This document shows, one piece after another, positions 1-36,523 of a DNA stretch of 36,523 bases. The notes beneath the pieces are model-generated. The model saw nothing but the letters and a program-made list of their open reading frames with translations. It did no database searches and was not told the DNA's origin. Positions within the stretch are counted from its first letter, which is position 1. Each line of letters opens with the position of its first letter. The stretch spans positions 1 to 36,523 of the IMG/VR virus record IMGVR_UViG_3300025389_000051; one strand, given 5' to 3'. Both the position numbers and the translations under genes were made by a program. The DNA is from a virus. Lineage: Duplodnaviria > Caudoviricetes.

Positions 1-14
1 GCTAAGATAATCTA

Positions 15-986
15 ATGAATCTTGTTCAAAAGGCGGTTGAACAGGGTGGCAAGTTAGCACCCATAGCAATACCCAATACCTTTGGGGGAATGAACCCCTC
101 GGTCTTTATTGATCCTGACGGCGATATTCTCGTCAATGTCCGCGTAGTCAATTACATTCTTTACCACTCAGAGAATAAGCAACAGTTCCCGTCACGATGG
201 GGGCCGCTTGCCTATCTTCACCCTGAGAAGGATCAGCGTTTAGTTACCGAGAATTACCTAGTACGCCTCAATAGCGATCTGGTAATGACTGATTGCACCA
301 AGGTTGAGATGCTTGAACTGCATCAACCTATCTGGGAGTTTGTCGGGCTTGAAGATGCTCGTCTTGTCTATTGGGATGATTATTACCTCATAGGCGTTCG
401 CCGCGATACCACTACTAACGGTACTGGTCGTATGGAACTGACCAAGATCGCGCTAGACAAGACCAACTGGACTGCGCGCGAGATTGACCGCAAGCGCATC
501 CCCGCACCTGCTCCCGATAACTCGTATTGCGAGAAGAACTGGATGCCGGTACTTGATCGCCCTTATCACTTTGTTAAGTGGTCTAGCCCTGTTGAAGTTG
601 TCGAGTTTGATGGAACACAAACCAAGCAGGTTAGCGTTCGCCAAGGAATCCAGCCCGCTAAAGATCAGCGCGGCGGCTCTCAACTCATCCGATGGGGCAA
701 CTGCTACATCTCAATAACCCATGAAGTTGATCTTTTTAAGAACTACCTCAACCAGAAAGACGGCATCTACCGTCACAGACTTTGCGTATATGACGATCAG
801 TTAAACCTTGTCGGACTATCCAAAGAGTTCTCGTTCCTAGATTTCAGGATCGAGTTCTGCGTAGGGATTGCCGAATATAAAGGCGATCTGCTCGTTAGTT
901 TTGCCGTAGCAGATAACGCCGCATTTGTATTAGTAACGCCACGCGTTATTATTGAGGATCTAATAGCGGAGGCGCTTGATGCTTGA
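15..986 (+). CDS. Five-bladed beta-propeller glycoside hydrolase/transferase-like protein (GH43/GH130/DUF377-like)
   Basis: Motifs MNPS, GLEDARL, EKNWMP, RGGSQL, YRHRL and IEFCVG are typical of this propeller family. Confidence 0.7.
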   Translation: MNLVQKAVEQGGKLAPIAIPNTFGGMNPSVFIDPDGDILVNVRVVNYILYHSENKQQFPSRWGPLAYLHPEKDQRLVTENYLVRLNSDLVMTDCTKVEMLELHQPIWEFVGLEDARLVYWDDYYLIGVRRDTTTNGTGRMELTKIALDKTNWTAREIDRKRIPAPAPDNSYCEKNWMPVLDRPYHFVKWSSPVEVVEFDGTQTKQVSVRQGIQPAKDQRGGSQLIRWGNCYISITHEVDLFKNYLNQKDGIYRHRLCVYDDQLNLVGLSKEFSFLDFRIEFCVGIAEYKGDLLVSFAVADNAAFVLVTPRVIIEDLIAEALDA

Positions 987-1536
987 TGAACTTATCTATG
1001 CACTATCTAAAGACCCGTTCAACCCACAGTTAAACTTTGAGGTTGCGGTTGAGTACGAGAAGGCAGACCAGATAGCGAGCGCAGTTTCTTTCTATCTACG
1101 CACCGCCGAGTATGGCAAAGAGTGGGGCGATGTTTATGTTTATACCTCGCTGCTTAAACTTGCCAAATGCTTTAATGAACAGACAGACCGCACAACAACA
1201 GTTTCTAATTGCCTCATGCAAGCAATCGGCTACGACCCTGATCGCCCAGAAGGATTCTTCCTTTTGTCGCAGTTTCACGAACGCCAAGGCAACTGGCGCG
1301 AGGCTTGGGTTTATGCTCGCATTGGTCAGAATGTTTCAGGCGATGATTTTGGATATAACCCACTCCCAACAGATGTTGGCTATGTGGAATACGCCTTAGA
1401 TTTTGAAGAAGCCGTTGCAGGTTGGTGGCTAGGTCGCAGAGATGAATCCATCAGAATCTTCAATGAGTTGCTTTCTATGGAGATCAGCGATGAGTACCGC
1501 CAAGCGATAGAGGCTAACCTTGCCATTATTGTTTGA
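976..1536 (+). CDS. TPR-like helical repeat protein
   Basis: Helical repeats (AVSFYLRTAE, SLLKLAKCF, PDRPEGFFLLSQFHE) resemble TPR parts of glycosyltransferase-associated proteins; start may be 979. Confidence 0.65.
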   Translation: MMLDELIYALSKDPFNPQLNFEVAVEYEKADQIASAVSFYLRTAEYGKEWGDVYVYTSLLKLAKCFNEQTDRTTTVSNCLMQAIGYDPDRPEGFFLLSQFHERQGNWREAWVYARIGQNVSGDDFGYNPLPTDVGYVEYALDFEEAVAGWWLGRRDESIRIFNELLSMEISDEYRQAIEANLAIIV

Positions 1537-2179
1537 TATCGGTGCCAATCGGGGAGATGCAACAGTAGTTGCGCTCGCTCTTGGCTATGATGTAGTAGCC
1601 CTAGAACCTTCGCGGGTATATGCCGATCTTGTTAAGAACTTTATTTACAACCCTCGCGTGACCCCACTCAAGTTTGCCGCATCTGATAAAGATAACGAGC
1701 GCGTGGAGTTCTACGAGGCAGCAGAAGATGGGCTAAGCACCTTAAACAAGGATTGGCTGACTTCCCCAGATATGCCGTACAACGGCAAGCCATTTAGAAC
1801 TATTCACGCCAACACGATCACGATAGATACTCTCGCCAAGATATACGGTGAGCCTGATCTCATCAAGATAGATGTTGAAGGCGCTGAGTGGTCGGTATTC
1901 AAGGGCATGATCTGTAAATACAAGATGCTTACCTTTGAGTGGACTCAGGCAACAATAGATGAACACCAAAAGCAGTTAGACTATCTGCGCGCTCTCGGAT
2001 ACACCGAGATAGCACCGCAGTTCATTGAACCGCACTTAGATCAACCTGATAAGTGGTACGACATAGATCAAGATTTATGGGCTTGGCGAGATGCACACGC
2101 TAAGGCTTGGGAAACAGATGGCTGGAAAAGAAACGAACTTAGACCAACTGCCGATGTAGGCATGATTTGGGTACGCTAA
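1520..2179 (+). CDS. FkbM-family SAM-dependent methyltransferase
   Basis: FDIGANRG SAM-binding motif, ALEP, and LIKIDVEGAEWSV signature. Confidence 0.9.
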   Translation: MPLLFDIGANRGDATVVALALGYDVVALEPSRVYADLVKNFIYNPRVTPLKFAASDKDNERVEFYEAAEDGLSTLNKDWLTSPDMPYNGKPFRTIHANTITIDTLAKIYGEPDLIKIDVEGAEWSVFKGMICKYKMLTFEWTQATIDEHQKQLDYLRALGYTEIAPQFIEPHLDQPDKWYDIDQDLWAWRDAHAKAWETDGWKRNELRPTADVGMIWVR

Positions 2180-2192
2180 TAAAGGAGAATAG

Positions 2193-4010
2193 ATGGGCTT
2201 GTTAGATCGCCTAGCCGCTAAAGTAGCGGAGCAGATTACTAAAGCGCCAACACTTGCGCCTTCAGCATCTCCAGTCAATGTGAACGCTCTTACCAGCACC
2301 GATACTCAGCATTACAACGCTGATCCTATGTATCGTGATCCTATTCTTGGCAACGCACCATTTCCTGCCGCAGTACCACTATTTCCTAACGCGATTAACC
2401 CGCTTAATCCACGCACAAGCCGCCCTGATCCACGCCGTTATGAGTTCTTGGTTGCTCAGAACATCAACCTCTTCGAGAACCGCCTTGTACCATTTAAGAC
2501 CCTTCGTGTAGCAGCAGATCAGATCGACATTCTTCGCCGATGCATCGAGGTAAGGAAGGCCAAGATTACTGGGCTAGATTGGGATATCGTTCTTAGCGAT
2601 TCCGCTACTGAGCGTATTGTTGCCGAATCTGGTGGAAATCACCTACGCGCAATGTCTGATGCTCGCGCACAATTTGCGCCTGAGATCGCTCGCCTTCGCA
2701 AGTTCTGGGAAACACCTGACCCTGCCAACGGACTCACCTTCGTTGATTGGCTAGGAATGGCGCTAGAAGAGATTGATGTTCTTGATGCGCTCGCTATCTG
2801 GCCTCAATCTACAATCGGTGGAGAGATTCGCGGATTGCAGATCCTAGATGGCTCAACCATCAAGCCACTTCTTGATGATCGCGGTATGCGCCCTGATCCT
2901 TCAGTTGGCCCTGCTTACCAACAGATTCTTTTTGGCTTCCCACGCTCTGAATTCCACGCTCCAGTAGATGACGAAACCGCAGACGGTGAGTTCTCAAGCG
3001 ATGAACTTGCTTACCTCATCCGCAATCGCCGCGCTAACTCCATTTGGGGCTACTCACCTGTTGAGCGCGCTTTGCCTATGGCTGATATCTACCTTCGCCG
3101 CCAGCAATGGATCAAGGGCGAATTCACAGATGGCGTTATGCCTAAATCTTGGCTTGAACTCCCAGAGTCAGCCAACCTCACACCTGAACAGATCCGCTAC
3201 TACGAGAACATCTACAACGATGAACTTTCAGGGCAGACCGAGCAGCGCAATCGTATGCGTATGCTATTGCCGGGTGGCGTTCTCAAGTTTGAAGAAGGCT
3301 ATTCAGAGAAGTTCTCAGATCGCCTAGATGATTACCTCATTACTTCGATCACAGGACACTTTGGCGTTCTTCCTACCGAACTTGGATTCTCTGCTAAGAC
3401 TGGTCTTGGTGGCTCAGGTCATCAGCAGGGCGAGAAAGAAGCCGCAGAAGCAATCGGTATCACACCTACTGCCAAATGGCTCTCTCAGCAACTCTCAGCC
3501 CTTTCCTATCGCTGGTTGGGTATGCCACGCGAACTTGAATTCCGTTTGTCCTCAAATGATGCCTCGGATAATGAAGAAGCAGCCAAGCGCGATGATCTCA
3601 AGAAGCGTTCTGCTGGTATGACCGTTAATGAATGGCGCGATAGAAACGGATTGCCTCTTGTAGATACTGCTGAGGCAGATATGCCATTCCTCGTAGCAGG
3701 TCAGTCAGTCTTTATGTTCACTCCTGAAGGAATGGTTGCTGCTGGAACTTCACTTGATGAAAGCGGCGCTCAAGATGGCGAGCCAAGCGCAACAGAAGCG
3801 CCTGAAGCACCTGAAACTGCCGAACCAAAGGCTGAACCAGCACAAGAAGAAGTTAAGAAGTTTATTCGTTGGGTAAATCGCGGAACCGCTACCCGCGCAT
3901 TTAACTTTGAACACTTAGACCACGCTTACGCTGAGGTTCTTAATAAATTTATTGATGCGAAAGACCTAGACGGCGCTCGTTGGTACGCTGAACGCTATTT
4001 GGGGTTGTAA
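2193..4010 (+). CDS. Portal protein
   Basis: 605 aa; LDGSTIKP, WGYSPVE, FGVLPTELG and MTVNEWR motifs; first head gene; AAGGAG SD. Confidence 0.9.
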   Translation: MGLLDRLAAKVAEQITKAPTLAPSASPVNVNALTSTDTQHYNADPMYRDPILGNAPFPAAVPLFPNAINPLNPRTSRPDPRRYEFLVAQNINLFENRLVPFKTLRVAADQIDILRRCIEVRKAKITGLDWDIVLSDSATERIVAESGGNHLRAMSDARAQFAPEIARLRKFWETPDPANGLTFVDWLGMALEEIDVLDALAIWPQSTIGGEIRGLQILDGSTIKPLLDDRGMRPDPSVGPAYQQILFGFPRSEFHAPVDDETADGEFSSDELAYLIRNRRANSIWGYSPVERALPMADIYLRRQQWIKGEFTDGVMPKSWLELPESANLTPEQIRYYENIYNDELSGQTEQRNRMRMLLPGGVLKFEEGYSEKFSDRLDDYLITSITGHFGVLPTELGFSAKTGLGGSGHQQGEKEAAEAIGITPTAKWLSQQLSALSYRWLGMPRELEFRLSSNDASDNEEAAKRDDLKKRSAGMTVNEWRDRNGLPLVDTAEADMPFLVAGQSVFMFTPEGMVAAGTSLDESGAQDGEPSATEAPEAPETAEPKAEPAQEEVKKFIRWVNRGTATRAFNFEHLDHAYAEVLNKFIDAKDLDGARWYAERYLGL

Positions 4011-5710
4011 TGGAGTGGCATGGCGCGTTAGTGCGCCTATCTGCTAAACACGCAGAACAAATCCGCAAAGGGTTTAGAAGCGCATTTAACGCCGATGACA
4101 TTACAGAGGCTTTCTTTAACGCTTTCCTTGGACATACAGAGGTAACAAATCAGCAAGCAAGAGATTGGGCGCGAGTTCATATCACGCCTAACAAGGCTGC
4201 ACTTACTGCATCCCTTACACCGATCTATGCAGATGGTTGGGTTTTAGGTAAGACCGCAGCAGGGGTAATGATTAACCAACGCCTTACAAAAGCAGTAACA
4301 CCTGTTTCTAATGTTAGCGTAGTTGATTGGAACACTTGGACACCCGGCAACCAAGCCGCCGCAACCCTAGTTAATCCTTCTGGTGGCTTGCAATCCCTCT
4401 TGGATGCTCGCGGTCTTACGATTGACGGCATTACCAACACATCATTAGACAGAATTGGTACGGTTCTTGGCAATGGTCTTGCTGATGGAATCACGCCTAG
4501 AGAAGTTTCCCGCCAGATCAATGATGTTATTAACGATCCTCAACGCTCGCTAACTATTGCCCAGACCGAAATGAGTCGCGCCGTAGTTCAAGCAGAACTC
4601 GCCCAGTACGCAGATTCAGGCGTTGAAATGGTCGAATGGCTAGTAGCCGATCCTTGCGAGGATTGCCAAGTCAATCTTGATGCTTCCCCTATCTCCATTG
4701 AGGAGGACTGGCCCAATGGAGATGCCCCGGTTCACCCTAACTGTATGTGCGATATAGCCCCTTATATCTCAGATACCTCATCTACTGCCGCCCCTACCGA
4801 TGGTGGCGATACAACAGATGGTGGAGATTCAATCGATACTGGCGCTACTGATGGCGGCGATACAACAGATACAACAGGCTTCGCTAATGCCATCGATCTC
4901 GCATCTCAGGCAATAGCCTTGATGCCAGAAGCCGCACCTATCGCAGCGCCAGCAGAGTTCACCTTAGCCACGCCTGAGCGCGCATTTTCTCATTTTGTGG
5001 ATATGCGAGCGATCACCAAGAACTCGCTAGGCACAGATTTACCGAACTTGCTTGAATCTCAGATCAATGCGGCTAAAAACTTAATTGCCAAAAATGATGT
5101 TTATATCTCAGGCAATCATTCGGTTTATGTCCAGCGCGGCCTTAAAGAGATAACCAGCGAGCAACTTGCCAATGTGTTTAAATCATTTAATGAAGCCCGC
5201 GACACTCTTCCCGAATGGCGCAAATTTAATGCAAGCGGAGTTGAACGCCCTTACACCCTTTATGTAACCCCTGAAGGAATGAAGGGAACAACCAATGCTT
5301 ACACTTACTTGGGATCAGACAAGATTTGGTTAAACCCTCGAATGGTAAGAGAAAGCACAAAGGATCGCGTTAGCAATGGCAACTGGAGTATGCCAGCCCG
5401 CGACAAGGCTTCTTCACCTCTTACATATACACTTAGCCATGAACTCGGTCACACAATGGATAGCATCCAAAATGCTTACCGAGGAAGCATATCTAAATCA
5501 ACACCAAAAGAAGCGCGGTTGTTGCTCTCAAGATATGGCAGAACTGCAACTGCTGAAGCCTACGCTGAAGTTTATGCAGAATGGGCGCTTGGAGATAGGA
5601 CAAGTCCTTTAGTTGAATATTACGCAAACAAGTATGGATGGAATTTGTCTGCTAAAGAATACGCGGCAGAAACAACAGGAAGAGGAATTCTTCCAGTTTG
5701 GAAGGCGTAA
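4010..5710 (+). CDS. MuF/SPP1 gp7-like head morphogenesis protein with C-terminal HExxH metallopeptidase-like extension
   Basis: IAQTEMSRA, CEDC and PVHPNCMC MuF motifs; acidic TDGGD linker; HELGH followed by EAYAE. Confidence 0.85.
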   Translation: MEWHGALVRLSAKHAEQIRKGFRSAFNADDITEAFFNAFLGHTEVTNQQARDWARVHITPNKAALTASLTPIYADGWVLGKTAAGVMINQRLTKAVTPVSNVSVVDWNTWTPGNQAAATLVNPSGGLQSLLDARGLTIDGITNTSLDRIGTVLGNGLADGITPREVSRQINDVINDPQRSLTIAQTEMSRAVVQAELAQYADSGVEMVEWLVADPCEDCQVNLDASPISIEEDWPNGDAPVHPNCMCDIAPYISDTSSTAAPTDGGDTTDGGDSIDTGATDGGDTTDTTGFANAIDLASQAIALMPEAAPIAAPAEFTLATPERAFSHFVDMRAITKNSLGTDLPNLLESQINAAKNLIAKNDVYISGNHSVYVQRGLKEITSEQLANVFKSFNEARDTLPEWRKFNASGVERPYTLYVTPEGMKGTTNAYTYLGSDKIWLNPRMVRESTKDRVSNGNWSMPARDKASSPLTYTLSHELGHTMDSIQNAYRGSISKSTPKEARLLLSRYGRTATAEAYAEVYAEWALGDRTSPLVEYYANKYGWNLSAKEYAAETTGRGILPVWKA

Positions 5711-5712
5711 AT

Positions 5713-5841
5713 ATGATCCTAGATGAAAACGATTATGACACCATGCCACAGGCTGAATTACTAAGCCGTTGGCTAGATGGCAATGAACAAGCAGGAAAGT
5801 TATATCAAGAACGCTACCCATCACAACAACAGGAGAAATAA
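5713..5841 (+). CDS. 42-aa hypothetical protein (not in ORF track), candidate MuF partner/immunity protein
   Basis: MILDENDYDTMPQAELLSRWLDGNEQAGKLYQERYPSQQQEK fills the gap between flanking genes. Confidence 0.6.
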   Translation: MILDENDYDTMPQAELLSRWLDGNEQAGKLYQERYPSQQQEK

Positions 5842-6123
5842 ATGGCACTAATCCAAACCAATAACACGGTAGGAACAACCGCTCAGGTTGTATTTACTAT
5901 TCCAGCAGGAATTCGCCAGAATGTTCCTGTTTACATTGACAATCTTGATACTAACCCTATTTGGATTGGTGATGCTGGTATTACCACATCAGGTGCAACT
6001 CAGGGAATCAAACTTGCCGCAGGTGCAAGCCGCCAACTTTGGTGCAATGGTACGGATCAAATTTATGCCATCTCTGCTGCTGGTACTGGCGCAGGACTTG
6101 TTGTAGTAACCGCATCGGTCTAA
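5842..6123 (+). CDS. Small beta-rich hypothetical protein, probably virion-associated
   Basis: AGGAG SD; lies in head module; Thr/Gly/Ala-rich. Confidence 0.65.
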   Translation: MALIQTNNTVGTTAQVVFTIPAGIRQNVPVYIDNLDTNPIWIGDAGITTSGATQGIKLAAGASRQLWCNGTDQIYAISAAGTGAGLVVVTASV

Positions 6124-6132
6124 GGAGAAAAT

Positions 6133-7635
6133 ATGGAAAGAGATTTCACCACCGCTTATGCCTCCATTCTCAAGTATGACGAGAATGAAGATGGAACACT
6201 TATGGTCTATGGCAACGCCACAGATGACTCATTAGACCTCGATCAGCAGATTTGCGACCCTGCATGGCTTGAAAAGGCTATGCCAGACTGGTTCACATCA
6301 GGTGGAAACATCCGTGAGATGCACGGCCCTAACGCGGCGGGAGTAGCCAAGGAATATGAAAACAAGAACGGCAAGCATATTATTGGTGTCCATGTTGTTG
6401 ATCCTTTGGCAGTTAAGAAGGTTAAGACTCAGGTTTATCGCGGATTCTCAGTAGGCATTAAAGCCCCTCGCGTAGTACGCGACCAGAAAGCCGCTAACGG
6501 TCGAATCATTGATGGTTCAATCATTGAAGTTTCTCTAGTAGATCGCCCTGCTAACCCTAACGCTAAGTTGATTTTGGCTAAATCGGTCGATGGAGAAAGT
6601 TCGCTTGTTCAGGTTGAGGAAATGCACGATTTCAAAGCGCCTCTGCCTACACAGGTGTTCAAAAATATCAAGACCGAGAAAGGGTCAAAGATGGAAACAA
6701 TTAAGCAGATCACGGAATTGGCTAAGTCTTTGACAACCGACACCGTGAAGTTTGACCAAGCAGCCTTTGATGCTGCTCGCCGCGCAGTTGCGGCACTCAT
6801 TGTTGCTGAAGCCTCAGAAATGGGCGAAGGCGCAGATGAGAGTTATTCCCTAAACCAACTCGTTGAAGTCGCTAACCATCTTATTGCTTGGTATCAAGGC
6901 GAAGTTCAAGAAGGAGAAGCAGCACCTATGTCAGATATTGAACTCTCTGCCGAGGCAGAAATTGTAAAAGAACCAGATACCACTATGGGTTGCAAGTGCG
7001 ATGGTTGCAAGTCCTGTAAGGGTTGCGATTCAAAGATGTGTTCTGGTCACATGGATTACGCTAAAGACTCACACAAGGAAATGGGAGCAGACAAGTCTGC
7101 TACTGGCAAGTGCCTTGAGTGCGGTTGCGATACACCGGGCGAAGCACATGGCCGCACCGATGTAACTACTGCCGAGATGATCGATCTTGGCGCTGAAAAG
7201 TCTGCTGAAGCAGATGCCCCTGTTGATGTTACTGCGATGATCGCAGAAGCAATCACAGAGCAGACTCCAGAAGTTTCTGAGGATGAAACCTCAGAAGATG
7301 AGGGTCTAAAAGCCCTTGTTGCAGAAGCCGTTAAGAGTGCTATGGAAAAGTTTGAAGCAGAGAAAGCATCTCTAGTTGCTGAAAAAGAGTCAGCAGTAGA
7401 GAAGGCTTTGAGTCTTGAAACCGAACTAGCAACGGCACTAGAAAAAACCGTTGCAGGTGGGCCAAAGCGCACCGCAACACAACTATCAACAGAAACTCAG
7501 AACGCGCATATTACCAAGGCTTTGCAGTTTAAGGCTAAGGCAGATGCTTCGACTGATCCTCTCCTCGCTCGCGGATACCTAGAAATGGCTGATGATGAAT
7601 TCAAGGCCGCAGGTATCGGTAAGCAAACACTCTAA
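6133..7635 (+). CDS. HK97-type prohead protease fused to scaffold-like region
   Basis: NIREMH, GFSVG and EVSLVDRPANPNA motifs; acidic coiled-coil C-terminus. Confidence 0.88.
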   Translation: MERDFTTAYASILKYDENEDGTLMVYGNATDDSLDLDQQICDPAWLEKAMPDWFTSGGNIREMHGPNAAGVAKEYENKNGKHIIGVHVVDPLAVKKVKTQVYRGFSVGIKAPRVVRDQKAANGRIIDGSIIEVSLVDRPANPNAKLILAKSVDGESSLVQVEEMHDFKAPLPTQVFKNIKTEKGSKMETIKQITELAKSLTTDTVKFDQAAFDAARRAVAALIVAEASEMGEGADESYSLNQLVEVANHLIAWYQGEVQEGEAAPMSDIELSAEAEIVKEPDTTMGCKCDGCKSCKGCDSKMCSGHMDYAKDSHKEMGADKSATGKCLECGCDTPGEAHGRTDVTTAEMIDLGAEKSAEADAPVDVTAMIAEAITEQTPEVSEDETSEDEGLKALVAEAVKSAMEKFEAEKASLVAEKESAVEKALSLETELATALEKTVAGGPKRTATQLSTETQNAHITKALQFKAKADASTDPLLARGYLEMADDEFKAAGIGKQTL

Positions 7636-7650
7636 ACGAAAAGGAAAATC

Positions 7651-9279
7651 ATGCCTAACGCACAAGAAATGTTTGGCGCAACTGCGCCAAAGGACTTGGC
7701 TGCCAAGAATGAGGCTTTTGAAACTGCTCTAAAGTCAGCAGTTGCAGAGCCAAATCTTGATCCAATGTTCAAGCAGAAAGTAGATGCTGGACTTCCACAG
7801 GCTTTTGCTAAGAAGTCACTATCTGCTGATGGTGTTGCTGCTCTCAACAATGCTCTTGCGACTTCAACCGCAGACATTGCTAAGGATATCAGCCTTACAT
7901 CACCACTTAACTCATCCTTCGCAGCCTTCGACCTCGAAGCACCTGCTAAGTACCTCGTACCAGTTCCAACACCACTTCGCAACAAGTTGCCTCGTACCAA
8001 GGGTGTCGGTACTGCTCACCGCATCAAGCGTATTACTGGATTCTCAAACGCCATCACAGGCGCAGCGAACATCCATCCGGGTATCACAGAAACAACGCAG
8101 AATAACTTTGCGGTCAATGGTTCTGCTAACCCACTCTATCTAAATCGTGGCCCAAAGATCTCTTATACTGCTGATGATAAGATTTTTGCTTATTCTTCAT
8201 TCGGTCTAAGCGATGATGTCACATTCGATGCTCAGTATTCTGGTCTTGGATACCAAGATTTGATCGCTACATCTGCTCGTACACTCCTTTACTCAACAAT
8301 GCTTGCTGAAGAGAAGATGCTCCTTATGGGTCGCGGAACTTCAGGTAACGGATTCTCTGGCGCACTTGCTGCTCCAACAATCACCGCTACTGCTCGTACT
8401 GCTGCGACAGGTGAAACACCTATCTCTGCTGGTACTAAGGTATGGGTCAAGGCTACATCTGATGCTGGCGCATTTGGTGACTCAGTTGTATCTTCAGTTG
8501 CTTCTGCAACTCCAGATGGATCAACTCAGGTTATCGATGTTGTCGTTTCAACTGCAATCGCTGGCGCTCTCGGATACAAGGTATTCTCAGGCGTAGGCGC
8601 TTCTGAGCCTGCTGATTCTGCAAAGTTCTATCAGGGTCGCACCGCTACTCTCAAGTTCACACTTCAGGGTACTCTTGCTACAACTGGCGATGTTGCTTCT
8701 GCACACGCTGCTGATACATCTGCTTATGGTGCTGGTTATGACGGTATCCTTGCTTATGTTCTTGGCGCACAGTCAGGTTACAACAACAACATCAACACAA
8801 CATTCTCAACAAGCAATCCGGGCGTAGAGTTCCAGACTGCTTTTGCTGCAATGTACGCTAACAACCTTGCTAACCCAGATGAGATTTTCCTCAATGGTGC
8901 AGATCGCAAGCAGTTGTCAGACTCAATCAAGAATGGCTCAACCGCTAACTACCGTCTAAACCTCGCTCAGAATGAAACTGGCGATTATGTCGGTGGCGCA
9001 GTTATCGGCGCACTCCACAACGAAGTAACAGGAAAACTCGTAGATCTTACAGTTCACCCTTATCTTCCACAGGGCGTTGCTCCAATCCTTTCTTATGTCC
9101 TTCCATTCGAGAACTCAGAAGTTTCAAACCTCTGGGCTGCCGTGAATGTTCAGGATTACACATACCTCAACTGGCCTAAGATCCAGTTGCAGAACGAAGC
9201 ATCAACCTACTATCGCGGAACATTCGTGTCATACGGCCCATCATGGTCAGGCGCAGTTTCAGGTATCAAGGCTGCTTAG
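7651..9279 (+). CDS. Major capsid protein with an Ala/Thr/Ser-rich inserted domain
   Basis: Follows the protease; FDLEAPAK, TPLRNKLPR, EEKMLLMG and VHPYLPQG motifs; strongly biased codons; followed by a hairpin. Confidence 0.85.
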   Translation: MPNAQEMFGATAPKDLAAKNEAFETALKSAVAEPNLDPMFKQKVDAGLPQAFAKKSLSADGVAALNNALATSTADIAKDISLTSPLNSSFAAFDLEAPAKYLVPVPTPLRNKLPRTKGVGTAHRIKRITGFSNAITGAANIHPGITETTQNNFAVNGSANPLYLNRGPKISYTADDKIFAYSSFGLSDDVTFDAQYSGLGYQDLIATSARTLLYSTMLAEEKMLLMGRGTSGNGFSGALAAPTITATARTAATGETPISAGTKVWVKATSDAGAFGDSVVSSVASATPDGSTQVIDVVVSTAIAGALGYKVFSGVGASEPADSAKFYQGRTATLKFTLQGTLATTGDVASAHAADTSAYGAGYDGILAYVLGAQSGYNNNINTTFSTSNPGVEFQTAFAAMYANNLANPDEIFLNGADRKQLSDSIKNGSTANYRLNLAQNETGDYVGGAVIGALHNEVTGKLVDLTVHPYLPQGVAPILSYVLPFENSEVSNLWAAVNVQDYTYLNWPKIQLQNEASTYYRGTFVSYGPSWSGAVSGIKAA

Positions 9280-9292
9280 TATCACAACGATT

Positions 9293-9318
9293 GAGAGCGC
9301 ATCGAAAGGTGCGCTCTC
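9293..9318 (+). terminator. GAAA-tetraloop hairpin after the capsid gene (terminator or stabiliser, no U-tract)
   Basis: GAGAGCGCATC-GAAA-GGTGCGCTCTC, 11-bp stem with one G-U pair. Confidence 0.65.
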
Positions 9319-9340
9319 TCTCACCTAGAGAGGGCAAATT

Positions 9341-9604
9341 ATGACCAAGATGATTCCACCAAAGGGTATGACCAGCATCTCGATTGATACCCGTCATGGA
9401 AAGAAAAGCAAGTTTGTTGGCAAAGATGGATTGCTTGAAATCAAAGATCCTAAACTTGTCAAGAAACTCAAAGAAGAAGGCTTAGGCGTAGCGAGCGCAA
9501 GCGGCGTTATCCAAAACATTTCAGCAGTCGGTTTTCCTTGTAAGGCTTGCGGGTTCGGTTCATTCTTCAAAAAATGCTCAAAGTGCGGAGAAATAAATGG
9601 CTAA
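9341..9604 (+). CDS. Small basic protein with C-terminal zinc ribbon
   Basis: CKAC...CSKC; overlaps the next start. Confidence 0.7.
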   Translation: MTKMIPPKGMTSISIDTRHGKKSKFVGKDGLLEIKDPKLVKKLKEEGLGVASASGVIQNISAVGFPCKACGFGSFFKKCSKCGEING

Positions 9605-10490
9605 TGCTTATTCCAATACAACACATCAGTTCTCCACCCCTTACCTGACCCTTGACGAGTTCAAGAACGCTCCTACCGCTATTGATATCTCTAACCTTGT
9701 ATTCAACTCTCAAGATCCAGATGTGCAGGATGCCGAACTCTCTAATGTGATCGCCCGCGCCTCATCGTGGATTGACACCTATTGCAATCAGGTTCTTGCG
9801 GCTACAACCGAGAGCGAGAATATGCGCGCTCGCATCTACCAAGATGGAACGCTTCGCATCCATCCACGCTACAACCCTATTATTGCGCTTGTTGCTTTCA
9901 GTTATGGCAACCCAACCTCGCAGATGAACACAGTTCCCGATCCTTCTATTGCTTGGATCGAAGATCAGCAGATTATTATTCCTTGCGGAAACCTAGGCTT
10001 TAACTACTCCACACAAGGCCCACTTCAATTCGGACTTCCAGCAGGCCCACGCTTTGAGATGTTTATTAACCTCAAGTATGTGGCTGGATACGCCAATACA
10101 ACCATTGTTACCGCAACTGCTGGACAATCTACCGTTGTAGTTGCAGATCCAACAGGAATCACCGCCAACTCAACCCTACGCATCTATGATGGCTTCAACT
10201 CAGAATTAGTTACAGTTGCCAGCAACCACACCTACGGAAACGCAACCGTAGCCCTTGCTGCACCATTGGCTTACTCGCACAACGCAGGGGTTTCAATCTC
10301 TGCCCTACCGCCAGCCATCAAAGAGGCTGCAATCCTCGTCACAACCGCCTTTCTCAAGGTTCGTGGAGATTCCTCAATGACTATGGGTATCTCAACTAGC
10401 GCATCACAAAGCACACCCGGCAAGGACAAACTCAGCGATGAGATTGCGCTCGCTAAAGAGTTGCTTATGCCTTACCGCAGGGTCAGATAA
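9597..10490 (+). CDS. Head-tail adaptor/connector with a beta-rich insertion
   Basis: YLTLDEFK, ASSWIDTYC, YVAGY, PPAIKEAAI and LLMPYRR gp6/gp15-like pattern; synteny. Confidence 0.75.
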   Translation: MANAYSNTTHQFSTPYLTLDEFKNAPTAIDISNLVFNSQDPDVQDAELSNVIARASSWIDTYCNQVLAATTESENMRARIYQDGTLRIHPRYNPIIALVAFSYGNPTSQMNTVPDPSIAWIEDQQIIIPCGNLGFNYSTQGPLQFGLPAGPRFEMFINLKYVAGYANTTIVTATAGQSTVVVADPTGITANSTLRIYDGFNSELVTVASNHTYGNATVALAAPLAYSHNAGVSISALPPAIKEAAILVTTAFLKVRGDSSMTMGISTSASQSTPGKDKLSDEIALAKELLMPYRRVR

Positions 10491-10996
10491 TGGCAGTAGG
10501 TCGCAAAGAAGCCAGAGATACAATCGCTACCTTCATCAAGCCACCGCAGGTAGATGGTATCAATCAGGTCTTTACCTCGTTTCCTAAGCGTATTAACTTT
10601 GAGGTTAATGCCCTGCCTTCGCAGAGAAACCGTTGCGCTGCCGTAGTCTTTATTGAGTCGGAAACAGAAACTCGTATTGGCTTGGGTGGTTATACCGCCG
10701 CAGGTGTGGCTACGGGTATCAAGAAAGTTGATTACTCAGTAGCAATTCAACTTTTCCACCATTCTCTAGAAAACAATGCTGAAGATGCTATGGCTGACTT
10801 TGATAATGTCATAGACAACCTTAAGAACCGCCTCCGCTCAGATCATCAATTTGGCGATAAGTCGGGCGTACTTGTATGGCAAGCAGCAGAACCAGTCATT
10901 AATACTTCTTACGGCGAGCCAATGTCTAGCAACGGTACTGCTACCGAAACTTGGGCAGTTGTGAGATTTGATGTTACCCAAGTTATCAACGCATAG
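10490..10996 (+). CDS. Tail terminator/completion protein
   Basis: Size and position upstream of the tail tube gene. Confidence 0.55.
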   Translation: MAVGRKEARDTIATFIKPPQVDGINQVFTSFPKRINFEVNALPSQRNRCAAVVFIESETETRIGLGGYTAAGVATGIKKVDYSVAIQLFHHSLENNAEDAMADFDNVIDNLKNRLRSDHQFGDKSGVLVWQAAEPVINTSYGEPMSSNGTATETWAVVRFDVTQVINA

Positions 10997-11004
10997 GAGC
11001 AATC

Positions 11005-11160
11005 ATGCAGTTCACTTACAACGGCTCAGATGAGCGAGTTTTCCCAAGTATCGCAGTAACAGTTAAACCCGGTGACACCTTTGAGGCACCTGAAGATTTC
11101 AGCGCAGCAAATGTTTCATCAAAGTCCACCAAGTCCAAGCCAACAGTAGGAGATGAATAA
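11005..11160 (+). CDS. 51-aa hypothetical protein (not in ORF track)
   Basis: AGGAG SD; MQFTYNGSDERVFPSIAVTVKPGDTFEAPEDF...; stop overlaps next ATG (TAATG). Confidence 0.75.
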   Translation: MQFTYNGSDERVFPSIAVTVKPGDTFEAPEDFSAANVSSKSTKSKPTVGDE

Positions 11161-12149
11161 TGGCACTAGCACAACCATCCGTTAAGTCGTATTTAGGCGT
11201 TGCCCTAGAAACGACAAAAGGAACACCAGTAACGGCTACAAATTTTGTGCCAGTTACCATGAACAGTTTTAAGCCTGTTGATGTAATCGCACCTCTTTAT
11301 GACACAGGGCTTCGTGGCTCACTCGTTGAGAACTACGCCTATGTTCAGGGCCGCCGCCACACAACCGTTGATTTTGGTGGGCCAGTCTTTGCAGACACAA
11401 TCGGCTACTGGGTTGCAGGTATCCTTGGCGATGTAACCACAACAGGTTCATCAGCCCCTTACACCCACGCTATTGCGGTTAAGAACGCCGTAGGAACAAC
11501 AGGCGATGCTCAGCCAAAGGCTCTCACCATCACAGACTTCTACTCAGCGAACACTCGCCAGTATCCGGGTTGCCAGATCACCGATCTTGGTTTGACCTTC
11601 AACGCTGACGGAATGTTGGAATACGCAGTAAAGGCTATGGGCTTCCCATCAGTTACTACAACTGCTCCAGCCCCATCGTTCTCAACAGTTCTCCCTACTC
11701 AGGTATGGACTGGAACCGTAACAATCGGCGGCTCAACAGTTGGCTACACACGCACAGGAACTCTTGATCTCTCGCGCAAGTCAGAAGCAATCTGGGGTCT
11801 AGCCAATACCCAATCTCCATATCAGGTATTCCTTGGCGCTCTAACTGCTAAGGGCAAGATCACCTTTGTTATGCAGGATGATGCAGAACTTACTCGCTAC
11901 ATCACCAACACTCAGCCAGCCCTTACCTTCAACTTCTCAACAGGTAGCGGATCAACTGCAACTCAGGTTCAGTTCACTATCTCAAAGGGCGCTTATGTAA
12001 CTGGTGCGATTGAGCGTAACGCTGATTATGTTGAAGTAACCGTAGATATCGAAGGTCTTGGAAACACAACAGATATTGGCGCAACTGCTGGATACTCACC
12101 TGTAAAGTTCACTTTGCAGAACGCTCTCCCAAGCGGAACATTCCAGTAA
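11160..12149 (+). CDS. Major tail (tube) protein
   Basis: YLGVALETTKGT, YTH and YPGCQI motifs; 329 aa; precedes the chaperone. Confidence 0.85.
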   Translation: MALAQPSVKSYLGVALETTKGTPVTATNFVPVTMNSFKPVDVIAPLYDTGLRGSLVENYAYVQGRRHTTVDFGGPVFADTIGYWVAGILGDVTTTGSSAPYTHAIAVKNAVGTTGDAQPKALTITDFYSANTRQYPGCQITDLGLTFNADGMLEYAVKAMGFPSVTTTAPAPSFSTVLPTQVWTGTVTIGGSTVGYTRTGTLDLSRKSEAIWGLANTQSPYQVFLGALTAKGKITFVMQDDAELTRYITNTQPALTFNFSTGSGSTATQVQFTISKGAYVTGAIERNADYVEVTVDIEGLGNTTDIGATAGYSPVKFTLQNALPSGTFQ

Positions 12150-12159
12150 CCGATAGAAT

Positions 12160-12197
12160 CCCGCTAGGAGAGGCCGCCTTCCCCTCTCCTAGTCGGG
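12160..12197 (+). promoter_or_regulatory. Strong hairpin between tail tube and chaperone genes
   Basis: CTAGGAGAGG (12164-12173) / CCTCTCCTAG (12183-12192), loop CCGCCTTCC. Confidence 0.65.
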
Positions 12198-12231
12198 CTA
12201 TTATTGCGAAGGCACATTGGAAGGAAACCAA

Positions 12232-12582
12232 ATGTCAAAAAGTATTACTCTCCCATCAGGTAACACCGCAGTATTGCGCGACCCATCAACCTTACGCGTG
12301 AAAGATCGCAAAAAGGTTGTAGCGGCGGCAAACAATCAAGAAGGCCTGCTTCAGGCTATGTCTATGACTGATGGTTTGATCGCAGTTCTTGTTGAGTCAT
12401 GGTCGTTTGATCTTATTATCCCATCAATTCATATTGCTTCATTGGATGAATTGACTATGCCTGATTACGATTTCTTGGCAGCAGAAGCGGCTAAGGCTCA
12501 ATCTGGAATCTTCCCAGACTTCTCGGATACTCCAGCCAATCAGAGCAACCCTGATAGCCCTTTAGGAAACTTGAACGCTTAA
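12232..12582 (+). CDS. Tail assembly chaperone (gpG-like)
   Basis: GAAGGA SD favours ATG 12232; follows the tail tube gene; ends at a slippery site. Confidence 0.85.
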   Translation: MSKSITLPSGNTAVLRDPSTLRVKDRKKVVAAANNQEGLLQAMSMTDGLIAVLVESWSFDLIIPSIHIASLDELTMPDYDFLAAEAAKAQSGIFPDFSDTPANQSNPDSPLGNLNA

Positions 12583-12773
12583 AGTGGATTTTAGAGGGTA
12601 ACCCGTCTAGCGAGTTATACGATTATCCATACGAAGAATATTTATACTATTTGTGCGCCAAAGAATTCGGCTGGACTCCACAGGAAACAGATGAACAACC
12701 TGCTTTTATGGTGGATTGGATTCTTAAAATACTCAACATTGCTAGGGAGATCGAAAGTGGAAATCAGCAATAA
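12558..12773 (+). CDS. Tail assembly chaperone -1 frameshift extension (gpT-like), giving a 12232-12773 fusion
   Basis: Slippery C CCT TTA at 12558-12564; the -1 frame starts right after a TAG and reads ...LCAKEFGWTPQETDEQPAFMVDW... Confidence 0.85.
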   Translation, partial: PFRKLERLKWILEGNPSSELYDYPYEEYLYYLCAKEFGWTPQETDEQPAFMVDWILKILNIAREIESGNQQ

Positions 12774-13161
12774 CATCCCTGAAGTAATGCGTAGAGTGAT
12801 TGAGGCTGAAAAGAAAATTGATCGTGGCGCTATGTTAGCCCGTGATGAAATGATGACTCAACTTATTCAGTTATCTAAAGAAGAGATTAAAGGCAAACGC
12901 AGATCTGGCGAAAAGGCTGAAGTGGGTAAGCCACCTAAAAACCGCACAGGTAACTTACGCCGATCTATTAGAGGCGAAAAAGAGCGTGAAGGTTTTGCCA
13001 CCTATTCAGCCATAGTTGGCCCAACGATTATTTATGGTCGCAGGGTTGAACTTGGCGGAGGCAACTGGCCTAAAGGCACAAAATTCCCATATATGAAACC
13101 TGCATGGGAAAAGTTCAGACCATTGGCAATTAACATCGTTCGCAAACACTTGGCTCTCTAG
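12757..13161 (+). CDS. HK97 gp10-like tail/neck protein
   Basis: RTGNLRRSI, YGRRVELG and PYMKPAW motifs; GTG 12757 has a GGAGA SD. Confidence 0.8.
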   Translation: MEISNNIPEVMRRVIEAEKKIDRGAMLARDEMMTQLIQLSKEEIKGKRRSGEKAEVGKPPKNRTGNLRRSIRGEKEREGFATYSAIVGPTIIYGRRVELGGGNWPKGTKFPYMKPAWEKFRPLAINIVRKHLAL

Positions 13162-13169
13162 GAGGCATC

Positions 13170-14582
13170 ATGGCAGAGTTCTTTCCCCCAGTAATCTTTG
13201 AGATCAAGGCAAAGGCTACCGAGGCTATTGCATCATTTGGAGAAGTCAATAAAGAACTTCTTAAGATGGAAAAGAATGGCGTTATTGCTAGCAACGCTCT
13301 TGGCAAAATGCAAACCGCTTCCAAGTATGCCGGAACTGCGCTTCTTGGACTTGGTGGGGTTTTTGGTGCTTTTGCCATATCAAGCATTAAGCAATTAGAC
13401 ACAGTAGAAACTGCTCAAGCAAAACTTTCGGTTGCCATCAAAGATACTGGCGTTAGTTTTGATGTTGCCAAGCCTTATATTGATCGCGCTGATGCCGCTA
13501 TGCGTAATCTTGGATTTACTACTGCTGATACTTACGATGCTCTTGGAACCCTAACTACTGCAAGCCGTAATCCTAAAACTGCTCTTGATACTTTAAGCGC
13601 TGCGGCAGACCTTGCTCGCTATAAGCAAATATCTCTTGCTGATGCTTCAACGCTATTGGCTCGCGCAACTATTGGTCAGGCTAAAGGTCTTGGCGATCTT
13701 GGCATTGCTATTGGTAAGACATTACCAAAGGGTGCTTCTCTTGAACAAATCCTTAAAGCGGTTGAAGATCGTACTCACGGTTCGGCAAAAGCCTTTAGCG
13801 AAACCCTTGCAGGGGGATTGCAAAAAGCGCAAGCCAACTTCCAAAACCTTGAAGTTAATGTGGGAACCAAATTAGTTCCAGCATTAAATAATGTAATTAA
13901 TTGGATCAATGACACAGGCATTCCCGGTCTTAATGGTTTCTTTGGCGTTATTAGCGACAATAAAGGCGTGGTGGCTGGTTTAGTTACTGCTCTTGCTGGA
14001 ATCTGGGCAGCACCAAAAATAATTGGAATTATTACTGCAATTAGATCTATCATTGCCGAAATAAGTCTTTTAAGAACGGCTGCTGCTTTAGGTGCAGAAG
14101 CAGAAGCAGTATTGGGATTTACTGCCGCGCCCGGATCAATGCTTAAATTACTTTTGGGTGGTACTGCTGGCGTTGCTACTGCCGCTGCCGCCGTAGCGGC
14201 AGTAGTAGGTGTTGGAATTTATAGCGCAGAAAAAGAATCAGCCAGAATAGATGCAATGCCAGTCAGACCTACTATTGGTGGCAAGGCTGGCGCGGCTGCT
14301 ATGGCAGGTTATCAACAACAATTAGCCGATTGGAAAAAAAGACACTCTGCCGTTATTACCGATCCAGACCGCGACAAATATTCTGGAACTGGAAGTATCG
14401 ATAGTGGATTAAAACCAACCGTTATTGCAAGTGCTTCTAAAACTAAAAAAACTTCTATCAGTAAAAGTAAAAAACTTACAGTTGGTGGAACATCTGGTGG
14501 CGTACAGGTAAATGTTTATGTAGATGGAACTAAACAGGCTGCTAAAGTTTCCACCCAAAATCAACCATTAGGGAAGCCATAA
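13170..14582 (+). CDS. Tape measure protein (short, 470 aa)
   Basis: Ala/Gly/Leu-rich helical protein; AADLARYK motif; precedes the distal tail gene; AGGAGG SD. Confidence 0.8.
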   Translation: MAEFFPPVIFEIKAKATEAIASFGEVNKELLKMEKNGVIASNALGKMQTASKYAGTALLGLGGVFGAFAISSIKQLDTVETAQAKLSVAIKDTGVSFDVAKPYIDRADAAMRNLGFTTADTYDALGTLTTASRNPKTALDTLSAAADLARYKQISLADASTLLARATIGQAKGLGDLGIAIGKTLPKGASLEQILKAVEDRTHGSAKAFSETLAGGLQKAQANFQNLEVNVGTKLVPALNNVINWINDTGIPGLNGFFGVISDNKGVVAGLVTALAGIWAAPKIIGIITAIRSIIAEISLLRTAAALGAEAEAVLGFTAAPGSMLKLLLGGTAGVATAAAAVAAVVGVGIYSAEKESARIDAMPVRPTIGGKAGAAAMAGYQQQLADWKKRHSAVITDPDRDKYSGTGSIDSGLKPTVIASASKTKKTSISKSKKLTVGGTSGGVQVNVYVDGTKQAAKVSTQNQPLGKP

Positions 14583-15433
14583 TGACTCTAAGCACATATC
14601 AATTTCAATTTAGAGGTACAGTATTTGGCGCTGGAACTCCTTACATTGTTGAAAGTGTTGATGGCTTAGGCACTCCTGCCATTCGCGTTCAAGATGATAA
14701 CCGAGGCTACATTGACGGAGCGTACTCAGGTCGAGATTTTTATGAGGGTCGCACCGTTACTTTTAATATGCTTATTATTGGCGATTCAACAAAAAGCGCC
14801 CAAGCCTATTACCGTGATTTCAGATATGCCGTTACCCCACAGGTTCAAGGTCTTTACCCTGACCCATATCAGGGTTCTCAGCCTTCAGATACAACTCTTA
14901 ACCTTTTCCAGTTTCAGTTAAATTCTGAGTCATATACAGATACAACCGTTACTGGCATTAAGCGTATGTGGGGGCGCGTTCGCAATATTACAGTTCCAGT
15001 TGATCCAGATTACACATTTGGTTACATTGCGATTCAAGTTGAATTTTACTTCCCAGATCCTCGCTATTATGACGATACCGCCAAAACCGCGAGCGGAACT
15101 ACAAATGTGGCTTTGGCTAATAATGGATGGGCTTACACCTGCCCTGCCGTAACTATTGCAAGCCCTAATTCAAGCGGAGCAATTTGGGATACCATTACAG
15201 GCTATCGTATGAATTTCTCCAATGTGAATACTTCTTATCCGCTTGTAATTGATCTCTTACAACGCACCATTACCCAGAATGGCAATCCAGCGCGAAATAC
15301 TTTGCTTTCTTTTGACAATGTAACTTCAGGCGCGCTTACTGGTGGTTGGTTGTCTATCATGGGCAACTACACCCCTCTCTGGTCTAGTACGCTTGGTTCT
15401 ATGGCTATTACATATAGGAACTCTTACATCTAA
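14582..15433 (+). CDS. Distal tail protein (Dit-like)
   Basis: VDGLGTP, GRTVT, FPDPRYY and VIDLLQRTI motifs; follows TMP. Confidence 0.75.
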   Translation: MTLSTYQFQFRGTVFGAGTPYIVESVDGLGTPAIRVQDDNRGYIDGAYSGRDFYEGRTVTFNMLIIGDSTKSAQAYYRDFRYAVTPQVQGLYPDPYQGSQPSDTTLNLFQFQLNSESYTDTTVTGIKRMWGRVRNITVPVDPDYTFGYIAIQVEFYFPDPRYYDDTAKTASGTTNVALANNGWAYTCPAVTIASPNSSGAIWDTITGYRMNFSNVNTSYPLVIDLLQRTITQNGNPARNTLLSFDNVTSGALTGGWLSIMGNYTPLWSSTLGSMAITYRNSYI

Positions 15434-16701
15434 TGCCTATTCAGGATTACACCTATGTAACAACACAACTTTACCAATCGGGTTCTACTGCCAACCCTGT
15501 TATTGCTGAGTTGCCTTTTACTCGCGTGAATTTTACTTCTCAGTTGTCGAGTATTGGCGCGTTCTCTGGTGAGTTATTACTTTCAGGTGTTAATGCCTAT
15601 GCAATGAATGTTGAGGCTGGCACAACACCCGGCAAGGTAATTCTTTGGGTGTTGCATGGTGGAGTTCCTGTTTGGTCTGGCGTAATCTGGAACAGAGAAT
15701 ACGACTCTGATACTCAGATAATGAAGATCAATGCGCAAGAAATGCTTTCTTATTATCAGCATCGCCGCATCTATAAGTTCACAAGTTCTAGTTATTATCA
15801 GGCAAATGCTGGCGGTACTGGCGTTGGCGGTCTTGTTTATGGAAACCTCAGCACCAATACTGGCGTTGATCCGCTTGTTATGCTTACCGATTTATTGGCT
15901 GGCGCTAATGCAATCAGTCATGGCAATATCGGCGTTACCTACTCAGGGCCATCGTCATCTAGCGGTGTGGCTATTCGCTCATTTTATGATTTTGAGATTA
16001 AAAGTGTTTATCAGGCTTGGAAAGATTTAGCCACCAGTTCCACCTTTTTTGATTTTCTTATTAAGCCATCTGTTTCAAGCGGTTTGCTTTACAACACATT
16101 AGTGGCAGGCACTCCTATTATTGGCGCTACTTATAGCGGCTCATCTACAAGTTCCCTTAATTTTGAATTCCCCGGCAATATTGTTTCTTATTCTTATGCA
16201 GAAGATGCTACCCGCGTTGGTAATAAAGTCTTTGGTCTAGGATATGGCGCAAACAACAACCGCCTCATTGCCAATTACTATGACCGTTCTAAGATTTACG
16301 GTTCAAACACTTGGCCTCTTCTTGAAGAAAATTCAAACATGATTGATATTGTAAGTATTGATCTTCTTAAAAACACCACCATAGGAAAATTGCTTGCTAT
16401 TGGATATCCTCCAACAACCATGCAAATTGTTATTCCTAGTTATGTTGATCCCTACCTTGGCGCTTATAGCGTAGGCGATCAGGTTAAAGTTCTTATCAAT
16501 GATGATCGTTTCCCTAGCGGTATAGCAAGCACCCCAACTGCATCGGCTACCGTTTATTCAGATGGTGGCGTTCTTCCCACAACTGGATCATCTTCGATCT
16601 ACCGCATTGTGGGCATAGATGTTCAGCCCGGCGAGAATGGCCCAGATCGCGTTACACTTACCCTCAACCTCCCACTAGCAACCACTTTAACGGCGGGATA
16701 A
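15433..16701 (+). CDS. Minor tail/baseplate hub protein
   Basis: IAELP, PVWSGVIW, FEFPGNI and YSVGDQV motifs seen in actinophage minor tail proteins. Confidence 0.75.
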   Translation: MPIQDYTYVTTQLYQSGSTANPVIAELPFTRVNFTSQLSSIGAFSGELLLSGVNAYAMNVEAGTTPGKVILWVLHGGVPVWSGVIWNREYDSDTQIMKINAQEMLSYYQHRRIYKFTSSSYYQANAGGTGVGGLVYGNLSTNTGVDPLVMLTDLLAGANAISHGNIGVTYSGPSSSSGVAIRSFYDFEIKSVYQAWKDLATSSTFFDFLIKPSVSSGLLYNTLVAGTPIIGATYSGSSTSSLNFEFPGNIVSYSYAEDATRVGNKVFGLGYGANNNRLIANYYDRSKIYGSNTWPLLEENSNMIDIVSIDLLKNTTIGKLLAIGYPPTTMQIVIPSYVDPYLGAYSVGDQVKVLINDDRFPSGIASTPTASATVYSDGGVLPTTGSSSIYRIVGIDVQPGENGPDRVTLTLNLPLATTLTAG

Positions 16702-16702
16702 A

Positions 16703-18292
16703 ATGAGTTCAGTTAATCTGCCAGCAAGTTTGTTTGATATGTTTCAGGCGATCAATGATCGCTTGAATCGTCTTGAATTAGGTTATAGCGGCCCACAGGC
16801 TTCAGCAGATGCAGCGCAATCAACGGCAGTAAGCGCGCAAAGTGTTGCAAGCCAAGCCACCACCGCAGCCCAATTCGCTAACACCCAAGCCACTACCGCT
16901 ATTGCTCTTGCTGGTACAAAAAATACAGTTTTCTATTCAGGAACCGCTCCAACCGCTAATGCAGTTAATGACCAATGGATCAATACGGCTCAGGGAAATA
17001 AACTTTATATTTGGAATGGCAGTAGTTGGGTTAGCGTTCAAGATACTGCTATCGCATCAGCGCAAGCGGCATCAGCATCAGCGCAAGCAGCCTCGGTTGC
17101 GGCTCAAACAACCGCTAATGGCAAGAACGCTATTTACCGCCAAGGCACAACACCAACAACCCCATATACAGGGAGCACATTTCTTGTTGGTGATATGTGG
17201 TTTAACACATCTGCCGATAATGCTATTTCTACTTGGAATGGAACTTCGTGGGGTTCTAACGCTTTAGGTAATGGTGCTATTTACGCCAATCTTTCTGCTA
17301 ATAAAATTACATCAGGAACTATCGATGCAAGCGTAATTAATGTATCTAATATCAATGCTGGCAATATCTCAACAGGCACATTGTCGGCCGCTCGCATTGC
17401 TACGGGTTCTTTAAATGCAAGCGTGATTACTTCAGGAACCATTACTGCTGCTCAAATTAGTTCAGGAACTATTACCGCTTCTCAAATAGCCACAGGCACA
17501 ATTACTGCTACTCAAATTGCTGCTGGAACAATTACTGCTACTGAAATCTCATCATCTTATGTCTATGCTGGAACAATTCAAGCAACCCAAATATATGCAG
17601 GAACGCTTACGGGATTCACCATCGATAATGGAAGTGGAACTTTCTCGGTTTCCTCAGCAGGAAATATGGTTGCTACTTCTGGGCATATCGGTAACTGGTA
17701 TATCACGGGTGGAAACCTTACAGATAGTTCGGGAACCTCAACGGTTTTATCTGCTACTGGCGGCACAATGCTTTCAGGATATGGAACTGTTGTATCGGGT
17801 AGCGGTGTTTATGTTGGTAGCGGTTCTTATGCGGTTTCTCTTACAACAAGCGGTATTTCTACAACTGGATCACTTTCTTCGGGTGGTACTGCGGACATTA
17901 CTGGCAATCTTCAAGTTCATGCAATGACTCCTTACAACAGTTCAACCGATTACGCCGTTTGGTGGAGATCGTCTAATGGTAGATTTTATTACAATTCATC
18001 TTCACGGCGATATAAAGAAAATATAGAAATTGATAATACTGGTTATCTTTCTGCCCTTGTTAAACTTAATCCAGTAAGTTTTACATATAAAGCAGAAGTA
18101 TCCGATACCCCAAATGTTAAACAATTTGGTTTAATTGCAGAAGATGTTGATTTAATTCCTGAATTAAAACCAATGGTTACTTACAATAAAGATAATCAAC
18201 CAGATGCTATTGCTTATGATAAATTAGGCGTATTCACTATATCGGCATTAAAAGAAATCAATAACCGCTTAACTAAGTTAGAAGGCAAATAA
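16703..18292 (+). CDS. Tail fibre/spike with C-terminal intramolecular chaperone (peptidase S74-like)
   Basis: GTITAxQI repeats; SSRRYKENI, LNPVSFTY and GLIAEDV motifs; terminal coiled coil. Confidence 0.88.
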   Translation: MSSVNLPASLFDMFQAINDRLNRLELGYSGPQASADAAQSTAVSAQSVASQATTAAQFANTQATTAIALAGTKNTVFYSGTAPTANAVNDQWINTAQGNKLYIWNGSSWVSVQDTAIASAQAASASAQAASVAAQTTANGKNAIYRQGTTPTTPYTGSTFLVGDMWFNTSADNAISTWNGTSWGSNALGNGAIYANLSANKITSGTIDASVINVSNINAGNISTGTLSAARIATGSLNASVITSGTITAAQISSGTITASQIATGTITATQIAAGTITATEISSSYVYAGTIQATQIYAGTLTGFTIDNGSGTFSVSSAGNMVATSGHIGNWYITGGNLTDSSGTSTVLSATGGTMLSGYGTVVSGSGVYVGSGSYAVSLTTSGISTTGSLSSGGTADITGNLQVHAMTPYNSSTDYAVWWRSSNGRFYYNSSSRRYKENIEIDNTGYLSALVKLNPVSFTYKAEVSDTPNVKQFGLIAEDVDLIPELKPMVTYNKDNQPDAIAYDKLGVFTISALKEINNRLTKLEGK

Positions 18293-18471
18293 TGGAACTA
18301 CCTATTGATGGAGTATTAAAAGAGATGCGCGATATTATTGGGGTACAAGCCCAAGAAATTGCACTTCTCAAAGCAACACTTACCGCCCTGCAAAATCCAC
18401 CCGCGCCAACTTACACAACGGCAGTCACCGACAAGCCCGATGTGATAGGAACGCAGGGAATCAAACCATAA
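18292..18471 (+). CDS. 59-aa hypothetical coiled-coil protein (not in ORF track)
   Basis: TAATG coupling; MELPIDGVLKEMRDIIGVQAQEIALLKATL... Confidence 0.7.
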   Translation: MELPIDGVLKEMRDIIGVQAQEIALLKATLTALQNPPAPTYTTAVTDKPDVIGTQGIKP

Positions 18472-18486
18472 CCGAAAGGTGCAACC

Positions 18487-18750
18487 TTGTTCACTAATGT
18501 AAATGCCGCCACAATCATTTACTCGTATTTTTTTGTATTTGCGGCTCTGCTCGCAGGTATGGGGATGATCGCCAAGCACACCATTTCTAAACACACAGAA
18601 GAGTTAAAAGAAAAACTCACTCGCATTGAGTACGCTCTTTACAATGATGGGCAGACTGGTCTTATTAACAAGGTAGATGCTTTGATTGAAAATCAGCAAA
18701 TTATTAAAATTGATGTTGAGGTAATGAAGGCTAAATATGAATCTGAATAA
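18487..18750 (+). CDS. Single-TM membrane protein with coiled coil (lysis cassette)
   Basis: Hydrophobic N-terminus, then YNDGQTGLINKVD; TTG start with GAAAGG SD. Confidence 0.7.
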   Translation: MFTNVNAATIIYSYFFVFAALLAGMGMIAKHTISKHTEELKEKLTRIEYALYNDGQTGLINKVDALIENQQIIKIDVEVMKAKYESE

Positions 18751-18943
18751 GCGCTTAATGTGGAAATTGATTTCTATATTTCGAGTGTGGTTTCAGACAT
18801 TTCTTACTATTGAAATTGTCTTACATATTAAAGATGTTATTAACGGCGCTATTTTATGGCAGGTCTGCCTTGGGGCTTTTGTTCCAGTTATCATTCGTTG
18901 GGCTACCCCACAAGATCAATTCCCAGATGAGAATTTAAGATGA
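18737..18943 (+). CDS. Holin-like membrane protein
   Basis: Two hydrophobic segments; PVIIRWATPQD end. Confidence 0.55.
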   Translation: MNLNKRLMWKLISIFRVWFQTFLTIEIVLHIKDVINGAILWQVCLGAFVPVIIRWATPQDQFPDENLR

Positions 18944-19386
18944 CGGATGCACACTCTGAGCATTTAACGCTTCACATGATTACCAATGTTCCTGAACACG
19001 CGCCACGAACTGACGATCCTCATTACAATATGTTTAACGAGGCTAAGGCTCGCATCAAGCGCCAAGGGCTTTGGAAGTGTGTAGTCAATGACGATCTCTG
19101 TTCGGGCGAAGCCGAACTCCACCATTCCACCATCGAGTTCTCTCAGATTGAAAACACCGATCCCGTTAAGGTGGCTCAGGCGTTTGGGTTGCATTTTGAA
19201 AATGATGAGGATTTCCAAGCGTGGATTGAATCGCCGGGCAACCTAGAAGTTCTTTGTGTAGCCCACCATCGCACACATTTTGGTATTCACGCCATCCCCG
19301 CACCGCTTTGGGATGCGCTAAGATTTAGAAAGGCTGGCACATTACCAGCCGCCGAACATATCTCAGGAGATGACAATGGCAAGTAA
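18940..19386 (+). CDS. HNH-like His/Cys-rich protein
   Basis: C..C..ELHH...NLEVLCVAHH..GIH pattern. Confidence 0.55.
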   Translation: MTDAHSEHLTLHMITNVPEHAPRTDDPHYNMFNEAKARIKRQGLWKCVVNDDLCSGEAELHHSTIEFSQIENTDPVKVAQAFGLHFENDEDFQAWIESPGNLEVLCVAHHRTHFGIHAIPAPLWDALRFRKAGTLPAAEHISGDDNGK

Positions 19387-19681
19387 AGTTAATTTCAAGA
19401 TCAGCAAGTCAGAAGCAGCATACATCGAGCATTACTTCTACGGCATCCTTGCCGCAGGTCTTGCTGCACACGAAATCGCTCCACACGATTCACTCAAGGT
19501 AGTTGCAGGTAAAGCGATTGTTGGCGGCTTGCTCGCCCCGATCCTTGCTCGCGTGAACCCTAAGTCACTCGTTAATCAGATTGATGAAGTAACAGGCGCG
19601 CCAGAAGCGCTAACTGCTCCAATCGTAACTGCCGCCCTTGCGGATGCTCAGAAGATTGTTGCAACCGAAACAACTAAGTAA
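19376..19681 (+). CDS. Holin-like membrane protein
   Basis: Two hydrophobic stretches; APILARVNPK; directly upstream of the endolysin; AGGAG spacing favours ATG 19376. Confidence 0.6.
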   Translation: MASKVNFKISKSEAAYIEHYFYGILAAGLAAHEIAPHDSLKVVAGKAIVGGLLAPILARVNPKSLVNQIDEVTGAPEALTAPIVTAALADAQKIVATETTK

Positions 19682-19697
19682 TTTGTAAGGAGGGCTT

Positions 19698-20537
19698 GTG
19701 GCAAACGCTTTAGATGTTGTTCACATAGCGCAACAACAAGTAGGTTTTATTGAGGGGCCGAATAACCAAAACCCTTACGGGGAATGGTACGGAATTCCTA
19801 ATGCCGCCTACTGCGCTATGGGCGTTTCTTGGGTCTTTGCTCAAGCCAATCTCTCGCATCTTGTAGCCGCGCAAACTCCAAAGGGCTTTTCATATTGCCC
19901 TGCGGGGTTGGCGTGGTTTCAGCGCAACGGGCAGATTGTCGAAAAGTATTCGGCTCAGCCCGGTGATCTAGTTTTTTATTCGTGGGGTTCAGGCGTTGCC
20001 GATCATGTTGAAATTGTAGAAGCGGCAAGCCGTGATGGAATTACCGCAATCGGATTTAATACTGGGCCAGACAAATCATCGGGCAATCCTGCTAACGGTG
20101 AGGGATGCTTTAGGGTTCATCGCCCATATCTTTATGTCATGGCGATCGCTCGCCCTGCCTACACAACAACTTTAAAACCTGCTCAATCTTTAGGCACAAA
20201 TAAATTCGTAGCAGGGGGCGTTGCAGGGGCTACCGCCCTTGGCGCAGGTGGCGTAGCCGTTACCCACAACTCAAGCCCTGCCACAACCAAACCAACCACT
20301 ACCTTTTCCGCGCCCGCATGGAACGCAAGCGATTTCAAACCGAGCAGCAAGAGTGCTGCGGTGCTTGCCGTTGAGAAGGCTCTATTTAAGGCTGGATTGC
20401 TCCCACAGGCGTTCCAAAATAGCGGCTGGTCAGATACTCAAGCCTATGCCGTAAAAACCTTCCAGAGTGCCAATAAACTGCCAATTACGGGCATCAATCA
20501 AGCCACCTATACCGAACTAATGAAGAAGTTGCCATGA
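19698..20537 (+). CDS. Endolysin: CHAP/NlpC-P60 domain plus C-terminal peptidoglycan-binding domain
   Basis: YCAMGVSW, PGDLVFY and DHVEIV catalytic Cys/His motifs; AVKTFQSANKLPITG PG_binding_1-like end. Confidence 0.9.
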   Translation: MANALDVVHIAQQQVGFIEGPNNQNPYGEWYGIPNAAYCAMGVSWVFAQANLSHLVAAQTPKGFSYCPAGLAWFQRNGQIVEKYSAQPGDLVFYSWGSGVADHVEIVEAASRDGITAIGFNTGPDKSSGNPANGEGCFRVHRPYLYVMAIARPAYTTTLKPAQSLGTNKFVAGGVAGATALGAGGVAVTHNSSPATTKPTTTFSAPAWNASDFKPSSKSAAVLAVEKALFKAGLLPQAFQNSGWSDTQAYAVKTFQSANKLPITGINQATYTELMKKLP

Positions 20538-20761
20538 TCCGATTAAAATTGACCGACCCAAAGGCTTTGACTCTTGCCGCAGGTACAGGCATGACCGCTT
20601 GGGGTGCTACTGGATTTTCTACTGATATCAAGAAAGTGTTGATGTTCGTTGTGCCTTCGTTTATGGGAGGCGCTGCCGTTCCCCACAATCCAACAAGCCA
20701 ACCAAATATCGCACCCGAATCTCACATCATCACGCCGTATCAAAACAACCTCACCGAATAA
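20534..20761 (+). CDS. Small membrane protein (holin-like)
   Basis: ATGA overlap; two short hydrophobic segments. Confidence 0.55.
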   Translation: MIRLKLTDPKALTLAAGTGMTAWGATGFSTDIKKVLMFVVPSFMGGAAVPHNPTSQPNIAPESHIITPYQNNLTE

Positions 20762-20778
20762 CTTTTACCATTCAACAC

Positions 20779-20808
20779 ACCCTCACCTAATTGGTGGGGG
20801 TCTTTTTT
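20779..20808 (+). terminator. Rho-independent terminator ending the late operon
   Basis: ACCCTCACC-TAATT-GGTGGGGGT followed by CTTTTTT. Confidence 0.8.
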
Positions 20809-20842
20809 GTTTGTTACCCTTCTCTCAAGGGGAGGTTTAACT

Positions 20843-21070
20843 ATGGCATTAGCCGATACATTAGCAACCGTTCGTTATCAATCTAAATTATGTCCTGTTG
20901 CCACTATCTATTATCAGTTAAACGATGAGGATAAAAAAGCATTTGATGGGGCAATAGAAAAGAAAATATCTACCAATGGTCTATTGACCGCACTTCAAAA
21001 AGAAGGATATTCGATTGCTTGGGCAAGTGTGAACAGGCATCTCAAAAAGATTTGTAAGTGTGCCAAATGA
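20843..21070 (+). CDS. Hypothetical protein (possible small DNA/Zn-binding protein)
   Basis: GGAGG SD before ATG 20843; C...RH..CKC. Confidence 0.7.
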   Translation: MALADTLATVRYQSKLCPVATIYYQLNDEDKKAFDGAIEKKISTNGLLTALQKEGYSIAWASVNRHLKKICKCAK

Positions 21071-22125
21071 GCCTAAAAGACAACCTAGAGCCTGATCCGC
21101 AGATTGCCGATCTTCGCAAAGCCCTACTCAACACACAGAGGCAGTTAGCCAATGTCAAGAAGAATAAAGATGATTTCACCGCCGCCGTTGTCCAAGCCGC
21201 GCACGATGCAATGCTCTCGGCTGGCCCAGTACCGCCAGTTCCTACACCTAAAAAAGATTCGCGCGCTAAGAAAGCGGAAGTTGCGCTTTTACACTCGACC
21301 GACTGGCAGTTAGGCAAGCAGACTCTTACCTACAACTCCAAAGAGGCAGAGCGCCTTATTAAGCAATCCATTGATAAAACTATCCGCATCACCAATATTC
21401 ATCGTCAAGATCATCCCGTTAAAGAGGTTGTTCTTATGCTCGGTGGAGATTTAATTGAGAATACAACAATATTCCCCTCACAGGTGTACGAAGTCGATAG
21501 CGATGTAATGAGTCAGTTCGTGGATGTTTCGCGTATCCTCATTGACATTACGCGCACTCTCTTGGCGAACTTTGAGAAAGTAACCGTAGTCTGTGAACCC
21601 GGCAATCATGGTCGTATTGGTAAGTTCGGCGAACTCCCTAAAGACATTAACTGGGATAAGTTGGCTTATATGTTTGCAGGGCAAGCCCTAGCCGATGAGA
21701 AGCGCCTTACTTGGCAGATGACCAAGGAAGATATCCAGCGCGTTCATATCCCAGATCCAACGGGCAAGAGTGAAGGCTACAAGGCTCTGCTCATTCATGG
21801 TGACGAGATCCGTTGGGGAACCGCCTCAACGATTGTCAGATTCGCCGATCGCTGGAAGTCTGGCGCGTACAAGTTCTTCGATGAGGTCGAGCAGATCACC
21901 AAGGGCTTTGACTTCAGGGATCTCTACATCGGTCACTATCATCAGCATCAATCTTGGAACATGGCTAACGGGGAAGGTTCCGTGTTCATGTCTGGGGCGG
22001 TCGAAACGGGCAACAGATACGCCCGTGACCTCCTAGCATCTAACGGTGCAGCCTCTCAGCGACTCCACTTCGTAGATCCCTCTAAGGGGCGTGTGAGCGC
22101 CGAATACAGGCTATGGCTGGAATAG
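21067..22125 (+). CDS. Calcineurin-like metallophosphoesterase with N-terminal coiled coil
   Basis: DWQ, GGD, GNHG, HGD and GHYH motifs. Confidence 0.85.
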   Translation: MSLKDNLEPDPQIADLRKALLNTQRQLANVKKNKDDFTAAVVQAAHDAMLSAGPVPPVPTPKKDSRAKKAEVALLHSTDWQLGKQTLTYNSKEAERLIKQSIDKTIRITNIHRQDHPVKEVVLMLGGDLIENTTIFPSQVYEVDSDVMSQFVDVSRILIDITRTLLANFEKVTVVCEPGNHGRIGKFGELPKDINWDKLAYMFAGQALADEKRLTWQMTKEDIQRVHIPDPTGKSEGYKALLIHGDEIRWGTASTIVRFADRWKSGAYKFFDEVEQITKGFDFRDLYIGHYHQHQSWNMANGEGSVFMSGAVETGNRYARDLLASNGAASQRLHFVDPSKGRVSAEYRLWLE

Positions 22126-22203
22126 CAGTCCTCTACGGGGTGACGATAGCCCTCTGGGTGCTGATAGCCATATTCACAGGGATCTTCTAGCCAAATCGGA
22201 CAT

Positions 22204-22238
22204 ATCCCCCGAAAGGGGGGTGGTTCAAAATTTTTTTT
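22204..22238 (+). terminator. GAAA hairpin with downstream T-run
   Basis: ATCCCCC-GAAA-GGGGGGT, then T8 at 22231-22238. Confidence 0.6.
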
Positions 22239-22279
22239 AATTTCTTGCCAAAACGGTCTTTTTTGCCCCCAGATGGGTT

Positions 22280-22331
22280 TATAGTTATGCCATGAACCAA
22301 ACGGTTCTAGATTCTGGAGGGAATCAAAATG
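22280..22331 (+). promoter_or_regulatory. Early promoter and structured leader, copy 1
   Basis: -10 TATAGT at 22280; GAACC-AAAC-GGTTC hairpin; AGATTCTGGAGGGAATCAAAATG (22309-22331) identical to 27159-27181. Confidence 0.75.
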
Positions 22332-22625
22332 GCAAAATCAGCAACCTGCAAAAACTGCGGAACTCAAGACCTTACATGGCGTAAATCGTCTAAAGGTAAT
22401 TGGTATCTATGCGAACCTACACAGGTTTCTACTTTAACTCATGGCAACTTTGTCGTTATTCCAACTGCACATTATTGCGCAGAAGTTGTAACTGCCGAAC
22501 CTAAAAGCCATGAACGCATTGCGATTGAGATTAAACACTTACAAACTCTTAAGAGTGAATTCCCTGAATCGTGGACTCAAACAGATGAATATAAACTGCT
22601 TAAACTACTTTCACAGATGGCATAA
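22329..22625 (+). CDS. Hypothetical protein with CxxC...HxC zinc motif
   Basis: GGAGG SD; CKNCG...HYC; apparent own promoter and terminator. Confidence 0.8.
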   Translation: MAKSATCKNCGTQDLTWRKSSKGNWYLCEPTQVSTLTHGNFVVIPTAHYCAEVVTAEPKSHERIAIEIKHLQTLKSEFPESWTQTDEYKLLKLLSQMA

Positions 22626-22640
22626 CTTACAAAACAAAAT

Positions 22641-22668
22641 AGCCCCTACTCTTCATTGAGTGGGGGCT
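22641..22668. terminator. Bidirectional terminator between convergent genes
   Basis: AGCCCCTACTC-TTCATT-GAGTGGGGGCT with A-rich left and T-rich right flanks. Confidence 0.8.
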
Positions 22669-22701
22669 TATTTGCGTTTCAGGGGGATGCAGATTGTAGG
22701 C

Positions 22702-22884
22702 TTAATTATCGCCGTCTAGCAAATCCTCGCCAGTCAAAGCGATCTCAGATGCCTTCATAGTTTCAATAGCCTCGGCAAAGAGTTTTGTAGCGCGATTGCA
22801 GATATCGTCTAAATGGTCAGGAAAATTCTCGCTGGATTGAATCTCCACCTCAAGATCATAGACACGCACGACAACTGAAATCAT
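22702..22884 (-). CDS. 60-aa acidic hypothetical protein, the only supported minus-strand gene
   Basis: No competing + ORF; TATTCT 7 nt before the ATG (leaderless); ends at the bidirectional terminator. Confidence 0.65.
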   Translation of the reverse strand: MISVVVRVYDLEVEIQSSENFPDHLDDICNRATKLFAEAIETMKASEIALTGEDLLDGDN

Positions 22885-22991
22885 GGGGAAAAGAATAGCG
22901 CAAACACACCTTACAAGATTCTTGCTTTTTGTCGGTGGCTACCCCTACCCTGTAACCAATGCCAATCTCGGCAGATTAACTGGAGGTAAAG

Positions 22992-23123
22992 ATGGCTGAA
23001 TGGACTGTAACTCTTGATAGCAAAGAGTGGATGAAACTGCTTGATGACATTAAGTATTCAAATCCAAAATCTCATGCACTACTTGAAAAGAACATCAAAG
23101 TAACGGAGGAACAAAATGGCTGA
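22992..23123 (+). CDS. 43-aa hypothetical protein (not in ORF track)
   Basis: CTGGAGGT SD; MAEWTVTLDSKEWMKLLDDIKYSNPKSHALLEKNIKVTEEQNG. Confidence 0.7.
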   Translation: MAEWTVTLDSKEWMKLLDDIKYSNPKSHALLEKNIKVTEEQNG

Positions 23124-23778
23124 AAAAGAAATTCACCCTTTAGCAAAAATGCTTGAACCTTTTGCTCCCAATGAAATAAATCAAATCCCTAAAGGTGGAC
23201 TAAAACTAGATTATGTTGGTCATGCTGCTCTTACTAAGCGACTACTTGAAACTGATTTGAATTGGTCGTGGGAACCTTTTGCAATAGGCGAAGATGGTTT
23301 GCCTAAGTTAGATGAACGCGGTGGTTTGTGGATACGCCTAACAGTTTGTGGCATTACTCGTATTGGTTATGGTGATTCTGGAAACTCAAGGGGAACACAA
23401 GCCATTAAAGAAGCCATTGGAGATGCGTTGCGTAACGCTGGTATGCGTTTTGGCGCGGCGTTAGATCTATGGCACAAGGGAGATCTATTTGATCTTGCTG
23501 AATCGCGTGGCGATGCAAAGTACAGTATGCAAAAAATTGCGCGCCGTGAAGAACAAACAGTTGTAGCGCCCACTTACACAAAAGAACAAGAAGAACTTGC
23601 TGCTGAAGCATTAGATCAGATTCCTGATATTGATTCACTTCCGCAACTTAAACTCCTTTACGATGGCGCATTGGCTGCTGGTCTTGTCAATGTTCCTGTT
23701 AATGGCAATACTGTTGATAAAGCAGTTAGAAGCCACAAGCGAGCATTAGAAAAGAAAGCATTGGAGGCAACCAAGTGA
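23116..23778 (+). CDS. Rad52/Sak-like single-strand annealing protein
   Basis: LDYVGHA..RL, WIRLTVCG and KEAIGDALRNAGMRFG..LW motifs. Confidence 0.8.
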   Translation: MAEKEIHPLAKMLEPFAPNEINQIPKGGLKLDYVGHAALTKRLLETDLNWSWEPFAIGEDGLPKLDERGGLWIRLTVCGITRIGYGDSGNSRGTQAIKEAIGDALRNAGMRFGAALDLWHKGDLFDLAESRGDAKYSMQKIARREEQTVVAPTYTKEQEELAAEALDQIPDIDSLPQLKLLYDGALAAGLVNVPVNGNTVDKAVRSHKRALEKKALEATK

Positions 23779-23918
23779 GCATGATGCATTTACTACCTAG
23801 CGCAGAGCGTTCGCGCCGTTACTATCAAGTTCGCGCAGTTGTTCGCGGAGTTTTCTGGACTGCTTTCTTTATTGGAGCGATCACCTTTATCAACATCATC
23901 ACGGGAGTTAAATACTAA
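23775..23918 (+). CDS. 47-aa membrane protein (not in ORF track)
   Basis: GGAGG SD, GTGA overlap; hydrophobic GVFWTAFFIGAITFINIITG. Confidence 0.65.
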   Translation: MSMMHLLPSAERSRRYYQVRAVVRGVFWTAFFIGAITFINIITGVKY

Positions 23919-24262
23919 TGATTACTCCACAACAAGTTGAGAAGCGCCTCTTCGATCTATCTAAGGAGATGGATGAGGCCCACGCCGATCTCGTAGGGGC
24001 AGAACAGGAATTTCATTCTGCCTCAGCACATTACGAAGTTGCGATGGCTAAGGCTCGTATGAAGAATTCACATACTGATCTAAAGATGACCGCAACTATG
24101 CGCGAGGATCAGGCTCTTATCGAGAACGAAACCATGCATCTGCGTTTAGCAATCGCTGAAGCATCTGTTAAGGCTTGCCGAGCAAATGTCAATCGAATCC
24201 GAACACAGGTAGATATCACTCGATCAATTAGTTCATCTATCAAAGCCACATTGGAGTTGTAA
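23918..24262 (+). CDS. All-helical coiled-coil protein, possibly a UvsY-like recombination accessory
   Basis: Heptad pattern; lies between the annealase and the exonuclease. Confidence 0.55.
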   Translation: MITPQQVEKRLFDLSKEMDEAHADLVGAEQEFHSASAHYEVAMAKARMKNSHTDLKMTATMREDQALIENETMHLRLAIAEASVKACRANVNRIRTQVDITRSISSSIKATLEL

Positions 24263-24429
24263 TGGCGGCTTGTGCAATATGTTCACAACTGAACAAAAAA
24301 TTGCATAAGTGCAGTTACAAATCACATCGAGTTTATGTCTGCACAAAATGCACGATTGATTTCAATAGTTTATTAGAAGTGGAGGATTCAATAAATGGAC
24401 ATTATCAAGACACTCACAACTGCGCTTAG
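24262..24429 (+). CDS. 55-aa zinc-finger protein (not in ORF track)
   Basis: TAATG coupling; CAIC...CTKC. Confidence 0.6.
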   Translation: MAACAICSQLNKKLHKCSYKSHRVYVCTKCTIDFNSLLEVEDSINGHYQDTHNCA

Positions 24430-25051
24430 GGATGCAGATTCTCAAAAAGAGCGTTCGGTGCAGGTTGAACTTGGGGCTTCATCGGTTGGAGGTTGCCGCG
24501 CTCAGGCTTGGCACATTCTTAATCAGACCCCAACAACCAATCACGATACCGAATCTCTAGCAGCAATAATGGGTACGGCAATGCACTCCGCTATCCACGA
24601 TGCGTTGAAGGCTCACGATATTTTTGGGGATGATTTCATCCTTGAAGAAGGATTTAGTGATGAGTTCTTCAAAGGTCATTGTGATTTCTACTCTCGCAAG
24701 GCAGAAGCGGTATTTGATTTCAAGACCGTAACACTTGCAAAGATGGCGAAAGGTGGGCTGCCTACAAAGCAGCAGAAAATTCAAGTGAACATTTATGGGA
24801 GTTTGATCGCGCAGCAATACCCAGTTAAAACTGTTGGCTTGGTATTCATTCCGCGTGATGGCAAGTTCTCAGATATACAGGTATGGCAAGCAGACTACGA
24901 TCCAAAGTTAGTTGAGGAAGCCCGCACTTGGGTTTCTGAAGTAAAAGCGATGACCTCCCCACCACCGCCAGAAAATTCGGCTAAGTTTTTTTGCAGTTCA
25001 TATTGCAAGTTTTATGACCCTACTGGAGAGATTGGATGTGTTGGCAAGTGA
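24395..25051 (+). CDS. Cas4-like PD-(D/E)xK exonuclease
   Basis: GTAMH, GHCD, DFKT and QVNIY motifs; one N-terminal plus three C-terminal Cys (Fe-S staple). Confidence 0.88.
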   Translation: MDIIKTLTTALRDADSQKERSVQVELGASSVGGCRAQAWHILNQTPTTNHDTESLAAIMGTAMHSAIHDALKAHDIFGDDFILEEGFSDEFFKGHCDFYSRKAEAVFDFKTVTLAKMAKGGLPTKQQKIQVNIYGSLIAQQYPVKTVGLVFIPRDGKFSDIQVWQADYDPKLVEEARTWVSEVKAMTSPPPPENSAKFFCSSYCKFYDPTGEIGCVGK

Positions 25052-25377
25052 GAGAAATTAATATCAAAGGAACGGATTGGGCTAGGGCTAATTGCCGGGG
25101 GCTTAATACTGAGATTTTTTATCTAGAAGAAAGTGATCTGATCCAGCGCCAGTTAGATAACAGATCAGTTCGTAAGGTTTGTTTCACCTGCCCTATTCAG
25201 AAAGATTGTTTAGCGGCTGGCATGGAGGAAGAGTTTGGAATCTGGGGCGGCTTTACTCGTAGAGAGCGCACAAAGATTCGTAACGAACGACTCGCCGATC
25301 TTGAGATGAACCCAGTTCGCCGCGATCTTGCGGATTTTGGTATTACGCTAGATGAAGCAATCAAGGGAGTCGCATGA
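25048..25377 (+). CDS. whiB: WhiB-family transcription factor
   Basis: W..ANC, C..CPIQKDC, FGIWGG and RER motifs. Confidence 0.92.
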   Translation: MREINIKGTDWARANCRGLNTEIFYLEESDLIQRQLDNRSVRKVCFTCPIQKDCLAAGMEEEFGIWGGFTRRERTKIRNERLADLEMNPVRRDLADFGITLDEAIKGVA

Positions 25378-25661
25378 AAACTATTCTTCAAGAAGCCGAA
25401 ACCGCTTTCATTACAGTTCACGAATCGTTCTGTTTAGAGAAGGATTTGAAGAAATGCCATCTAAATCATTACGATCTCATAAAACGCTTGCAAGATTACG
25501 AGAAAGGCATTGAAGCCCGGATCAGGTCTGAGATTGCTGGCGATCTAGAACAGGCTAGAGATTTCTTGGTTCTGACAAAAGATCCAGAAGAAGGAACTGC
25601 GGCTATGTGGATTAAGTTTGCTTTTGATAAAGCGGTTGGATTTCTAAAGGAAGAAAAATGA
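25374..25661 (+). CDS. Hypothetical protein
   Basis: ATGA overlaps at both ends; GGGAG SD. Confidence 0.7.
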   Translation: MKTILQEAETAFITVHESFCLEKDLKKCHLNHYDLIKRLQDYEKGIEARIRSEIAGDLEQARDFLVLTKDPEEGTAAMWIKFAFDKAVGFLKEEK

Positions 25662-26407
25662 CTTGGATAAAAATTGATGACACTCTTCCCAACAACCCAA
25701 AGATTCTGCCGTTGTCGGATGGCGCGTTTAGGCTCTACATTGAAGGGCTTTGTTACGCCAATCAGTACCTCACAGATGGTTTTCTAACTGATGCGGTTTT
25801 GCTTCGATTAGATTCCAACAACAATCGCAGAGAACTTGTTGAGGCTTGTCTTTGGATTGAGTGCTTAGGCGGTATGCAGATTAACGATTACACCGAGCAT
25901 CAAACTGCCAAATCTGAGGTGGAGAAGAAGCGCGAGCAGAACAAAGAGCGTTCGTCACGCTATCGGTCACGCGTTACTAACGCTGAAGTAACGCATCCAG
26001 AATACAGAATACAGAATACAGATACAGAAATAACTACACCATCAAACAAGTTTGATGAGTTCTGGTCTGTTTATCCAAGAAAAGTCGGAAAGCGCGATGC
26101 TGAGAACGCTTACAAGCGGGCGCTCAAGATTGCTACCTCTGAAGAAATCTTTGAAGGAGCCAAACGCTACGCATCTGATCCGAACCGAGTAGATCAATTT
26201 ACGGCTCATCCTGCCACTTGGCTGAATCGCGGGTCATGGGGAGATCAACCACTACCCCCTAGAACGCCTCAGAATGGCGCTAGAGCCGTTATTACTACCC
26301 CAACCGTAGTTCCACCTAGGTACACCGCAGAAGATGCCCCACAGGGCGCTCCAATGCCCGAATCGGTAAGGGCGCTTTTGGGTCGTTTGGGCGATTTGCG
26401 CGAGTAA
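25658..26407 (+). CDS. Phage replication initiator/replisome organiser
   Basis: WIKIDD..NPKI N-domain; FDEFWSVYPRKVGK...ATWLN C-domain; repeat-rich linker. Confidence 0.8.
   Translation: MTWIKIDDTLPNNPKILPLSDGAFRLYIEGLCYANQYLTDGFLTDAVLLRLDSNNNRRELVEACLWIECLGGMQINDYTEHQTAKSEVEKKREQNKERSSRYRSRVTNAEVTHPEYRIQNTDTEITTPSNKFDEFWSVYPRKVGKRDAENAYKRALKIATSEEIFEGAKRYASDPNRVDQFTAHPATWLNRGSWGDQPLPPRTPQNGARAVITTPTVVPPRYTAEDAPQGAPMPESVRALLGRLGDLRE
25954..26032. repeat. Iteron-like repeats inside the initiator gene (putative origin)
   Basis: GT(C/A)ACGC copies in both orientations, then CAGAATA x3 plus two variants. Confidence 0.6.
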
Positions 26408-26457
26408 GTAATTTATGTCACCATTTTCTGTAAGAGTTACAAGATCAGGGGGATCAA

Positions 26458-26649
26458 ATGCAAACTCTTCGCATACGCAAGGCAAGTGATGTAAGTCTTG
26501 GCGATGTGATCTATTGGAACGGTCAGCACTTCACCGTGACTGAGATAGACACAGACCGCTTTGGGCGCGAACTTCACTTACAAGAACCAACAGGTCGAAC
26601 AACGGTCAAGTTCTTTGCTGACTACGAAACTCTCAGTATTGAATCGTGA
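26458..26649 (+). CDS. 63-aa small beta-barrel-like hypothetical protein
   Basis: ASDVSLGDVI pattern; AGGGGG SD. Confidence 0.7.
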   Translation: MQTLRIRKASDVSLGDVIYWNGQHFTVTEIDTDRFGRELHLQEPTGRTTVKFFADYETLSIES

Positions 26650-27032
26650 TTAAGTTCTCCGTTGATGGTACGCCCGTACCGCAAGGGAGCATGAAACATA
26701 TCGGGGGCGGCAGAATGATTCATTCCCGCGCTACCGAACTTGCGACATGGCGCGCTCTCATTGCGAACGCGGCGAAGGCAGCAGGTTGCAAGCCCATTGA
26801 AAGCCCTATAATTATTACTATGGTTTTCCGCTTGAAGCGCCCTAAAACGGTCAAGCGTGAACACCCAACGGTAATGCCAGATGTGGATAAACTGGCGCGA
26901 GCCGTGAACGATGGCCTCAGCGGGGCTGCTTTTCAGGATGATGCTCAGGTAATCCGCATGACTGCCAGCAAGGAATATTCAGATACGCCGGGTGTGGATA
27001 TCGAGATTTCAGACGAGTTTGACTGCCTGTAA
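26646..27032 (+). CDS. rusA: RusA-like Holliday junction resolvase
   Basis: PVPQGS, PDVDKLARAVNDGL and DDAQV motifs. Confidence 0.92.
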   Translation: MIKFSVDGTPVPQGSMKHIGGGRMIHSRATELATWRALIANAAKAAGCKPIESPIIITMVFRLKRPKTVKREHPTVMPDVDKLARAVNDGLSGAAFQDDAQVIRMTASKEYSDTPGVDIEISDEFDCL

Positions 27033-27048
27033 TCGAACATTTGTTCGG
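27033..27048. promoter_or_regulatory. LexA (SOS) box, Gram-positive/actinobacterial type
   Basis: TCGAAC-ATTT-GTTCGG versus consensus TCGAAC-N4-GTTCGA; intergenic. Confidence 0.7.
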
Positions 27049-27093
27049 TGACAAAGATAACAAAATTGTTATAAACATTTTGCTCAAATGGTC

Positions 27094-27181
27094 TTGAAAT
27101 ACCCCAACCATCCCTTACAGTTGTCTTATTGAAGAACCGAACGGCGGGGATTCAATAAAGATTCTGGAGGGAATCAAAATG
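27094..27181 (+). promoter_or_regulatory. Early promoter and structured leader, copy 2
   Basis: TTGAAA-16-TACAGT; TTATTGAA/TTCAATAA stem enclosing GAACCGAACGGC; 23-nt identity with 22309-22331. Confidence 0.75.
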
Positions 27182-27406
27182 ATGAAGTTAGTACCAACAA
27201 ATGAAAAAATTACAATTAAGTGGTTTGCAGTTTTATCTGATGGATCAAAAATGCGTAACAACAAAGGATTCATTCACAACGCTTGGGATGTTGAATGTTC
27301 TTGCGGTTGGGAATCAAGAACTGGTGGCGCAATCAAAGCCGCAGTTGTAAAAGATGTTGATAAGCATAAATTGTTTGTTCATAACTACGAATTTGTGGTG
27401 GCATAA
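27179..27406 (+). CDS. Hypothetical protein, array ORF 1
   Basis: CSCGW...H..H motif; ends GTGGTGGCATAA. Confidence 0.8.
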   Translation: MMKLVPTNEKITIKWFAVLSDGSKMRNNKGFIHNAWDVECSCGWESRTGGAIKAAVVKDVDKHKLFVHNYEFVVA

Positions 27407-27598
27407 ATGCATACACAAGTTAATTTAGAAGATTTTATGATTGAAGCCCATAAAAAGTCTGGCCTTCATTTTAATACTTTTCATCGCTCAATTCGCATTA
27501 TTAATGATCGCAGAGGTAGAACTTTGTATCAAGAAATTAAAAATGGAGAAATGCCCATAGATCATTTTGTAATGTTACTAAGAAAGTTTGGTGCATAA
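27407..27598 (+). CDS. Hypothetical protein, array ORF 2
   Basis: TAA-ATG abutting; ends GGTGCATAA. Confidence 0.75.
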   Translation: MHTQVNLEDFMIEAHKKSGLHFNTFHRSIRIINDRRGRTLYQEIKNGEMPIDHFVMLLRKFGA

Positions 27599-27793
27599 AT
27601 GCCTAAATTTAGCGTTGGAGATAAAGTCATTTTTCACAATCAATTAGCAACAATTACAGAAGTTCATTATTACTTGCCAACACGAACTGGAAAAAAGAAA
27701 ATGATTTGGTATTCAGTTCAATATGATGGCTTTAGAGCGCAATATGCAGTATCACAAAAAACTAATTCTTTAAAGAAAGCGAAGGTGGCATAA
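27599..27793 (+). CDS. Hypothetical SH3/KOW-like protein, array ORF 3
   Basis: KFSVGDKV...YSVQY pattern; ends GGTGGCATAA. Confidence 0.75.
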   Translation: MPKFSVGDKVIFHNQLATITEVHYYLPTRTGKKKMIWYSVQYDGFRAQYAVSQKTNSLKKAKVA

Positions 27794-28048
27794 ATGGCTA
27801 AGGTAATAGATTCAATGGATAACTTGTTATTTTTGAAAAAGCATCTTGTGAAAGGAAATCGCTGGCATATTTACAAAGAATCAGATTATTGCACAATGGT
27901 TACTTACTGTAATTTGGGTTTTGAACCACAAGATTATTCTGCGCGAACGGTTAATAATGAACAATATGAATGGGCAACTGGCGAGAAATGGCAACCTGAA
28001 AACATCTGCCCAAAGTGCGTAAAGAACTTTGAATTGGTGGTGGCATAA
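27794..28048 (+). CDS. Hypothetical Cys/His protein, array ORF 4
   Basis: WH..TYC...CPKC; ends GTGGTGGCATAA. Confidence 0.75.
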   Translation: MAKVIDSMDNLLFLKKHLVKGNRWHIYKESDYCTMVTYCNLGFEPQDYSARTVNNEQYEWATGEKWQPENICPKCVKNFELVVA

Positions 28049-28153
28049 ATGATTGTTGCTCTAGTTTTAATTGCAATCCCTATATTCAGTATAGGATTCC
28101 TACAACTTATATTCATGATCGAGGAAAGGCTGACTGATGAAAGTTATTTGTAA
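28049..28153 (+). CDS. 34-aa membrane peptide, array ORF 5 (not in ORF track)
   Basis: MIVALVLIAIPIFSIGFLQLIFMIEERLTDESYL follows the fourth junction. Confidence 0.65.
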   Translation: MIVALVLIAIPIFSIGFLQLIFMIEERLTDESYL

Positions 28154-28388
28154 AGAGAACCATTGGAAGATCAACGGCGCTAAGTTGGTGCTGGATACTC
28201 CAGAAGGCCAAGAAGCAGTTGAGCAGATGGTCAAGGCTATTCAGGCTCGCGTTCGCTTGGCGATCTATGAAGAGATTTGCGCCCTTGATCTCACAACGCG
28301 CCGTAAGCAGATTGTGAAGAATGGGCTGGAGAACTCACTCTTACAGGTGCAGGACTTGTGCGCCCAGATTGCGCTCGGTCAAAAATGA
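28137..28388 (+). CDS. Hypothetical protein
   Basis: GAAAGG SD; coupled to the next gene. Confidence 0.7.
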   Translation: MKVICKENHWKINGAKLVLDTPEGQEAVEQMVKAIQARVRLAIYEEICALDLTTRRKQIVKNGLENSLLQVQDLCAQIALGQK

Positions 28389-28666
28389 GAGCCACATCTA
28401 TTGAAGCCCAGAGAAAATCAGCACCACACATGAGTTCTCACAAAGCCCGCGTGTATCAGTTTCTTATTGATCGCATGGAGCAGGGAGCAACAGATCAAGA
28501 GATGCAGTTTGCTCTCAAGATGAGCGGGGATACCCTTCGCCCAACTCGCGGCAAGTTGCTCAAGGAAAACTTTATCTACGATTCCGGCAAGACCCGCAAG
28601 AATGAAAACGGAAACGATTGCATCGTGTGGGTCGTTTCAACCATTGAGCAGATTGGACTTTTCTAA
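28385..28666 (+). CDS. Winged-helix-like DNA-binding protein
   Basis: GATDQEM..TLRPTRGKL..DSGKTR..IVW pattern; ATGA overlap gives the 28385 start. Confidence 0.7.
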   Translation: MRATSIEAQRKSAPHMSSHKARVYQFLIDRMEQGATDQEMQFALKMSGDTLRPTRGKLLKENFIYDSGKTRKNENGNDCIVWVVSTIEQIGLF

Positions 28667-28833
28667 TGCCTAACTACGAATACAGATGCCCCGCCGATTA
28701 TGCAATGGTGGAGATGTACCAATCGTTTGAAGATTCATCTATTCCTAACTGCCCTGTATGCGGTCAGCAGATGAGCAAGCAGTTCCAAGCCACACCTGCT
28801 CATTTCAGAGGCACAGGTTGGGGAGGTCACTAA
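28666..28833 (+). CDS. FmdB-like zinc-ribbon protein (not in ORF track)
   Basis: MPNYEYRC...CPVCG..M...FRGTGW. Confidence 0.8.
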   Translation: MPNYEYRCPADYAMVEMYQSFEDSSIPNCPVCGQQMSKQFQATPAHFRGTGWGGH

Positions 28834-28937
28834 TGCGCGATCCAATGTGGATGAGTGGCGATAACTTCGCGCTTGGTATTGAAGAAGAAGAGGATGAGGG
28901 TATTGATATTCCTGATCCAGAAGAGGATGACGAATGA
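28833..28937 (+). CDS. 34-aa very acidic peptide (not in ORF track)
   Basis: GGAGG SD; MRDPMWMSGDNFALGIEEEEDEGIDIPDPEEDDE. Confidence 0.65.
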   Translation: MRDPMWMSGDNFALGIEEEEDEGIDIPDPEEDDE

Positions 28938-29035
28938 TAGGAATTTGGGTTGTTTATTATTTAGTGGCGATTGATCTTATTGGTCTTGCGCTTGGTATCT
29001 ATGGATTTGGAATGGCAAAGGGGTGGTGGAAGTGA
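28934..29035 (+). CDS. 33-aa membrane peptide (not in ORF track)
   Basis: ATGA and GTGA overlaps; MIGIWVVYYLVAIDLIGLALGIYGFGMAKGWWK. Confidence 0.65.
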   Translation: MIGIWVVYYLVAIDLIGLALGIYGFGMAKGWWK

Positions 29036-29565
29036 TTATTGGGCTTAGCGGTTACGCACAAAGCGGTAAAGATACGGTTGCCAACATTCTTGTTCAGCAT
29101 CACGGCTACAAGCGCGTAGCATTTGCTGACAAGATCAGAGAGTGCCTGTTTGCGCTTGATCCGATTATCTCGGTACGCGCAGAGTTCCCGCTTCATCTTT
29201 CAGAGTATTTTGATGACTTTGGTTGGGAAGCCGCCAAGAAAGTTCCAGAAGTTCGCCGATTGCTTCAAGTGCTTGGTACTGAAGTAGGCCGCAACATTAT
29301 TGATCCTCAGTTGTGGATTGAGATGGCGCTAGGCGATGTTGAGGCTGGCGATAAGATCGTGGTTACAGATGTTCGATTCCCAGATGAGGCTCAAGAGATT
29401 AAGTGGCTCTTTGGTGAGATTTGGAGAGTCGAGCGCCTTAACACCAAGCCCGCCAATCAACACACTTCTGAAACCGCTATGGATGATTGGGTATTTGATC
29501 GCACCGTTGATAACTCAGGTGATATCCAGATGCTTGAAGATTTAATAGATGATTTGATCTTATGA
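29032..29565 (+). CDS. Deoxynucleoside monophosphate kinase
   Basis: GYAQSGKDT P-loop, FAD, RRLLQVLGTE, DVRFPDE and HTSE motifs. Confidence 0.9.
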   Translation: MIIGLSGYAQSGKDTVANILVQHHGYKRVAFADKIRECLFALDPIISVRAEFPLHLSEYFDDFGWEAAKKVPEVRRLLQVLGTEVGRNIIDPQLWIEMALGDVEAGDKIVVTDVRFPDEAQEIKWLFGEIWRVERLNTKPANQHTSETAMDDWVFDRTVDNSGDIQMLEDLIDDLIL

Positions 29566-29711
29566 ACTCTGAATGGAATATAGGCAGATGCAACTCATGC
29601 GGGGAATGGATCGTATTTGACCGCCCTTGCTCGGCTTGCTCTACAATAACCGCACAACCAACGAAAGGGGATGCAGAAATGCACACTTCAATCAATGGAG
29701 GCACACGATGA
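29562..29711 (+). CDS. 49-aa zinc-ribbon peptide (not in ORF track)
   Basis: ATGA overlap; CNSCG...CSAC. Confidence 0.5.
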   Translation: MNSEWNIGRCNSCGEWIVFDRPCSACSTITAQPTKGDAEMHTSINGGTR

Positions 29712-30162
29712 GCGCACTAGGTCAGGCGGCGATTGGTTCGCGCTGAGAGTAAAAGCACGACTCCTTCTAGTAGCGGCAATAGCCGTAGGACTCGCGCTTG
29801 CTAATCCGTCATACGCACTAGCACCAAAACAGATGTTCGTACAACGAACACCAATGGCGGCAAAGCATTATGCCAAACTACAACTAAATAATTACGGGTG
29901 GGCTTCGCAATGGAAATGCTTGCAGACTCTTTGGCAAAACGAGTCTAACTGGCGGCCTGATGCCAAGAATCACACACCCGTTAAAATGTTTATCAATGGC
30001 AAGTGGGTTAAGTTCTACGCTGGCGGTATTCCGCAGAAATTAGGACTCGATCCAAAAGTAACCGTTGAAAAGCAAATCCAAGTTGGGTTGAACTATGTCC
30101 GGGATAGGTACGGTTCACCCTGCAAGGCTCTCCAGTTCTGGCATAGCCACTACTGGTACTGA
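29671..30162 (+). CDS. Secreted lytic transglycosylase (SLT-like); start uncertain
   Basis: Signal-like segment; CL..LW..ESNW, GIPQ and YVRDRYGSPCKA motifs. Confidence 0.85.
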   Translation: MQKCTLQSMEAHDERTRSGGDWFALRVKARLLLVAAIAVGLALANPSYALAPKQMFVQRTPMAAKHYAKLQLNNYGWASQWKCLQTLWQNESNWRPDAKNHTPVKMFINGKWVKFYAGGIPQKLGLDPKVTVEKQIQVGLNYVRDRYGSPCKALQFWHSHYWY

Positions 30163-30237
30163 TGTTCCTAGTGCCGTTCCACTAGGACACAAGGGCGGTT
30201 GAGCAAAGAAACCTCCAGTTCTCTTGCTCCCGCCCTT
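30163..30237 (+). ncRNA. Candidate two-hairpin antisense/anti-SD small RNA
   Basis: TCCTAGTG/CACTAGGA with loop CCGTTC; long bulged stem 30191-30237 with loop ACCTCCAG; both complementary to early leader motifs. Confidence 0.55.
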
Positions 30238-30266
30238 ATCTAATTACAATGGTGTAAGGTATCCCC

Positions 30267-30803
30267 ATGACCACAATAGTTGCCATTCAATACGCAGATC
30301 GCGTGGTCATAGGTGCAGATAGTCAAGTTACGGCAACTCGCAAATTTTCACATCCTCGCATGGTTAAAGTCAGCGAGCGCGGTCAGTATCTAATTGCCGG
30401 GGCTGGATTAAGCGCGGCTTGCGACATAGCCCAACACATTTGGATTCCACCTAAGCCAACAGTTGAGGATCGCAAAGACCTGTATCACTTTATGATCGCC
30501 AAGGTAGTTCCATCTCTCAAGCAATGTTTCAAAGATAATGATTTTAGATTAGAAGGTGACAAAGATGAAGAAACACGATTCTCTTTCCTCATCGCCATTG
30601 GTGGTGAAGTGTTTGATTTGGCTGACGATTTTGCCATTAGCCTTGACGATAGCGGTCATTACGCTATTGGATCGGGTTCTAGCCTCGCTCTTGGCGCGCT
30701 GGCACATGAAGCAACTCTTGAAGAAGCATTGGAAATAGCAGCAAGCAAAGATCCATACACCTCAGCGCCGTTTTATTTCTATGAGCAGGTGAAGCGTGGA
30801 TAA
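30267..30803 (+). CDS. Ntn-hydrolase, proteasome beta/HslV-like peptidase
   Basis: MTTIVA N-terminal Thr, GADSQ, and AIGSGS motifs. Confidence 0.85.
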   Translation: MTTIVAIQYADRVVIGADSQVTATRKFSHPRMVKVSERGQYLIAGAGLSAACDIAQHIWIPPKPTVEDRKDLYHFMIAKVVPSLKQCFKDNDFRLEGDKDEETRFSFLIAIGGEVFDLADDFAISLDDSGHYAIGSGSSLALGALAHEATLEEALEIAASKDPYTSAPFYFYEQVKRG

Positions 30804-31119
30804 AAAGATTGCTGAAACTGTATTGGCTCGCGCTAAAGGCTATTGTGAAGCGTGTGGCTTGCCCGGCGATGACTTTGCTTTGCATCATAGAAAACTCAAA
30901 TCGCGTGGTGGCAAGGATGAGGTTGCCAATCTGATCGCGGTTCATCATAAGTGCCATAATCTCGGCACAAATAGTATTCATCTAAAGCCAACATTGGCTA
31001 CGGTGAAAGGCTGGATGGTTCCTTCTTGGGCCGAACCCGCCGAATACCCCTTACACCTGCATGGCGTAGAGGTAGTAGTGTTAGATAACGAAGGCAATTA
31101 CAACAAATTGGAGGCATGA
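30796..31119 (+). CDS. HNH endonuclease
   Basis: CEACG, LHHR..RGG and NL..H..CH motifs. Confidence 0.88.
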   Translation: MDKKIAETVLARAKGYCEACGLPGDDFALHHRKLKSRGGKDEVANLIAVHHKCHNLGTNSIHLKPTLATVKGWMVPSWAEPAEYPLHLHGVEVVVLDNEGNYNKLEA

Positions 31120-31120
31120 C

Positions 31121-31513
31121 ATGGCAACAATCACGGTTAGCGGAAATGTAGGAACTGATCCTGAGATCAAGTTCTATGACGGAAAGAACGGCTCATTTGG
31201 TGTTGCCCGCTTCTCTCTTGCCTATACACCGCGCGAGAAAGATAAGGCAGGTAATTGGACAGATGGAATCACTACTTGGTTCTCTGTATCGGTTGTTGGC
31301 AAGCAAGCAGAACTCGTTGCCGATTCAATCGCAAAAGGTCAGCGTGTTCAGGTTACTGGGGCATTTAAGCAGTCCAACTACAAAGCCAAAGACGGAACCG
31401 ACAAGCAAGGATTAGAAATCAAGGCAGATAGCATCACTCTTGAACTTGTTGGTGCTAAGAAAGCAAAGCCTGTTGTTAATGATGAGCCTGAGTGGACTAA
31501 CACATGGAACTAA
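31121..31513 (+). CDS. ssb: Single-stranded DNA-binding protein
   Basis: GNVGTDPE, FSLAYTPR, W.DG.T.W and KGQRVQVTG motifs. Confidence 0.92.
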   Translation: MATITVSGNVGTDPEIKFYDGKNGSFGVARFSLAYTPREKDKAGNWTDGITTWFSVSVVGKQAELVADSIAKGQRVQVTGAFKQSNYKAKDGTDKQGLEIKADSITLELVGAKKAKPVVNDEPEWTNTWN

Positions 31514-31668
31514 TTGACTCTAAAACAGTATGCGAGATTCTTGGCATTACCAAGAACAACCTCCATCAACTTCAACACCGCAAGCAGTTGGTGTGGGTTG
31601 AGAAAAAAGGCAAGCAGGTTTATTACAACCCTGCCGATGTAGAAGCATTGAAGGCTAAACGCTCTTAA
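31504..31668 (+). CDS. 54-aa HTH (excisionase/MerR-like) protein (not in ORF track)
   Basis: MELIDSKTVCEILGITKNNLHQL...YYNPADVE. Confidence 0.75.
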   Translation: MELIDSKTVCEILGITKNNLHQLQHRKQLVWVEKKGKQVYYNPADVEALKAKRS

Positions 31669-32280
31669 ATGAAATGCTTTAATTGCCGCCGTCAATCTGA
31701 ACGCGAGATATGTGAATCGTGCTGGAATTTTGCCGTAGAACAACTGCGTAAGTTTCCAGCGCGCTATCACGAACTCGAAGAAGAGTTATCTCCCAGTAGT
31801 GGCGCGCAAGGCGAGCGAGTATCAGGATCTAAGACACCCCCACTTCCAGTTAGAATAGAAACGCTGCATTTGCGTACAGGTGGTATATCCTCCGTTCTTA
31901 TGATGCACGAAGCCGAAATTCGCAAACTACGCCAAGAAACCCGCATTACTTGGCGCGGTGAGGAAATCAATCGCATCACTATTACTTGCGAGTATCACAT
32001 CAAGCGCCAGAAATGGATTTACGATGAATACGGCGATATTGCCGATCTTACGACCCACATCATTACAGTCAGCAACAAGATCAACTATGTTCTAGGGCAT
32101 AAGTCTGAAGATATTGTTATTGGCTCTTGCCCTACGATTGATGAAGCCGGGAAGCCTTGTAGCGCTAAACTCAAAGTCAATCCTCAAATGAAAACCCTAG
32201 AGGTAACTTGTAGAGTCTGCGGAACTGTATGGGATTCAACTCGCTGGAGGCTGCTCGGAAAAGTATTGGAAACTAAATGA
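31669..32280 (+). CDS. Hypothetical protein with N- and C-terminal zinc fingers
   Basis: CFNC..CESC; GSCP..C..L..CRVCG..W. Confidence 0.75.
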   Translation: MKCFNCRRQSEREICESCWNFAVEQLRKFPARYHELEEELSPSSGAQGERVSGSKTPPLPVRIETLHLRTGGISSVLMMHEAEIRKLRQETRITWRGEEINRITITCEYHIKRQKWIYDEYGDIADLTTHIITVSNKINYVLGHKSEDIVIGSCPTIDEAGKPCSAKLKVNPQMKTLEVTCRVCGTVWDSTRWRLLGKVLETK

Positions 32281-33194
32281 AAATTTTAAGTTTGGGTGCT
32301 GGCGTTCAGTCATCCGCTTTGTTAATTATGAGTGCAAAGGGTGTTTTGCCAAAACTGGATGCGGCAATCTTTAGTGATACGGGTTGGGAACCTCAAGAGG
32401 TTTATGACCATTTAGATAGGATTGAAAAAGAATTTGCTCAGCCAGCAGGAATTCCAATTTATCGCGTATCAGTAGGCAACATTAGATCGGATGCCTTAGA
32501 CCCAAACCATAATTTTGCTTCAATGCCATTATTTGTAAGAAAAAATGATGGAACTTTTGGCATGGCTAGAAGGCAATGCACAAACGAATATAAGATTGTT
32601 CCAATTATGCGTAAGATTAGAGAATTGCTTGGTGCGGAAATTCAAGAAAATGGATCTGTTGGCAGAGTAAAAGGCAAAAAAGTTGCCGAACAATGGATAG
32701 GCATAAGTTTGGATGAAATTCAACGCGCCAAAGATTCGCGCGTTCAGTATATTAAAAATGAATTTCCTTTATTAGATTTGAAATGGACAAGAAAAAACGC
32801 TTTGGCATTTCTTGAAGAAAACGGCATTATGAACACTCCAAAAAGTGCTTGCATTGGTTGCCCTTTTAGAACTAATGAACAATGGCGTGATTTAAGAGAT
32901 AACAACCCTGCTGAATTTGCCGATGCAGTTGAATTTGATAAAAAAATGCGGGAGTTTCACGCCAACCAGCCTCGCACAAAAAACAACCTATTTTATCTTC
33001 ATAAGTCTTATATGCCCTTAGATGAAGCACCCTTAGAAATTAAATCACGCAAAGAAAATGAAGCCATGATGGAAGAAAATCAACTTCATCTATTTGAACA
33101 AGATTTTACCTGTTCTCCATTTGCTTGTAATGGTGATGAGGAAAGTTTTGGCGTTCCTGTTTTTGAGCCTGACGAAATAGCAGGTTCCCTTTAA
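32277..33194 (+). CDS. PAPS-reductase-like PP-loop (adenine nucleotide alpha-hydrolase) protein
   Basis: SLGAGVQS, FSDTGWE, RQCT..YK, IGISLDE and KSACIGCPF motifs. Confidence 0.8.
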   Translation: MKILSLGAGVQSSALLIMSAKGVLPKLDAAIFSDTGWEPQEVYDHLDRIEKEFAQPAGIPIYRVSVGNIRSDALDPNHNFASMPLFVRKNDGTFGMARRQCTNEYKIVPIMRKIRELLGAEIQENGSVGRVKGKKVAEQWIGISLDEIQRAKDSRVQYIKNEFPLLDLKWTRKNALAFLEENGIMNTPKSACIGCPFRTNEQWRDLRDNNPAEFADAVEFDKKMREFHANQPRTKNNLFYLHKSYMPLDEAPLEIKSRKENEAMMEENQLHLFEQDFTCSPFACNGDEESFGVPVFEPDEIAGSL

Positions 33195-33358
33195 TGCCTA
33201 GGATTAACGCCGTACAAGCATCATTGCTTTACAAGGTGACAACCCGAACCGTATATCGCTGGATTGAGCAAGAGCAGATCAAGTCTTATGATGGCTGGTA
33301 TGAACTGGATGACTTACAAGATGCTTACGAGAAGTTGCCGCATCGCCAACGGATTTGA
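33194..33358 (+). CDS. 54-aa HTH protein (not in ORF track)
   Basis: TAATG coupling; QASLLYKVTTRTVYRWI. Confidence 0.75.
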   Translation: MPRINAVQASLLYKVTTRTVYRWIEQEQIKSYDGWYELDDLQDAYEKLPHRQRI

Positions 33359-33370
33359 TTTTTAATCTTA

Positions 33371-33392
33371 TGTCACTTATAGTTCCTATAAT
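33371..33392 (+). promoter_or_regulatory. Putative promoter upstream of the terminase region
   Basis: Intergenic TATAAT at 33387-33392, preceded by TGTC 12 nt upstream. Confidence 0.5.
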
Positions 33393-33419
33393 TGGTTGGC
33401 GTGTATCTGGAATAGGATC

Positions 33420-33593
33420 ATGGTAACTGAAGAAGCCACTCTTGAAGAGATAGATGAAGCGCTTTTTCATTTGCGCGAACGCTTACAAGATCGCTATGGA
33501 AATCGCCTGACTTACCAACAAAGACAATTTTACCTTGCAAGCGTTGATGATCTCCTAGATGCGAGATTAGCCCTTACCGATAAGACCCTGTAA
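33420..33593 (+). CDS. 57-aa hypothetical protein
   Basis: ATG 33420; helical ...VDDLLDARL. Confidence 0.65.
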   Translation: MVTEEATLEEIDEALFHLRERLQDRYGNRLTYQQRQFYLASVDDLLDARLALTDKTL

Positions 33594-33602
33594 GATTTCA
33601 TT

Positions 33603-34097
33603 ATGGCTTACACCGAACAATTCCGCGCCGAGGCTTTAGTAACCCTTGAGGCTAACGGCGGGAACATCTTACAAACCTCTGAGCAATTAGGTATAGCCCA
33701 AGCCACCCTCAGCAAGTGGGTCGCAGAAAATCGTGACATAAAAGAATCTTCAAGTGATCTCGCCATAGCAGCAGCAGAACTTGTACCTGAAACCCGTGAA
33801 TCATTTATCACAGAACTAAAGACATTGCGCAACAAAGTCTTGCGCCACCTAGACGGAATCGTCGAGGACTTAAAGGCGCGAGAAGCCGCAATCACCTTGG
33901 GCATTTTGATTGACAAGACAGAACTCCTAGAAGGCAACGCTACGAGTCGAACTGCCGTAGTTGGAAACGGGGAAACTGTTGATGAAGCAATTAAGCGACT
34001 CAGCGCAGAACTTGAATCCCGACCTGACCGCACTTCGCTACCTGAAGTGGCATCATCCTCAGAAGGGTCTAGCGAGGCCGAACCAACTACCACCTGA
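33603..34097 (+). CDS. terS: Terminase small subunit
   Basis: N-terminal HTH (LGIAQATLSKW); GILIDK..LL.G.AT; directly upstream of TerL. Confidence 0.75.
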   Translation: MAYTEQFRAEALVTLEANGGNILQTSEQLGIAQATLSKWVAENRDIKESSSDLAIAAAELVPETRESFITELKTLRNKVLRHLDGIVEDLKAREAAITLGILIDKTELLEGNATSRTAVVGNGETVDEAIKRLSAELESRPDRTSLPEVASSSEGSSEAEPTTT

Positions 34098-35364
34098 AGG
34101 TAACTGGTCTAATTGGCTGGTAATGGCTGGCAGAGGCTTTGGCAAGACTCGCCTCGGTGCTGAATGGCTCGCCGCTAAAGCCGTCAGAAATGATGGTGTT
34201 CGTTGCGCCATTGTTGCTCGTACCTTCTCAGACACTCGAAATGTCTGCGTAGAGGGCGTATCAGGCATCCTAAGCATCCTGCGTGAGTACGATGCGGTTA
34301 AAGACTGGAACAAGTCCAACGGCATCCTTACGCTCAAGAACGGCAGTATCATTCAGACCTTCTCGGCTGATACACCTGATTCCCTTCGTGGCCCACAGTT
34401 CCACTTTGCTTGGACTGACGAACTCGCCGCTTGGCAATATGACGATACTTGGAACCAACTTCAATTCGGCTTGCGTTTAGGCGATCACACCCAGACGGTC
34501 ATCACGACAACGCCTCGCCCAACTAAACTTATTAAAGACCTCGTTAAGCGCGAATCCACCGTAATTACTCGCGGCTCAACTTTTGACAATGCTGAGAACC
34601 TTTCCCAATCTGCGCTTATTGAGATGCAGGAACGCTATGCAGGAACTCGTTTAGGGCAACAAGAACTCTACGGCGCAATCCTCGATGACAATCCCGGCGC
34701 TCTTTGGTCGCGTGGCTTGCTTGAAACTGCTCGCGTTAAAGAACCGCCGCACCTCACTCGTATTGTTGTTGGTATTGACCCCGCAGTTACCTCTGGAGAT
34801 GAATCAGACTCAACAGGTATTGTGGTCGCTGGCATGAGTCCAGACGGTCACTATTACATTCTTGCTGATTACACCCTCAAGGCTACTCCCCAAGTATGGG
34901 CTGAGAAAGCCGTATATGCCTTTGAACTACACAAAGCAGACCGCATCATCGCTGAAACGAATAACGGCGGCGATTTGGTAGTTCATCTTTTGCAACAAGT
35001 AAAAAATACAGTACCCGTAAAGAAAGTCACCGCATCACGCGGTAAAGCAGTAAGAGCAGAACCTATCGCCGCACTCTCTGAGCAAGGCAAACTTCACATG
35101 GTTGGGTACTTCCCCGAACTAGAAGATGAACTCTGCGAATACGAGCCGGGAACAAGCACGAAATCCCCAGACCGCATGGATGCAATGGTATGGGCGGTAA
35201 CAGAACTGAGTGAAGGCTCAAATGCGTTGAATTACCTTTCTGCGCTTGCGGTGTTCTGCCCTAATTGCAGGATGCCAGCACCTAAGTCCACCCGAATCTG
35301 CCCGAAATGCAACACACTCATTGGAGAACCTGATGCCATCACAAGCGATAAGCCAAACGCCTGA
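33982..35364 (+). CDS. terL: Terminase large subunit with C-terminal zinc ribbon
   Basis: Walker A GRGFGKT, Walker B WTDE, TTTP, and nuclease GIDPA and SPDRMDA motifs; start approximate. Confidence 0.95.
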   Translation: MKQLSDSAQNLNPDLTALRYLKWHHPQKGLARPNQLPPEGNWSNWLVMAGRGFGKTRLGAEWLAAKAVRNDGVRCAIVARTFSDTRNVCVEGVSGILSILREYDAVKDWNKSNGILTLKNGSIIQTFSADTPDSLRGPQFHFAWTDELAAWQYDDTWNQLQFGLRLGDHTQTVITTTPRPTKLIKDLVKRESTVITRGSTFDNAENLSQSALIEMQERYAGTRLGQQELYGAILDDNPGALWSRGLLETARVKEPPHLTRIVVGIDPAVTSGDESDSTGIVVAGMSPDGHYYILADYTLKATPQVWAEKAVYAFELHKADRIIAETNNGGDLVVHLLQQVKNTVPVKKVTASRGKAVRAEPIAALSEQGKLHMVGYFPELEDELCEYEPGTSTKSPDRMDAMVWAVTELSEGSNALNYLSALAVFCPNCRMPAPKSTRICPKCNTLIGEPDAITSDKPNA

Positions 35365-35692
35365 TCCGCTTAACATTACAGTTCGCCAAAATCAGGAATG
35401 GGCTATTACTTTCTCCTATACAGATTCAACTGGAACGCTGATCTCATTGGCTGGATATACGCCAATCCTTCAGTTCCGTACATCTGCGCTCGCTAAGACA
35501 ACTGCGCTTTCTCTAACAGTTGGCAATGGCATTACTTTCAATCCTAACTCGCTTCCACAGGTGCAGGTAGATACCACAATCAACTGCGCTCCCGGCAAGT
35601 ACGAATGGGATCTTAAACTTACGCCTTCTAGCGGCGCTTCTATCTTCTTAGGTGTCGGAACTGTTCAAGTTAATGCTGAGGTATCTCGATGA
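35333..35692 (+). CDS. Beta-sandwich virion protein (BppU-N-like fibre adaptor)
   Basis: GGAG SD; LNITVRQ, LAGYT, YEWDL and GTVQV..EVSR pattern. Confidence 0.6.
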   Translation: MPSQAISQTPDPLNITVRQNQEWAITFSYTDSTGTLISLAGYTPILQFRTSALAKTTALSLTVGNGITFNPNSLPQVQVDTTINCAPGKYEWDLKLTPSSGASIFLGVGTVQVNAEVSR

Positions 35693-36523
35693 CCGATAAC
35701 ATCAATGTAAGCCCCGTCACACCTCAGATTGTTGTTGCTTCTGCTGGCGTTCGCGGTGTTCAAGGTGTTCAGGGTACTCAAGGCACTCAGGGCGTACAGG
35801 GAACTCAAGGTATTCAGGGCAACCAAGGCACACAAGGAACTCAAGGTGTTCAGGGGCTACAAGGAACACAGGGAGTTCAAGGCGTTCAAGGTACTCAGGG
35901 TCTATTGGGCTTGCAGGGTACACAGGGAACTCAGGGCGTACAGGGCAACACAGGTATTCAAGGCGCGGTAGGAACACAAGGCGCTACTGGAACGCAAGGC
36001 ACACAAGGCGTTCAAGGTGTTCAAGGTACTCAAGGCGTTCAGGGATTGCTCGGCTTGCAGGGAACTGTTGGCGCTCAGGGCATGACTGGCTCGCAAGGCA
36101 CGACAGGCACACAGGGCGCGACTGGTACACAGGGAACTGTTGGCGCTCAAGGAACTATCGGCTCACAGGGCGTTCAAGGATTGCAAGGCGTTCAAGGTCA
36201 TTACGGCAATCAAGGTACAACTGGTACTCAAGGATTTACTGGGTTGCAGGGATTACAAGGCAACCAAGGCACAACAGGTATTCAAGGAACCGTTGGCGCA
36301 CAAGGTACTCAAGGAGTGCAGGGCGTTCAAGGAACTCAAGGTACTCAGGGTGTTCAGGGAATTGTTGGCCCGATTGCATCAAATAACGCACACGCCTCTG
36401 CTCGCGTTGCAACAACCGCCGATCTTAACGCTACATATACTGCTGGTTCTGCCGATCAAGGCGGTGGCTATGGTATTGGCGCAAAACTTACGCACAATAC
36501 AAACGGTGCTATTTCGATTGACG
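35689..36523 (+). CDS. Collagen-like fibre protein, 3' truncated (not in ORF track)
   Basis: ATGA overlap; 70 consecutive Gly-X-Y triplets (35746-36375), mostly GTQ/GVQ, then ARVATTADL; open to the window end. Confidence 0.9.
   Translation, partial: MTDNINVSPVTPQIVVASAGVRGVQGVQGTQGTQGVQGTQGIQGNQGTQGTQGVQGLQGTQGVQGVQGTQGLLGLQGTQGTQGVQGNTGIQGAVGTQGATGTQGTQGVQGVQGTQGVQGLLGLQGTVGAQGMTGSQGTTGTQGATGTQGTVGAQGTIGSQGVQGLQGVQGHYGNQGTTGTQGFTGLQGLQGNQGTTGIQGTVGAQGTQGVQGVQGTQGTQGVQGIVGPIASNNAHASARVATTADLNATYTAGSADQGGGYGIGAKLTHNTNGAISID

Follow-up and report, generated by a model that had tools for sequence, protein, structure and literature searches.

A conserved two-hairpin element behind a phage transglycosylase gene, with loops complementary to early-gene leaders: a candidate trans-acting antisense RNA

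The locus and its genes

The window, by which we mean the whole stretch of DNA analysed here, is a 36.5 kb virus record with an estimated completeness of 93%. It encodes portal, tail, lysis, recombination and replication proteins, WhiB, a transglycosylase and an HslV-like peptidase. A PHROG scan of its 58 proteins names no integrase, repressor or antirepressor, and 7% of the genome may be missing from the record. Passages of PMC10202952 describe WhiB as a marker of actinophages. The nearest named relatives by the HslV-like peptidase are the Planktophila phages E7/F5. Because of this relationship and the presence of WhiB, the host is probably an actinobacterium.

The gene for the secreted transglycosylase-like protein (29743–30162, plus strand; PHROG 15428/12661) stops 1 nt ahead of the first hairpin. 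Its true start is likely CTG at 29743, which would give a protein with a signal-peptide N-terminus; the TGA of a conserved 12-codon ORF (29708–29746, plus strand) overlaps this start, and the longer annotated N-terminus is interrupted by stops in the related loci L017, L029, L036 and L037. Upstream of the transglycosylase, positions 29562–29746 hold a 49-aa zinc-ribbon ORF together with the 12-codon ORF. The predicted operon promoter (29617–29647, plus strand) consists of TTGACC (29617–29622), a spacer of 19 nt and TACAAT (29642–29647). The call relies on conservation of the −10 box, which 22 of 26 loci have at this position, including loci with a different gene in place of the overlapping one. 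On the other side, a predicted −10 box TAAGGT and the leaderless start (30267) of the HslV-like peptidase gene (PHROG 1040) occupy 30255–30269 on the plus strand and would set the 3′ limit of the element; the box is the same in most relatives.

The neighbourhood varies among relatives. L003, L004, L009 and L014 carry an extra promoter-like box and a folded insert between element and peptidase gene, about 15–75 nt past the element. In some relatives an abiF RNA (RF03085, above gathering score; L041:3028-3063) is inserted just 3′ of the element. In one lineage a GroEL-like gene, named by eye, lies directly upstream of the element (L420:8344-9882).

Fold of the element

The initial annotation placed two hairpins directly after the transglycosylase stop, and folding bears this out. 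The element (30164–30237) folds at −36 kcal/mol with a z-score of −6.5, and none of 200 shuffled sequences is as low; the minus strand folds equally well in the window (z −7.3). Hairpin 1 (30164–30188, plus strand), defined by fold and covariation, presents a 6-nt loop CCGUUC (30174–30179) that is closed by a G-C pair and is complementary to the leader motif GAACGGC. Hairpin 2 (30191–30237, plus strand) is built of an outer stem, a UU bulge (30199–30200), a GAGC/GCUC helix (30201–30204 with 30226–30229) and the apical loop 2, ACCUCCAG (30211–30218). No Rfam family matches at E ≤ 1 across the whole window, in line with the earlier remark that the element was not recognised as a described family, and the C4 family (RF01695) gives no match at gathering score in 8 related loci.

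Conservation and covariation among relatives

Relatives were gathered through neighbouring proteins, without using the loops. The transglycosylase found 30 loci, and the element is present in all 29 that have downstream DNA. Further loci came from a distant transglycosylase (27) and from the peptidase (the best 80 of 363 viral and the best 80 of 502 metagenome matches). A structure-only descriptor matched 155 of 202 redundant peptidase loci; one match was spurious, and several misses were regained by the model. There is one copy of the element per genome.

The alignment comprises 39 distinct variants. In the plain alignment, 19 of 24 base pairs change on both sides, and the covariation of 0.485 compares with 0.173 for shuffled alignments (0/500) and 0.08–0.17 for slid ones. 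A model-fitted alignment, which leans to the model, gives both-side changes at 20 of 24 pairs, with 91% paired. In hairpin 1 all 9 pairs change on both sides while loop 1 stays fixed, and CCGTT is kept in 37 of the 39 variants. The first U of the hairpin 2 bulge is invariant (39/39), the second position is U in 37 and A in 2, and the G-C and A-U pairs above the bulge are fixed in 38 of 38. Loop 2 reads CCTCCA in 29 variants, CCTCCG in one and CTCCA in one, and it is lost in the other 8. The two-loop design of the initial annotation stands for the near-invariant loop 1, while loop 2 is optional. The element is real, conserved and uncatalogued in Rfam. We found no published description of it, including in the parts consulted of PMC2864571, PMC5712189 and PMC4626039; a 10,006-motif catalogue of the same virus collection (PMC10690425) or PMC5737381 may list the motif without a function.

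The element is absent from the cultured Planktophila phages E7/F5, where the top model match lies inside a coding region (E 1.1), and the prokaryote genomes searched yield one HslV-like locus, which is without it. Weak model matches in two relatives that have no element, L426 and L380, are positioned inside tail genes and were rejected. Fragments of such relatives contain no divergent antisense hairpin. Pattern scans of viral contigs constrained by the loops gave mostly chance matches and were set aside.

Several relatives elaborate or reduce the structure. Between the stop and hairpin 1, many have a third hairpin, whose internal loop is conserved (L016:10496-10545, L017:4170-4222, L305:505-562, L331:9869-9922 and L318:5200-5256); the window is without it. 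The L429–L432 lineage has hairpin 1 alone, with a plain hairpin replacing hairpin 2. In L460 (7307–7333), L461 and L459, the gene preceding the peptidase ends in a low-complexity stretch that contains a bulged GAGCA/UGCUC hairpin whose loop is UCCCC. The ribosome site of the peptidase gene is GGGGAC, and the hairpin match is weak (E 1.1).

Early leaders as predicted targets

Three early leaders on the plus strand are the predicted targets. Leader 1 (22280–22331) has a −10 box TATAGT (22280–22285), a probable +1 at 22292, a 5′ hairpin with AACGG (22300) and CTGGAGG (22314) in the loop of a second hairpin, ahead of the start at 22329. Leader 2 (22946–22994) opens the recombination/replication operon with a −10 box TACCCT and an ATGCC/GGCA hairpin, followed by AACTGGAGGT (22978–22987), a 10-nt match to loop 2, and the start at 22992. 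Leader 3 (27094–27181) has a TTGAAA/TACAGT promoter, a probable +1 at 27128, a 5′ hairpin with GAACGGC (27139), CTGGAGG (27164) and the start at 27179. A terminator (22641–22668) lies downstream of gene 22329, and a small opposite-strand ORF (22702–22884, minus strand) is located between leaders 1 and 2.

The complementarities listed in the initial annotation are correct as strings and as coordinates. GCCGTTC (30173–30179) is the reverse complement of GAACGGC (27139–27145), and AACGGT is found at 22300–22305. The loop-2 string ACCTCCAGTT (30211–30220) is complementary to CTGGAGG at the ribosome sites of 22329 and 27179 and makes the 10-nt AACTGGAGGT match ahead of 22992. The matches are short, as was also said, and individually weak: AACGG occurs 44 times and GAACGGC 5 times on the plus strand of the window. 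CTGGAGG has four occurrences in the window (22314, 22980, 27164 and 32244), and AACTGGAGGT has a single one on the plus strand (22978). Loop 2 is what we take to be a generic anti-Shine-Dalgarno sequence, and this counts against the antisense reading.

One proposed contact does not hold. The CGGC named as the loop-1 target at 22992 is part of the stem in relatives, where the conserved hairpin is ATGCC/GGCA with a variable loop, so the 4-nt match is unsupported. Both motifs are accordingly found in the leaders of 22329 and 27179, and the claim that all three leaders carry both fails at the loop-1 site of 22992, which is not conserved. In several lineages the 22992-type leader has GGAACGG immediately before the start instead.

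By an accessibility-corrected pairing score the three leaders rank 1–3 of 59 gene starts, in unequal windows (the three were cut at the probable +1, the others at −45). A loop-1 match of at least 5 nt and a loop-2 match of at least 7 nt coincide at only 2 of 60 starts, 22329 and 27179. Loop-2 matches of at least 6 nt occur at 7 of 28 non-virion starts vs 0 of 30 virion/packaging starts, classes that were set by position. The predicted pairings are short (5–7 bp and 6–10 bp), and nested cofolding gives no energy gain and no duplex, which counts against pairing. Since cofolding gains no energy, the stability of pairing would rest on a kissing geometry that the model cannot score.

To gather leaders from many loci we required a promoter shape, a non-coding position and a 5′ hairpin, and left motifs out of account. 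They form a set of 47 distinct leaders from loci bearing the element and a comparison set of 15 (relatives without the element, as fragments; E7/F5; and other actinophage-like records). The top six of all 1024 5-mers in the 47 leaders are GAACG, AACGG, CTGGA, ACGGC, TGGAG and GGAGG, and together they span GAACGGC and CTGGAGG, which are complementary to loop 1 and loop 2. Of 29 leader clusters, 15 contain AACGG, with a mean of 1.9 in shuffles and a maximum of 12 for any 5-mer over 2000 shuffles. In 25 of 47 leaders AACG[GA] stands unpaired within the 5′ hairpin, vs 0 of 15 in the comparison set. AACGG still occurs in 3 of 15 leaders of relatives in which no element was found, which are available as fragments only, and more copies are seen by eye beside the ribosome site; this counts against the antisense reading.

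The loops could instead be aimed at the host. A host-directed RNA would have loops that resemble the 16S tail and an anti-start sequence and would damp host translation generally, its match to phage leaders being secondary. Loop 1 pairs with AAUGGC through one G-U pair, the order of the loops suits colinear pairing with a ribosome site plus AUG GC, and the best loop-1 sites at 22329 and 22992 are start-codon-like. ATGGC starts 17 of 50 leader genes vs 60 of 294 others (p 0.043). However, the exact complement evolved in hairpin loops of the phage's own leaders, and loop 2 is dispensable. We consider a host-directed role very improbable.

Loops and leaders change together

If the pairing were fortuitous, loops might vary freely while leaders stayed fixed. 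We looked for this and did not find it: the stems covary, loop 1 is near-invariant and loop 2 tracks the ribosome site, and together these support the proposal of a trans-acting RNA that pairs with early leaders. For the loop-2 tally we pooled leaders carrying either AACG/GACGG or the ATGCC/GGCA hairpin, together with the L278 leader, and dropped rows of another hairpin type, one tail-gene row, one without the hairpin motif and one with a mis-called start. Within the final 18 nt, TGGAG is present in 25 of 33 leader ends from loop-2 lineages vs 0 of 12 from lineages without loop 2; AACGG lies there in 4 of 33 vs 5 of 12. These counts are not independent: in the tree of the neighbouring gene, a single well-supported clade holds every loop-2 loss (4 changes). 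A previous automated tally of narrower scope gave 17 of 30 vs 0 of 4 and does not reach significance (p 0.10). At coupled internal starts there is little difference, with TGGAG at 22 of 233 with loop 2 vs 5 of 84 without it. A lineage's own loop 2 pairs better with its leaders than loops from other lineages do (7.8 vs 6.7 bp; permutation p 0.0007, 10 variants). Matched variants include CCUCCG with ACGGAGG in L353/L420 and ACUCCAUU with AATGGAG in L296.

Loop 1 has two informative variants. With CCUAUC (L278), the one visible leader has no AACG and carries AGATAG, a 6-nt match. UCGUUC (L017/L387) goes with GAACGA leaders in 2 of 2 cases; GAACGA leaders, with one mismatch, are also found in CCGUUC lineages, which counts against the coupling. 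No further leaders of the loop-1 variant L397 are found along the neighbouring sequence. In the clade without loop 2 (L331, L340, L341, L344, L401 and L431), another gene begins with a leader hairpin of a different kind (GAAGGCTC...GAGCC).

These co-changes also bear on the idea that the element serves its own message in cis, either as a processing, stabilising or terminating 3′-UTR structure or as a tail that folds onto ribosome sites near the operon's beginning. It is placed 1 nt past the stop, the same module stands ahead of tRNA-Asn in L029 and WC1, and the short upstream ORF of the operon has a TGGAGG or ACGGAGG site. That upstream site, however, keeps ACGGAGG despite the loss of loop 2 (L284, L395) and keeps AACGG despite a changed loop 1 (L278). 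The RNA is retained behind the GroEL-like gene in L420, the U tract is inconsistent, several variants have separate terminators downstream, and the AACGG loops of distant leaders are left unexplained. A role in cis is therefore unlikely, in our judgement.

Strand and transcript end

The element is most likely transcribed from the plus strand. G-U pairs favour this strand (25 G-U vs 9 A-C), and separate terminators or a tRNA follow the element on it; in 24 of 39 variants, however, it is the minus strand that folds more stably. A reading of the element itself as an intrinsic terminator was rejected, since the terminator scan did not call it, it has no consistent U tract and its tails are variable. 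Separate terminators lie 3′ of the element in L038, L041, L296 and L318. A tRNA-Asn is found directly 3′ of the module in L029 (L029:8556-8628) and WC1 (L589:1503-1576) and nearby in L584; at these loci tRNA processing could define the 3′ end of the RNA. Loop 1 is complementary to the D-loop of the L029 tRNA-Asn, which we set aside as coincidence, for it is seen in 1 tRNA among 18 sources, of which two represent a single genome.

The strand matters for another explanation, in which proteins would bind the leader motifs and a minus-strand transcript of the element would be a decoy that shows both motifs in its loops. The minus strand does fold as well or better and would display GAACGG and CUGGAGG in loops. 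The G-U pairs, the plus-strand terminators and the downstream tRNA all argue against a decoy, as does a consensus scan that found no minus-strand promoter adjoining the element. We give this explanation a very small chance.

Proposed mechanism

On balance, we think it reasonably probable that the element is a 3′-UTR-derived trans-acting antisense RNA that damps early translation by loop–loop pairing. The RNA would be expressed and processed from the 3′ untranslated tail of the transglycosylase operon, is likely to accumulate as a stable small RNA, and would act in trans on the early leaders. Loop 1 (GCCGUUC) would make a kissing contact with AACGG in the loop of the first hairpin of each early transcript, and the TGGAGG ribosome site 10–25 nt downstream would be masked by loop 2 (CCUCCA), so that initiation would be blocked. 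In lineages without loop 2, loop 1 alone may suffice to cover the initiation region, because their leaders are without TGGAG and several have a second AACGG beside the start codon. With a predicted separate promoter and build-up of the RNA over time, the result would be a delayed off-switch for the early operons, with possible silencing of the early genes of a superinfecting relative. We infer from this a role as an early-to-late switch or immunity factor, as the initial annotation had suggested.

Real pairing could also have another outcome. The early transcripts might decay or terminate prematurely, as with P4 CI, or the RNA might serve superinfection exclusion only and have no timing role. 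Loop-1 targets are in the very first hairpin of the transcript, 20–40 nt from the start codon, where either decay or termination could be triggered, but the loop-2 sites and the second AACGG sites fall on the ribosome site itself. Such outcomes seem to us quite unlikely.

Early-gene shut-off in repressor-less phages is mostly unknown. If the antisense reading is true, a compact solution emerges, in which several unlinked operons answer to a single small RNA and their leaders have evolved to fit it. The element family offers a natural case of RNA–target covariation.

A wider hairpin-2 module in other phages

The invariant U bulge with its GAGC/GCUC helix is a predicted protein-docking or processing site that may be common to other phage RNAs. 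A hairpin-2 scan without a loop condition yielded 120 stretches of about 140, with 85 distinct matches. The outer stem has at least 6 pairs in 26 of the 85 (about 1.7 expected), and 21 of these 26 are outside the element family of the window phage. C-rich loops occur in 20 of 35 long-stem vs 5 of 37 short-stem matches. Compared with Rfam, the module has no fit in WC1 or in 20 loci of this kind. One form of the module matches 312 named records, 271 from Mycobacterium and 41 from Rhodococcus phages, in which it is unannotated. A module of the same form thus recurs in phages unrelated to the window phage, whether or not by common descent.

In WC1 the module (1443–1494) is located between gene 3 and tRNA-Asn. 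The arm that holds it is reported as late, and the three non-coding regions named in the passages concerned are located elsewhere (PMC10986025). Matches of at least 6 nt to the WC1 module loop are found at 15 of 38 early (right-arm) vs 0 of 22 late (left-arm) ribosome sites, a result equalled by 0 of 1000 shuffled loops, with a 6-nt cut-off that was chosen after viewing the data and a rank test at p 0.052. Swapped loops give no enrichment. In mycobacteriophage Bethlehem the loop match (7 of 50; 224 of 1000 shuffles) is not significant, and L477–L524 have almost no matching leaders within the stretches examined.

Other arrangements of the module are also seen. L477, L481, L490, L500, L520 and L524 carry a three-hairpin cluster that ends in the module and has two C-rich loops; a terminator precedes it, and the ORFs on its other side are HNH- and terminase-like, as named by eye. 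Another WhiB-bearing group (L197:9990-10078, minus strand; L198; L213; L228:7720-7811; L251) has hairpin 2 with a CACCUCCAU loop, which sits between early and replication genes; no exact target was found for it in G029.

A broader and more tentative idea is that many unrelated phages share one scaffold, a TAR-like U bulge with a GAGCGC/GCGCUC helix, whose loops are refitted in each lineage to its own early-gene ribosome sites. The scaffold would then be a widespread, retargetable early-gene off-switch, read by a host or phage protein. Hundreds of records of cultured cluster A1 mycobacteriophages and Rhodococcus phages would carry it where the late arm begins. We regard this as possible but rather doubtful. 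The shared module ties the uncultured group to cultured phages, namely WC1 (Rhodococcus erythropolis) and cluster A1 (Mycobacterium smegmatis), and because it occurs in these the idea is testable by deletion and compensatory mutation.

Comparison with known systems

In HIV-1 TAR the first U of the bulge is essential, and above it a G-C and an A-U pair are fixed. The TAR bulge forms a U.A-U triple that binds arginine, as described in part of PMC7864049. The element likewise has an invariant first bulge U with a G-C and then an A-U pair above it, but it belongs to a bacterial virus and is a structural look-alike only; no homology is claimed.

Double loop–loop repression is described in passages of PMC8383071 for RNAIII–rot of Staphylococcus aureus and for OxyS–fhlA, with contacts in the 5′ UTR and the ribosome site and a C-rich loop. 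As in RNAIII–rot, two loops are complementary to two unpaired target sites, one of them at the ribosome site, in the leaders of 22329 and 27179; this is not the case at 22992, nor in the 8 of 39 variants without loop 2. RNAIII and OxyS are host regulators with no sequence or structural homology to the element, whereas the element is about 75 nt long, phage-encoded, and a single RNA for a convergent set of leaders.

The CI RNA of satellite phage P4 is processed from a longer transcript and pairs with two short sites, according to part of PMC4825925. Processing from a longer transcript, here predicted, and two short pairing sites are shared by the element. In contrast, the targets of CI flank it in its own transcript and cause termination, while the predicted targets of the element are 3–8 kb off in other transcripts, and the sites in its own operon do not covary.

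C4 of P1/P7 (RF01695) is a phage RNA whose loop sequences are complementary to phage mRNA near the ribosome site and which blocks translation (passages of PMC12197685 and PMC8201110). The loops of the element are, in silico, likewise complementary to the ribosome-site region of phage mRNA. The element differs from C4 in having no Rfam match and, in the window, two hairpins. C4 acts on one antirepressor mRNA, whereas the predicted targets here are several unlinked early operons, and no immunity operon with icd/antirepressor targets is named among the 58 proteins of the 93% complete window (PHROG). Although it falls outside both C4 and CI as families, the element would by analogy work like C4, P4 CI and RNAIII–rot.
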